Source: Microgenomates group bacterium Gr01-1014_7
Lineage (GTDB): Bacteria > Patescibacteriota > Microgenomatia > Daviesbacterales > UBA10151
NCBI GenBank assembly: GCA_007376405.1
Contig: VMGD01000007.1
Span: forward strand, 1-53,156
Length of the DNA: 53,156 nt
Direction: 5' to 3'
The notes beneath the pieces were generated by a model, which had not been told where the DNA came from, did no database searches, and saw only the letters and a list, made by a program, of their open reading frames with translations. The position numbers were made by a program, and so were the translations under genes. This document shows, one piece after another, positions 1 to 53,156 of the stretch (position 1 is its first letter; every line of letters starts with the position of its first letter).

Positions 1-139
1 GGTTCGCGTTTGTTTTTAAAAGATCTAACCTTTTTACAGTACCTTTTTTGGATTAGGTATCCACTTCTCTACAGTCCCATTTTTGGTTAGGTAAGACTTT
101 GGTTTGGAATAACAATCACAATAAGATATAATACAGATC

Positions 140-247
140 ATGGTTGAGCAGGTATTGGATAGTGCAATTTCCAGAAGAAATTTTTTAAAGGGTACGGCAG
201 TGGCTATTTTAGGTTTAACTTTAACAGGTTGTGCCCTTTCAGGATGA
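140..247 (+). pseudogene. 5' fragment of a twin-arginine/lipoprotein gene (35 aa, MVEQVLDSAISRRNFLKGTAVAILGLTLTGCALSG*)
   Basis: Hand translation; below the ORF-track cutoff. SRRNFLK twin-Arg motif, hydrophobic stretch and LTGC lipobox, then a stop 4 residues after the Cys. TATAAT at 127-132. Confidence 0.55.
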
Positions 248-434
248 ATATAAAAATATAAATTTGGGCAAATCTTTACCATTGCCATTCTTGAGTGCAG
301 GTCTTTATTTGTGGTATTTAATGAGAGAAAGGGGTTATAGTTTTGCTGTTGCAGCACACGCCTTTCAAAATATGGGGAGTTGGATATCACTACTTTATAC
401 TAGAATAGCAAGACAAAATGAAGACATTATGTAA
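231..434 (+). pseudogene. 3' fragment resembling the C-terminus of a CPBP/CAAX (Abi) intramembrane protease
   Basis: GLYLWYLMRERGYSFAVAAHAFQN resembles the terminal HxxxN motif region of CPBP proteases. The upstream EExxxR motif is absent and the GTG start is weak. Confidence 0.4.
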
Positions 435-447
435 GCAGTAAAACTGG

Positions 448-672
448 TTATATCGGCTTACCGGCCAGGCCAAAGGACCAGAAATCGCGGGTGAAGCCGA
501 TTAGCTGAAGAGGCCAGGTTAGGATGACAGAATAAAAGCCCGGGGATAAAAAGGAAAGATAGGGCCAGCGGTAATAAAGGGCAAAGATTATGGCAAAGAC
601 AAAACCGATGATAAAGTAAGCGATGGCGATGTTAGATATAAGCTTTGATGCAATAAGTTTTGATTTTGACAT
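448..672 (-). CDS. Small hydrophobic membrane protein (74 aa)
   Basis: ATG 1 nt after the gyrA stop; hydrophobic helices. Confidence 0.7.
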   Translation of the reverse strand: MSKSKLIASKLISNIAIAYFIIGFVFAIIFALYYRWPYLSFLSPGFYSVILTWPLQLIGFTRDFWSFGLAGKPI

Positions 673-673
673 A

Positions 674-3600
674 TCACTCCGCTTTTTCCCTTGATGAAAC
701 CACTGTTGCTGCTGCCACTTTTTCTCCCGGCCGCACTCTCATTAAAATTACTCCTTGAGTTTGTCGCTGCAAAGTCGGAACCTGTTTTAGATCCATCTTT
801 ATTAATTGTCCTTTGGTGGAGGTTAAAACCAAGGTATCCATGCTTTTATTTATGGCTTGCGCCGTCACAATGAGTCCTGTTTTTTGGGTAATCTGCGCAG
901 CCTTTACTCCCTGCCCCCCTCTTCCCTGCTTTTTCCAGGCAGAAAATTTGGTTTTTTTACCCAGACCGTTTTCCATAATTAAAAGTAACTCATCTTCATT
1001 GCTTTCTACAAGATTTAAAGAAACCACCGTATCATCACCAGCAAGCCTTATGCCCCGTACACCGGATGTATCCCTGTGAGTTGGTTTAACTTGAGTTTCC
1101 ATAAATCTAATTGATTTACCGCTCCTTGAAACTATGATTAAATCATCTTTACCGGAAGTTGAGGCTACCCAACCCAGTTCATCCGAACTATCAAGTTTTA
1201 TAGCCACTAAACCGTTTTTGCGGATATTGGCGTATTCTTCAATGGCGGTTTTTTTAACAGTGCCTTTTTTGGTGCACATAAAGAAAAACTTTGCTGCTTC
1301 TTCTTTTTGTCGGGTGGTCAAAACTGCCGTAATCTTTTCTCCCTGTTCAATATTAATTAAATTAACAACAGCCTGACCTTTGGCTGCCCGTTGTGTCTCC
1401 GGAATTTCCCAGACTTTAATTTGAAAAACCCGGCCTTTGTCTGTAAAAAACAAAATATTATCATGTGTTTGGGTATAGAAAATATGAGAAACAGCATCTG
1501 TTTCTTTGGTGGAAATACCCATTACCCCTTTTCCGCCCCGATGCTGAGTCCGGAAAGACATCGGAGCTTGTCTTTTGATGTATCCTCCTGCGGTGATGGT
1601 AACAATTGTAGTTTCGTTTGCAACCAAATCCTCCTCATTAAATTCGCCTATCTTTTGTTTATAAACTCTTGTCCTTCTGTCATCTCCATATTTTTCTTTG
1701 ATTTTCAAAAGCTCGTCTTTAATAACTTTTAAGATTTTTTCCGGATGGGCCAGTAGATCCTCAAGATAGGCAATTGTTTCACGGACCATTTTAAGTTCAT
1801 CCTCAATTTTTTGACGCTCCAGGGCTGCCAGTCTTCGTAGTTGCATGTCTAAAATGGCCACCGCCTGAATCTCTGTTAATTTAAACTTGGCCATCAAATT
1901 CTGCTTTGCAGAATCTGCATCTTTACTCTTTTTGATTGTTTCAATAACAGCGTCAATATTATCAACGGCAATTTTCAAACCCTCCAAAATATGTTCCCGG
2001 GCTCGTGTCTCGCGCAATTCAAATTCGGAGCGTTTCCTGACAACTACCTGCCGGTGATAGATAAATTCCTCAAGAATGCGTTTTAAAGTGAGGAGATGAG
2101 GAACTCCGTCTGAAAGGGCTACCAGATTAACATTAAAAACCGACTGCATTGCAGTATATTTATAAAGGTTATTCAAGATTGATTGAGGTTTGCCGTCTCT
2201 TTTTAGATCAAACACAATCCGCACCATCTGTTTTCTGTCCGATTCATCGCGCAAATCCGCAATTCCTTCCAGTTTTTTGTCTTTAACCAGCTCGGCAATT
2301 CTGGCAATCAAGGTCGCCTTATTAACCTGGTAAGGAAGTTCCGAAACAATAATTTGCATTTTTCCAGCTGCTGTCTCTTCAATTTCCGCTTTGGCTCTCA
2401 TGACAATTCTTCCCTTGCCTGTAGCATAAGCTGCCAGGATTTCGGTTTGATCATAAATGGAAGCGCCGGTGGGAAAATCAGGGCCTTTTATATGTTTTAT
2501 TAGGTCTTCAACAGTAGCGGTGGGATGTTCTATCATAGCAATAAGCGCATCACAAACCTCTCCAAGATTATGAGGCGGAATCTGGGTAGCCATGCCAACT
2601 GCAATACCGGATGCGCCGTTTAATAGCAGGTTGGGTATGACTGAAGGAAGCAGTACCGGCTCTTGTACAGTACCGGAATAATTATCTATAAAATCAACGG
2701 TTTCTTTATTAATATCCCTAAGCAGTTCATCGGCAATAGCGGAAAGCCTGGCTTCGGTGTTATGGTTTATGAAGCCATTTGCTACGAACGAATGACATTT
2801 ACTATCAACTCTAATAGAATAGACAGTTTCTATACCTCCATCTTCAATATTAATAATGGGATCGAAAATATAATTATTGTCAATTAATTTTTCAAATAAT
2901 TTTTGAATTTCTATTTTAAGTGTTGGAATAATAGTTGGTAGTATTTGGGAATAATTTTGAGTCAAGTTAGAATAACGATCAAAATTATGCTTGAGAGCAA
3001 ATTCACGCTTTGCATACGCAATATTTGTATCTACCTGATTAAGAACATATTCTCTCAAAAATGGTACATAATCCAAAAGAGAAGAATCTTTATTTAAGAA
3101 ACATAAAACTTTTTCAAGCTTAGCATTCTTGTATTTAGATAAAAAACCGATTTCCTGTTGAAATAGTTTATAATTTTTTAGCCCTCTGATATATAGTTTA
3201 TGAATAGTTTTATATTTATCAAAACGTTTTGTAGAGGTAATACCAAATCTTAAGAAAAGTATTTGCAATTGATGAATCAGCGTTTCACTTTTTGAGCAAG
3301 CTGATAATTCCACCATTTTTTTACTACTACTGATACTGCCATCACCCTCAAAATAGGCAGATAAAAAGGCTGATACAATAGCTTTAGGAGATTTGAATAT
3401 AGTATGGGGTATGATTCTTCCCGGAGATTTTAATGGTGTTAAACCTAAATTCCGTAAAAATTCAATTATATAATGAGAATGTATTTCCAGTCTTTGATAT
3501 GGTTTTTTCCCATAAGATGATGGTTTGCGTAAAAATCTATGAAGACGACAATCTGGAAAAACTGCTTTCCATGATTTGATAAATTGTTCAATCCAAGCTT

Positions 3601-4465
3601 CATCGCTATTGCAAAACTCGATTTTATCCTTTGTAATAGAGCCTTCTGCCAATAAAGCTCCCAGAATAGCGGCTAAATCTTTTGTAAGGGTTTTAGGCAA
3701 AACCTTAATTTGTGTTCTAGCTCCAAGATTCTGCGGTATAAACTGTTCAAGTGGAAGATTTTTTCCTGGCCATAAGACATCTTTACTGCGATCTATTATT
3801 GCAATATCACCTTCTTTACTATGTCCCAACAGTTTCCACTTAAATTCAGGAATGCCAGAAACCGGGTTTTTAGACCATATTAAAATTGGGTGGTTATAAG
3901 TTCCCTGAATATTAAATCCCTGGGCTGTTGTTATTTTTAATGTAGAATGCTTGCCACTATCAAACCATTTTGAGGCAGAATTAATCACTTGGTTATGGGA
4001 TAGGACGGAGATGGAAATATCTTCGGAAATTCCCTCACTAATTTCCTCAATTGGAACTAACCCCCCCGCTGTAGTTACAAGTGTGGACCCTATAGTACAA
4101 TATCGCATTGCTGCCGGCGAGTCACCATCGATAGACCCATAGTTACCTTGTCCATCTACTAACATATATCTCATGGAAAAATTCTGGGCCATTCTGACCA
4201 TGGCTTCATAAACAGGAGCATCTCCGTGCGGGTGAAGATTTTTCAAAACCTCTCCCACTACCGCCGCGCTCTTTTGATAACGGGATGTATGATGCAGCCC
4301 CTGCTGATGCATAGCATAAACAATTCTTCTCTGGACCGGTTTTAATCCGTCACGGACATCAGGAAGAGCCCGGGAGACAATAACCGACATGGCATAGTCC
4401 AAATAAGACTTTTGCATCTCTTCAACTATTGGAGCCAGCTGAATTTTACCAATGTTGTTGTTCAT
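674..4465 (-). CDS. gyrA: DNA gyrase subunit A, intein-containing (816 aa after splicing)
   Basis: [26 protein letters not shown] catalytic Tyr122, GyrA-box QHRGGKG and C-terminal beta-pinwheel repeats. Confidence 0.97.
2759..4099 (-). mobile_element. Intein with LAGLIDADG homing endonuclease (447 aa)
   Basis: Starts at Cys after AAMRY and ends ...[10 protein letters not shown] before Thr (TEARL). Block B GTYNHPI; LAGLIDADG-like motifs [10 protein letters not shown] and [11 protein letters not shown]. Visibly more AT-rich than the exteins. Confidence 0.95.
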
Positions 4466-4500
4466 AGAGGCATTAAAAACGAGCTTTAAGCTCTAATAAA

Positions 4501-5421
4501 TTATACTCTTTTTAAGTTGCTATAATCAAGGGGTTTTAAGGCCATTTTAACTAATTTGTCCATTAATTTTGGGAAAGAAATGCCAACTGCAGCTGCTGCT
4601 TTAGGAAAAAGAGAAGAAGCTGTTAATCCAGGAATTGTGTTGATCTCCAAAACATATGGTTTCCCATCTGACACAATGAAATCTATTCGACTGTAATGTC
4701 CCAAATTTAATGTTTTGTGAATTTTTAAAGCTATTTTCTGGACTGATTTTTTCAGTGCAAGAGAAAGAGATGGGGCATGAGGAATTTCTTTTGTTGCTCC
4801 CCAATATTTGTTTTTATAATCAAACCACTCACCCTCCGGTGGAATAATTTCTACCACAGGCAAAGCTTTGCTTTGAAGTATGGAAACAGTTATCTCAATC
4901 CCAGGCAAATACTTTTCTGCAAACAGCTTAAGCCCTGATTTGAAAAGTTTTTGGGAAAGATATTTCTTAAGATCATCAGAGGATTTTAAAATTACCACTT
5001 CTCTGGATGAACCGCCAGCGTCACTTTTTAAAACACAGGGAAAACCAAACTGTAGGATATCTTTCTCGTTATTAACCGTTCTCCAAGCTGCGGTTGGGAT
5101 ATTATTTTTTTCGCAGAATTTCTTGAAAGAAATTTTATACCAGCCTTTTTTAAATCCTTTTGGATCACCTCCTACAAAAGGAATTTTTAAAGAAGTTAAA
5201 AATTGTTGTAATTTACCTCCTTCCCCTTCCTCTCCGTGTAAGACCGGAAAAACTACATCAAATTTTTTTAAAATTTTTTTAAGTTCCTTGTATCCCTTTT
5301 TAAGATTAAACAACTTAACTTTATGTGCAAATTCTTCAAGTCCCTTTTTAACTTCTCCCGCGGACATAAAAGAAATTTTTCTTTCAGATGAGTTTCCGCC
5401 TGTAATTATTAGTACTTTCAT
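4501..5421 (-). CDS. ddl: D-alanine--D-alanine ligase
   Basis: GGNSSERKIS, VLHGEEGEGG, FDYKNKY and LEINTIPGLT ATP-grasp motifs; adjacent to alr. Confidence 0.93.
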   Translation of the reverse strand: MKVLIITGGNSSERKISFMSAGEVKKGLEEFAHKVKLFNLKKGYKELKKILKKFDVVFPVLHGEEGEGGKLQQFLTSLKIPFVGGDPKGFKKGWYKISFKKFCEKNNIPTAAWRTVNNEKDILQFGFPCVLKSDAGGSSREVVILKSSDDLKKYLSQKLFKSGLKLFAEKYLPGIEITVSILQSKALPVVEIIPPEGEWFDYKNKYWGATKEIPHAPSLSLALKKSVQKIALKIHKTLNLGHYSRIDFIVSDGKPYVLEINTIPGLTASSLFPKAAAAVGISFPKLMDKLVKMALKPLDYSNLKRV

Positions 5422-6533
5422 AAAACTACCCTTCTGGTGGAGTCAGCCAGATTAACCAGAATTTCATAAGGGAGTTTATTGCAAATTCTTGCCACATTTT
5501 CTATAGAATTCGGGTCTTGAGAGTTATCCGAGTAAACTACAACTTCCTGTTTAATGTAAGGATTCTTAACTTTACCTAAATCTATGATGGTAATATTCAT
5601 GCTGACTCTGCCGATTATTGGACAAGCCACCCCGTCTATCATCACAAAACCCTTGTTAGATAGTGCTCGATCCACTCCATCATAATATCCTATTGGTAAT
5701 ATTCCAGTCAGCATATCTTTTTTGGCAGTGAATGTGCCTTCATATCCTATTTTATTCCCTTTGCTCAAATTTTTAATCTGGATGATTTTGGTGGTTAGTT
5801 TAAAAACTGGTTTGAGAGATGGGATGGTATGATTTATTCCATAAAGAGCCAAACCTACTCTTGCCATATTGCATCCCGGGTTTAATCTATTTAAAATCCC
5901 ACCGGAATTTGACATATGAATCCATTTTGGTTTTATTCCCGCTTGCATAATAATTTTTCTAATGAGACGAAAATTGTTCAGCTGTTTTTTTGTCAGCGGA
6001 TCATTTGCTTTTTCAGAATAGGCCAAATGTGACATCAACCCTTCGACTTTTATTTTTTTAAATTGTTTAATAATTTTTAAGAAATTTGTTAAATCTTCAA
6101 GTGGAACTCCTTCCCTGCCCATGCCGGTATCGACAAAAATGTGTACTCCGCAACCGGGTTGATATTCATTTAAAACTCTAACTGTTTCAAGATCATAAAC
6201 GGCAAAAGAAAATGGCAATTTTTTCACTTTTAAATTTTCAGAGTTGGTATAGCCCATTATTAAAATTGGCGTTTTAACACCGGCCTTTAAAAGTTCATAG
6301 GCTTCATATAAAGAATCTACACAAAAAAAGGGGGCCTTAAGCGGATCCAAAATTTTTGCGATCTCCAGTATTCCATGTCCGTAAGCATTGCTTTTTAAAA
6401 CCGGTGCAACTTTTACCTGTTTATCAAACGAAGATAGATAGTTAAAATTTGCCAGCAAATTTTCTCGAGAAACTTCTACAAGGTTTAGAGTCTGATATTC
6501 TTTTTTAAGTAGCTTGAAAATTTTATTGATCAT
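5418..6533 (-). CDS. alr: Alanine racemase
   Basis: VLKSNAYGHG (PLP lysine), DTGMGREG, PIGYYDG, IIGRVSMN. Confidence 0.95.
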   Translation of the reverse strand: MINKIFKLLKKEYQTLNLVEVSRENLLANFNYLSSFDKQVKVAPVLKSNAYGHGILEIAKILDPLKAPFFCVDSLYEAYELLKAGVKTPILIMGYTNSENLKVKKLPFSFAVYDLETVRVLNEYQPGCGVHIFVDTGMGREGVPLEDLTNFLKIIKQFKKIKVEGLMSHLAYSEKANDPLTKKQLNNFRLIRKIIMQAGIKPKWIHMSNSGGILNRLNPGCNMARVGLALYGINHTIPSLKPVFKLTTKIIQIKNLSKGNKIGYEGTFTAKKDMLTGILPIGYYDGVDRALSNKGFVMIDGVACPIIGRVSMNITIIDLGKVKNPYIKQEVVVYSDNSQDPNSIENVARICNKLPYEILVNLADSTRRVVL

Positions 6534-6583
6534 CTGTTAATCATTTGAGATCAGCTTTCTTTACAAGTATAATTGACTTCAAC

Positions 6584-8854
6584 ATGAATTTCCAATCTCT
6601 TAGAAAAAAGCATAAACAGTTTATATATGAAGGATTTGAAATTAACGAGGAAAATGGTGATTTAAAAATAAGTTTTAATTTCACCATTACACCTGATGTT
6701 AAGTTTAAACCGGAAATTATTTTTCCAAATATAAATTGGGAAGATAAATTAAATAATCTGGTTTTTAATTTGGGGATGATTGAAATGTTAAGTTACTGGA
6801 AGGCTACTTGTTCTCCTGAGATTATCATTAAAGCAGGATCTTTAAATGAGGAACAGATAAATTGGTGGAAGGATTTGATTATAAAGGGACTGGGAGAATT
6901 TTTTTATAATAACAAGATAGATTTTACTATTCCGGATTTAGTTAATATAACCTCCGAAGGAGAAATGTATAAAAAAAACACAGGCAAGCTTAAGAATAGA
7001 AATTTAGTATTGATTGGTGGAGGAAAAGATTCGGCAGTAACCTTGGAAAGACTAAAGGGTATCCCTTTAATGTTAAATCCCACAAATGCAGCAAAAAAAA
7101 TTGCTAAAGATGGCATAATTATAAAAAGAAAAATAGATCCAAAGTTATTAGAATTAAATGCAAAAGGATATTTAAATGGGCATACCCCGTTTTCTGCTTA
7201 TTTAGCTTTTTTATCCACCCTGTCAGCACATCTTTATGGTTATCAAAACGTTGTAGTTTCTAATGAGGCAAGTTCTAATGAAGGAAATGTTTTCTATCAT
7301 GGACAAATCATAAACCATCAATATTCTAAATCAAAAGAATTTGAACAAAAGTTTAGGGAATATTCAAAAAAATATTTATCAGCAGATACTAATTATTACA
7401 GCTATCTTCGTAAATTTAGTGAACTTGAAATTGCCAGACAATTTGCCTCCATGGAGCAATATCACAAAGTCTTTAGAAGTTGCAATAGGGGTTCAAAATT
7501 GGGTGGAATTTGGTGTGGAGAATGTTCTAAATGTTTATTTTCATATTTAATTCTTTACCCATTTTTAGGAAAAAAATTAATAAGAATTTTTGGCAAGGAT
7601 TTATTAAATGATGAGACTTTATCTCCCATAATGGAAGAGCTTCTGCAATTTCCAGGAAAATTTAAGCCATTTGAATGTGTTGGAACAAAAGAAGAGGTAG
7701 AGTATGCAATGTTGCTTGGTATTTTAAAAGGGCCAAAGAAATTACTGGAAAAATATAAGAGTAAGATTTCTGTTTTGATTTTGGGTACGGGAAGAGAAGG
7801 GCAGGTAACAAAAGAATTTTTGAAAAAAAATAATATTAAATTTGCCATCGCAGATACTACGAAAAAAAATTACTTAGGGAATTATGATGTAATAATTAAA
7901 TCTCCCGGTATTCCCTTTCTTCCGGAAATTAAAAAAGCAAAGATGAAGAGTAAAATAATCACCTCTGCCACTCAAATTTTCTTTGATTTATGCAAAGGTA
8001 AAATAATTGGAGTAACCGGCACCAAAGGGAAAAGCACAACCGCGGCTATGATTTATGAGGTTTTAAAGACAGGAGGATTAGATGTTTATTTTGTGGGAAA
8101 TATTGGCCGGCCACCACTGGAACTGCTGGAAAAAATTAATGAGAATTCTGTTCTTGTTTACGAGCTATCTTCATTTCAACTGACCGATTTGACAAAAAGC
8201 CCGTATATTGCGGTGATAACCAATATTTATCCGGATCATTTGGACTGGCATGGCAGTTTTGAAAATTACAAAAAAGCTAAAGAAAATATTACAAAATACC
8301 AGACAGACACAGACGTTATTATTCAACATAAAAATCCGGTTGAAGCCGCGAAGATTATTGGCAAATTATTTAAGATCCACACGGATAAAATAAAAAAGGC
8401 TATAAAGAATTTTAAACCTCTACCTCATCGGCTGGAATATGTAGGAGAAGTTAAGGGCATAAAATTTTACAATGACTCACTGGCTACTAATCCTCATGCC
8501 ACTATTTATGGATTAAGGATTTTGGGAGAAGATGTTGAAACTTTAATGGCTGGAGGATTTGACCGCGGAGTTGATTATGCGGTTTTAGGACCGGCGGTTG
8601 CAAAATCAAAAATAAAAACCCTAATTCTTTTTCCTGATACTGGAGAAAAAATTTGGCAAGCTGTTAAGAAGGCAAATGGACCCCAGGAAAAACTTTATGC
8701 AAATTCTATGGAAGAAGCTGTGAAACTTAGCTTTGAAAAAACCAATCCAGGAAAAATCTGTCTAATGTCCCCTGCCTCGGCCAGTTTTAATATGTTTAAA
8801 GATTATGAAGATAGAGGAAATCAATTTAAGAAATATGTGTTACAAAGAAATTAG
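6584..8854 (+). CDS. Fused MurL (UDP-MurNAc-L-Ala-L-Glu epimerase) and MurD2-type glutamate ligase
   Basis: N-half: GGGKDS, NGHTPFSA, SNEASS, INHQYSKS, WCGECSKC, KPFECVG (MurL-like). C-half from about 7763: LGTGREG, KSPGIP, GVTGTKGKST, ELSSFQL, HRLE, NDSLATN, SPASASF (MurD family). Start moved from TTG 6545 to ATG 6584. Confidence 0.85.
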   Translation: MNFQSLRKKHKQFIYEGFEINEENGDLKISFNFTITPDVKFKPEIIFPNINWEDKLNNLVFNLGMIEMLSYWKATCSPEIIIKAGSLNEEQINWWKDLIIKGLGEFFYNNKIDFTIPDLVNITSEGEMYKKNTGKLKNRNLVLIGGGKDSAVTLERLKGIPLMLNPTNAAKKIAKDGIIIKRKIDPKLLELNAKGYLNGHTPFSAYLAFLSTLSAHLYGYQNVVVSNEASSNEGNVFYHGQIINHQYSKSKEFEQKFREYSKKYLSADTNYYSYLRKFSELEIARQFASMEQYHKVFRSCNRGSKLGGIWCGECSKCLFSYLILYPFLGKKLIRIFGKDLLNDETLSPIMEELLQFPGKFKPFECVGTKEEVEYAMLLGILKGPKKLLEKYKSKISVLILGTGREGQVTKEFLKKNNIKFAIADTTKKNYLGNYDVIIKSPGIPFLPEIKKAKMKSKIITSATQIFFDLCKGKIIGVTGTKGKSTTAAMIYEVLKTGGLDVYFVGNIGRPPLELLEKINENSVLVYELSSFQLTDLTKSPYIAVITNIYPDHLDWHGSFENYKKAKENITKYQTDTDVIIQHKNPVEAAKIIGKLFKIHTDKIKKAIKNFKPLPHRLEYVGEVKGIKFYNDSLATNPHATIYGLRILGEDVETLMAGGFDRGVDYAVLGPAVAKSKIKTLILFPDTGEKIWQAVKKANGPQEKLYANSMEEAVKLSFEKTNPGKICLMSPASASFNMFKDYEDRGNQFKKYVLQRN

Positions 8855-10044
8855 CTGATAAACTTCTTAGCTATTTTATCCATATCCCCTGCGCCCATAA
8901 AGAAAACAATATCATTTTCTTTTAAGCTTTTTTCTAAATAATTATTAAGTTTATCTTTAGCAATATAGGGTTTGCCCGCTGCATTTGCTAATTGTTTTGA
9001 AGTGACCAATCCCTTATCCGCTTCCCTACTTTGATAAATATCAGTAATAATGATTTTATCTATCGGGATTTCCCTAAATATTTTTACAAAATCATTAAAA
9101 AAGGCCTTGGTTCTGGTGAACATGTGCGGTTCGAAAATTAGCCAGATTCTGGATTTGGGAAATTTTTCCCTGGCTGCTTCCATGGTGGTTTTTATTTCCG
9201 TTGGATGGTGTCCAAAATCAGTATAAATTTTTGCTCCTTTAAAATCTCCCAAATATTCAAATCTTCTGCTAATTCCTGTATAATTTGATAAACTCTCCTT
9301 AATCTTTTCAGGATTAATTTTTAGAAGCAAACCGACCTGATACACTAAAGAGGCATTTAAAATATTAAATTCCCCCGGTATAGCCAGTGCAAAATTTATT
9401 AATTTTGGATTTGGTTGGTCAATTATTTTTTTTGATTTACTTTTAAATTTGTCAAAACTTTCTTGATAAGCTTTAAAATCCTTAAAGTATTCCGGATGGT
9501 CATATTCTATATTGGTAACAACAGATATGTCAGTATGTAATGACAAGAAATTATCGTTATATTCATCTGCTTCTACCACAAAATATTTAGACTTCCCTAC
9601 TTTGTAATTTGCTCTCCATTTTGGGACAATTGCTCCGATTACAACAGTTGGGTCCAAACCGCCGTCTTCCAGCATCGAAGCAATCATGGTAGTGGTGGTG
9701 GTTTTGCCGTGGGTTCCGGCAACAGCAATGACAAATTTATCTTTAGTTAAATACTTTCCCAAGAATTCCTGCCAGGTCATGATGGGAATACGATGTTTCT
9801 TAGCTGCCACAAGTTCCGGATTATCCGGATCCAAAGAATAAATTGCCGGAGTAACTGCCAGAATATCAATATTTTTTATATGCTTCGGAGCATGTCCTTT
9901 AAAAAGTTGGGAGGGTTTGAATTGGGTGGTGAATTCATTATTCGGTTCAAGGTCGCACCCTGTAACTTCAAACCCCTGAGTCTCTGCAATGGCCGCCGCA
10001 GCCGATGCCCCGCTCCCCCCTATTCCCAGAAAATGTACTCTCAT
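8851..10044 (-). CDS. murC: UDP-N-acetylmuramate--L-alanine ligase
   Basis: HFLGIGGSG, AGTHGKTTT, VEADE, TNIEYDH, RRFE, DFGHHPTEI, FMGAGD. Confidence 0.92.
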   Translation of the reverse strand: MRVHFLGIGGSGASAAAAIAETQGFEVTGCDLEPNNEFTTQFKPSQLFKGHAPKHIKNIDILAVTPAIYSLDPDNPELVAAKKHRIPIMTWQEFLGKYLTKDKFVIAVAGTHGKTTTTTMIASMLEDGGLDPTVVIGAIVPKWRANYKVGKSKYFVVEADEYNDNFLSLHTDISVVTNIEYDHPEYFKDFKAYQESFDKFKSKSKKIIDQPNPKLINFALAIPGEFNILNASLVYQVGLLLKINPEKIKESLSNYTGISRRFEYLGDFKGAKIYTDFGHHPTEIKTTMEAAREKFPKSRIWLIFEPHMFTRTKAFFNDFVKIFREIPIDKIIITDIYQSREADKGLVTSKQLANAAGKPYIAKDKLNNYLEKSLKENDIVFFMGAGDMDKIAKKFIS

Positions 10045-10520
10045 TTAACTTGTGATAATTTTTCAATATAGAGATTAAGGTAGTTTATAGCATCTGTCAG
10101 GAATTTATGGTTTTCTTCAGTTGGATCAAGATCACCCGGGTAATTAGTCAATAAATTATTGATTGATTGTTGGTGATTCCTGAATTTACCGATAAACTGA
10201 TTGGCCTTATCTTTTAAATTATTCTGCACAATCAGATTTGTAACCTCACCCGCAGTGGCAGTGTATCTTAAGGACGAATCCCAAAGCAGATAGGTTTTTT
10301 TATTGTAAGTGAGATGTTCCAGCTCTTTCAATCGTACGGAGAGTAAACTGTCATAGTAATCGGCTTTCTGCTCCGGTGAAAGCCGCAAATTCAAAAATAT
10401 TTTTTCCTGAAGTCTCTTTAAATTATAAGTGGGGGAACCGGGATTGGCATTGTTGGATGTAAGCAGTAACAGCGCCAGTACGGTTAAAATAACAATTAAG
10501 AATAGTTTAGCCTGTTTCAT
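10041..10520 (-). CDS. Membrane-anchored DUF5667-like protein
   Basis: N-terminal TM/signal followed by PGSPTYNLKRLQE, a DUF5667-type motif recalled from memory. Start moved to ATG 10520, which has TATAAT 6 nt upstream. Confidence 0.6.
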   Translation of the reverse strand: MKQAKLFLIVILTVLALLLLTSNNANPGSPTYNLKRLQEKIFLNLRLSPEQKADYYDSLLSVRLKELEHLTYNKKTYLLWDSSLRYTATAGEVTNLIVQNNLKDKANQFIGKFRNHQQSINNLLTNYPGDLDPTEENHKFLTDAINYLNLYIEKLSQVK

Positions 10521-10527
10521 ACCGGGA

Positions 10528-12486
<1,959 letters not shown>

Positions 12487-12489
12487 CTA

Positions 12490-13119
12490 TCAAATTTGGC
12501 CGGGCATCACAAGCATTAAGTATTCCAAAATGGCCCGGATGTTGACATTTTGCGCTGCCCATTCCTCTGCTTGCAAAAGTTCTTTGACAAAATCTTTATT
12601 AGCCGGGAGATGCTTTCTAAAAAAGATAACTAAAGCATATAAAAATTCTTTTCTATCTTTTAGTTTTTCAATATATTCAAACCGCTCCCCGGTTTCCGAA
12701 TTAATTAATTTTTCTATATCTTTTATATAATCTGACGACTGATGACTAACGACTGATGACTGAATTCTGATTATTTGGCATCTGGAAAGTACAGTTGGCA
12801 AAAATATGGCATCAGAAGGAGCTGCCAAAATTAAAATGGCATCAGGTGGAGGCTCTTCCAGAGTTTTTAAAAGTGCGTTCTGGGCTTCTAAAGTTAGCGC
12901 GGATGCGTCTTCCAAGACTATAACTCTCCCCTTAGCAGAATATGGCTTTAAAGAAAAATGCTCCTTAATTTTTCTGGCCTGTTCAATGCCAAGTTTAGAG
13001 TCGTGAGTGAAATAAAGGAGGTCAGGATGAGGGGTTGGTAGATTATGGCTCGCTAAAATTTTTCTTATCTCCTTCAGTCTTACTTCAAGATCAGGTGAAA
13101 TTAACAGTCTTGCAATCAT
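12490..13119 (-). CDS. holB: Truncated DNA polymerase III delta-prime-like protein
   Basis: HPDL, EAQNALLKTLEEPP and LPTVLSRC clamp-loader motifs; only 209 aa. Confidence 0.75.
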   Translation of the reverse strand: MIARLLISPDLEVRLKEIRKILASHNLPTPHPDLLYFTHDSKLGIEQARKIKEHFSLKPYSAKGRVIVLEDASALTLEAQNALLKTLEEPPPDAILILAAPSDAIFLPTVLSRCQIIRIQSSVVSHQSSDYIKDIEKLINSETGERFEYIEKLKDRKEFLYALVIFFRKHLPANKDFVKELLQAEEWAAQNVNIRAILEYLMLVMPGQI

Positions 13120-13144
13120 GGGAGAATTCTAACATAATGAATGT

Positions 13145-14851
13145 ATGGCTGCCCAGACTACTCAAGGTAATGCAATTGAGGATATTTTACTAGAACAAGG
13201 TTTGCTTACTCCTGATCAGGTATCTGCAATAAAGCTGGAAAGCATTAATTCCGGTCAGGCAGTTGACAGAATTCTTTTGCATCACAACATTGTGCCGATG
13301 GAAAAAATTGCCCAGGCCAAAGCCCGGATTTTAAATGTCCCATTTGTTAAACTTGAGGGGAAAGCTATCTCTACTGATGTCTTAAACCTTATTCCCGAGC
13401 CGGCTGCCCGCCGCTACCGTATTATTCCCTTTGAAAAATCCGGTGATGAACTTTGGGTGGCCATGGAAGACCCTTTGGATATCCAGATTATCCAGTTTGT
13501 GGAAAAAAGAAGCGGGATGAGGACCAAGCCCTTTTTAGCTTTAACCGATGATATTTTAAAAGCAATTGGTGATCAATATGCTCAAAACTTAACCACAGAT
13601 GTTACTTCGGCACTACGAGAAGTAGAGTCGGTACAACCCGAGCAAGTATTGGGAGTGGGTCCTGAAATTATCAGAGAAGCTCCGGTTTCCAATATAATCA
13701 ACCAGCTTTTGGAATACGCCATAAAATCCCGGGCCTCCGATATCCATATTGAACCCCAGGAGGATAGGACCAGAGTCAGATACAGAATTGACGGGATTCT
13801 GCAGGAAAAAATACTGCTGCCAAAAGGGGTGCATGAGGCTTTGGTTTCCAGAATTAAAATTTTATCTGTTTTAAAAATAGATGAAAAACGTTTACCTCAG
13901 GATGGTCGTTTTACCTTTACCTATGGACAGGCCGAGGTTGATTTGCGTGTTTCCATTATTCCGACCGTTTTTGGAGAAAAAGTGGTCTTGAGGCTTTTGC
14001 CAAAATCCAGCGCCGCCCCGACGCTTTTAGAGTTGGGTCTTAGAGGTGCATCGCTAAAGGCTTTGGAAGCACAGCTTCTTAGAACTCACGGAATTATTTT
14101 AATCTGCGGTCCTACCGGTTCCGGAAAAACCACTACTCTTTACTCTATTCTTGCCAAAATCTCAACCAGCAAAGTAAATGTAGTGACTATTGAGGATCCG
14201 GTTGAGTATCAAATACCCGGTGTTAATCAGGCACAAGTTAATCCGGGAGTGGGATTGACCTTTGCTTCAGCTTTAAGGAGCTTCCTGCGACAGGACCCTA
14301 ATATAATAATGGTAGGTGAGGTTCGTGATACCGAGACTGCCGAGCTGGCAATACAGGCAGCATTAACCGGCCACCAGGTTTTTTCAACAGTTCATACCAA
14401 CTCCGCTTCCGGCGCTCCTCCCAGGCTTTTGGACATGGGAGTTGAGCCCTTTTTACTGACTTCCGCGCTAAATTGCGCTGTGGGACAGCGGGTCGTCAGA
14501 AAAATCTGCACTTATTGCAAGGTAGAATTTAGCGCGCTGCCTGAGGTTATGGAAAACTTTAAACAGGTTTTGGGAAAATTCATGCCTCCGGCATCAGCTT
14601 CGACAAACCTCTCTAAAGGAAAGGGATGTAAGTATTGTGGTAATACAGGATACTTGGGGAGGATTGGGATATTTGAAGTTTTGGTGATAACAGATCAAAT
14701 TGCAAAGCTGGTTTTGGAACATGCCGCTTCTAATTCTATAGAGGAAGCCGCGGTCGGCGTAGGGATGATTACGATGAAGCAGGATGGATATTTGAAAGCG
14801 TTGGAAGGAGTAACAACTTTGGAGGAGGTGCTCCGGGTAGCACAGGACTAA
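13145..14851 (+). CDS. pilB: Type IV pilus assembly ATPase (PilB/GspE family)
   Basis: ASDIHIEP, RLPQDGR, GPTGSGKTTT, LRQDPNIIMVGEVRD, CxxC...CxxC. Confidence 0.93.
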   Translation: MAAQTTQGNAIEDILLEQGLLTPDQVSAIKLESINSGQAVDRILLHHNIVPMEKIAQAKARILNVPFVKLEGKAISTDVLNLIPEPAARRYRIIPFEKSGDELWVAMEDPLDIQIIQFVEKRSGMRTKPFLALTDDILKAIGDQYAQNLTTDVTSALREVESVQPEQVLGVGPEIIREAPVSNIINQLLEYAIKSRASDIHIEPQEDRTRVRYRIDGILQEKILLPKGVHEALVSRIKILSVLKIDEKRLPQDGRFTFTYGQAEVDLRVSIIPTVFGEKVVLRLLPKSSAAPTLLELGLRGASLKALEAQLLRTHGIILICGPTGSGKTTTLYSILAKISTSKVNVVTIEDPVEYQIPGVNQAQVNPGVGLTFASALRSFLRQDPNIIMVGEVRDTETAELAIQAALTGHQVFSTVHTNSASGAPPRLLDMGVEPFLLTSALNCAVGQRVVRKICTYCKVEFSALPEVMENFKQVLGKFMPPASASTNLSKGKGCKYCGNTGYLGRIGIFEVLVITDQIAKLVLEHAASNSIEEAAVGVGMITMKQDGYLKALEGVTTLEEVLRVAQD

Positions 14852-15903
14852 TGAATATACAGCAGCTATTAGATCTAACTATTGCCAGAAATGCTTCGGA
14901 TTTACACCTTTCTGTAGGATTTCCCCCTACCCTGCGGATTCATGGAGATATGATTCCGGTTATAGGTGAAGCTCCTTCGACCCCTGAACAGATTGAAAGC
15001 TTAATCCAGCCGCTCCTTTCAGATATTCAAAAACAGATTTATAAACAAAATTTTGAGCTGGATTTTTCTTTTGATTTTGAGTCCAAAGCCCGATTTAGAG
15101 TCAATATTTACCGGCAAAAAGGTTATGTTGCTGTCGCTCTAAGGCTGATTCCTTTCAGGATTCCTCCCCTTGCACAGCTCGGTCTTCCCCCGGTTGTGAG
15201 TAAACTAACAGAACTTAAACAGGGCTTTATTCTGGTAACCGGTCCAACCGGTCATGGAAAATCTACTACCCTGGCTTCTTTTATAAACAAAATTAATCAG
15301 GAGAGAGCAGTACACGTTATTACCGTAGAAGATCCGATTGAATACGTCTATCCGCCGGGCAAATCTTTGATTGAACAAAGGGAAATGTATAAAGACACCA
15401 GATCCTGGAATAATGCGCTGCGTTCGGCCCTGAGGCAGGATCCGGATGTGGTACTTGTTGGAGAAATGAGAGATTTGGAAACAATTTCATCGGCCATGAC
15501 TATAGCTGAAACAGGCCATTTGGTTTTTGCCACCCTTCATACTAACTCGGCTGCTCAGTCTGTAGACCGTATAATAGATGTTTTTCCTGAAATTCAACAA
15601 CCACAAATTAGACTTCAGCTGGCTTCAACTTTAGAGGCAATTATATCCCTGCGACTTATTCCGACAGTACAACCCGGCAGGACTCTGGCCGCAGAGCTTT
15701 TATTTGCCACTCCTGCTGTTAGGAATGTTATCAGGGAGGGAAAATCTTACCTTACAGACAACATAATTGAAACTTCTGCTGAGCAGGGTATGCAAATTCT
15801 TGAGCGCTCTTTGGCCGGTCTGGTTAAGACAGGAAAGGTATCGGAGGAGGTAGCCTCAAGGTATGCTTTGCGACCTGAGCTTTTAGCTAAGTTACTTAGG
15901 TAA
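14851..15903 (+). CDS. pilT: Type IV pilus retraction ATPase
   Basis: ASDLHL, GPTGHGKSTT, ALRQDPDVVLVGEMRD, AETGHLVFATLHT, AVRNVIRE. Confidence 0.93.
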   Translation: MNIQQLLDLTIARNASDLHLSVGFPPTLRIHGDMIPVIGEAPSTPEQIESLIQPLLSDIQKQIYKQNFELDFSFDFESKARFRVNIYRQKGYVAVALRLIPFRIPPLAQLGLPPVVSKLTELKQGFILVTGPTGHGKSTTLASFINKINQERAVHVITVEDPIEYVYPPGKSLIEQREMYKDTRSWNNALRSALRQDPDVVLVGEMRDLETISSAMTIAETGHLVFATLHTNSAAQSVDRIIDVFPEIQQPQIRLQLASTLEAIISLRLIPTVQPGRTLAAELLFATPAVRNVIREGKSYLTDNIIETSAEQGMQILERSLAGLVKTGKVSEEVASRYALRPELLAKLLR

Positions 15904-15922
15904 CTTAAGTCACTTAAAAATT

Positions 15923-17125
15923 ATGGCCGAGTTTCTCTATAAAGCTAAAGATAATAAAGGAGAAGATCATGCCGGATCTGTTCAGTCTACCGATGTCCAT
16001 CAAGCGGCCTCGGCTCTCCGCAGGCGGGGGTTAATTGTTATCACGTTAAAACTTAAAGAATCGACAGGTAACAGGTTTTTAGGACGACTATTCAATAGGG
16101 TCAATTTTTCCGAATTAGTTATACTCACAAGACAATTGGCCACCATGGTTTCATCGGGCCTGGTTTTATCCGATGCCATAGATATTTTGTATGAGCAAGA
16201 AACAAATAAAACCTTAAAAAAAGCCCTGGAAGAAATTTCACAGGATATAAGGGGGGGGTTAACTTTGGCTCAGGCTTTGGGAAAGCATCCAAACATTTTC
16301 CCCAGGCTTTATGTGAACCTGGTTAAAGCTGGTGAGGCTTCGGGAAAGCTGGATCAGGTACTTCTGCAAATGGCCGACGGCCTGGAAAAACAAAGAGAAT
16401 TTCAGGCAAAAATCAAGGGAGCAATGATATATCCGGCAGTAGTTTTGGGAATGATGGTGGTAGTTATTATTATAATGATGGTGTTTGTCATACCAAAATT
16501 GATTACGCTTTACCAGCAATCAACCATTGAGCTTCCGCTTCCAACTAAGATTTTGATTGCGACTTCCAATCTTTTTGTCCAATTTTGGTGGCTGGGACTT
16601 ACTTTACTGATTGTAATAATCATTGCTTTCAACAGGTGGAATAAAACGGAGGAAGGCAGATTTTTTATAGGTAAGATGCTTTTGAGAATGCCTTTGGCCG
16701 GCAAAATCATTATCAGCGTGACTTTAACCAATTTTAACAGAACTTTTGGGCTGTTAACATCTGCAGGTATCCCCCTTTTGGAATCCATAGGAATAGTTTC
16801 CGATCTGACAGACAATCCGGTTTTTAAAAAATCGCTAAAAGAAGCTTATGATGGGGTTGAAAGAGGTTTGCCCTTTTCTTCTCTTCTGACGGCTGCCGTT
16901 TTCCCCAAAATAGTCGGACAAATGGTTAATGTTGGGGAGCAAACCGGTAAGGTGGACGAGATTTTTTTTAAACTTGCTGACTACTTTGAGTCGGAATCGG
17001 ATCATATGATTAAAAACTTAACAGTGGCTATTGAGCCAATAGTATTGATTATTCTGGGTGTGGGTGTAGCTTTTCTGGTTATTTCAATTATCCTACCTAT
17101 ATACAAGTTAACTACCTCATTCTGA
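15923..17125 (+). CDS. pilC: Type IV pilus platform protein (PilC/GspF family)
   Basis: RQLATMVSSG, GEASGKLD, AMIYP, GEQTGKVD, IEP, ILPIY. Confidence 0.93.
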   Translation: MAEFLYKAKDNKGEDHAGSVQSTDVHQAASALRRRGLIVITLKLKESTGNRFLGRLFNRVNFSELVILTRQLATMVSSGLVLSDAIDILYEQETNKTLKKALEEISQDIRGGLTLAQALGKHPNIFPRLYVNLVKAGEASGKLDQVLLQMADGLEKQREFQAKIKGAMIYPAVVLGMMVVVIIIMMVFVIPKLITLYQQSTIELPLPTKILIATSNLFVQFWWLGLTLLIVIIIAFNRWNKTEEGRFFIGKMLLRMPLAGKIIISVTLTNFNRTFGLLTSAGIPLLESIGIVSDLTDNPVFKKSLKEAYDGVERGLPFSSLLTAAVFPKIVGQMVNVGEQTGKVDEIFFKLADYFESESDHMIKNLTVAIEPIVLIILGVGVAFLVISIILPIYKLTTSF

Positions 17126-17204
17126 GGACTTGACTAAATAGATAATAGTATGACTACAATAAGTTATTAGACAAAATTTAATTTTTGAGAGGGGGTGAAT
17201 ATTT

Positions 17205-17741
17205 TTGAAAAAATCTGCCCATGGGTTCACTTTAGTTGAACTTTTGGTTGTTATTGCAATTATTGCCATATTGGCAGCAGTGGTTGTTTTAATCATTAAT
17301 CCGCTGGAGCTGACAAGACGAGGTAGGGACGCGGCCAGACTTTCTGATTTGGCAAATCTTCAAAATGCCATCAATGTTGCTGTACAGGAAGCAACAGGTT
17401 CGGGTGCTGTAGCAGTGCTTTGTAAGCAGTCAGGTAGCTATCCTTGTGAAGGATCTTCAAACGTAGGTACCAGAGTATCAGACGGTACGGGTTGGGTAAA
17501 GACAGATATGTCTGCTGCGAAGAGCGTTTCTGTTTCCACTCTTCCGGTTGATCCTGTTAACGATACGACCCTTCATTATAAGTATTGCGCGAATAACGAT
17601 GCCTGGGAAATAGATACCAAATTGGAATCTTCTCAACAGAGTGGAAAAATGACCGGAGATGGTGGAAATGATACTACTGTGTATGAGGTGGGATCTAATT
17701 TGAGTTTGATTGCTACTTCCGGTGGATCATGTACATATTAG
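17205..17741 (+). CDS. Type IV pilin, probable major pilin
   Basis: G|FTLVELLVVIAII motif, RDAARLSDL, strong SD GGGGGTGA upstream of a TTG start. Confidence 0.88.
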   Translation: MKKSAHGFTLVELLVVIAIIAILAAVVVLIINPLELTRRGRDAARLSDLANLQNAINVAVQEATGSGAVAVLCKQSGSYPCEGSSNVGTRVSDGTGWVKTDMSAAKSVSVSTLPVDPVNDTTLHYKYCANNDAWEIDTKLESSQQSGKMTGDGGNDTTVYEVGSNLSLIATSGGSCTY

Positions 17742-18643
17742 GTTTGGGATTTATCGTGGGTACGGCTTTAGGCAGCTTTGCTAAGGCAATAGCCGACCGA
17801 AGTCTTACCAACAGGTCTTTTTGGGGAAGGTCGTGCTGCGAGGGGTGTAAAAAAAACCTGCCCTGGTACGACCTTCTTCCGGTTTTTTCCTTTTTTCTTC
17901 TTCATGGGAAATGCAGGTATTGCCGGAAAGGCATAGGCATAGAATATCTTCTGGTTGAGGTAGTAATGGGAGTTTTGATTGGTTATCTTTTTAACCAGCA
18001 GGTTTCTAATTTTCAATTTTCAATTTTTAATTTTAAATTTCTCATTTTTATTATTGACCTACTTTTTAAAACATTCTTTATTACAGTTTTAGTTGCGCTT
18101 TTTTTGACCGATATCAAAAAAATGCTTATACCGGATCGGGTGGTATTGCCTGCAATCGTCATAAGTATAGTTTTTATAATTTTCATAACCGTTATGAAAA
18201 TTACATTTTTATATTTTTCATTAAATCAAACCCGCATTGGCCAATTACTTCTTCCTCCACATAGTGATTATTTTCAGAGGCATGCTTTAATGATAGCAGA
18301 GCCGCTTTTTTTGGGAATACTCATGGGAGTGTTAATTGGCGGATTCTTTATGGCTTTAATTATTATTACAAGAGGGAAGGGTATGGGAGGTGGAGATGTT
18401 AAGCTGGGGGCATTAATGGGTCTTGTCCTGGGTTTCCCAAATTCTATATTGGCACTGATGGTTGCCTTTTTGTCGGGGGCTATCATATCTTTAATTCTGA
18501 TTTTTGGCGGGAAGAAGCATCTAAAATCCGCCATCCCATTCGGACCCTTTTTAGTGTTTGGTAGCCTGGTTGCCCTGTTTTTTGGAAAAGAAATTTTTAA
18601 CAGGTATCTCGGACTTGACATCGGAGGAAATTTATTCAAATAA
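17729..18643 (+). CDS. pilD: Prepilin peptidase (A24 family)
   Basis: RSCCEGC...CRYC Zn motifs, LTD and MGGGDVKL aspartates, IPFGPFL. Confidence 0.93.
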   Translation: MYILGLGFIVGTALGSFAKAIADRSLTNRSFWGRSCCEGCKKNLPWYDLLPVFSFFLLHGKCRYCRKGIGIEYLLVEVVMGVLIGYLFNQQVSNFQFSIFNFKFLIFIIDLLFKTFFITVLVALFLTDIKKMLIPDRVVLPAIVISIVFIIFITVMKITFLYFSLNQTRIGQLLLPPHSDYFQRHALMIAEPLFLGILMGVLIGGFFMALIIITRGKGMGGGDVKLGALMGLVLGFPNSILALMVAFLSGAIISLILIFGGKKHLKSAIPFGPFLVFGSLVALFFGKEIFNRYLGLDIGGNLFK

Positions 18644-18652
18644 TAAGTCAAG

Positions 18653-19138
18653 GTGAAAAAATCTGCTCTGAGTAAACGTTGTGAATCGAAGGGTTTTACC
18701 TTGGTTGAACTTCTCGTAGTTATTACTGTTATTGCAATACTTTCCGCCATCGGACTGGCTGTTTTCAATGGGGTTCAACCCAGAGCAAGGAATGACGCAA
18801 GAAAAGCGGACTTAGATTCTATCAGTAAAGCTCTGGAGGTTAATAAAACCAATAGTAGTTATGTAGCTTTAGCAGATAGTCAATTCGCGACAGGTAAAAT
18901 ACCATTGAAAGATCCTCAGGGTTTGGTCTATTGTGGAAATGTCACAGTCAATAGTACACCATCAGATATAACAGCTGCGCCAACTGCTTCAGTCTGTACA
19001 TCATCCGCCGACTATAGTCCAATTAGTACTACTGTTCCAGTTCTCGCAGCAGGGGCAACATCCTGGAAAATTTGTACCTGGTTGGAAGCTGAGGGAGGAA
19101 ATCCCGCAGGGGCTTATTGTATTAAGAGCGCCCAATAA
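18653..19138 (+). CDS. Type IV pilin-like protein
   Basis: G|FTLVELLVVI; ARNDARKADL. Confidence 0.88.
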   Translation: MKKSALSKRCESKGFTLVELLVVITVIAILSAIGLAVFNGVQPRARNDARKADLDSISKALEVNKTNSSYVALADSQFATGKIPLKDPQGLVYCGNVTVNSTPSDITAAPTASVCTSSADYSPISTTVPVLAAGATSWKICTWLEAEGGNPAGAYCIKSAQ

Positions 19139-19142
19139 CACT

Positions 19143-19631
19143 ATGAAAAAATTACTGCCCAATAAACGCGGGTTTACCCTGGTTGAACTTTTGGTAGTCG
19201 TTTCAATAATTGCTGTTTTATCGGCAATTGGTCTGGCTATATTTGGAAATACACAAAAAGCTGCTAGAGATGCCAGAAGAAGGGATGATATAAATTCTAT
19301 TGCTCAAGCTATGGAGATAAATTATGGTAAAACAACCGGGGGTCAATATGATCCCCTTGCAGCAGCAATGTTTTCATCAGGGACTGTACCAAGAGATCCG
19401 ATTAGCACAAGCGCTACACCGGATAGCGCCTGTCCGGGTGTGTGTCAATATTGTGTCAGACAAGGATCAGGCACTCAAGCAGGAGCTGTTTGTACTCAGG
19501 CAGTTACAGACATAGCAGCTCCAAATATGCCATTAGGAGGGGCATCCAATCCAAACTGGATAGTATGCGCTAATTTAGAAGCTCCCAAAGTAGGTGATCC
19601 TACATTTTACTGTCGTAAGAATCAACAATAA
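19143..19631 (+). CDS. Type IV pilin-like protein
   Basis: G|FTLVELLVVV; ARDARRRDDI. Confidence 0.88.
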   Translation: MKKLLPNKRGFTLVELLVVVSIIAVLSAIGLAIFGNTQKAARDARRRDDINSIAQAMEINYGKTTGGQYDPLAAAMFSSGTVPRDPISTSATPDSACPGVCQYCVRQGSGTQAGAVCTQAVTDIAAPNMPLGGASNPNWIVCANLEAPKVGDPTFYCRKNQQ

Positions 19632-20083
19632 TGAATTCCCGGGGATTCACTCTTATTGAACTAATGATAGTTGTTACTATCATTGCTATTTTATCTTCAG
19701 TTGGCATAGTTTATTACGGCAATTTCTTAAAAAATTCAAGGGACGCCAAAAGACAATCGGACTTAAAGTTTATTCAGTCAGCCCTGGAAGAATATCATGC
19801 GGATGCTCTTCACTATCCCCCTTCAGGCGATGTTATTCCAGGTGGTCAGCTATCATATGGTCCTTCTGGTTCTGCTAAAATCTACCTCAATCAAATCCCG
19901 GTCGATCCGCTTCGCATACCTCCTTATTTATACAGACCATCCGGCACAGGTTGTGATTCAGTTTCTCAAAACTGTACCAATTATTGTCTATATGCAAAAA
20001 TGGAAGGAACGAATCCTTCACATGGTGATTCGGCTTGCAACCCCCCGCCCGAAGGATACAACTATGGAGTGACAAGACCATAA
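19631..20083 (+). CDS. Type IV pilin / GspG-like protein
   Basis: G|FTLIELMIVV; SRDAKRQSDL...ALEEY...YP; YLNQIPVDP. Confidence 0.88.
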   Translation: MNSRGFTLIELMIVVTIIAILSSVGIVYYGNFLKNSRDAKRQSDLKFIQSALEEYHADALHYPPSGDVIPGGQLSYGPSGSAKIYLNQIPVDPLRIPPYLYRPSGTGCDSVSQNCTNYCLYAKMEGTNPSHGDSACNPPPEGYNYGVTRP

Positions 20084-20104
20084 GATTTATGCTACGTTTA
20101 ATGT

Positions 20105-20617
20105 ATGCGGGGCTACACTCTGATTGAACTTCTGATTGTAATGTTAATAATGTCCATTATTGGAGTAACAGGGTATGTAAATTATAAGGATTATGCAATA
20201 AGGAAGGAAACAGAAAAAGCTCTGGGTCAAATTCAAACAATTTTAAGATTGGCCCAAACCAATGCCACAACATCCACAGTGTGTAACGGTTTGGGTGGAG
20301 CTTCATGGTCGGTGCAGTTTGAAACCGATCAAAAGACAATCACGCTTGTTTGCGGTCCAGCAAACTCTTCACAGAAAACCTATTCTCTTGAAAACGTCAA
20401 AATCTCATCCATTGCAGGTAGTGGATGTCAGGAGATTGGTTTTAGCTCACCTGTAATTATAACCTATTCATCCGGGCAGGGTGCATTGACAATTTCACCA
20501 TCTGAAAATTGTTTACAAAATGCCAGCACGATCAGGTTTACAGTCGAAAATACTAAAGATAGCAATGTTACTAAAGTTTTTAATCTTTCAAAGGGGGGAG
20601 CTGTAAATGCACAGTAA
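20105..20617 (+). CDS. Minor pilin (FimU/GspH-like)
   Basis: G|YTLIELLIVM; ILRLAQTNA. Confidence 0.82.
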   Translation: MRGYTLIELLIVMLIMSIIGVTGYVNYKDYAIRKETEKALGQIQTILRLAQTNATTSTVCNGLGGASWSVQFETDQKTITLVCGPANSSQKTYSLENVKISSIAGSGCQEIGFSSPVIITYSSGQGALTISPSENCLQNASTIRFTVENTKDSNVTKVFNLSKGGAVNAQ

Positions 20618-21095
20618 CCAAAAAGGACAGACTCTCTTAGAATTAATTGTAGTAATGTCTGTAGCAGTAATGGTAGTGGGAGCTTTGGTTTTTGCAACAA
20701 TATCATCTTTGCGAAATGCCCAGTTTGCCAAGAATCAAGCTCAGGCTACCAAGCTGGCACAAGATGGATTGGAAAAAGTCAGAAGTTTACGGGATAGGGA
20801 TACAGAAGGATCTGTCTCTTATCAAAGTACAACCAGCAAATTTAGTGATCTTTGGCCTATTCCGTTCACTTGCGGTGCCGGCGGAAATTGTTATTTCCAT
20901 TTTAATAGCAGCGAGACGATTTTTATTGGTGAGAATTCTTCCCAATCGATACCCCCTTTTCAAAGGCAATTTTTAATAGAAGATGAAAACGGCTCCGGCA
21001 TGACTCAAAAGCGAGTTACCTCCGTAGTAAAATGGACTGATTTTTCAGGGACCCATGAATCAAGACTGACAACTATTTTAAGGAGAATACAATGA
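20607..21095 (+). CDS. Minor pilin (PilV-like)
   Basis: G|QTLLELIVVM; ATKLAQDGLEKVR; KRVTSVVKW. Confidence 0.8.
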   Translation: MHSNQKGQTLLELIVVMSVAVMVVGALVFATISSLRNAQFAKNQAQATKLAQDGLEKVRSLRDRDTEGSVSYQSTTSKFSDLWPIPFTCGAGGNCYFHFNSSETIFIGENSSQSIPPFQRQFLIEDENGSGMTQKRVTSVVKWTDFSGTHESRLTTILRRIQ

Positions 21096-21730
21096 AACAA
21101 AAAGGCTTAACCTTGATAGAACTGTTGGTGGTGATGGCGGTTTTGGCAATTGCCGGGACGTTTATTTTCAATATTTTTACCTCAACTTTGCGTGGCAGCA
21201 ATAAAACTCAAATACTCGGTGTAATCAAGCAAAACGGTCAGGCAGTTCTGGAAACTATGGATAAAACAATCAGGAACTCTGATAATGTGGTCTGTCCCTT
21301 TTTTCTTTCCCCCACCGACATAACCTCTTCTTCAAATACTTTAGTGACGGTTAAAAACGGTATTTATACCCGGTACAGATTTTTCCCTCCGGAACAAGAA
21401 GCTAATGGCCTGATTAAGCAGGATAATCCTGTTAAACAAAATGTCGGAGAGACTACAATAGAAGAGACTGATCCTCAGTTTGTTGACAGAATCTGTAATG
21501 TTAGTTCTTTGTTAAGTAATGCAGTGTTTTTGACTGATACAAATCCCCAGACAGGAGTTTCCATTTCAATCCAAAGCGGACAGAGTGGTATTTTTACTAG
21601 GAACAGATCGTCCGGATTTAAAGATAAGGTAACAATTAAATTCACAGTAAAGCCAGGGGTGGGAGTATCCATCTCAGTATCAGGTCAAATAGATCCGGTT
21701 CTATTTCAAACAACTATAAATTTAAGATGA
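21092..21730 (+). CDS. Minor pilin (PilW-like)
   Basis: G|LTLIELLVVM; LETMDKTIRN; C-terminal TTINLR. Confidence 0.8.
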   Translation: MKQKGLTLIELLVVMAVLAIAGTFIFNIFTSTLRGSNKTQILGVIKQNGQAVLETMDKTIRNSDNVVCPFFLSPTDITSSSNTLVTVKNGIYTRYRFFPPEQEANGLIKQDNPVKQNVGETTIEETDPQFVDRICNVSSLLSNAVFLTDTNPQTGVSISIQSGQSGIFTRNRSSGFKDKVTIKFTVKPGVGVSISVSGQIDPVLFQTTINLR

Positions 21731-22662
21731 AACACTTCGACGCAGTTTATCCCGAGCGAAGTCGAGGGACTCAGTGTAAACAAAAAGGACAAATTATTCT
21801 GATCTTAATAATGGTTATGACTGTGGCTTTGGGGATTGGGCTTTCTATTGTCCAAAAAAGCCTGGTGGATATTTCCACTGCTTCTAAAGTGGAACAATCA
21901 TCCCGGGCCTTTTCCGCTGCAGAGGCAGGAGTGGAAAAGGCATTACAAGAAAATACTAATTGTCAGAACTGTAAAGATTTTACCGATAATAGTTCCAGCA
22001 TAAAGGAGATTACAGGTACAGATTTAATTCCTCCTGCTGCAACTGCCGGCAACCGGCAGGTTGCTTTAGAATTTCCTCCTTTGGCCAAAGAAGATGTTGT
22101 TCAAGTTTGGTTGGCTGATTATACTTCTTCGTCCAATCCTCCTCAAACTTATTATAACCAAAACCGTCTGGACGTTTATTGGGGAGCAACCGGGATTATT
22201 GATCCGGATAACAAACCCGCTATCGAAATAAAAGTAATTTATTTTGATGGCAGTTATCAGGTTAAACCTTTTTATCTAGACTCAAATAGTTCAAGAGTAG
22301 CTTCTAATGGATTTACTAATGCCTCTGGAGACTGCACTTCGCCTACTATAACTACTACTTCCGGGAGCAATAGACAATTCTTTTGCAGATCATCTCTTTC
22401 TGGTTTAACTCTTCCCTTAATGTTAATACGGGTTCGACTGCTTTATAGTTCTATCAGCCAACCTTTGGCAGTACAAGCAGGCGTAACTTGTCCAACGGAG
22501 CCTTGTGCAGCGTATTCCCTTCCTGCTCAAGCAAAGGAAATTATCTCAACGGGAGTATCTGGTGAAACACAAAGGAAAGTCAAAGTTTTCCTACTCAACA
22601 AAGTAGTGCCTCCCTTTTTTGATTATGCAATTTTCTCGGCAGGAGAGATTAATAAGCAATGA
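21727..22662 (+). CDS. Minor pilin (PilX-like)
   Basis: G|QIILILIMV without Glu5; RAFSAAEAGVEKAL. Confidence 0.78.
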   Translation: MKHFDAVYPERSRGTQCKQKGQIILILIMVMTVALGIGLSIVQKSLVDISTASKVEQSSRAFSAAEAGVEKALQENTNCQNCKDFTDNSSSIKEITGTDLIPPAATAGNRQVALEFPPLAKEDVVQVWLADYTSSSNPPQTYYNQNRLDVYWGATGIIDPDNKPAIEIKVIYFDGSYQVKPFYLDSNSSRVASNGFTNASGDCTSPTITTTSGSNRQFFCRSSLSGLTLPLMLIRVRLLYSSISQPLAVQAGVTCPTEPCAAYSLPAQAKEIISTGVSGETQRKVKVFLLNKVVPPFFDYAIFSAGEINKQ

Positions 22663-23057
22663 AAGAGCGCGGTGTTTCTTTAATCGAATCGCTTATGGTG
22701 ATTGTGGCAGTTGCCGTGATAATTTTCTTAATAGCAAATATACCCAACGCGATAAGTCTGATGACCAAAAGTAACCACCTAAGCTTGGCCAGAGAAATTG
22801 CTCTAAAACAGCTGGAAGATAAAAGGACCACCAGTTATATTAATTTGGTTAACGGTACAACCGCAATTGCCGATAGCAGATTTGGTCTTCTCCCCCAGGG
22901 AGCAGGGACAGTTATTGTTTCAGATTGTGATCCTCTGGTTTGTACAAACGGCGAGCAGGTCAAAAAGATTACGGTTGCTGTTTCCTGGAAAGACAATAAC
23001 AAAACGCAGGACTTTAAAATAGATACTTTTATTGGAGAAGGAGGGCTAAATCAGTGA
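22659..23057 (+). CDS. Minor pilin (second PilV-like)
   Basis: G|VSLIESLMV; AREIALKQLE; KKITVAVSW. Confidence 0.78.
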   Translation: MKERGVSLIESLMVIVAVAVIIFLIANIPNAISLMTKSNHLSLAREIALKQLEDKRTTSYINLVNGTTAIADSRFGLLPQGAGTVIVSDCDPLVCTNGEQVKKITVAVSWKDNNKTQDFKIDTFIGEGGLNQ

Positions 23058-23599
23058 GCCGGCAAGGCCTGACTCTTCTTGAGGTGCTTGTTGCTATGGG
23101 GATAGCGGTGATAATAGGGACTCTGCTTGTGTCAGTAATGATAAATAGCGCCGGACTTTTTTATAAGCAATCTTCCACGCTTCAGGAAGGTTTGAATATC
23201 AATGATACATTAGGAAAGGTACGGGAAGCCGTAAAGCAGTCAAGCGGAGTTGCAGCTACCTCATCTGCAACACAGATTGTTTTAAAAGTTCCGGCAATTA
23301 ATTCTTCCGGAAATATTATTACCGATACTTTCGATTATATTATTTTTTTCCAGGATCAAACCAAATTGCGTTATAAATTTTTTCCTGATGTCATAAGTTC
23401 CCGAAAATCCCAGGATCAAATCTTTTCAGTGAGTGTTGACAGTTTAACTTTTAAATACCTCGATTCTCAAAATCCGCCAAATGAGGTTAGCCCGGCTTCG
23501 GCCACGAAAGTAAGAATTATTTTAAGTCTAAAACAAAAAACAGGACAAAATATTGAAGTGAATACAGCCACATCGGAGGCCAGTTTAAGAAATGACTAA
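23054..23599 (+). CDS. Minor pilin (second PilW-like)
   Basis: G|LTLLEVLVAM; C-terminal SEASLRN. Confidence 0.78.
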   Translation: MSRQGLTLLEVLVAMGIAVIIGTLLVSVMINSAGLFYKQSSTLQEGLNINDTLGKVREAVKQSSGVAATSSATQIVLKVPAINSSGNIITDTFDYIIFFQDQTKLRYKFFPDVISSRKSQDQIFSVSVDSLTFKYLDSQNPPNEVSPASATKVRIILSLKQKTGQNIEVNTATSEASLRND

Positions 23600-25361
23600 A
23601 GAAAGCGGGCAGATTCTGGTAATGGTTTTTGTGGCAGTGGGGGTGGTTTTGTTTACGGTTTTATCTGTTATTGCCGGAGCCCAGATTTATTACCAAAATG
23701 CTACTTATGCGCAAAATGCGGAGAAAGCTGCTGCTTTGGCCGAGGCCGGAGCGGATAAAGCCCTAAACTCCCTTAACAAAACAGGAGGAAGCTACAATGG
23801 TGAATCTGAAACCTTACTGGGAGATGGGTCATATTCGGTTACTATTACCTCAACAGATGCTGCCACAAAAGTTATTACCGCCGCGGGCTATGTTCCAAAT
23901 AAATCTCAAGCCAGAGCCAAAAGAACTGTTAAAATAACTGCCTCAAGAGGCGTGGGTGTGGCTTTTGCATATGGAATACAAGTAGGAGAAGGAGGGTTGG
24001 AGCTTGGTAATTTAAATACAATTCAGGGTACTATTTATTCAAACGGTCCTATAACCATGGGTAATGACAATACTATAACCGGTGGTGCTTGGGTAGCAGC
24101 AGGCGTTCCGCCTACAGCCAACCAGCAAACTGATTGCGAAGGGTCAAACTGCGTAGACTTTTTATTTGGCAAAACTGTTGACGGTCAAAACAGGCAGGAT
24201 ATAGCTCAAAGCTTTAAACCCTCCATAACAGATAAAATAAGGAAAGTTTCAATAAAGATTAAAAAATTTGGCAACCCCCCTGATGTAACAGTAAGAATTA
24301 TGGGAGATGAGGGCGGAAAACCTAAAAAAAATGATGTTTTTGCAACAGGAACTCTTGCTTCAAGTTTGGTTACTTCGCAGTACGGATGGATTGATGTAAC
24401 TTTTTCCACAAACCCAACACTTTCGGCAGGAACCGCATATTGGATTATGGTTGATACCTCATCAGATTCATCCAACTATTGGTCTTGGCAAAATGATTTG
24501 GCCCAATCTTATGGTAATGGGGTGCCTAAATGGTCTTCTAATTGGAGTGCAGGTAATCCGGCTTGGAACTTACTTTCAGGAGATTTAAGCTTTAGAGCAT
24601 ATATGGGTGGGACTACTAATTCTCTTCTTTCCGGAAATAATACTAGAGTTAAAGGAGATGCCCACGCAAATACTATAGACAGACTTATTATAGAAAAGGA
24701 TGCTTATTATCAATCTATTACAAATTCAACAGTTTTGGGTTCGTCTTTCCCTGGATCAGAAGATCCTCCTCCTAAAACATTCCCTATATCCGAAGCAAAT
24801 ATTACAGGTTGGAAAAGCGAGGCCGCAGCAGCAGGTCCTATTTCCCAACCTACTTGCGGTTCACTAGTTGCCTGGGGGCCAGGGAAATTTATAGGAGATC
24901 TTACTTTAGGAAATGCATGTATCCTTAAAGTAAAAACCCCAATTTGGATAACAGGAAATATTACCATGGGTAATGAGAATCAATTTACATTAGATTCTTC
25001 TTATGGAACCGGTTCCGGAATAATTGTAATGGATGGGCAAGCATCAATGGGTAATGAAAACAAGCTTTTAGGCACCGGAGAAGGAAACAGTATTTTGGTG
25101 ATTTTAACAACATATGATTCAAGAACGAATAATAACAGTGCCATCACAATTGGAAATATAGGCAACACAGGGGTATTTTATGCTGATAAAGGGATTATTG
25201 ATCCGGGAAATAATAATCAATTTAAGGAGATAACAGCTTGGAAAATAAAACTGACAAATGAATCTATCATAGATTATGAAACAGGACTTGCATCAATACT
25301 GTTTACATCAGGCCCAACAGGAGGGTATACTTTAGTTAAGGGGACATATCAGGTGAAGTAG
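23592..25361 (+). CDS. Large PilX-like pilin with extracellular beta-rich domains (putative tip adhesin)
   Basis: G|QILVMVF without Glu5; AAALAEAGADKAL; long G/N/T/S-rich C-terminal region. Confidence 0.75.
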   Translation: MTKESGQILVMVFVAVGVVLFTVLSVIAGAQIYYQNATYAQNAEKAAALAEAGADKALNSLNKTGGSYNGESETLLGDGSYSVTITSTDAATKVITAAGYVPNKSQARAKRTVKITASRGVGVAFAYGIQVGEGGLELGNLNTIQGTIYSNGPITMGNDNTITGGAWVAAGVPPTANQQTDCEGSNCVDFLFGKTVDGQNRQDIAQSFKPSITDKIRKVSIKIKKFGNPPDVTVRIMGDEGGKPKKNDVFATGTLASSLVTSQYGWIDVTFSTNPTLSAGTAYWIMVDTSSDSSNYWSWQNDLAQSYGNGVPKWSSNWSAGNPAWNLLSGDLSFRAYMGGTTNSLLSGNNTRVKGDAHANTIDRLIIEKDAYYQSITNSTVLGSSFPGSEDPPPKTFPISEANITGWKSEAAAAGPISQPTCGSLVAWGPGKFIGDLTLGNACILKVKTPIWITGNITMGNENQFTLDSSYGTGSGIIVMDGQASMGNENKLLGTGEGNSILVILTTYDSRTNNNSAITIGNIGNTGVFYADKGIIDPGNNNQFKEITAWKIKLTNESIIDYETGLASILFTSGPTGGYTLVKGTYQVK

Positions 25362-25374
25362 TCCCCTCTGCTCT

Positions 25375-26412
25375 ATGGGAAAAATTACTATTGGTTTGGA
25401 TTTAGGTTTATCTTCAATAAAAATGGTGGCCCTGGCAAAAGAGGGGGATAAATTTAACTTAAAAACTTTGGGATCTATTCCCGCCCCTTCCCCCGGAATA
25501 TTATCCGACAATGAAGAAGCTCTGCTTGCAGTTTCCGAAGCAATTAAGAAACTAATGACTGCTACAAAAATTGAACAGAAAGAAGTGGTGGCAGCACTGC
25601 CCGAGTCAAAAGTATTTACCAGGGTGATTGATGACCTGCCGTATTTAACAGATAGCGAGTTACAATCTGCAATCAGGTATGCTGCAGAGGAGTTTATTCC
25701 GATGCCTCTCTCGGAGGTTAATTTAAACTGGCAGGTTTTGCTTCGCTCCGATCCCAAAAGCAAGGAAACCAAAACCATTGTACTGGTGGTGGCATCCCCT
25801 AAAAATGCTGTTAATAAGTACCTAAAGGTATTAACAGAGACAGGACTTAAACCCAGAGCTTTGGAAACCGAAACTATCGCAGTGACCAGATCCCTGGTTG
25901 GCAACAACCCCTTCTCCCCCACTACCATGATTGTACAACTGGGAGCGGCAACCACCGATTTTGCGGTAGTTTCAAAGGGTTTAATCTGGCTGACCCGTTC
26001 TATCTCAACTGGCGGAATGGCCTTGACGCGCTCCCTGGCCCAGCATTTTAACTTTGAAATAAATCAGGCTGAGGAGTATAAAAAGGTTTATGGTTTACTT
26101 GAAGATCAACTTGAGGGAAAAGTGTTCGAGGCGCTAAAGCCTGTTACGGATATTATTTTGGTAGAACTAAGAAGGATGATTCAAGCCTTTGAGGCAAAAT
26201 ATCCTCAGAATCCAATCAAACGGATGGTTTTATCCGGAGGCGGAGCAAAAATGCCGGGACTGGTGATTTATTTTGCCAACAATTTGGGGTTGGAAGTACA
26301 AGAGGCTGACCCCTGGTATTCTATTGCCAAAGATAAGGGAATAATTTCCAAATTGGCTACAGATGCGCCTTCCTATTCGGTAGCAGTAGGATTGGCGCTT
26401 CGGGAGGAGTAG
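25375..26412 (+). CDS. pilM: Type IV pilus assembly protein PilM
   Basis: IGLDLGLSSIK, AEEFIP, LSGGGAKMPGL, VAVGLALR (actin-like fold). Confidence 0.92.
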   Translation: MGKITIGLDLGLSSIKMVALAKEGDKFNLKTLGSIPAPSPGILSDNEEALLAVSEAIKKLMTATKIEQKEVVAALPESKVFTRVIDDLPYLTDSELQSAIRYAAEEFIPMPLSEVNLNWQVLLRSDPKSKETKTIVLVVASPKNAVNKYLKVLTETGLKPRALETETIAVTRSLVGNNPFSPTTMIVQLGAATTDFAVVSKGLIWLTRSISTGGMALTRSLAQHFNFEINQAEEYKKVYGLLEDQLEGKVFEALKPVTDIILVELRRMIQAFEAKYPQNPIKRMVLSGGGAKMPGLVIYFANNLGLEVQEADPWYSIAKDKGIISKLATDAPSYSVAVGLALREE

Positions 26413-26413
26413 C

Positions 26414-26959
26414 ATGCAAAAACTTACCATAGACTTACTTCCTGAAGAATTTAAGCAGACGCAAATTAAAAGGTCTAAATTTTATAAAATCCAGTCTATC
26501 GGGATAGTGGTAATTGCGCTGACTGCTTTTTTAGCTTCTTTATTAGTGGTCTTAAGAATACTGCAGAGTCAGAAAATAGTGCAGGTTCAAAGTAGGGCTA
26601 AAGAGGTTGAAACAAGAGTGTCTCAGCTAACTTCTACTCAAGGCTATTTATTACTCTTAAAGAATAGACTTTCCACCATAAACCAATATCTGGGAATTCC
26701 CTCAAGGCAGGCTCAAATATATAATTTAATAGGAAAACTCATACCCCCTTCGGTTTCTATAAGTTCAGTTGCCGTTGATAAGGGTGGAGAGGTTTTGATT
26801 TTGGCAACAAGCAGTGATGGAGGCTCACTTGATCTATTTATAAACAGTTTGCTTTCCAAAGATACAAATGAGGATAAGGTTAAGGAGATTAATATGGAAA
26901 GTTTAAGCAGAGGGAGGGATGGGATTTACAGATTAAGCTTTAAAATTAAACCAAAGTGA
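26414..26959 (+). CDS. pilN: PilN-like protein
   Basis: N-terminal IDLLP motif, one TM helix, coiled coil; follows pilM. Confidence 0.8.
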   Translation: MQKLTIDLLPEEFKQTQIKRSKFYKIQSIGIVVIALTAFLASLLVVLRILQSQKIVQVQSRAKEVETRVSQLTSTQGYLLLLKNRLSTINQYLGIPSRQAQIYNLIGKLIPPSVSISSVAVDKGGEVLILATSSDGGSLDLFINSLLSKDTNEDKVKEINMESLSRGRDGIYRLSFKIKPK

Positions 26960-27660
26960 TGAAAAAAGAAGAATTATTAAAATTTTATCTGAATTACAGA
27001 TTGTATATTTTCCCGACTGTAGCCTTCGTTTGCAGTTTGATTTTACTGATGGTGGTGATTTATCCTCAGTTGGTGAAACTTTTGAGTAATGAGAGAACTA
27101 TACAGGATTTAACTAAGAGAGGAATTTTTTTAGAGGCTAAAGCGGAGGTTATGGAAAATTATGATATTTCTGATTTAGATAACAAGATAAAAAATGTTTT
27201 AAGTTCCTATCCTGCTGATAAGGATTTTGCCGCTGTGATAGGAGTTTTGCAGAATTTAACAGCTCAGGCAGGATTTAATATTGTGTCTTTATCTTTGGGA
27301 GGCGGTTCGAAAGAAACTAAACTTCAAAGTTACGGTATAAAATTGGATCTTTTGGGGCCGGTAAAATTTCTTCCGATTTTGATAAATAATATTGAACACT
27401 CACCTCGCCTTATGCGAGTTTCCAGTATAGAAGCCACAACCGGAAAAGATGCTCAATCTGCTGTGGTAACCCTTAATGTAGAAGTTTTATATGCTGAGGT
27501 TCCAAAGGAGTTTGGGAGTGCTGATTCTCCCTTGCCCGAGTTATCCCAGAAAGATGAGGAAGTTCTGGCAGCGCTGGCAGGAGCTGCACCATACCCTCTT
27601 TCCCAGCCGCAAGCTACTCCGGGAGCTTCTCTTCGGGGCAAACCTAATCCGTTTGAGTAA
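26956..27660 (+). CDS. pilO: PilO-like protein
   Basis: TM plus coiled coil, IEHSPRLMRV, terminal GKPNPF; follows pilN. Confidence 0.75.
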   Translation: MMKKEELLKFYLNYRLYIFPTVAFVCSLILLMVVIYPQLVKLLSNERTIQDLTKRGIFLEAKAEVMENYDISDLDNKIKNVLSSYPADKDFAAVIGVLQNLTAQAGFNIVSLSLGGGSKETKLQSYGIKLDLLGPVKFLPILINNIEHSPRLMRVSSIEATTGKDAQSAVVTLNVEVLYAEVPKEFGSADSPLPELSQKDEEVLAALAGAAPYPLSQPQATPGASLRGKPNPFE

Positions 27661-27670
27661 TAAAATCAGC

Positions 27671-27688
27671 CCCCACCCCTGGGGTGGG
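27671..27688. repeat. GC-rich palindrome CCCCACCCCTGGGGTGGG, copy 1 (possible bidirectional terminator)
   Basis: Perfect inverted repeat between the convergent pilO and trmD stops; identical copy at 28413-28430. Confidence 0.8.
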
Positions 27689-27689
27689 A

Positions 27690-28388
27690 TTAAGTTGCCA
27701 GATCAGGTCTAACTTTTTTAGTTTTTTGTAAAGCTTTTTCTTTTCTCCATTTTTCTATTTCTGCATGGTTTCCGGATAAAAGTATTTTTGGGACCTTTTT
27801 GCCTTCGAAGTCCTCAGGTCTGGTATATTGCGGACCTTCTAATAGGGTATAGGGTTTAGCGTTTAGGGTATAGTTAGAAAAAGATTCAATTTCAGTGGCC
27901 TCGGGTTTTTCCAGAACTCCGGGAAGTAGACGCACTATAGAATCAACAATTACCATGGCTGGAATCTCTCCGCCGGTTAACACATAATCTCCAATGGAGA
28001 TTTCCTCATCTACATACCTATCAATAAACCTCTGATCAACACCCTCGTAATGACCGCATATTATAATAATGTAGGAATGTTTGGATAAGCTTCGTGCTTT
28101 TGCTTGAGTATATTTTTTGCCTGAAGCCGAAGTAAGAATAACTTTTGACTTTTGATTTTTGACTTTTAACTTTTTTATAGCTTTGGCTAAAATATCTGCT
28201 TTGAGGATCATTCCGGCTCCTCCGCCGTATGGACGATCATCAACTACTTTGTGTTTGCCTTCTCCAAAAGCCCTTAAATTGACAAGTTCAAAAATTATTT
28301 TCCCCTTTTGCTGAGCTCGTTTTAGAATGGAAGTGTTTAATATGGGATCAAAAACTTCCGGAAAAAGGGTAATGATACTGATTTTCAT
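27690..28388 (-). CDS. trmD: tRNA (guanine37-N1)-methyltransferase
   Basis: ITLFPE, VDDRPYGGGAGM, CGHYEGVDQR, SIGDYVLTGGE, LLSGNH. Start moved to ATG 28388. Confidence 0.96.
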   Translation of the reverse strand: MKISIITLFPEVFDPILNTSILKRAQQKGKIIFELVNLRAFGEGKHKVVDDRPYGGGAGMILKADILAKAIKKLKVKNQKSKVILTSASGKKYTQAKARSLSKHSYIIIICGHYEGVDQRFIDRYVDEEISIGDYVLTGGEIPAMVIVDSIVRLLPGVLEKPEATEIESFSNYTLNAKPYTLLEGPQYTRPEDFEGKKVPKILLSGNHAEIEKWRKEKALQKTKKVRPDLAT

Positions 28389-28412
28389 AAATTTTCCTAC
28401 GGTGTGTGGGTA

Positions 28413-28430
28413 CCCCACCCCTGGGGTGGG
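28413..28430. repeat. GC-rich palindrome CCCCACCCCTGGGGTGGG, copy 2
   Basis: Identical 18-mer abutting the khpA stop codon. Confidence 0.8.
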
Positions 28431-28700
28431 TTAGCTTGACACATCGGGAGATCTGTGTTTTTGACCTTCAGGTTCATTAAGCTGAAGGTTTACTCTGACA
28501 TTTTCAGCAATCGCTCTGACTGTCAGCAGTTTCCTGATTGCTCTTATTGTCTGGCCACTTTTGCCAATGATGATTCCCATATCTGAGGGATCAACTGAAA
28601 GGGTTAAATTAATATTTCCGGCCTCAGTTTGTTCGTCAATTGCCACAGAATCTGGTTTAGTTACCAGATTTTTAACTACGTATTCAAGTAAGTCTCTCAT
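28431..28700 (-). CDS. khpA: KH-domain RNA-binding protein KhpA
   Basis: DMGIIIGKSGQTIRAIR; usual position after rpsP. Confidence 0.9.
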   Translation of the reverse strand: MRDLLEYVVKNLVTKPDSVAIDEQTEAGNINLTLSVDPSDMGIIIGKSGQTIRAIRKLLTVRAIAENVRVNLQLNEPEGQKHRSPDVSS

Positions 28701-29141
28701 TTACTTTTCCTTTTTTGGTTCAGAAGACTCGGAATGACTCGGTTTATCGGATGAGGTCGGAGTTTCAGTAGATTCAGAAGGTTCAGAATTTTCTGGCTGA
28801 GCTATTTCTTTTTCGGGTTTACTGACTTGCTGATTCTCTGAGTTTTCTGATTTCTCTGGAACTTTTGACTCTTCCTTCTTTTCCTTCTTTGGTTTTCTTG
28901 GTGGACGCTGCGGAGCTTTTCCGATCATCCGGAGATATCCTTCTGAAGGTTGAGCCCCCTGAGCAGTCCAGTAATCTATTCTATCCTGCTTAAGTCTTAC
29001 ATCTTTTGGTTCGGTTAAGGGATTGTATGTTCCCAAAAGCTCAAGATAACCACCTGTTCTTTTGGCCCGCTCATCCACAGCCACTACCCGGTAAAAGGGT
29101 CTTTTCTTAGTGCCTATTCTCATTAATCTAATTTTAAGCAT
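28701..29141 (-). CDS. rpsP: 30S ribosomal protein S16 with low-complexity C-terminal tail
   Basis: MLKIRLMRIGTKKRPFYRVVA, LGTYNP, GAQPS. Confidence 0.95.
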   Translation of the reverse strand: MLKIRLMRIGTKKRPFYRVVAVDERAKRTGGYLELLGTYNPLTEPKDVRLKQDRIDYWTAQGAQPSEGYLRMIGKAPQRPPRKPKKEKKEESKVPEKSENSENQQVSKPEKEIAQPENSEPSESTETPTSSDKPSHSESSEPKKEK

Positions 29142-29160
29142 GGGGATAAGTATAGTGTAG

Positions 29161-29847
29161 TCAGCTTAACTTTTCAAGGGCAAGGGATGCGGCTTGCTCT
29201 TCGGCTACCTGTTTGCTCCCTCCTTCTCCCCTGCCATATTCTTTCCCTTTTAAATATACTGCTACTGTGAATTTTTTAGCGTGATCCGGCCCCCGGGTTG
29301 CCAGAATTTTGTAATGAGGAGACTGTTTTAATTTTTCCTGGACAATTTCCTGCAAGTTTGATTTGGCATCTTTGGGAGGACCTGATTTTAACTCCGCGCT
29401 AAAAAGAGAAAGCAGATTTTTCTCTATTACTTTTTGGACTGTTTCCAAGCCCTGGTCAAGATAAATTGCTCCGAGCAAGGCCTCAAAAGTATTGGCCAGC
29501 AGTTGAGTATTTTCCCTGCCACCTCCTAACTCCTCGCCTTTTGACAAACATAAGTAACTTCCCAGTTTAAGTTTTTTGGCTGCCTCTGCCAGGGAATTGG
29601 TTTTGACAATGTAGGCCCGTAGATTAGTTAGATCACCCTCTGCATCTTTAGGTTTCTCTTGAAAGAGGTGGGATGAAATAACAAAAGAAAGAATAGAATC
29701 TCCTAAAAATTCCAGCCGTTCATTGGACGCAATATTTAGATTGACCTCATTTAAGTAAGACCGGTGATAAAAAGCCTGCTGAAGAAGCTTGATATTTTTA
29801 AAACTTATATTTAGATTTTTTAGAAGGTTTGAAAATTCATTTGACAT
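29161..29847 (-). CDS. rnc: Ribonuclease III
   Basis: NERLEFLGDS signature, FEALLGAIYLD, dsRBD KSNLQE...GPDH...AEEQAA. Confidence 0.96.
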   Translation of the reverse strand: MSNEFSNLLKNLNISFKNIKLLQQAFYHRSYLNEVNLNIASNERLEFLGDSILSFVISSHLFQEKPKDAEGDLTNLRAYIVKTNSLAEAAKKLKLGSYLCLSKGEELGGGRENTQLLANTFEALLGAIYLDQGLETVQKVIEKNLLSLFSAELKSGPPKDAKSNLQEIVQEKLKQSPHYKILATRGPDHAKKFTVAVYLKGKEYGRGEGGSKQVAEEQAASLALEKLS

Positions 29848-30087
29848 CTAATCCAGTAAGTTATCCTCTATCAGGACTATTAAATCCTCCACTTTGTTTA
29901 AATGTTCAATATCATCCGGCTCAAAGCTAACATTAAATTTCTGTGAAAGATTTGATAAAAGGTCATTTAATTCTATTGGACCTAAATTTAACTCTTCACG
30001 CAAAAGAGCCCCCCGGTCTACATCCTCCGGACTCAAAGCCAACTGTTCAGCTATTGCTTGTATAATTTGTGCATCAAGAGTTGACAT
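29848..30087 (-). CDS. Acyl carrier protein homolog lacking the phosphopantetheine Ser
   Basis: 79 aa, acidic; ungapped manual alignment to E. coli AcpP; upstream of rnc; DSL replaced by GPI. Confidence 0.75.
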
Positions 30088-30445
30088 GGATTTTTTTAAG
30101 TTTAATTATTCTACCTAGCGCTCCATTGATGAAAGCGCCTGATGAGTCGGAACCGTACTGCTTCCCAAGTTCTACTGCTTCATCAATAACTACCTTAGGA
30201 GGTACGTCTTTCTTTATTATTAACTCAAAAATGCTCAAACGCAAGATAGCTAAATCAATCCGGTTGATTTCAATAAGTGGTCTACTGGAGGCGGCTTTGC
30301 CAATAAGCCCATCAATTTCTTTTAATTTTTTTACAATTTCAGCAATATCTTTTGGGGGAGTTTTCTTTTTAAGAAAATTCCAGGTAAAAAGCTGCTGCAT
30401 TAGCTTAATACGGTGTTGATGGCGAGGGTCTTTGGCAGTTTTCAT
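30074..30445 (-). CDS. nusB: Transcription antitermination factor NusB
   Basis: [37 protein letters not shown]. Confidence 0.93.
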
Positions 30446-30640
30446 TTAAGCTTTTGTCACTTTAACTTCGGGCTTGGTTATTGCTTTTCCGCCGTAAAAT
30501 CCGCACTCTTGACAAACTACATGTGACCTTGTTGGTTTGCCGCAGTTTTTACAAGTTACTAAAGATACAGCTAAATTAATAGCTGCTCTTCTGGTTCGCT
30601 TGCGTGCTTTAGAATGTCTTCTTTTTGGTTCGCCTGGCAT
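30446..30640 (-). CDS. rpmF: 50S ribosomal protein L32
   Basis: PKRRHSKARKRTRR, CKNCG, HVVCQECGFY. Start moved to ATG 30640. Confidence 0.93.
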   Translation of the reverse strand: MPGEPKRRHSKARKRTRRAAINLAVSLVTCKNCGKPTRSHVVCQECGFYGGKAITKPEVKVTKA

Positions 30641-30647
30641 AAAATTC

Positions 30648-32717
30648 CTAATCCGGCATAACTTGCGCCGAAATCTTTTGTAATTGTGCCCGCAAGTTAG
30701 GATATTTGTCAAGCTCCAGGTTATCAATTAGTAAATCCCGGGCTGCTTGTCTGGTCTTTTCAATCAGAGGTAAATCCGAAAGCCTGGCTATTTTAAATTC
30801 AAACCTGCCATGCTGAGCTGTAGAAAATATTGTCCCAGAGCCCCTGATTTTTAGATCCAGTTCTGCTAATTTTAGTCCGTCAAAAGTTGTTTCCAGATAT
30901 TTTAAGCGTTTGCTGTCCTCAACTGAAGAGTGAGTGGTATAAAGCAGGCAAAAAGACTCTTTGCTTCCCCTGCCGATTCGTCCACGCAGCTGGTGGAGTT
31001 GTGCTAAACCATATCTTTCTGCCCCTTCAATTACCATAATAGTAGCATTGGCAATATCCATTCCCACTTCAACCACCGAAGTTGACACTAAAATCTGTAT
31101 TTTATTTGAGCGGAAGTCACCTATGATCTGCTCTTTTTCTTTGGCCTTCATTCTGCCGTGTAAAAGACCCAGATTAAATCTTGGAAATATTTTCTTTAAA
31201 TTCTCGAATTCTTTTTTGGCAGCACGCACCGATACTAAAGTTTCCGATTCTTCAATCAGAGGAGTAATTATGTAAGCTTGCTCCCCTGTCAGGACGTGCT
31301 TGGCAATAAAGCCGTAGCTGTCTTTTCTTTTTTGCTCAGGCACAACATAAGTCTTTATCTTAAGTCTACCCTTTGGCATTTCATCAATTATTGATAAATC
31401 CAAATCTCCATAAACGGTGAGAGCAACAGTTCTGGGGATGGGAGTGGCGGTCATGGTTAAAAAGTGAGGGGCAGGGCCCGCCTGTCGGACGGGTAAACCT
31501 TTTTGGCGAAGTTTTGTGCGCTGCGCTACACCAAAACGGTGTTGCTCGTCTATTATAACAAGTCCCACATTTTTGGCTGCCAGTTTATCCGATAAAAGAG
31601 CATGAGTGCCAATAATAACAGAGGGTTTAGGGTTTAGGGTGTAGGGTTTAGTAAATTTTCTGCTCCCTGTATAAATCCCGACCGTAATTCCAAATGGTTC
31701 TAACAGTCCGGATACTGTCTCAAAATGTTGCCAGGCAAGAATTTCTGTCGGGGCCATGAAAAGTGAACTGTAGCCATTAAGATGGGCCAGATATATAAAT
31801 AACGCCGCAACTACGGTTTTGCCCGATCCCACCTCTCCCTGCAAAAGTCTGTTCATTGGGTATTTTCTTTTAATATCGCTTGTGATCTCAGTGATTACCT
31901 TAATTTGAGCAGAGGTAAGCTTAAATGGTAAGCTGCTGATAAATCTATCAAGGTCTTTTTTTTCTACTTTCCATGCTTTGGTAATTGGTTTTTCCTGCCA
32001 GCTCAAACGGGTTTTTTGAGTGGCCAAAGAAACATAAAAAAGTTCATCAAAGCCCAGTCTTTCCCGGGCTTTGTCTATCTCATCAGTATCTTTGGGAAAG
32101 TGAATTTTTGCAAGAGCATCTTTTAGGATAAGCATATTATCCCGGATTTTATCCGGCAAGGGGTCTTGAAGTTTATTCAATATAACAGGCAAATATTTAT
32201 CTATTTTTGTCCGCAGCCATTTGGAAGCAACCCCCGAGGTCTCGGAATAAACAGGAACCAGTCTGCCGGTATGAAGGTGTGAAGCTAATCCACCCTCCGG
32301 GTGGTCTAGGTTGGCACCTACTCTTTCCCATTGGGGAACCATGATTGACAGTTTGTTTTTATATTTTGCCAATTTCCCGGAAATTTGCAGTTTATCCCCT
32401 GCTTTGATGCTTTTAATAAGATATGACTGATTAAACCAGGTCAGCATTATCGGCGAGGTGCCGTCATTAAAAATGGCCTGGGTTAAAACTCTACCATAGC
32501 GGGTATAAATATTTTTAATAGACCAGATTTCACCCTGCAGGGTGACAACCTCCCCTATTTGAGTTTCATCTGCCGGTTTGATAACAGAATAATCATCATA
32601 TCTGAAAGGAAAATGGAAAATTAAATCCTCAAGAGTAAACAGCTCCAGCTTCTCCAGCCTTTTGCCCATAAAAAAACCTATGCCGGGCAAACTGGAAAGC
32701 GGTGTCTCTAGATCCAT
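30648..32717 (-). CDS. recG: ATP-dependent DNA helicase RecG
   Basis: MNRLLQGEVGSGKT, DEQHRFGV, MTATPIPRT, QLHQLRGRIGRG. Confidence 0.96.
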   Translation of the reverse strand: MDLETPLSSLPGIGFFMGKRLEKLELFTLEDLIFHFPFRYDDYSVIKPADETQIGEVVTLQGEIWSIKNIYTRYGRVLTQAIFNDGTSPIMLTWFNQSYLIKSIKAGDKLQISGKLAKYKNKLSIMVPQWERVGANLDHPEGGLASHLHTGRLVPVYSETSGVASKWLRTKIDKYLPVILNKLQDPLPDKIRDNMLILKDALAKIHFPKDTDEIDKARERLGFDELFYVSLATQKTRLSWQEKPITKAWKVEKKDLDRFISSLPFKLTSAQIKVITEITSDIKRKYPMNRLLQGEVGSGKTVVAALFIYLAHLNGYSSLFMAPTEILAWQHFETVSGLLEPFGITVGIYTGSRKFTKPYTLNPKPSVIIGTHALLSDKLAAKNVGLVIIDEQHRFGVAQRTKLRQKGLPVRQAGPAPHFLTMTATPIPRTVALTVYGDLDLSIIDEMPKGRLKIKTYVVPEQKRKDSYGFIAKHVLTGEQAYIITPLIEESETLVSVRAAKKEFENLKKIFPRFNLGLLHGRMKAKEKEQIIGDFRSNKIQILVSTSVVEVGMDIANATIMVIEGAERYGLAQLHQLRGRIGRGSKESFCLLYTTHSSVEDSKRLKYLETTFDGLKLAELDLKIRGSGTIFSTAQHGRFEFKIARLSDLPLIEKTRQAARDLLIDNLELDKYPNLRAQLQKISAQVMPD

Positions 32718-32729
32718 TAAGGAATTATA

Positions 32730-34178
32730 CTATGATTTGGTAGCTAGGGTTTCTTTAACTACTTTTCTGGGTTCTATCCAGTAACCGCTTACTAAATCAT
32801 CCGCATGCGGATTGCCGTTGTAAGGCAGCGCTACTCCCGACCATTTCTGACCTGTAGCATCCTCTACATCAATCGGGTATATTCCGGCCTTAAAGTCTCT
32901 ATCCGATACAGGATTTGTCTTAGCGTCCTCCGAAACGTAACGGATACCTACCCCGCCCATGTCAGCATTCATCATGGCTATTTTTTTATCCACTCTTAGT
33001 TCATTGAACCCTAGTCCCCTGCCTACGAGTCTGTCTTTCCTGCCGTTGAAAATATCAAAATCAAAGGCTGTATTTAAATCAAAATCTAAAACTAAACCGT
33101 CTTTCTCTTTTCCTGTTTGCCTATTTAGAAAATCTCTGAAATTTATTAAAAAGGCCGGCGCTAAAACAGGATTGACCAGATTTCCTTTTGCATTATTAAT
33201 CAAACTATCAAGAATATGATGCTTCCGGTGATGCGGTAACCGACCCTTTTCCCATCCTGCAGTTTCCCCTTTCATATACTGTACAACGCTTACTGAATTT
33301 AAAGAACGCCTTCCTGTTTTAAATTGCTGTGCCGGGTACTCCACACCGTCGATAAAAATCTTGTGGGCATAATGGTCATATGGTATATCCATATCCAGTT
33401 TTCCTCCTAATACTTCATCTACAAAATTTTTGATTGTAGCATCAGAAAAAACCATCTGAAAATCCATGGATAGTCCTGTGGCCTGTTCAAAAGTTTCCCT
33501 CATTAAATCAAATCCGCCAATTTCAAAAGAATTATTTATTGAAAGAATATAGGGATTTTCACCTGTAATTTGTTTGTAATATCGTTCTACGTTGGGGGCT
33601 CTGGTTTCACTGGTTATGGAGATTAAATCCACAGTTCTCTTTTTTAGAGCAATGGATAATATCTGATTGGCAGTGAATCTGCCAGGATCAAGACCGGGAC
33701 GGAGCATTATCCCGGAACCATATAGCAAAATATTAATTCTGCCTTCATTTAACTGCCTGTCAACCCTATGGTAATAGTTCGGATCGGATTCAGCCCTTTG
33801 TTTTCTTCTTCTGGCAGCTTCCTCTATAAGAGGTTTTATGAATTCATTAAAAATTGTTGGCAGTTCTCTTAGGCTCTCCGGTAAAATTGACCTTACATCA
33901 GTACCGGGAGTTGCTTTTCCGGAAATAAAACCCAGAGCTGTACTTCCTGCCAGGCCTAATAGAAACTTCCTTCTGGAAATTCCCCTCCCGGGAGGTTTTT
34001 GGACAGCAGGTAAAGTATCTGGTTTTTCTGGGGGAGGTTGACTAAGTTTAATCCTTACATCTGCAATAATTTCGTCAATATCAGGCCTTGCTGATAAATC
34101 CCTCATTATTTTATCTCTCAAGCTTTCCTGTGGATTTTCTACATGAGCTTGATTAGGTTGAGGTTCAGTGTCTGACAT
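32730..34178 (-). CDS. Divergent LCP (LytR-CpsA-Psr)-like protein with twin-Arg-like anchor
   Basis: RINILLYG...VDLISI...INNSF..GG..MRET..ATGL..FVD.LGG follows the LCP pattern; SRRKFLLG precedes a hydrophobic segment. Confidence 0.6.
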   Translation of the reverse strand: MSDTEPQPNQAHVENPQESLRDKIMRDLSARPDIDEIIADVRIKLSQPPPEKPDTLPAVQKPPGRGISRRKFLLGLAGSTALGFISGKATPGTDVRSILPESLRELPTIFNEFIKPLIEEAARRRKQRAESDPNYYHRVDRQLNEGRINILLYGSGIMLRPGLDPGRFTANQILSIALKKRTVDLISITSETRAPNVERYYKQITGENPYILSINNSFEIGGFDLMRETFEQATGLSMDFQMVFSDATIKNFVDEVLGGKLDMDIPYDHYAHKIFIDGVEYPAQQFKTGRRSLNSVSVVQYMKGETAGWEKGRLPHHRKHHILDSLINNAKGNLVNPVLAPAFLINFRDFLNRQTGKEKDGLVLDFDLNTAFDFDIFNGRKDRLVGRGLGFNELRVDKKIAMMNADMGGVGIRYVSEDAKTNPVSDRDFKAGIYPIDVEDATGQKWSGVALPYNGNPHADDLVSGYWIEPRKVVKETLATKS

Positions 34179-34198
34179 TTACTTTAAGTATAACAGGA

Positions 34199-35287
34199 TT
34201 AAGGAGTGCGCCTTGCTCTATACTCACTTATAACTTGTGCTGTTGCTTGTTTTTCTGACATGCCTTTCATCTTAACTAGAGCCTCAATCTCTCCTGCTAA
34301 ATGAGCTTTAATTGCATCGTCCGTAAATTCTTGGGGGTTAACTTCAGATTGAGTAGCTGGTGGTTTCGGTCTACGTCTAAAAGGAATGGATATTCTGAGT
34401 CCTCTTTTGGATGGCGGTTCTATTGGTGTTGTAAGTTCTCCCGAGGCTCTCATTGCTTGAACAGTTTCTTCAAAGGCGCGGCGGCTTTCCCCAGCTCTAT
34501 CTAGTGGGTCTGCAACATCTACATTCCCACTTTCCAAGTGGGAAGCTGGTTCTTCTGGTACAGGGGATTGGGGTCTTTCACGGATTGCTTCATCCAGAAT
34601 CCGCTGGCCCTCTATTGTATCTTCTCTTACTTGTTCTCTGGCAGCTGCAGCTTTTTGGTCAATAACTTCCTCTGCGGAAGTCGGAGATTCTGCAGCTGTA
34701 GGTTCAGCAGGAGGTGGTTGCGGAGGAGCTTCTGTAGGTTCCTCAGTGGACTGGATACCTGCAATCCTGGCAAGTTCCGCTGGTGAAAGAGAGGGAATTG
34801 TAGGAACAGGCACAATAGCATGAGGGTCAGGTAAAACTGTAGTTTGATATACATTCCCACCCGCTTCGCCAGCCTTTGGTGTGATTTCACTAGGCGAGCT
34901 TTCCAAGTGGGAAGCTGGTTCTTCACCAGGGTGTGCAGATTCGACTGGAATCTTGGTTGCTAAAAAGTCTAAACGAGCAGCTACTACCGGAGATTCATCA
35001 AGTCCTAAAATTCTGGCTCTTGAGAGATCCTCTTCCAGCAAATTAAGATCATATTTTGTAATAATTCCTACCTCGTGCCTTGATATGGCATCAAATAAGC
35101 CTATAACAACCTCTTCCCTTCTTCCAATCTGCCTGATTTGAGCTAAATTTGGGTCATTCGGGCCGATCTGGTCCAAAAGACTTAAAAATGTTGTTACATT
35201 TCTTGGCTTTGCCAAATCCAGAGATTGCATTTTATTTAACACTGCTTCTGAGTCAGGATTTTGTACCATATATGATAATTTTACCAT
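34199..35287 (-). CDS. Hypothetical P/E/A-rich protein (start may be ATG 35269)
   Basis: Long ORF filling the gap; EEPASHLES duplicated; no recognisable family. Confidence 0.7.
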   Translation of the reverse strand: MVKLSYMVQNPDSEAVLNKMQSLDLAKPRNVTTFLSLLDQIGPNDPNLAQIRQIGRREEVVIGLFDAISRHEVGIITKYDLNLLEEDLSRARILGLDESPVVAARLDFLATKIPVESAHPGEEPASHLESSPSEITPKAGEAGGNVYQTTVLPDPHAIVPVPTIPSLSPAELARIAGIQSTEEPTEAPPQPPPAEPTAAESPTSAEEVIDQKAAAAREQVREDTIEGQRILDEAIRERPQSPVPEEPASHLESGNVDVADPLDRAGESRRAFEETVQAMRASGELTTPIEPPSKRGLRISIPFRRRPKPPATQSEVNPQEFTDDAIKAHLAGEIEALVKMKGMSEKQATAQVISEYRARRTP

Positions 35288-35306
35288 TTTGTGAGATAAT
35301 TTACAT

Positions 35307-38300
35307 ATGGGCGTTGAAAGTAGCAGTTCAGGTGAGCTAAATGTGCCTCCAACACATGAGGAGGCCCTTAATGCTGCGCTGGATTTGGTAAGAAAACCTG
35401 CAGGCGCTGCTGGGCCGGTTCACCAACCCGGAATTACTACTGCAAGTGTTGCACCGGAAATAAGAGGAGAAACTGTAGGCGGGTCCTCGGAGCCTCAATC
35501 GTTCAATGATGACTGGCCGTCACCTGATGAGGATGGGCCTCCAACGCCGGCATCACCTGCCGGAGCTGATGTAACATCGGAACCTGCAGTAGCTAACAGG
35601 CCGGTAAACATTTTATCCGGAGAAGAAGAAAGGAGAGTTAGACAAGAGAACATTGATTTTTATAGAAATGAAGTAGACAAACGTATTAGCGCTTTTCAGC
35701 AGGGTAATCTTCATATGGAAAGCCTGACTAGTTTTCTTCCCTGGGATTTAGTTCTTTCCAGATATGAGGCAGGAAGCCAGGAATTGGAGGATGCCTTTGC
35801 CAGAGTAAGAAATGTGCTTACACCTGAAGAATTTGAAAGAATTCAGGGACTGTTTTATGAAAATATTGCTTCTTTGATAAACGTGATAGAGTTTACGTCT
35901 TCTGGTCTCCCAGGGGGATGGGGGCTTTTGCCGGGTGATGCCGGATGGCTGGACCAGTACAGAAGGGATATTATTGCGCATCCTGAACGGGGAATTAAAA
36001 TCACCAATGATGATGAAGAGTGGAATAAATGGGTAGCAAATCCTGTCCAGACCCTGGCTACTGCTCCAAGATCCGGAATTACTACTGCTAGCGTTCCACC
36101 TGCACGAGAATTACCAGTCTTACCAACGGAGTTGGCTGATTTTGAAGCCTTAAGGGCCTCGGGTGATTTAATTCCATTAGACCCTCGAGCAGACCCGGTA
36201 AACTTTGGACCAGAATCAGCTGAACCTGCAGGTTCTGGATTGCCCGGAGATGAAGCAGGAACAGCAGATACTGCTGCAGCCAGTACCCCGGCCCGGCCTT
36301 TAACAGATGAAAATGAACAGCGAAATACTGAAATAACACAAGGAAGAGAATTGGTGCAGGAATGGATAGATGTATTTAAAAAACCGAGTAATGGGGCAGG
36401 GGGAAAGTTTTCAATTTTCCATCTCGAACATAATCAACTGGAAAGATTCCAGAGATTATTAGTATCAGCAAGATTTTCACCTGCTGAAGCTGTTGAAATT
36501 AGCAACCAAACCCAAGCCATTCTCATTCCTATAGAGTCTAGATATGTACAAGCGTCGTACAGATCTGATCTGGCATCTCTTATTAACGCTATAGAGCTAC
36601 CAGAAATTTATGGCAGGACATATAGAGCTGATGGTGGATGGTTGAATGAATGGAGGCAATACTTTATTGATAACCCGCAATTAGGGGTAGAAATTACTGT
36701 TAATGATGAGGATTGGAATAACTGGTTGGCAGATTTGGAAAAATCAGAAGTTATACCTGAAGGATATACAGGGCCAAGGACTCCGTGGAATACTCCGGTT
36801 GCGGAAAGAAGAATCAGTACGTCGGAGCTGGCAGAAATGTCAGGAAGCAGTGGAATGACAATAGAAGACAGGTCGGGAGAACTTGCCAGATCACTGCTTG
36901 AGCAAATAGATTTATACAGAGTTTTTGTACTGCAGGATCCAAAATTGCATGATGAATTCTACAGAATCCTTAATAACGGAACTCATCCGCAAAATTCTCA
37001 CCTTTTGGGATGGATGGAAGAAAGATACAGGAATTATTTAGATGATGGTCAATTTACCGGTGACAGAAGGGAATTTTTAGAAAATCAGGCTGAGTGGTGG
37101 TTATATGAAGAAATGCCTAATCTTATTTATAGATCAGGTGTTGGGCTTAATACTATCCTGATAAAAGGTAATTTAAGAGGTCTGCTTACACATGAGGAAT
37201 TCGTAAGAGTAGTAGTCCGGGTAAGGGATTTATATGAAATAAATTCTCCGGGCCAGGGTGCAGAGTGGTCTGAATTTTTCCGTGAAGTTCAGGGAAATCC
37301 TAACTGGATGCAGGCTGACCGAGAGGGAGACAGTGGCGTGGAACTAAGGGATACAATTCAAAAACTTTTGGATTTTGCTCATGAAGAGAGAATTGAAGGA
37401 AGATTGGAGATTAATGATTTATTAAACTTTGCAGAGTATGAACGTGGAATTTCCCCGGGGTTCAGGGACAGAAATGTAAAGGCTTTCGTAAATGAGTTGT
37501 TAGAAGAAAGAATTCCTGGAATAATTGTAGATCTGCAGCTGGGACCGGGTAATGATTTAATAGCTTCGCTACAAGAGATCCTGGAAGATAAGTTATATGC
37601 AAAAGTTGTTCACGGAGTCGCCCAAAGGCACCACAACTATATAAAGCAGCAAACAGTAGCAGGGCAAATACTAGCAGATGAAGACACACAAAAATTAGCT
37701 GAAATCTGGTCTAAGCTGGATCAGGAACTTCAAGAGAAACAATCTCAGAGAGGGTTTAGAGGTAAGGCTGGAAGAGCTTTTGCCGGGTTAAGAAGAGGTC
37801 AAAGGCCAGTTGCCCCGGAGCCGGCTGCAGTCGTAGCAGTTGAGCCTGTATCCCCTCAAGTCCAGGAACAAAGGCAAAGATTAAATACAATTTTATCACG
37901 AATGGAAGAAGCTAGAAGAAGTGGATGGGATGTGTGGACTTTAGAAGATATTGCACAAGTTCTAAGCAGAGAAGCTCAGGAGGTACGTGGGCGTCCCACT
38001 GATAGGTTTCAATTTTCCGGAAATGCAGAGGCCCTTGAGCAAGAAATAGTAGATACTTTTGTTGGTTCAGGATTTGGGTCGCAAGATAGAGGTTTAGAGA
38101 GTGTGGTTAGACGGCTGGAAGGTATTTTAGGTAGTGAAGCGAGTAAAACTATTATTGATCATTATAGAGCCAACCTGGATGCCGTTCAGAGTTATGCGGA
38201 TCTTCGGTCAGCTAGGGAAATAGAGCAAAGGTATAAACAACTTGAAGAGGATCTAAGATACAGATCAATTGATGAAACACAGCTACCACAAAGATTAGTG

Positions 38301-38423
38301 GCATTTGAAATGGTACCTAATGATAGAGTTCATGAGTTATTAAAAGAGTACTTGTCACTCAACCAATATCAAAGAGTTATGGAGCAGTTTTACCAATTGA
38401 TGGATGAAGAAGGAGGAAAGTAA
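35307..38423 (+). CDS. Hypothetical 1038-aa acidic protein with an internal domain duplication
   Basis: Long ORF with a repeated GITTASV motif and a repeated Trp-rich module. Confidence 0.8.
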   Translation: MGVESSSSGELNVPPTHEEALNAALDLVRKPAGAAGPVHQPGITTASVAPEIRGETVGGSSEPQSFNDDWPSPDEDGPPTPASPAGADVTSEPAVANRPVNILSGEEERRVRQENIDFYRNEVDKRISAFQQGNLHMESLTSFLPWDLVLSRYEAGSQELEDAFARVRNVLTPEEFERIQGLFYENIASLINVIEFTSSGLPGGWGLLPGDAGWLDQYRRDIIAHPERGIKITNDDEEWNKWVANPVQTLATAPRSGITTASVPPARELPVLPTELADFEALRASGDLIPLDPRADPVNFGPESAEPAGSGLPGDEAGTADTAAASTPARPLTDENEQRNTEITQGRELVQEWIDVFKKPSNGAGGKFSIFHLEHNQLERFQRLLVSARFSPAEAVEISNQTQAILIPIESRYVQASYRSDLASLINAIELPEIYGRTYRADGGWLNEWRQYFIDNPQLGVEITVNDEDWNNWLADLEKSEVIPEGYTGPRTPWNTPVAERRISTSELAEMSGSSGMTIEDRSGELARSLLEQIDLYRVFVLQDPKLHDEFYRILNNGTHPQNSHLLGWMEERYRNYLDDGQFTGDRREFLENQAEWWLYEEMPNLIYRSGVGLNTILIKGNLRGLLTHEEFVRVVVRVRDLYEINSPGQGAEWSEFFREVQGNPNWMQADREGDSGVELRDTIQKLLDFAHEERIEGRLEINDLLNFAEYERGISPGFRDRNVKAFVNELLEERIPGIIVDLQLGPGNDLIASLQEILEDKLYAKVVHGVAQRHHNYIKQQTVAGQILADEDTQKLAEIWSKLDQELQEKQSQRGFRGKAGRAFAGLRRGQRPVAPEPAAVVAVEPVSPQVQEQRQRLNTILSRMEEARRSGWDVWTLEDIAQVLSREAQEVRGRPTDRFQFSGNAEALEQEIVDTFVGSGFGSQDRGLESVVRRLEGILGSEASKTIIDHYRANLDAVQSYADLRSAREIEQRYKQLEEDLRYRSIDETQLPQRLVAFEMVPNDRVHELLKEYLSLNQYQRVMEQFYQLMDEEGGK

Positions 38424-38427
38424 AACT

Positions 38428-40245
38428 ATGGCTGAGAATATTGGAGGTGTTGATTTTAGAGCAAGATGGACTCAGGATGCAAGAGCAGCAGCTATAGCTG
38501 ATCCAGCCCGCAGGGTTGCCATTTCTCTTCCCTCCCCTGCTTCGGCAGGTTCTGAAAGGTCAATGCGGGAGACGTTGTCTAGGCTGCCGGGGGAAGTTAC
38601 AAGCTTTAAAATTTTAGGTAAATCTGTTGGAGATTTGGGGAAAGAAGCTGCAATTTCCGGCACTGCAGGAGCATTACTGCGGATGGGCTTGGGTGCAACA
38701 GCAGGGGTTGCGGGGTTTACTGCCGTACCCGTTTGGGGAATAGCGGCTGCAGGAGGAGGTATTATGGGAGGGGTAAGAGAGCATTTCAAACGGACTAATG
38801 AAACCTGGGCCAGAATGAGGCAGGAACAAGGCAGAGAAGTACTAGGAGTAGTGAATAAAAAGCTGGGGAAAGGAGATACCCTAAAAGGCTTTTTTAATCC
38901 TGATCAGAAAAGAAGTATTACATTTGCAATAATGAGAGGGTCGGCTTTTGGAGGAGCCGGTAATGTAGCTGGTGGATGGGTTGCAGAAACAGCAGTGGGA
39001 CAAGCTGTTAAAGGAGTTTTTTCAGGAGTAGGAGAAGCTAAAGATGAATTTTTAGGAGGGGTAGGAGGGCTAAAGGATGCAATAGGCGCAGCGCGCAGTG
39101 CGGATACATCTGGTGGTGCAGCTGCAGCTACGCCAACTGAAACTCCAACTCCTACTGCGACATCGACTGCTACCCCAACCCCCACTGCTACTGAGGTTCC
39201 CAAAACTGCAACTGCACTACCTCCTTCCCCTACCGTTCAACCTACTCCAGCAGAAACTCAAACTTCTGTTCCTCATTCAATTCCTGAAGCACTCGGAAGA
39301 GGAATACCGTTTATAGGTAAGCCGTTAGATGCGGTAGCGGGAGGTTTTCATAATGTTGGTTTGAAAGCGCATGAAATAACAGGCTGGGGTTTAGATGCGG
39401 GAAAAACTTTTGTTGATCATAGTCAATACTTTAAAGGAAGAATGGAAATTACAGATAGTTCTCCTGACTGGGTTAAAAATATAAATAGTTTAGACGGAGA
39501 ATATGGGAGGGCTATCCAAGGAACTGTTGTTGAGAATCTACCGGAGCAGCGGGTGAAAGCACAAGAGATTGCTCACATAATTATGGATGAACGAGGTCAG
39601 CCATATTATACCTACCAGACAAACGCTATATCTAACCATATTCAACATATAATGGAGGATCAAGCCAATAAAGCCTTTGATTCTAACTTGCAAAGTTTGG
39701 TTGATCGTGGCGTGAACCTTAATGAGTTAACCCAGAAACAATTTGAGGAAATGATTAAAGAAGAAGGAAGAAAAAAGTTTGAGGAGTGGTTGAGAGATAA
39801 AGCTACAGATGATATTACTGAAGGTGTAAAAGCTATCCTTAATACGGAAGACCAAATTAAGCAGGTTTTAAGTCAGGGTCAGGGTTTGGTAGCTGAAGTT
39901 AGACCTGTTCCCGCTGGCACCAACGTTTTTGATGTAGTTGCCCCCCCTAATGCAGATACGGATATTGAATTTTTGAAAAAGATCATCCCTAATATGACAG
40001 CTAATATTGCTGCCAATGAGGGAGTACTTACGGGATGGTATTGGGAAGGTAATCCAGAGAGAGTTTACCCCGCATATTTGGGTGAACTTAACTATCTGAT
40101 GAAAAAAGCCGAAGAAGGAAATCTCGAAGCGTTATTAAGGTTAAAAGATGCTTTCAAGAGCGTACGCCCGAGTGATTCACAATTTAAAATGTTAACTCCT
40201 GAAGGAATAAAAAGGGTCTTAGAGATATTAAGGCAGTTAGGATAA
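38428..40245 (+). CDS. Hypothetical protein with Gly-zipper-like hydrophobic segments and a Pro/Thr linker
   Basis: Gly/Ala-rich helices and ATPTETPTPTAT linker. AGGAGG upstream of ATG 38428 (track start 38404). Confidence 0.75.
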   Translation: MAENIGGVDFRARWTQDARAAAIADPARRVAISLPSPASAGSERSMRETLSRLPGEVTSFKILGKSVGDLGKEAAISGTAGALLRMGLGATAGVAGFTAVPVWGIAAAGGGIMGGVREHFKRTNETWARMRQEQGREVLGVVNKKLGKGDTLKGFFNPDQKRSITFAIMRGSAFGGAGNVAGGWVAETAVGQAVKGVFSGVGEAKDEFLGGVGGLKDAIGAARSADTSGGAAAATPTETPTPTATSTATPTPTATEVPKTATALPPSPTVQPTPAETQTSVPHSIPEALGRGIPFIGKPLDAVAGGFHNVGLKAHEITGWGLDAGKTFVDHSQYFKGRMEITDSSPDWVKNINSLDGEYGRAIQGTVVENLPEQRVKAQEIAHIIMDERGQPYYTYQTNAISNHIQHIMEDQANKAFDSNLQSLVDRGVNLNELTQKQFEEMIKEEGRKKFEEWLRDKATDDITEGVKAILNTEDQIKQVLSQGQGLVAEVRPVPAGTNVFDVVAPPNADTDIEFLKKIIPNMTANIAANEGVLTGWYWEGNPERVYPAYLGELNYLMKKAEEGNLEALLRLKDAFKSVRPSDSQFKMLTPEGIKRVLEILRQLG

Positions 40246-40250
40246 ATAAT

Positions 40251-40574
40251 ATGGATAATGTATTTAATGATTTTTTAGAAAATTTGGTTAATGAATGTTT
40301 GCAGGGGGCAAAGTTTGCTTATCTTTCGGAAAAGGATAAAAAGGAAATTGCACGCAAGCTGCGGGACCATTTTTATTCGGTAACTATTGATACTTTAGTT
40401 GATCAGTTATCAGATGAACAGATAAACCAAATAAAAGGCTTGGATCCAAAAGCTCCGGAAATGGAACAAAAAATGGCTGAATTTGCTGCCTCTATCCCCG
40501 GTTTTGCTTTTGTTTTGGAAGATAAATTAAAAATTGAAATGGACAAAATTCTCCAAACCGGACAAATTTCTTAA
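40251..40574 (+). CDS. Small acidic helical protein, DUF5663-like
   Basis: 107-aa ORF 5 nt after the previous stop; family resemblance from memory only. Confidence 0.6.
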   Translation: MDNVFNDFLENLVNECLQGAKFAYLSEKDKKEIARKLRDHFYSVTIDTLVDQLSDEQINQIKGLDPKAPEMEQKMAEFAASIPGFAFVLEDKLKIEMDKILQTGQIS

Positions 40575-40675
40575 AAAGCGGACAGTAAGGGCAAAAGAGA
40601 AAAAAGAATAATTGCCAGCCCGGCAATCAGAGATAAAATTATCCAGAAAATTCTATATTTTTTTGAATACATCAT
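40571..40675 (-). CDS. 34-aa single-TM microprotein (MMYSKKYRIFWIILSLIAGLAIILFSLLPLLSAF)
   Basis: Hand translation; GGAGG upstream; basic N-terminus plus hydrophobic helix; stop shares TTAA with the convergent gene. Confidence 0.6.
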   Translation of the reverse strand: MMYSKKYRIFWIILSLIAGLAIILFSLLPLLSAF

Positions 40676-40691
40676 GGTCGGCTTCGCCTCC

Positions 40692-40728
40692 AATTTCTAA
40701 TTACTAATTTCTAATTGACCTAACTAAA
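40692..40728 (+). repeat. Tandem 7/9-mer array (TTTCTAA TTACTAA TTTCTAA TTGACCTAA) downstream of the four-helix-bundle gene
   Basis: Read directly; inverted counterpart at 41104-41137. Confidence 0.75.
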
Positions 40729-40737
40729 AAATACTTT

Positions 40738-41100
40738 CTATTTTACTTTCCTATAAATGGAATTAAAAATCAAGTTTAATTCTTTAGCTTCTGTCCATAA
40801 AGTTCTAGCTTCTTCGGTCATGCTGGGAACAGCAATTGCCATCATTCTTAGAAAATGTTTTGCTTCACGGGCTTCTTTCTTACAGATACCAATTTTGTGT
40901 TTAAAGTCGAGTTTACTCTCAGCGTCATCGGCCTCAGAGTAGTTTGCTCCCACACTAGTACCACACTTGACTAGTTGATTAATCAGAGGATGTGTTAGTG
41001 GACCTATGGGAATTTTCTGACAAAACTTGATAATTGCTTCCCCAAATTTTGCAGTCCTTTCTTCAAGATCAAATTTTTTGGTACTTGTATCATTAGACAT
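40738..41100 (-). CDS. Four helix bundle protein (TIGR02436 / 23S-IVS-protein family)
   Basis: DLEERT..F, QLVKCGTSVGANYSEA..AESKLDFKHKIGICKKEARE, EAKELNLIF. Confidence 0.9.
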   Translation of the reverse strand: MSNDTSTKKFDLEERTAKFGEAIIKFCQKIPIGPLTHPLINQLVKCGTSVGANYSEADDAESKLDFKHKIGICKKEAREAKHFLRMMAIAVPSMTEEARTLWTEAKELNLIFNSIYRKVK

Positions 41101-41103
41101 TAT

Positions 41104-41137
41104 TTAGAAATTAGGTTAATTAGGTTAATTAGGTTAA
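41104..41137 (-). repeat. Tandem array (TTAACCTAA)x3 plus TTTCTAA upstream of the four-helix-bundle gene, containing the tyrS stop
   Basis: The + strand reads ttagaaa ttaggttaa ttaggttaa ttaggttaa. Confidence 0.8.
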
Positions 41138-42232
41138 TTTTGTTAACTTCTCTATTTCCTCCAAAGCCTTCCTTCTTTTTGGATCTTCAAAATAACGGCG
41201 TGCTGGTTCTAGTTTTTTAATTAACCATTCTGCCACAGCAGTTTTTAAATCCATGGGGTGCAATTTTTTGCTGGCATAATCTTTTTGCAATTCATTGAAT
41301 GAATTGTAAGTTACATTTCCCCCATGTTCCGGTTTTCTGGAAACTTGTAAAGTTCCGTTCTCTTCATAAAATACTAGATTTTTTGTCCAATCCAAAATTG
41401 GATTAAATGCTATTTCTCCTTCCGGGCAAAAAGCATTATTAACTTTTCTTTTGATTTCATCAGGATAATCATGAATAAAAACAGCAGAATCCGGTTTGGA
41501 TTTGCTCATTTTGGCTGCCTCAATATCTAAAACTTTTTTACCACTCTCATCTGTTGTGAAAACCGGTTGAAGTAATCCCAGGAGTAGATGATGATGAATA
41601 GCCACCGGTTTTCGCTCACCCAAATCCTGCGCAGATTCTCTTGCAACAACATGGACATTTCTCTGGTCAGTTCCGGCGTGGGCTATATTTGCCCCCAATG
41701 CAAAAATGTCGGCAGACTGCATAGCCGGATAAATAAGCATGGCAGTATCGGAGATTTCCGACTCTTTCCGCCCCATTATCGTTGTGGATCTGATCATCCT
41801 TGCTAAAGTTGTTGCTTTGGCAACTCTAACAACGTTAGCCCAATAGTCATTGCCCAGTTTTTCATAAAGGTCGCTGCCCAATACGAAATTAATCTTGTCC
41901 GGGTTCGCACCGGCACATAATGCTGCCGCTTTAAGAGCTTTTTCAAAGTATTCTCTTGCCAGCCTTTTTGCTGTTTCCAGCGTCCCATCGAGTTTTTTAT
42001 TAAGCCAGGTATGCCAGTCAGCAAGGAGAATTTGGATTTCAACTCCTGCGTCTTGTAGATCCTTAATTTTCTGCATGGTATAAACCCAGCCCATGTGACC
42101 TTTTCCTGAAATTTCAAAGCCAATGTAGTGGCGGAGTGGAATTCCTGAGTTGATCAAACTCTTTAACTCTTCCTCCGTTAAAACCTCTTCCAGATTTCTG
42201 GTAATTAAATTAAACTTTTCCTCATTTGTCAT
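41129..42232 (-). CDS. tyrS: Tyrosine--tRNA ligase, archaeal/eukaryotic type
   Basis: YIGFEISGKGHMG, LADWH, IYPAMQSADIF, GTDQR, KMSKS, AFCPEG, LHPMDLK; no bacterial S4-like tail. Confidence 0.92.
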   Translation of the reverse strand: MTNEEKFNLITRNLEEVLTEEELKSLINSGIPLRHYIGFEISGKGHMGWVYTMQKIKDLQDAGVEIQILLADWHTWLNKKLDGTLETAKRLAREYFEKALKAAALCAGANPDKINFVLGSDLYEKLGNDYWANVVRVAKATTLARMIRSTTIMGRKESEISDTAMLIYPAMQSADIFALGANIAHAGTDQRNVHVVARESAQDLGERKPVAIHHHLLLGLLQPVFTTDESGKKVLDIEAAKMSKSKPDSAVFIHDYPDEIKRKVNNAFCPEGEIAFNPILDWTKNLVFYEENGTLQVSRKPEHGGNVTYNSFNELQKDYASKKLHPMDLKTAVAEWLIKKLEPARRYFEDPKRRKALEEIEKLTKLT

Positions 42233-42268
42233 AGTTCGATTATATATTATCGTGCTAAAATAACCAAT

Positions 42269-44089
42269 ATGTTTAAGTTTTTAAATGAGAAAAAAATGGA
42301 GAGGGTTAAGACTACCATTGTGACTTCATGGAGGTTGCTGGGTCTGCTTTGGAGTATTGATAAGTGGTTGCTTTTGGGGAATATGGCGGCGGTTTCCGTG
42401 CCGGCGGTTGTTCCTCTTTTGATTGGTTATATTTTTAAACTACTTATTGATCAGGTGGTATTAATTACTTCTGGAAAGCCCGCGGATAATCATTTGATAA
42501 TTCTGATAGTGGTTGCAGGATTTAGTACTTATGTTTTGCAAAGTTTGGCATTCTCCGCCCAGGACTACCTTGTCAGGTTAATCTATACAAAAGTTCCTGT
42601 TTCCTTATATAACATGATTTTACTGAAGGTTTCCAGTCTGGATATGGCTTATTTTGAAGATAGTGAATTTAAATCCACTCTGGAAAAGGCCAGGGATTCA
42701 TATACCTTCAGACCTTTAAATATGATGGATAATTTGCTTTTTACTTTTCAGGGGTTAATACAAATGATTGCGTCTTTGGCAGTTTTGGCATCCCTTAATT
42801 TGTTTTTAATTTTGCTGGTGATTTTGGTGGCTGTGCCGGAATTTCTAAACCGGGCCAGGCAATCCCAGCTTGCCTGGGGTATTTGGGATGCTAATTCCCC
42901 TTTCAGGAAAAAATTCTGGTATGTATCTTGGCTACTTCAAGAAAGAGATGCCATTAAAGAAATGAAGCTTTTTGCTCTTCCGCACCATTTTTTAGCAGAG
43001 CTTAAAGGTTTGCATGAGAAGTTTTATCAGGATAATAAAAAACTGGCTACCAAATATTTCGGCATTAATACTTTGTTTAATTTACTTGAAGGCTTTGCTT
43101 TTATTGGCATCCTTATATACATAATTTTTGAAACTATTGCCAAAAGATTAACTATTGGAGATATTAGCTACTATACTTCAGCAGCCACTAATTTCCAGAA
43201 TGCCATTGGTGGACTCTTTAGAAATGTGGTTAAACTTTTTGAGGGAAGCCTTTATATTGGTTCTATTTTTGAGGTTTTGGATGCCCAGCCTAAAATCAAG
43301 CAGATTGCAAATCCGGTCCGGTTAAATCTTAAGGGTCCACCGTTTATTGGATTTAAAAATGTTACCTTTTCATATCCGGGTACAAAGATTAAAGTACTGA
43401 AAAATTTTGATCTGACAATCAAACCGGGAGAAAAGATAGCGCTGGTTGGAGAAAACGGGTCAGGTAAAACTACCATCATTAAGCTTTTATGCAGGTTTTA
43501 TGATGTTTTGGAGGGAGAGATTTTAATTAACGGAAAAAATATTAAGGATTTAGATTTGAATGAGTGGTACAAAGCAGTCGGAGTTTTATTTCAGGATTTT
43601 GTTAAGTATGAATATAGCGCCAAGCAGAATATATTTTTCGGAAAGGTTTATGAAAAGATGAGCTTAGGAAAGATTATTGAGGCGGCAATATCTTCTGGTG
43701 CAGACCCAATGATTAGAAAATTGGAAAAAGGGTATGAACAAATGCTGGGCAGGACTTTTGAGGGTGGAGTGGAGCTTTCGGTCGGTCAGTGGCAGAAACT
43801 GGCCTTAGCCAGAGGGTTTTTTAGAAATGCCCCTATCTTGATTTTAGATGAGCCAACCGCCGCAATTGATGCTAAAGCCGAGGCGGAAATTTTTAATCGG
43901 GTTGAAAGGTTATCTAAGGATAAAACCGTAATTATTATTTCTCATCGATTTTCCACAGTCAGGAATGCGGACAAAATTTACGTGATTGAAAAGGGAAAAA
44001 TTATAGAATCGGGTTCTCATGAGCAGTTGATAGATTTAAACGGCCAATATGCCACACTTTTTAAACTTCAAGCCAAAGGCTACCGGTAA
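42269..44089 (+). CDS. ABC exporter, fused permease and ATP-binding domains
   Basis: N-terminal TM domain, GENGSGKTT, LSVGQWQK, ILDEPT, ISHRFST. Confidence 0.93.
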   Translation: MFKFLNEKKMERVKTTIVTSWRLLGLLWSIDKWLLLGNMAAVSVPAVVPLLIGYIFKLLIDQVVLITSGKPADNHLIILIVVAGFSTYVLQSLAFSAQDYLVRLIYTKVPVSLYNMILLKVSSLDMAYFEDSEFKSTLEKARDSYTFRPLNMMDNLLFTFQGLIQMIASLAVLASLNLFLILLVILVAVPEFLNRARQSQLAWGIWDANSPFRKKFWYVSWLLQERDAIKEMKLFALPHHFLAELKGLHEKFYQDNKKLATKYFGINTLFNLLEGFAFIGILIYIIFETIAKRLTIGDISYYTSAATNFQNAIGGLFRNVVKLFEGSLYIGSIFEVLDAQPKIKQIANPVRLNLKGPPFIGFKNVTFSYPGTKIKVLKNFDLTIKPGEKIALVGENGSGKTTIIKLLCRFYDVLEGEILINGKNIKDLDLNEWYKAVGVLFQDFVKYEYSAKQNIFFGKVYEKMSLGKIIEAAISSGADPMIRKLEKGYEQMLGRTFEGGVELSVGQWQKLALARGFFRNAPILILDEPTAAIDAKAEAEIFNRVERLSKDKTVIIISHRFSTVRNADKIYVIEKGKIIESGSHEQLIDLNGQYATLFKLQAKGYR

Positions 44090-44163
44090 ATTTCAAATTT
44101 TAGCTTCTGTTTGTGGTAATATATCAAGCTGGATGGCTAATATTACAAAATTAACACAGGCTT
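44057..44163 (+). repeat. Diverged direct repeat, copy 1 (ABC 3' end, promoter and first 10 codons of the 45506 gene)
   Basis: Aligns with 45431-45536; carries a dead-end MANITKLTQAS* start at 44133. Confidence 0.9.
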
Positions 44164-44347
44164 CCTGAAGATTTTTTATTATCCGCATGGTGGCAAGGCC
44201 GGTTCCCAGATGCACTTTCCCGGAAATCTCAAAGCCAATATAATGCTTTAAAGGAGTTCCTGATTCAATCAGCTGTTTTAGTTCTTGTTCAGTTAAAACT
44301 TCCTCCAAATTCCTGGTAATTAAATTAAATTTATCATCGCTGGTCAT
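44159..44347 (-). pseudogene. tyrS: tyrS 5' fragment (63 codons), diverged allele
   Basis: MTSDDKFNLITRNLEEVLTE...YIGFEISGKVHLGT...NLQEA matches the N-terminus of the intact tyrS, then homology stops. Confidence 0.9.
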
Positions 44348-44354
44348 GGATTGA

Positions 44355-44726
44355 TTATACAATATTGTCCTTTGCAAAGGACAGGAATTTTCGGAGTAAA
44401 TTCTCTAAGGAATCGGATTTGCTAATTTGAAAAGAAGGAGAATTGACATTCTCGTATTGCTTAGAATGAAAATGTAAAGGAAATGTAGAAACTTTAGACC
44501 ATTTTTTATCCGGGGTATTATCCAAACGGTAAATTAAATTATCAATATGATTTCTCTCCCAATGAATGGAGAAGCGAAGTTTTGAAACTGTTGTCGTGTA
44601 GAAAAAGTCAATAAAGCTTTTATCCGTAAGGTAAATACGTAGTTTATGTCCTAAATCTTGTGTTGATAAGACTATACCCGAAAATTCAACTTCGGCAATT
44701 CTAGCAAATCTTGTAAATTTTGCCAT
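44355..44726 (-). CDS. DUF6516/TumE-like putative toxin
   Basis: YRLDNTP...STFPLHFH motif in a 123-aa ORF overlapping a small upstream partner. Confidence 0.6.
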   Translation of the reverse strand: MAKFTRFARIAEVEFSGIVLSTQDLGHKLRIYLTDKSFIDFFYTTTVSKLRFSIHWERNHIDNLIYRLDNTPDKKWSKVSTFPLHFHSKQYENVNSPSFQISKSDSLENLLRKFLSFAKDNIV

Positions 44727-44974
44727 AGGTTGGCCTTTTTAAGTTTTAATTTGCGAAGTTCCTTTTCTATTTTTGTTTTCTCGGATAGCAAGTGATCAAA
44801 CAGGAAAAAATCCTCCCCCACAGTTTCCTCGGATAATTTTCCTTTATAAAGTAATTTATCCAGGTCATCAGTGGTTTTGACTCCATACCTTGACGTAAGG
44901 CGGAATAGTTCGGCTTCAATAAGACGATGTTTTTCAATTAAGATAATAGCTTTAGCTTTGTTTTGTTCACTCAT
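44672..44974 (-). CDS. Putative antitoxin partner (TumA-like)
   Basis: 100-aa helical ORF (L...RYGVKT...KGKL.E) upstream of and overlapping the putative toxin. Confidence 0.5.
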   Translation of the reverse strand: MSEQNKAKAIILIEKHRLIEAELFRLTSRYGVKTTDDLDKLLYKGKLSEETVGEDFFLFDHLLSEKTKIEKELRKLKLKKANLWQNLQDLLELPKLNFRV

Positions 44975-45010
44975 ATGAAAAGATTATAACATATTATGAT
45001 AGATAGCATT

Positions 45011-45036
45011 GTGCTAAGATTACCAATATATTTAAG
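45011..45036 (+). repeat. Remnant copy of the ABC exporter promoter and start (42252-42277)
   Basis: gtgctaagattaccaatatatttaag vs gtgctaaaataaccaatatgtttaag, 23/26 identical; ATG reads ATA. Confidence 0.75.
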
Positions 45037-45132
45037 CGGAGTCCCTGAATCAATCAGCTGTTTTAATTCTACCTCTGTTAAAACCTCCTCCAAATTTCGC
45101 TTTATTAAATTAAACTTTTCTTCATTGGTCAT
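45031..45132 (-). pseudogene. tyrS: Second tyrS 5' fragment (34 codons)
   Basis: Hand translation MTNEEKFNLIKRNLEEVLTEVELKQLIDSGTPLK; not in the ORF track. Confidence 0.9.
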
Positions 45133-45386
45133 TTATTTTTTTGGCTTTCTTCCCAAATGATAGCTCTTCTTCTATCAGCATCAGATATTTGAGGAAACGT
45201 GAGGCCAGATTTTCCAGCTCTAGCTTCTCTAATGAATGGATTATCAGTGCTAAAGCTGGGAATAGATCTCGTGTTATCGCCTGAAGCATATTGAAGATCA
45301 CGAAGCCAACCAGAACAAGCTTCTGAACCAAATGCTACAGCCAAGCTTACTGCTAAACATAAACCTAATTCAAATCTTCTATCCAT
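45129..45386 (-). CDS. Small hypothetical protein with N-terminal hydrophobic segment (85 aa)
   Basis: TAGAAT 6 nt before the ATG; stop overlaps the tyrS-fragment ATG (ATGA). Confidence 0.6.
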   Translation of the reverse strand: MDRRFELGLCLAVSLAVAFGSEACSGWLRDLQYASGDNTRSIPSFSTDNPFIREARAGKSGLTFPQISDADRRRAIIWEESQKNK

Positions 45387-45430
45387 GAACTGATTCTATA
45401 TTAATTAGTAAAATTTGACAATACACCCTC

Positions 45431-45536
45431 CTTTTTAAACTTCAGGCTAAAGGTTACCGGTAAATTTCAATTTTGAGCCTTTATTTGTGGTAATATAGGG
45501 CTCAAATGGCTAATATTACAAAATTAACGCAGGCTT
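45431..45536 (+). repeat. Diverged direct repeat, copy 2 (orphan ABC 3' end LFKLQAKGYR*, promoter and start of the 45506 gene)
   Basis: Aligns with 44057-44163. Confidence 0.9.
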
Positions 45537-47074
45537 TGGTGGCAGGATACGATAAGGTCTACTCTACTTCCGATGATAAAACAATCTCGGTCAATCCTTT
45601 AGTGGCAGAGCTTGCTAGCTGGTATGAAAAGTTTCGCACAGCCATGGATTACCGGGCTGATGAGGTGTTACTCCGTTCTGCAATAGAGCGGATTTTAAAG
45701 AGAAGATTGCTTTTAAGCAGCAGTGGTGAAGTCATTGCCGCCCCTTTAATTAGAGAACTTGTCTGGGCCCGCTATTTTCCGGATTCCTCAGTTCCCGAAT
45801 CAAAAGTTGTCAGGGTGGCTCAAACTATTGATCTTTTTTTGCTGCTGGAGAAAAAAATTAATCAAAAGCACAGGATAAATACCGGTTTGGTAAATGAATG
45901 GATCATAGATCTTTTATCCTCTGAAATTGAAGATATTTTAAAACCTGGCAATGAAGCGGATTTGATGTCCAATTTTATCTATCAGCTTTTCAGAGGTAAA
46001 GTTACAATCAGTGATGATTCGGAAGAAACCAGGGATATACAGGTTTACATTGCCGTAAGAAGAGCTTATGCCAATGATGATCTGGCCCTCTTACGCTATC
46101 GCCTTTTTAAACAATATTTTGGTAAACTAACTGTTCATAATTTGGAAAAAGTATCGGAAGATTTTGCCGGGGCAAAAAGAAAACTGGAAGAACAGCTCAA
46201 GTTTCCGGCCAGAGATAAAATTTATACTTACATAAAAAATCAGACCATCCCCTTTTCAATTTTGGATGATGTTTTCAGAAAACATCAGGGGAATGTTTCA
46301 ATCTTAGTAGGCGATGAGGATCAGCTTAATCTGGAAATCTTAAATGCCTGCGCGAGCAGATATAAAACTATCAGAGCCAAGGTTAACAGAGCAATTGTAA
46401 GAAGCGTTATTTTTATATTTTTTACCAAAGCGGCCTTTGCGCTATTTATAGAAGGGACTTTTGAAAGATTAATTTATGGGCAGGTTATTATTTCTTCATT
46501 ACTGATTAATACTTTATCCCCGGTAATTTTAATGATAATAGTCGGGGTTTTAATTAAAACTCCGGGCAGGGATAATTCTTTCCGGATTCAAAAAAAGATT
46601 AATACTATTTTATTTGATGACCCTCCCATACTGGATAAGGATTTGATCCTCAGGCGCAGACCAAGCAAAATTGACCCCTTACTTTGGGGTATGTTTATGT
46701 TGCTTTGGCTGGCTACTTTTGCCCTTTCGTTTGGAGGAATTGTCTTTATTTTAAGCAAATTGCGGGTTAATCCTCTTTCCCAGGGAGTATTTATATTCTT
46801 TTTGGCAATAGTTTCTTTTGTGTCATACAGGATAAACAGGACAGCGCATATGTATATCTTAAAGGACCGCAGAGAGAATTTGGGTTCTTTGATTTTTGAC
46901 TTTTTCTTTATGCCTTTTATACAAGTGGGAAGAAAACTGACACAGGCAGTTTCTCAAATAAATATAGTGCTTTTTATATTTGATTTTATTATTGAAACCC
47001 CATTTAAAGGAATTGTGGCCTTTTTTGAACAGTGGCTATTATTCCTGCGGACCCAAAGAGAAAAACTGGATTGA
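45506..47074 (+). CDS. Hypothetical membrane protein (soluble N-domain plus about 4 TM helices)
   Basis: 522-aa ORF; YEKFRTAMDY...LLRSAIERIL.RRL N-terminus; hydrophobic C-half. Confidence 0.8.
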   Translation: MANITKLTQALVAGYDKVYSTSDDKTISVNPLVAELASWYEKFRTAMDYRADEVLLRSAIERILKRRLLLSSSGEVIAAPLIRELVWARYFPDSSVPESKVVRVAQTIDLFLLLEKKINQKHRINTGLVNEWIIDLLSSEIEDILKPGNEADLMSNFIYQLFRGKVTISDDSEETRDIQVYIAVRRAYANDDLALLRYRLFKQYFGKLTVHNLEKVSEDFAGAKRKLEEQLKFPARDKIYTYIKNQTIPFSILDDVFRKHQGNVSILVGDEDQLNLEILNACASRYKTIRAKVNRAIVRSVIFIFFTKAAFALFIEGTFERLIYGQVIISSLLINTLSPVILMIIVGVLIKTPGRDNSFRIQKKINTILFDDPPILDKDLILRRRPSKIDPLLWGMFMLLWLATFALSFGGIVFILSKLRVNPLSQGVFIFFLAIVSFVSYRINRTAHMYILKDRRENLGSLIFDFFFMPFIQVGRKLTQAVSQINIVLFIFDFIIETPFKGIVAFFEQWLLFLRTQREKLD

Positions 47075-47100
47075 CGCTTCGAAAGAATCTCCTGTACAAT
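47071..47100 (+). promoter_or_regulatory. Sigma70-like promoter of the atp operon (TTGACG-N18-TACAAT), probably leaderless
   Basis: Near-consensus -35 and -10; atpB ATG 7 nt after the -10. Confidence 0.6.
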
Positions 47101-47107
47101 ATAAGGG

Positions 47108-48044
<937 letters not shown>

Positions 48045-48052
48045 CGTTCTTA

Positions 48053-48146
48053 CGTCATCCTGAGCGATTAGCGAAGGATCTCCCGATTTATTCGGGACTC
48101 CACTCGCATTCGCGAGAGATCCTTCGGGCTCCGCCCTCAGGATGAC
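48053..48146. repeat. CGTC-type REP/REPIN-like inverted-repeat element
   Basis: GTCATCCTGAG-N6-CGAAGGATCTC ... GAGATCCTTCG-N9-CTCAGGATGAC with two internal hairpins (arm spacers approximate). Confidence 0.85.
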
Positions 48147-48153
48147 AAAAAAT

Positions 48154-48648
48154 ATGAACTTTTTGTCAGACTTTGGTTTAAACCCGGTGCTTTTGGCCGC
48201 GCAAGTGGTCAATTTTTTAATACTTCTTTGGATTCTTAATAAGTTTCTTTACAAGCCAATTTTAAAAATTTTAGCTGAAAGAAGAAAAAAAGTTGAGGAT
48301 AGTTTAGAGCATGCGGAAGAAGCTGAAAAAAAATTACTTGAAGCTACAGAGGAGGCACAAAATTTAATTGCCAAAGCTGCTGTGGAAGGCCAAAAAATTG
48401 TGGACGGCGCAACCAAAGCCGGTTTGCAGATAAAGGATGAAATTGTGCAAAAAGCGAATGAGGCTGCGGCAGTGGTGTACAAAAAGAATGAAGAGGCAGT
48501 GAGGTTAAGGGAAGAAAGAATGATGAATGAAGTGAGAGCCGCAGCAGCAGATTTGGTAACAGTGGTTATCCAAAAATTAACCGGAAAAGTCATTACTAAG
48601 GATGACCAAAAGAGCATGATAGAAAAAGAAGTTAGGAATTTATCGTGA
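48154..48648 (+). CDS. atpF: ATP synthase F0 subunit b
   Basis: QVVNFLILLWILNKFLYKPI...ERR, then coiled coil. Start moved to 48154 because ATG 48142 lies inside the repeat. Confidence 0.92.
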   Translation: MNFLSDFGLNPVLLAAQVVNFLILLWILNKFLYKPILKILAERRKKVEDSLEHAEEAEKKLLEATEEAQNLIAKAAVEGQKIVDGATKAGLQIKDEIVQKANEAAAVVYKKNEEAVRLREERMMNEVRAAAADLVTVVIQKLTGKVITKDDQKSMIEKEVRNLS

Positions 48649-49052
48649 AAAAAACAAAATTATTACTAAAAACTATAACAAAACTGGTGGAGGTAAGTTT
48701 TAGGGAAGGAAGAGTTGTGGAGAGTCAGATTGGCAAGCAACTTAAGTTATTAAAGAGTTTACCAAATCATGAGGCAATTTGGGCAATTGGAGAATATTTA
48801 AAAGAGTTAAAAAGGAGACAAAGACAACATACCATGTATATTGAAACAGTTATTCCCCTTTCCCCTGCTCAAATTAAAAAAGCTAAAAAAATAGTGGAAA
48901 AACGGGTTAAGATTACCAGGGTTTTAACTGCAATTAATCCGGAAATTTTAGGAGGATTTAAATTAAAAGTGGGAGATAATGTCTGGGATGAAAGCATTCT
49001 GGGGAAGTTGAATCAGGTTAGAGAGGAGATTCTAAATGGCAGATCTAATTAG
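48645..49052 (+). CDS. atpH: ATP synthase F1 subunit delta (short form)
   Basis: [19 protein letters not shown]; located between atpF and atpA. Confidence 0.85.
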
Positions 49053-50530
49053 TCAGATCGAACAAGAGATTAAAGGTTTGAAGCTTAAAGCCGCAAGGCT
49101 AAATGTGGGTAAGGTAATTGAAGTGGGTGATGGCGTGGCAAAGATAGAAGGACTATCCGAAGTCCAGTACTCGGAACTTTTGGATTTTGGTCCTTCGACA
49201 AGCTCAGGACAAGTTCAAGGTTTGGCTCTAAATTTGGAACAATACAGTGTCGGAGCAGTTATTTTTGGAGATTTTATAAAGGTAAAAGAAGGCACAGAAG
49301 TTAGGACAACCGGGAAAGTCCTGGAAGTGCCGGTGGGTGAGGCACTAGTGGGCCGGGTGGTAGATGCTCTTGGTCAGCCTTTGGATGGCAAAGGCCCGAT
49401 TAAGACCGCTAAAAGATACCCTGTTGAGAAAATTGCGCCCGGTGTTATTACCAGGCAGTCAGTCAATACTCCTCTTCAAACAGGCATTAAGGCAATTGAT
49501 GCGCTGATCCCGATTGGCCGCGGGCAAAGGGAGCTTATTATTGGTGATAGAAACACCGGTAAAACAACAATTGCTGTGGATACTATTATTAATCAGCGCG
49601 ATGTCACATGTATCTACGTTGCCATCGGGCAAAAAACCTCCAAGATTGCTCAACTGGTGGCAAAGTTGGAAGAAGCGGATGCTATGGATCATACTATTAT
49701 AGTTACTGCCTCGGCTTCGGATTCGGCTACCATGCAATATCTGGCTCCCTACAGCGGTTGCGCCATGGGTGAGTTTTTTATGGACCTTGGGAAAGATGCT
49801 TTAATTATTTATGATGATTTAAGTAAACACGCCTGGGCTTATCGGCAGATGGCCCTTCTGCTTCGGCGTCCGTCAGGCCGTGAAGCTTATCCAGGTGATG
49901 TATTTTACCTTCATTCCCGGCTGCTGGAGCGGGCTGCCAGGATGAATAAAGAATACGGTAATGGGTCGTTAACTGCCCTGCCTATTATAGAGACTCAAGC
50001 CAATGATGTTTCGGCTTATATCCCGACCAATGTTATTTCCATCACCGATGGACAAATTTATTTGGAAACGGACCTCTTTTTTGCCGGGGTCAGGCCGGCC
50101 CTTAATGTGGGGATTTCCGTTTCCAGGGTTGGTGGAGCCGCCCAAACCAAGGCTATGAAACAAGTTTCAGGAAGATTAAAACTTGATTTGGCACAATTCA
50201 GGGAACTTCAGGCATTCGCTCAATTTGCATCGGATTTGGATCCTGAAACTCGCGCTCAAATTGAAAGAGGCCGGCGGATCACCGAAGTTTTAAAACAACC
50301 TCCCTACTCCCCTGTGGCACTTCCGGAACAGGTGGTGGCTCTTTGGGCAGTAACCAATGGCTACATGGATGAGGTTGAAGTGGATAAAGTTAAAGATTTT
50401 GAAACAAGATTTATTCAGCATTTAAAACTAAGAAACAAAAAGTTGCTTTCAGATATTGCTTCTAAAAAGGAATTGGATGAAAAGTTAACTAAAGGACTTG
50501 AAAAAGTAACTAAGGAGTTTGTAAAACTAT

Positions 50531-50544
<14 letters not shown>
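49036..50544 (+). CDS. atpA: ATP synthase F1 subunit alpha
   Basis: [43 protein letters not shown]. Confidence 0.97.
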
Positions 50545-52796
<2,252 letters not shown>

Positions 52797-52976
52797 TCAC
52801 TCTTCGATTAACTTCTGGAAGGTTTTTCCTCCTGCTCCGTCGGTCCAGTAATCTACCCAACTTCTCAGGTTAGTAAAATATCCACTCTTTGGATTCTCCC
52901 TTAGCAAGTTTAGAACGTGAGAACCCACAGTGTACTTTAATTGCTCTTGCTGCTCACTCCCTTCCAAAAACCACAT
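52797..52976 (-). other. Possible short ORF or 3' gene remnant convergent on atpD (59 aa from ATG 52976)
   Basis: Stop abuts the atpD stop. The frame stays open about 30 codons above the ATG before an in-frame TAA. No family recognised. Confidence 0.25.
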
Positions 52977-53156
52977 ACCTACTGATTCTATTGTAGAGAT
53001 GGTTTTCGGATTAGCTTCTCCCCTATCTTTTGAGTTATCGATACTCGCTAATGTATGTTTCCTGACTTAGGACACCTCAATTAAGCTAGGTTCAAATCAG
53101 CCATTTTTGGGACACTAAGGTTAATAGTTGGTGCGTATATAATTAGGGGGTGAGAA

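Follow-up and report, generated by a model that had tools for sequence, protein, structure and literature searches.

The 53,156-nt stretch of DNA analysed here (the window), from Microgenomates group bacterium Gr01-1014_7, raises the question of why a small gene for a predicted four-helix-bundle protein stands directly behind tyrS with an array of 7- and 9-nt repeats at either end, the two arrays facing one another in inverted orientation. A preliminary description of the locus had suggested that gene and arrays may together be a mobile unit, or that the protein may bind, or help to spread, the similar arrays scattered through the window. To our knowledge the family to which the protein belongs, PF05635/TIGR02436, is large and without a known function, and is mainly known as the open reading frame (ORF) of rRNA intervening sequences (IVSs). 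We therefore consider whether gene and arrays form one unit, how that unit came to lie behind tyrS and what the arrays may do there.

Layout of the tyrS cassette and its predicted protein

The observation that the four-helix-bundle gene is bracketed by 7/9-mer arrays matches the sequence base for base, and Tandem Repeats Finder (TRF) reports both arrays. Read on the plus strand, the left array consists of TTTCTAA (40694-40700), TTACTAA (40701-40707), TTTCTAA (40708-40714) and TTGACCTAA (40715-40723), and is returned by the program as 40692-40716 with a period of 7 and 3.6 copies. Read on the minus strand, the right array consists of three copies of TTAACCTAA (41137-41111) followed by TTTCTAA (41110-41104), and is returned as 41109-41139 with a period of 9, 3.4 copies and 100% matches. 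The right array was also said to contain the tyrS stop codon; this is so, as positions 41131-41129 are the TAA of the tyrS-proximal 9-mer, and the last three TyrS residues (KLT) are thus encoded by array sequence. The similar arrays that had been noted elsewhere in the window lie at 12732, 18003, 27842, 28141, 31622 and 51404.

The features of the locus, and two genes elsewhere in the window that bear on its interpretation, are collected in Table 1. Three nucleotides separate the 5' arm from the four-helix-bundle ATG, and a GGAGG motif is present between the 3' arm and the ATG of the small-peptide gene. The cassette is embedded in an operon that runs from tyrS to this peptide gene and has no room for a promoter of its own. 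Apart from tyrS and the peptide gene, the neighbouring ORFs comprise an ABC-transporter-like gene and unknowns, and an Rfam search of 38000-44000 at E ≤ 1 gave no match. In the minimum-free-energy fold of the 476-nt sense RNA (40675-41150, minus strand), positions 41104-41132 form a stem with 40689-40720, leaving the ORF in the loop; the stability of this fold corresponds to z = -2.29, with 1 of 100 shuffles equally stable.

Table 1. Features of the tyrS cassette and related genes in the window.
Feature	Positions	Strand	Evidence or content
tyrS (tyrosine--tRNA ligase), host gene upstream of the cassette	41129-42232	minus	NF006330, 425 bits
5' arm (minus-strand reading)	41104-41137	minus	TTAACCTAA x3, then TTTCTAA
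Four-helix-bundle gene (TIGR02436/PF05635), 120 aa, hairpin loop	40738-41100	minus	ORF and HMM matches
3' arm (minus-strand reading)	40694-40723	minus	TTAGGTCAA TTAGAAA TTAGTAA TTAGAAA; reverse complement of the 5' arm units
Gene for a conserved hydrophobic peptide of ~34 aa, downstream of the cassette	40571-40675	minus	ORF and comparison with relatives
RNase III gene, candidate stem-cutting enzyme (putative role)	29167-29823	minus	TIGR02191, 253.7 bits, above cut-off
trmD	27690-28418		two in-frame heptamer arrays

The 120-aa protein scores above the cut-offs of both PF05635 (41.7 bits, cut-off 33.8) and TIGR02436 (65.4 bits, cut-off 24), and its sequence matches 2RLD in the PDB (E 4.7e-10). 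An AlphaFold2 model built from an alignment of 12 subfamily members (pLDDT 92.4) has four helices, at residues 5-28, 36-58, 63-90 and 92-118, which is the up-down four-helix bundle of about 110-125 residues that characterises the family. Foldseek places the model closest to two solved family members, 2RLD (BT_0352; TMq/TMt 0.73-0.84) and 2GSC (Xcc0516; 0.75-0.84), each of which has five chains (A-E). Within the family motif GxxRxxxSxxxNxxE (quoted in PMC3936711), S49, N53 and E56 are present and do not vary across the subfamily alignment, and K45 and Q42 stand in place of the arginine and the glycine. The protein thus resembles the TIGR02436/PF05635 family in sequence, in fold and in the retained S...N..E part of the motif, and differs in these two replacements and in belonging to a divergent subfamily, as its Pfam score indicates.

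The preliminary description had further pointed to a fold shared with Avd, the accessory protein of diversity-generating retroelements (DGRs), and the model bears this out at a greater distance, with TM values of 0.60-0.67 to Avd (4DWL, 8UB7). Sequence similarity between the two proteins is below detection, the PDB sequence search having returned 2RLD alone, and the tyrS cassette differs from the Avd systems in having no reverse transcriptase, template repeat or variable repeat. With nothing DGR-like among the ORFs around the locus, we rejected an assignment of the cassette as part of a DGR.

Gene and arms across the genome and the family

The genome of which the window forms contig C6 measures 1.09 Mb in 26 contigs; PF05635 has 13 matches in it, 8 of them above the cut-off. 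Short tandem arrays flank all 8 of these copies on both sides, with a unit that changes between copies; 6 copies have inverted arrays and 2 have wholly or partly direct ones. For comparison we used a set of 1241 ORFs called mechanically by a greedy procedure, together with the TRF arrays of period 7 or 9, which number 197 after merging. Such an array stands at either end of seven of the 1241 ORFs. Five of the seven belong to PF05635, so that both-end arrays occur in 5/8 PF05635 copies versus 2/1233 other ORFs (Fisher's exact p = 4.8e-11). When flanks were scored by local alignment of one with the reverse complement of the other and ranked over 1217 ORFs (the arm score), the eight copies took ranks 2, 4, 7, 11, 11, 29, 66 and 963, with the tyrS cassette at 11. 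The copy at rank 963 is a direct-repeat case, and its direct score ranks 3rd; C5:26006-26374 is among the copies whose arrays are direct, not inverted. The other top-ranked ORFs are unrelated genes that do not encode four-helix bundles. One ORF with high flank complementarity, C22:7566-8222, resembles by eye an IS200/RAYT-type transposase with REP-like hairpins.

The family is widespread among relatives, with a PF05635 match at E ≤ 1e-5 in 27 of the 30 other genera of the same bacterial family. We took 80 of the 81 above-cut-off matches (G018:C10 was left out), which with the eight copies above gives 88 loci; the profile match was present in 87, and 71 had the full length together with flanks of 90 nt or more at either end. 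An inverted arm score of at least 22, which is the 95th percentile of control ORFs, was reached in 42/71, and 41/71 had p ≤ 0.01 in a test against 200 shuffles; the direct-array score was at least 22 in 11/71. As a second, independent sample, 80 loci were drawn by scanning a single genome for each species; they belong almost wholly to CPR lineages and, the search having been built from an alignment of three copies, cover the C5a/C1/C25a-like subfamily and not that of the tyrS-cassette gene. Here the corresponding figures were 45/76, 48/76 and, for direct arrays, 5/76. Significantly complementary arms are thus found in about 59% of cassettes, and about 40% fall under the arm threshold. Over 149 family genes, the 48-nt flanks have an identity to themselves of 0.45-0.53 at lag 7 and 0.39-0.49 at lag 14, versus 0.27-0.30 at every lag from 2 to 15 (0.28-0.29 at lag 7) for 976 control genes. 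The preliminary description had named flanks no richer in arrays than those of random genes as the outcome that would speak against it; by both-end arrays, arm scores and lag-7 periodicity the family flanks are clearly richer, and gene and arms form one unit across the family.

These observations also dispose of coincidence. A genome with 197 lenient and 92 strict arrays is rich in 7/9-mer microsatellites, two of which might flank a gene by chance, but this is hardly credible in view of the both-end arrays with their Fisher test, the arm ranks and the family-wide lag-7 periodicity, on which we rule it out; the same units are, moreover, retained in the orthologues of genomes G011 and G002 (see below).

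The upstream neighbour of the cassettes lies on the same strand in 52 of the 57 decidable cases (14 were unclear; background 0.71, p 2e-4), and its stop codon precedes the four-helix-bundle ATG by a median gap of 34.5 nt. This gap is taken up by the arm only, and so leaves no room for a separate promoter. In 25 of the 149 cassettes the arms abut both codons exactly, the A of the start codon facing the T of the stop codon. The purine-rich arm is usually the upstream one (G:C versus C:G pairs 157:75 and 180:18 in the two samples); the tyrS cassette, in which it lies downstream, is an exception. Arm mismatches read in the sense orientation give no wobble signal (G:U versus A:C 39:34 in the first sample and 18:30 in the second), and where the stop is TGA (9 cassettes) the base opposite is T seven times, A twice and never C.

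Family copies also lie inside rRNA genes of relatives, within 23S at loci L081, L092, L093, L096 and L098 and within 16S at L080 and L083. Five of these seven, all but L092 and L096, were of full length with flanks long enough for scoring, and their arm scores are 23-33. The gene-plus-arms design is therefore common to operon sites and to 16S and 23S rRNA genes of relatives. The genome studied here has its own rRNA-operon copy in the 23S-5S spacer; this copy is antisense to the rRNA, and its message cannot, for that reason, derive from the rRNA precursor.

History and mobility of the tyrS site

TyrS and its surroundings were compared in the present genus and 24 others, 23 of them from the same family and one from another family of the class. 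In 4 of the 25, a four-helix-bundle gene separates tyrS from the small-peptide gene: the present genome, G011 (locus L018), G002 (L021, where the contig ends within the locus) and G024 (L032). In L026, L029, L035 and L023 the peptide gene starts 12-58 nt after tyrS at a cassette-free site; by eye, tyrS is followed by the peptide gene also in L019, L028 and L034, and in L039 behind another short insert. Six of seven other relatives examined have an unrelated antisense ORF of ~95-145 codons at this position. The empty sites that the preliminary description had proposed to look for after tyrS thus exist, with the cassette present in 4/25 and the site in other genera either empty or occupied by a different gene, and the cassette is an insertion relative to the empty sites. 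This presence/absence variation, the lack of which would also have spoken against the preliminary description, shows the history of the site and not current movement.

The orthologues indicate how old that history is. Those of G011 and G002 have the array units of the present cassette (TTACTAA, TTAACCTAA, TTTCTAA and TTGACCTAA), and that of G024 has quite different units on both sides which are still mutually complementary and inverted. For the three orthologues, four-helix-bundle identity to the present protein is 77, 71 and 57%, versus 70.6, 69.6 and 54.9% for TyrS. As far as these identities can tell, the protein is conserved as strongly as TyrS, and divergence in step with TyrS implies that the insertion is old and inherited. 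On the TyrS tree the cassette state requires four changes, no fewer than with shuffled labels. These comparisons are most simply read as one or two ancient insertions that were passed on vertically under purifying selection and were repeatedly lost or replaced.

There are no near-identical copies in any of the 13 genomes with more than one usable copy (0/112 within-genome pairs above 70% amino-acid identity), which implies that the tyrS cassette is not an active transposon. Within genomes, arm similarity and protein similarity are uncorrelated (rho 0.03). Between genomes, arm similarity tracks protein similarity (rho 0.27, a value reached by 0/300 permutations); this correlation may come from diverged orthologous sites that the 11-mer flank filter missed. 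Comparison by eye of filled sites (the present one, L018 and L032) with empty ones (L026 and L029) revealed no target-site duplication outside the arms. In the probable source metagenome the contig covering the cassette interior has a depth like that of the flanks (40.6 versus 34 and 32.7). Arm-like arrays joined across 3-49 nt in groundwater contigs were considered as excision joints and rejected, their matching sides being shorter than 36 nt at 85% similarity; these arm-to-arm joints most likely come from other loci or organisms.

The proposal that gene and arrays make up a mobile unit accordingly holds in its first part and lacks support in its second: arms throughout the family and variable occupancy of the site speak for one unit, and orthologues that track TyrS, the missing near-identical pairs and the missing target-site duplication speak against current mobility. 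Like MITEs and other non-autonomous elements bounded by terminal inverted repeats (TIRs), the cassette is a short unit with inverted ends and is present or absent site by site. Unlike them, it has neither near-identical copies nor a visible target-site duplication, on which grounds we rejected a MITE or TIR transposon, and its array unit differs from copy to copy.

Heptamer arrays, alternative explanations and a possible processing stem

Heptamer arrays are not confined to cassettes. The genome studied here has 8.4 arrays of period 7 per 100 kb; for period 9 the density is 2.0, and for periods 6, 8, 10 and 12 it is 0.1-0.3. Period 7 is the commonest array class in 10 of 13 sampled genomes, and no period-7 arrays were found in G009, G023 and G005. 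Of the 92 strict period-7 arrays in the present genome, 8 are cassette arms and 84 are far from four-helix-bundle genes; 51/92 lie well inside stop-free frames of at least 200 codons. Such abundance far from cassettes implies that the arrays have a life of their own, outside the reach of a model based on IVSs. In trmD, for example, the first of two array sites holds a 24-nt array in 7 of 16 family orthologues, 3 nt in one and nothing in 8, and the arrays are of three or four different unit types; at the second site unit and length vary, and two orthologues have by eye an inverted pair inside the gene. Scattered tandem heptanucleotide repeats of several sequence families (STRR) occur in the genomes of heterocystous cyanobacteria. 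The arrays described here resemble STRR in being scattered 7-nt units of several families, and differ in phylum, in their units and in being found also in frame within genes and paired as hairpin arms.

The preliminary description had proposed to correlate gene copy number with array counts. Among 13 genomes, which are related to one another and have small counts, array density off the cassettes does rise with the number of PF05635 copies (Spearman 0.66, p 0.015), but 3.0-3.6 arrays per 100 kb are found even in three of the four sampled genomes in which PF05635 has no match. This leaves the idea that the four-helix-bundle protein, with a polymerase or reverse transcriptase, creates or propagates heptamer arrays, the solo arrays being its products, as one that we consider very unlikely. 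The predominance of period 7, the correlation with copy number, the in-frame insertions in trmD with their presence/absence and unit turnover and the resemblance of the protein model to Avd all agree with it. The arrays of genomes without the family argue against it, as do the relatedness and small counts of the 13 genomes, the density of just 3.4 arrays per 100 kb in G002 with its 8 copies, the failure to find a polymerase gene linked to cassettes and the lack of arms at the weak Avd-like match at C25:11306-11668 (inverted score 20, rank 165/1217). It is quite unlikely, in our estimation, that the cassettes are the autonomous protein-coding form of a genome-wide heptamer-array system, in which ORF-less hairpins and in-frame arrays such as those of trmD would be non-autonomous products and a putatively pentameric protein would recognise, maintain or propagate the arrays.

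The five chains in the crystals of 2RLD and 2GSC also fit an operator or translational control, in which a pentameric protein would bind its own heptamers, as DNA or RNA, and autoregulate, the inverted symmetry providing two binding platforms; the exact abutment of the arms on start and stop codons in 25/149 cassettes and the purine-rich upstream arm spanning the ribosome-binding region are what one would expect. We find this very doubtful indeed, since cassettes encoding proteins of 50-70% identity have different units, a situation that would demand fast co-evolution of specificity although the conserved face of the protein is invariant, and since the G024 orthologue keeps complementarity and not sequence. 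A DNA-level element, with the inverted arrays acting as terminal repeats or DNA hairpins for a recombinase supplied in trans and the RNA stem being incidental, has more to recommend it: the tyrS site is variably occupied, cassettes lie at many unrelated sites including rRNA genes, arms and proteins correlate between genomes (rho 0.27, 0/300 permutations) and the wobble statistics carry no RNA-specific signal. The groundwater joints (3-49 nt), which resemble ORF-less hairpins with the same units, point weakly the same way, with sides below 36 nt. We nevertheless regard it as unlikely given the 0/112 pairs above 70% identity, the within-genome rho of 0.03, the lack of a target-site duplication at the junctions, the lack of a gene for a catalytic protein in the cassette and the apparent vertical inheritance of the tyrS-linked copies; the between-genome correlation, for its part, is possibly due to undetected orthology.

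The explanation that we favour, and to which we give about an even chance, is that the tyrS cassette is of the IVS type, an operon-embedded four-helix-bundle gene in the loop of a hairpin made of inverted 7/9-nt arrays that would serve as an RNase III-type processing stem. We infer this role by analogy, from the operon embedding, the fold, the rRNA copies, the published S23p case and the presence of an RNase III gene. Several observations count against it: the flat wobble and TGA statistics, the roughly 40% of cassettes under the arm threshold, the cassettes with direct arrays, the antisense copy in the 23S-5S spacer, the downstream position of the purine-rich arm in the tyrS cassette and the 84 arrays far from four-helix-bundle genes. 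ORF-bearing 23S rRNA intervening sequences encoding S23p/PF05635 were reportedly described by Ralph and McClelland in 1993. In the available part of the report on an S23p-bearing 23S intervening sequence (PMC4990558), the element has a 28-bp terminal stem that is cut by RNase III in vitro; two to three heptamers stand in tandem before the ORF, in numbers that differ from strain to strain, and cleavage falls at the first of these repeats.

The tyrS cassette has in common with the ORF-bearing 23S IVSs of Leptospira, Coxiella and others the protein family, an ORF within terminal inverted repeats that form a stem and tandem heptamers of variable number beside the ORF. It differs in lying between two protein-coding genes of one operon, outside rRNA, and in having arms made almost entirely of 7- and 9-mer units, one of which supplies the stop codon of an essential gene; RNase III, the processing enzyme of the published case, would have this part here by inference. 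Terminal inverted repeats closing a stem and an S23p/PF05635 ORF are thus present, but the location that defines a 23S rRNA intervening sequence, a 23S helix, is not, and the cassette is therefore not one.

We propose that the cassette would be cotranscribed with tyrS and that the arms would pair in the transcript as a stem of ~24 bp with the ORF looped out. RNase III, whose gene is in the window, would then cut this stem as in the ORF-bearing 23S intervening sequences. The cut would free the message of the four-helix-bundle gene and part the host messages, rendering the insertion harmless and insulating the host operon. Arms built of repeats would offer a choice of pairing registers and could be renewed by slippage, which would explain the complete change of units with preserved complementarity in the G024 orthologue.

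A full-text literature search found heptamer repeats tied to the PF05635 family only for the Coxiella intervening sequence (PMC4990558). A survey of CPR rRNA insertions (PMC11270868), in those parts available, notes the family in 16S and 23S inserts and does not mention repeats. The tyrS cassette belongs to a class of IVS-type cassettes on which little has been written; it is old, lies within an operon and has a mechanism that we would understand by analogy. The same package of a gene in a repeat hairpin is found in the rRNA genes and in ordinary operons of one bacterial family, by which the rRNA intervening sequence becomes a special case of a general cassette, and the operon form has persisted as long as the neighbouring housekeeping genes. 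The finding also links the PF05635 family to 7-nt tandem arrays, an otherwise unexplained class of bacterial repeats that here invades essential genes in frame. Were the cassettes indeed the protein-coding form of a wider array system, this would give PF05635 a function and explain bacterial heptamer tandem repeats generally.

Occupants of the site downstream of tyrS

The natural downstream neighbour of tyrS at empty sites is a small hydrophobic-peptide gene, a longer 40-aa form of which returned no match in a Pfam search. In the window, the tyrS-linked cassette, consisting of a TIGR02436/PF05635 four-helix-bundle gene and its inverted array arms, lies between these two genes. In many relatives without the cassette (loci L015, L016, L017, L020, L022 and L031), the same position between tyrS and the peptide gene is taken by an unrelated ORF that runs antisense, varies between genomes and is about 95-145 codons long. 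This interval is a hot spot, open to alternative occupants. The array has also rewritten the C-terminus of TyrS: its final three residues and its stop codon derive from a 9-mer unit (window 41129-41140), and in relatives the protein ends two or three residues past a conserved LT, in codons that are unrelated.

The arms of these cassettes display a strong strand asymmetry, with G upstream and C downstream, in pairs of 157:75 for the 71 family cassettes and 180:18 for the 76 wider cassettes, which come almost entirely from CPR lineages. Perhaps this G-upstream bias arises from the upstream arm also serving as a ribosome-binding region. Compared with this bias, the arm polarity of the tyrS-linked cassette is reversed.

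Arrays and related genes elsewhere in the genome

Heptamer arrays are also found in frame within trmD. Among 16 family orthologues, one of the array sites holds a 24-nt array in seven, whose units vary from one orthologue to another, no array in eight and 3 nt in the remaining one; the second site is a hypervariable array region. By eye, an inverted array pair is apparent within the trmD coding sequence of two orthologues.

Coordinates of the features discussed. C-numbers are contigs of the genome to which the window belongs (G000).
Feature	Position	Strand	Remarks
Small hydrophobic-peptide gene, ~34 aa	window 40571-40675	-	conserved, 3' of tyrS across the family
trmD	window 27690-28418	-	essential tRNA methyltransferase gene
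In-frame heptamer arrays within trmD	window 27842-27873 and 28141-28174		two
Weak PF05635 paralogues	C26:52435-53037, C19:19894-20466, C8:5510-6034		three proteins, ~175-200 aa
Truncated copy, tyrS-linked gene's subfamily	C25:14328-14564		78 aa; inverted CAGTTAT-type arrays on both sides
Four-helix-bundle gene L005	C21:10462-10827		orthologue L087 in related genome G046
Cassette copy L121	C8:14059-14415		23S-5S spacer, antisense to rRNA

The three paralogues match PF05635 weakly, at positions 8-74, and the coding sequence of each contains two in-frame arrays of 9-nt units, one on either side of the conserved core; these arrays resemble a frame-neutral, nonamer version of the heptamer arms. The truncated copy is probably a decaying cassette. 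At L005 an opposite-strand tRNA gene separates the stop codon of the four-helix-bundle gene from the 3' arm, and is therefore inside the hairpin loop; in its orthologue L087 the tRNA is outside the arm.

A distinct second repeat system is present in the same genome, in which a 218-aa ORF (C22:7566-8222), a putative IS200/RAYT-type transposase by visual resemblance, has REP-like GC-rich hairpins on both flanks.

Hairpins without an ORF

Near the cassette copy L121 there are ORF-less heptamer hairpins at 13811-13887, just past the 5S gene, and at 11828-11949. In the groundwater metagenome runs X1-X4, contigs accumulate 10- to 100-fold, and do so only over the two arms of the tyrS-linked cassette (window 40692-40739 and 41092-41135), and many of the contigs join an arm-like array to its own complement, 3-49 nt apart. 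ORF-less hairpins built of the arm units of this cassette therefore seem to be common at other loci or in other organisms of the community.

Follow-up and report, generated by a model that had tools for sequence, protein, structure and literature searches.

A stacked array of cargo genes and diverged tyrS gene starts between two conserved genes of an uncultured groundwater bacterium

Genomic islands that accrete in tandem at tRNA genes and other gene ends do so through site-specific recombinases, with a copy of the target end in each unit and the newest unit adjoining the intact gene; stacked elements bearing gene-end copies are typical of this process. The outcomes usually described for homology-facilitated illegitimate recombination (HFIR) are substitution or deletion rather than addition. 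Known from laboratory selection in Acinetobacter, S. pneumoniae, and P. stutzeri, HFIR attaches one end of a DNA by homology and joins the other at 3 to 10 common bases, in a reaction that depends on RecA and needs no integrase (PMC6382021). Insertion with long target duplication, as described for restriction-modification genes, places small selfish cargo without mobility genes between direct repeats of >30 bp, which often overlap the 3' end of a gene and exist as a single copy in the empty-site genome (Furuta et al. 2010, PMC2853133). The repeats reported there are nearly identical, come from within one species, and are read as duplications of the target, and most of the cases are in naturally competent species. 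Transformation of S. pneumoniae offers an experimental route from DNA uptake to additive, duplicated structures, as survivors of a hit in an essential gene are described as merodiploids that hold an intact and an altered copy in tandem (Johnston et al. 2013, PMC3784515).

The locus analyzed here belongs to a tiny, uncultured groundwater bacterium with a small, CPR-like genome, available as a 1.09-Mb metagenome bin. The window, by which we mean the whole stretch of DNA that was analyzed, is a 53-kb contig (53,156 nucleotides) of that bin, and the array sits in it between two conserved genes, tyrS and geneX (the gene starting at 45506). Like HFIR products, the array has joints that share few bases (5 and 6 to 14), in a genome with uptake and recombination genes; unlike them, it is a natural footprint, apparently three events deep and between genera. 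Its repeats of 37 to 212 nt, together with the single copies of tyrS and geneX that lie directly adjacent in 61 of 80 relatives' loci, recall long target duplication. The array copies are, however, 70 to 85% alike and evolved separately as live genes, so that one copy came in with the cargo, unlike a target duplication as reported; the array also differs from the cases described in that report by its place at the 5' end of a divergent promoter and by its stacked units. The merodiploid duplications described span 100 to 900 kb and involve IS-derived repeats and sister chromatids, whereas the array units measure 0.4 to 2.1 kb and hold foreign alleles. As in island accretion, each cargo unit comes with a copy of a target gene end, but neither array nor contig holds a recombinase, the crossover site is not constant, and long diverged gene pieces stand where short att repeats would be expected.

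Layout of the array and its joints

Every element that the initial annotation had placed in the array was found, with small corrections; the ABC 3' remnant, given as 10 codons, has 14 codons plus the stop. The features, with coordinates counted from the first letter of the window, are as follows.

41129..42232, minus strand: tyrS_1, intact, the anchor gene (Pfam tRNA-synt_1b, 1e-43; NCBIfam tyrosine--tRNA ligase, 2e-127)
42233..42268, no strand: IG1, the divergent tyrS/ABC intergenic region, 36 nt
42269..44089, plus strand: cargo of module 1, an MsbA-like ABC exporter with permease and ATPase fused
44090..44163, plus strand: IG2 and the first 10 geneX codons (X_1), cut at joint 1; an 84% copy of 45431-45536
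44159..44164, no strand: joint 1, geneX codon 10 to tyrS codon 63, with GGCTT in common (44159-44163)
44160..44371, minus strand: t2, a tyrS 5' stub of 62-63 codons plus 24 nt upstream
44355..44726, minus strand: TumE-family toxin gene (PF20126), cargo of module 2
44672..44974, minus strand: 100-aa upstream partner, presumed antitoxin, overlapping the toxin start; no family match
45000..45036, plus strand: second copy of IG1 and the first 3 ABC codons, 81% over 37 nt
45023..45036, no strand: joint 2, ABC codon 3 to tyrS codon 34-37; CCAATAT..TTTAAG suits both parents
45023/45035..45132, minus strand: t3, a tyrS 5' stub of 33-34 codons
45129..45386, minus strand: orf85, cargo of module 3, encoding a small protein whose N-terminus is hydrophobic
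45419..45463, plus strand: ABC 3' remnant, 14 codons and stop; joint 3 lies at about 45415-45419
45464..45505, plus strand: second copy of IG2
45506..47074, plus strand: geneX, encoding a 522-aa membrane protein that is conserved but belongs to no known family; the ATP synthase operon lies downstream

The 5' end of tyrS is thus present in one intact gene, the sole tyrS of the 1.09-Mb genome, and in two truncated copies of about 63 and 34 codons, while the tyrS-ABC intergenic region, the 3' end of ABC, and the first 10 geneX codons each occur a second time. Every segment is oriented as in the resident locus. In self-BLASTN against the whole genome, the array repeats scored E values of 1e-13 to 1e-25, far above chance. 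The segment at 44045-44163 (ABC 3' end, IG2, and geneX start) recurs at 45419-45536 with 84% identity over 111 nt (E 1e-25), forming a 119-nt direct repeat that brackets modules 2 and 3 and includes a 23-nt identical run; across the 31-nt geneX start, 30 of 31 positions match. Six codons of the ABC 3' remnant differ from intact ABC, four of them synonymously. The stretch of IG1 and ABC start at 42241-42277 is repeated at 45000-45036 (81%), where the ABC start codon ATG has become ATA, and a 26-mer of IG1 occurs twice in the window at up to 3 mismatches, two or more matches being seen in 0 of 100 shuffles. Consensus hexamers for tyrS and ABC that are promoter-like as pattern matches extend into each other's first codons, and the stop of orf85 overlaps the start of t3 (ATGA). 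Further promoter-like sequences, at 45053-45025 and 45421-45393, may drive the TumE pair and orf85. Module GC of 32 to 40%, against 40% for the window, gives no foreign signal from base composition.

The ORFs of the array encode the ABC transporter, the TumE-family protein, its partner, and orf85. The exporter shares 90% amino acid identity with that of L140 and 83% and 54% with those of G018 and L092. In what had been called a toxin-antitoxin pair, the toxin gene matches PF20126 (E 2e-12; 47.4 bits, the cut-off being 23.4), the family of the TumE-TumA system (PMC10584680), and its score of 17.7 against the NCBIfam TumE equivalog is below the cut-off of 90, making it a member of the family and not of the characterized subgroup. 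The 100-aa partner, which matches no family, is presumed to be the antitoxin; toxin homologs 59 to 67% identical occur in 7 other genomes, and the partner lies directly upstream in 7 of 7. None of these seven loci is beside tyrS, and a DNA search of 95 family genomes for the pair beside tyrS returned none, besides two weak matches of 30 to 36 nt. A homolog of orf85, 46% identical (E 3e-26), stands at the same place in L098; orf85 was found in 0 of 95 other family genomes.

The two head-to-head joints do fall on short words common to both partners, as first claimed. Joint 1 shares the 5 nt GGCTT; at joint 2 the partners have TTTAAG in common or, if one 3-nt gap is allowed, as many as 14 nt, and the range of 6 to 14 nt is ambiguous because the ABC start is similar there to the tyrS sequence. 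The searched collections included no genome of the same genus, and no sequence above about 80% nucleotide identity was found that could represent a donor or an empty-site parent, so the parental joint sequences were reconstructed from sister copies and the exact microhomology lengths are estimates. Neither the tyrS codon (63 or 34) nor the partner (geneX codon 10, ABC codon 3, or the 3' end of ABC) is constant among the joints, and no common core was seen by eye in the printed joint sequences.

One possibility for such an arrangement is that an assembler joined strains or species with different versions of the locus, given that the genome is a metagenome bin and that a short-k assembler might be misled by the 23 nt that are identical at the start of geneX. 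In run X1, probably the source sample, an independent assembly nevertheless produced a single unbranched contig of 6268 nt spanning 41110-47377 with 0 differences. The initial annotation had called for the joints to be confirmed with long or paired reads; assembled contigs from run X2, another sample of the same study, cross joint 1 (43820-44254) and joint 2 (44998-45487, with 39 nt on the left side), again with 0 differences; both confirming samples thus come from one study. This identity in a second sample indicates that the array is not a chimera of co-assembly, and the 5 to 14 common bases at the joints are too few for a k-mer join, leaving an assembly artefact very improbable. No contig in 4 runs skipped any part of the array, a result that says nothing against the existence of single-cargo forms.

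Divergence of the tyrS copies and the locus in relatives

The tyrS copies have diverged strongly and in the manner of functional genes. Stub t2 matches 42048-42256 of tyrS_1 at 70% nucleotide identity (E 4e-19), t3 matches tyrS_1 at 85% over 71 nt (E 1e-13), and the stubs match each other at 79% over 114 nt (E 5e-18). With t1 denoting the start of tyrS_1, pS and pN were 0.81 and 0.16 for t1-t2 (61 codons), 0.79 and 0.09 for t1-t3 (33 codons), and 0.61 and 0.11 for t2-t3 (33 codons), giving pN/pS of 0.12 to 0.20 with pS saturated. Third codon positions hold 23 of 35, 14 of 23, and 14 of 21 of the differences in the same three comparisons, and neither stub contains a stop or frameshift. Since the copies differ mainly synonymously, they diverged as working genes in different lineages rather than by decay in place.

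These values bear directly on tandem duplication in place, with later divergence of the copies and with insertions and deletions inside them. Such a history would account for the uniform orientation of all segments, but truncated copies drift neutrally, and a dN/dS of about 0.5 or more would be expected between stub and live gene, in conflict with the low pN/pS, the saturated pS, and the undamaged reading frames. In addition, t2 is closer to tyrS of other genera than to tyrS_1, with 84% identity to the genes of G069 and G088 against 70% to its own. Stub divergence and t2 affinity together refute duplication in place, barring strong selection on the stubs, and we give it next to no chance, the least of any explanation considered here.

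Gene trees agree with a mixed ancestry. In the tyrS tree, tyrS_1 groups with L093, L092, L101, L102, and L094 (99% support), and geneX groups in its own tree with L077 and L029; an AU test rejects the L077/L029 grouping for tyrS (p 6e-5), so the two trees are discordant. The downstream ATP synthase genes are mostly closest to L076, L074, and L107. With 62 residues, t2 took no supported position in the tyrS tree, and just the 20-residue motif that follows GFEISGK in t2 points to the L077 type. No homologous junction is visible in tyrS_1; when it was examined as a possible hybrid, the similarity profile of its 3' part gave Spearman coefficients of 0.39 with its own 5' end and 0.40 with t2, with a same-gene calibration median of 0.44, so that both fit equally well. 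The pN/pS values, the affinity of t2 to other genera, and the conflict between the tyrS and geneX trees establish that the integrated DNA is foreign and derives from other lineages.

Besides the 61 relatives' loci with tyrS directly next to geneX, the survey of 80 distinct loci contained 8 with an insert of 161 to 2463 nt between them, 7 in which ABC adjoins tyrS, 3 in which atpB does so, and 1 with no known tyrS neighbor. The single-cargo versions foreseen in relatives turned up for two of the modules: the order tyrS, ABC, geneX occurs in G018 and L092 and ABC, geneX in L140, and tyrS, orf85 homolog, geneX in L098. For the TumE module none was found, and its nearest counterpart is L140, where a different, RelB-type pair occupies the same position, immediately preceding the promoter of ABC. 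Among the 67 loci surveyed for stubs, none carries the array, and none has an extra 5' stub of tyrS or geneX, making the 5' array so far a single case. Stub divergence, discordant trees, and single-cargo relatives bear out the earlier view that the modules are alternative versions of one locus drawn from different lineages.

Gene-end copies elsewhere and the means of integration

Gene-end scars beside cargo also occur in relatives, at the 3' ends of tyrS and geneX, the cargo often being toxin-antitoxin pairs. Copies of 26 to 70 nt of either 3' end lie beyond the cargo in L031, L073, L079, L080 (two stacked), L115, L118, L132, and L134. In four relatives, the starts of the tyrS 3' remnants are all no more than about 10 nt apart, a clustering that random illegitimate joints do not predict; it hints that homology arms were inherited or that one site is preferred. 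In L073 and L118, the same cargo stands behind very different tyrS alleles. The geneX 3' copies of L080, compared with its close relative L088, match at 61/70 (intact), 58/70 (copy 3), and 54/70 (copy 2), a spread that is not decisive on which copy is native.

A genome-wide scan returned 66 local repeat pairs within 15 kb. The initial annotation had looked to a count of gene-end remnants across the genome, which added two further clear cases beside cargo, on contigs C3 and C5, with intergenic repeats around cargo on C2, C12, and C23; most of the copies were retroelement repeats. Pairs of 100 to 190 nt at gene 3' ends, 78 to 86% identical (three on C5 and others on C16, C25, and C26), were considered as remnants and proved to be template/variable repeats, accounted for by six diversity-generating retroelements with reverse transcriptase and Avd-like genes. 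Other local pairs were tandem paralogs or internal repeats. The array itself does not consist of such retroelement repeats: all six reverse transcriptases are on other contigs, and the differences among its copies are not adenine-specific, involving all base types with 61 to 67% at third codon positions.

The initial annotation saw no integrase or transposase at the locus, and the window indeed lacks recombinases of the tyrosine and serine types, reverse transcriptases, and ORFs resembling transposases. Elsewhere in the genome, tyrosine recombinase matches (PF00589) occur at four places, on C13, C21, and C2 only, and seven large serine recombinases (PF00239) are encoded, all on other contigs. 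A recombinase acting from elsewhere on the tyrS start could thus have accreted small integrative elements in tandem, and the recurrent start point of the relatives' tyrS 3' remnants is compatible with such targeting. Against this stand the 53-kb contig without a recombinase, joints at different codons and partner genes with no visible core, and tyrS pieces of 100 to 212 nt that are of unequal length and represent whole diverged gene starts rather than att-sized sequences. We regard site-specific accretion as quite improbable.

A single homologous crossover of the Campbell type deserves more weight, if still unlikely. A fragment of a relative's version of the locus, circularized at a microhomology, or an excised circle of one repeat and its cargo, would integrate by one crossover in the segment comprising the ABC 3' end, IG2, and geneX start or in the tyrS 5' end, with the duplicated segment representing the crossover homology; once formed, a stub would serve the cassette as a portable homology arm for further moves. 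The product would be the same, the 119-nt direct repeat surrounds modules 2 and 3 as needed, its 23-nt identical run suits a crossover, and the near-identical remnant starts in four relatives and the cargo common to L073 and L118 fit arms that travel with cargo. Transformation delivers single strands, however, so that a double-stranded circle needs an extra step; repeats just 70 to 84% alike are poor substrates for RecA to make a single crossover, the scheme would still have to invoke three events, nested and each with a different joint, and no circle or excision product appeared in 4 runs. Unequal exchange driven by transformation would also yield the observed product.

Probable successive additive recombination at tyrS

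The best reading of the locus, and probably the correct one, is that recombination added foreign alleles one after another, with homology as the anchor and microhomology closing the other end. HFIR during natural transformation would fit this pattern, to judge from the joints and the gene content. The genome encodes ComEC, DprA, and RecA, PilB/T/C are encoded within the window, and cultivated Saccharibacteria are described as competent for transformation (PMC10633639). We tentatively infer an HFIR-type path with uptake by natural transformation and RecA dependence, as well as the order of events outlined below.

According to this model of additive recombination, the divergent tyrS-geneX junction would be a recombination hot spot in the bacterial family of the host, where DNA of related but distinct lineages was added at least three times rather than replacing the resident. 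Each incoming piece would have brought its own working tyrS 5' end, promoter region, and cargo. Homology on the tyrS side would have let it pair with the chromosome, and its far end would have been sealed at a few common bases within the 5' region of the resident tyrS or, for the oldest event, within ABC. An illegitimate joint just inside the anchor gene keeps the old tyrS start as a stub, an additive outcome, and the newest allele would consequently adjoin the intact tyrS, with older alleles pushed outward, each headed by a truncated stub. In the oldest step, orf85 would have replaced most of ABC; the TumE pair with an ABC-type promoter region would have been added second; and tyrS_1 with ABC would be the most recent arrival. 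Because tyrS is essential and a toxin-antitoxin pair penalizes its own loss, additive outcomes may have survived over clean replacement.

DNA uptake is regarded as a main route of innovation in such bacteria, and its genomic scars have hardly been described. Our literature search paired "illegitimate recombination" with "Patescibacteria" and found nothing, and the word "illegitimate" is absent from a recent study of how Patescibacteria in groundwater exchange genes. As a natural footprint of several events, the array would document integrase-free gene gain between genera in uncultivated bacteria, with an aminoacyl-tRNA synthetase gene repeatedly exchanged at a fixed locus. Such stubs may be mistaken for pseudogenes, att sites, or repeats of diversity-generating retroelements. 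Since the array keeps both the order of events and the displaced alleles, it provides a model, open to testing, in which essential-gene anchors and addiction modules tilt recombination in favor of accretion.

More speculatively, and with considerable doubt, we propose that CPR bacteria with small genomes may build integrase-free, chronologically ordered arrays of gene ends and cargo at conserved genes by transformation-driven recombination with other genera, where addictive cargo, for example toxin-antitoxin pairs, and the essentiality of the anchor would force addition and the stubs would become portable homology arms. If true, the stubs would make each cassette transferable to any relative that possesses the anchor gene, and this would represent a general, recombinase-independent route of gene mobility.

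Layout and reality of the array

The genome behind the window comprises 1.09 Mb in 26 contigs at 38.5% GC, and the window is one entire contig of 53,156 bases. The region runs from tyrS, an essential gene present in single copy, to the ATP synthase operon, and each of its pieces keeps the orientation of the resident locus, so that the array is a direct three-unit repetition of a tyrS start, a cargo, and the start or end of the right-hand neighbor.

Elements of the array from left to right (coordinates, strand, description)
41129-42232, -, intact tyrS (tyrS_1), the leftmost part of the region
36 nt between tyrS and the ABC gene, intergenic region IG1
42269-44089, +, ABC exporter, MsbA-like
43 nt right of the ABC gene, intergenic region IG2, then the first 10 codons of geneX, then joint 1
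44347 down to 44160, -, t2, tyrS 5' stub of 62-63 codons with 24 nt of its own upstream sequence
44355-44726, -, TumE-family toxin gene
44672-44974, -, gene for a 100-aa partner, upstream of the toxin gene and overlapping it
45000-45036, second IG1 copy with the first three ABC codons, then joint 2
45132 down to 45035, -, t3, second tyrS stub, 33-34 codons
45129-45386, -, orf85, an 85-codon ORF whose stop overlaps the t3 start
45419-45463, ABC 3' remnant, last 14 codons and stop, then a second IG2
45506-47074, +, intact geneX, with the ATP synthase operon next

Self-BLASTN of the whole genome recovered the four main repeat pairs at E values of 4e-19, 1e-13, 5e-18, and 1e-25, and at least two matches to the short IG1 copy arose in none of 100 shuffles. 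The elements claimed in the initial annotation are thus present as gene-end repeats beyond chance, with the ABC 3' remnant spanning 14 codons and a stop rather than the 10 codons first described. An independent contig from the probable source run covers 41110-47377, all joints included, and contigs 43820-44254 and 44998-45487 from a second sample of the same study span joints 1 and 2, all with 0 differences; we therefore set aside co-assembly of strains, the artifact against which the joints had been proposed for checking. Parts of the array occur in two further samples, and no contig omits a module among these assembled contigs (not raw reads), which come from runs of one study.

The tyrS and ABC starts lie just 36 nt apart (42226-42275), and promoter-like consensus hexamers of each, identified as pattern matches only, extend into the other's first codons. 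Either gene may therefore need its neighbor's first codons in order to work, and such overlap could explain why the stubs include them. At the right-hand end, geneX encodes 522 aa with a hydrophobic C-terminal half and matched no Pfam or NCBIfam family; it immediately precedes the ATP synthase operon in 26 of the 41 relatives searched, a count that includes this genome. On one metagenome contig (L122:1819-3383), geneX matches as two pieces, 1819-2877 and 2874-3383, with an overlap at residue 353 that may reflect a frameshift or an error in sequencing.

Just downstream of tyrS (40692-41144) lies a 23S-rRNA-IVS-protein gene (40738-41100) bracketed by an AT-rich inverted sequence and a 9-nt tandem repeat (41109-41144). 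Its flanks occur in many assembled-run contigs, but with 371-396 nt skipped or other letters in that place, and word depth reaches 266 at 40968-201 and 117 at 40500-733, compared to about 33 elsewhere. This gene looks like a multicopy, exchangeable cassette.

The locus in relatives and the origin of the tyrS copies

Across 80 distinct tyrS loci drawn from genomes of the family and from metagenome contigs, geneX directly adjoins tyrS (gap of 150 nt or less) in 61, an insert of 161-2463 nt separates the two in 8, the neighbor is an ABC gene in 7 and atpB in 3, and 1 has no recognized neighbor. Single-cargo versions, which the stacking hypothesis had anticipated, exist for two of the three modules. 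The order tyrS/ABC/geneX is found in a relative's genome (G018; ABC 83% identical in amino acids) and in locus L092, and ABC/geneX is found in L140 (ABC 90%, geneX start 91%). Locus L098 has the order tyrS/orf85 homolog/geneX, with a 46% identical homolog (E = 3e-26) whose stop abuts the tyrS start, as in the window; since a search of 95 other family genomes recovered no orf85, its recurrence in precisely this place is telling. The TumE module had no single-cargo counterpart beside tyrS among the relatives' loci. Its two genes form a conserved unit in all seven other loci found, none of them beside tyrS, and the equivalent place in L140, just upstream of the ABC promoter, holds a different pair, a RelB antitoxin and a 90-aa partner. 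An extra 5' stub of tyrS or geneX was found in 0 of 67 relatives' loci by a search that recovered all stubs in the window as a positive control; no relative carried the array, and the identical full array that would have spoken against stacking was thus not seen.

The three tyrS starts differ chiefly at synonymous sites: pS and pN are 0.81 and 0.16 for t1 (tyrS_1) and t2 over 61 codons, 0.79 and 0.09 for t1 and t3 over 33 codons, and 0.61 and 0.11 for t2 and t3 over 33 codons, with 23 of 35, 14 of 23, and 14 of 21 differences, respectively, at third codon positions. Neither stub contains a stop or frameshift. A stub decaying in place would be expected to accrue replacement changes as fast as silent ones, and the observed pattern argues that the copies diverged while they were working genes and were truncated recently. 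Duplication in place was rejected on this mainly synonymous divergence. The ABC 3' remnant behaves like the tyrS stubs, with 4 of its 6 differing codons synonymous.

The copies also differ in affinity. At the DNA level t2 shares 84% identity with tyrS of two other genera and 70% with tyrS_1. Trees built from 39 loci place this genome's geneX as sister to L077 plus L029 and tyrS_1 within a different group (99% support); the geneX grouping is rejected by the tyrS data (AU p = 6e-5). Family tyrS sequences form two deep clades, each with 100% support, that cut across the geneX tree (loci L028-L143); L033 and L080, for example, are geneX sisters holding tyrS from different clades. This conflict indicates, as judged from the trees, that tyrS alleles have been exchanged and the synthetase gene repeatedly replaced at a fixed locus. 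The ATP synthase genes right of geneX are, like geneX, mostly closest to the L076/L074/L107 group, and the t2 motif following GFEISGK is of the L077 type, which suggests that t2 represents the native lineage and tyrS_1 the incomer, a reading we hold loosely as the motif comprises about 20 residues.

Joints and similar scars

At joint 1, codon 10 of geneX meets tyrS codon 63 across GGCTT, common to both. Joint 2 brings ABC codon 3 to tyrS codon 34-37 at a stretch, CCAATAT..TTTAAG, where the inferred parents resemble each other, and joint 3 links the region upstream of orf85 to the last 14 ABC codons. The short shared words first noticed at joints 1 and 2 are therefore borne out. The joints fall at different tyrS places and three different partner positions, with no common core visible by eye. 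As initially annotated, no integrase is visible: the 53,156-base contig encodes neither a reverse transcriptase nor a recombinase of the tyrosine or serine type, and such genes occur on other contigs only. Site-specific accretion was rejected because there is neither a recombinase on the contig nor a visible core common to the joints, and a retroelement repeat pair because the contig has no reverse transcriptase. Seven large serine recombinase genes (open frames of 502-616 aa) are present on contigs C2, C15, C17, C18, C21, C25, and C26.

Gene-end copies also occur at relatives' loci. The last 26-70 nt of geneX are copied beyond inserted cargo in L031, L079, L080 (two stacked), L132, and L134, and the last 54-62 nt of tyrS in L073, L080, L115, and L118, each tyrS copy finishing at the stop codon. 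Genes carried there as cargo include two pairs, MntA/HepT and DUF6883/DUF4926, as well as a DUF2283 protein gene and its partner. All four tyrS 3' copies start within about 10 nt of one another, and L073 and L118 hold the same cargo behind very different tyrS alleles, a pattern that fits gene stubs traveling with their cargo better than random joints. The 3'-end stack in L080 (9487-13104) resembles that of the window: intact geneX, cargo, a 63-nt geneX-end copy, the MntA/HepT pair, a 70-nt geneX-end copy, another gene, and the native atpB promoter region.

Two further gene-end remnants were found in this genome. At C5:37785-38532, a DUF433/DUF5615 pair follows a Metallophos (SbcD-like) gene, the end of which recurs as a 63-nt copy (90%), and at C3:18225-19182, a 231-aa PaaX_M/Cas2-like gene lies between penicillin-binding protein and Mur ligase genes, with a gene-end copy of 50 nt (84%). 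The remaining short gene-end copies were mostly excluded as repeats of six diversity-generating retroelements (C5 7914-9780, 35834-37762, and 61719-63698; C16 38399-40404; C25 7043-12058; C26 70015-71954). All six have a reverse transcriptase, most have an Avd-like four-helix protein as well, and in each the 3' end of a target gene repeats a nearby template at 78-86% identity; the C25 element has one template common to two target genes.

The closest described phenomenon, as outlined in PMC2853133, is the insertion with long target duplication of restriction-modification genes, in which repeats of >30 bp, often at gene 3' ends, occur without mobility genes, mostly in competent species. In contrast to that outline, the repeats here are not target duplicates but diverged ends of orthologous genes, derived from another lineage; they lie at a 5' end within a divergent promoter region, in a stack of three units. 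A literature search found no paper linking illegitimate recombination with Patescibacteria.

A proposed history by addition

Diverged copies of working genes, single-cargo relatives, and the lack of a recombinase on the contig support the original reading of the array as an integrase-free stack of alternative alleles. The simplest history would comprise three additions, with one visible joint left by each. An orf85-bearing allele would have replaced most of ABC in a tyrS/ABC/geneX ancestor (joint 3); an allele in which an ABC-type promoter region accompanied tyrS and the TumE pair would then have been added, its far end sealed within resident tyrS at codon 34 (joint 2); and the last to be added would have been an allele carrying tyrS_1, ABC, and the start of geneX, its seal lying at codon 63 (joint 1). 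With every event tyrS would gain a new working start, and the old one would remain as a stub before its old cargo, so that the newest unit would adjoin intact tyrS.

Homology-facilitated illegitimate recombination, described in PMC6382021 as RecA-dependent joining of DNA at 3-10 shared bases, would yield such an array if the illegitimate joint fell just inside the anchor gene. The genome encodes ComEC, DprA, and RecA, with PilB, PilT, and PilC within the window, and this path through natural transformation, as initially proposed, is plausible. A single crossover of a circularized fragment gives the same product, and transformation-driven unequal exchange, reported for essential genes of S. pneumoniae (PMC3784515), might do so as well. 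Whichever path delivered the stacked alleles, the recombinants that survive may be those that retain the old unit, because tyrS is essential and single-copy and a toxin-antitoxin pair, here with a toxin of the TumE family, whose toxins inhibit translation according to PMC10584680, would penalize its own loss.
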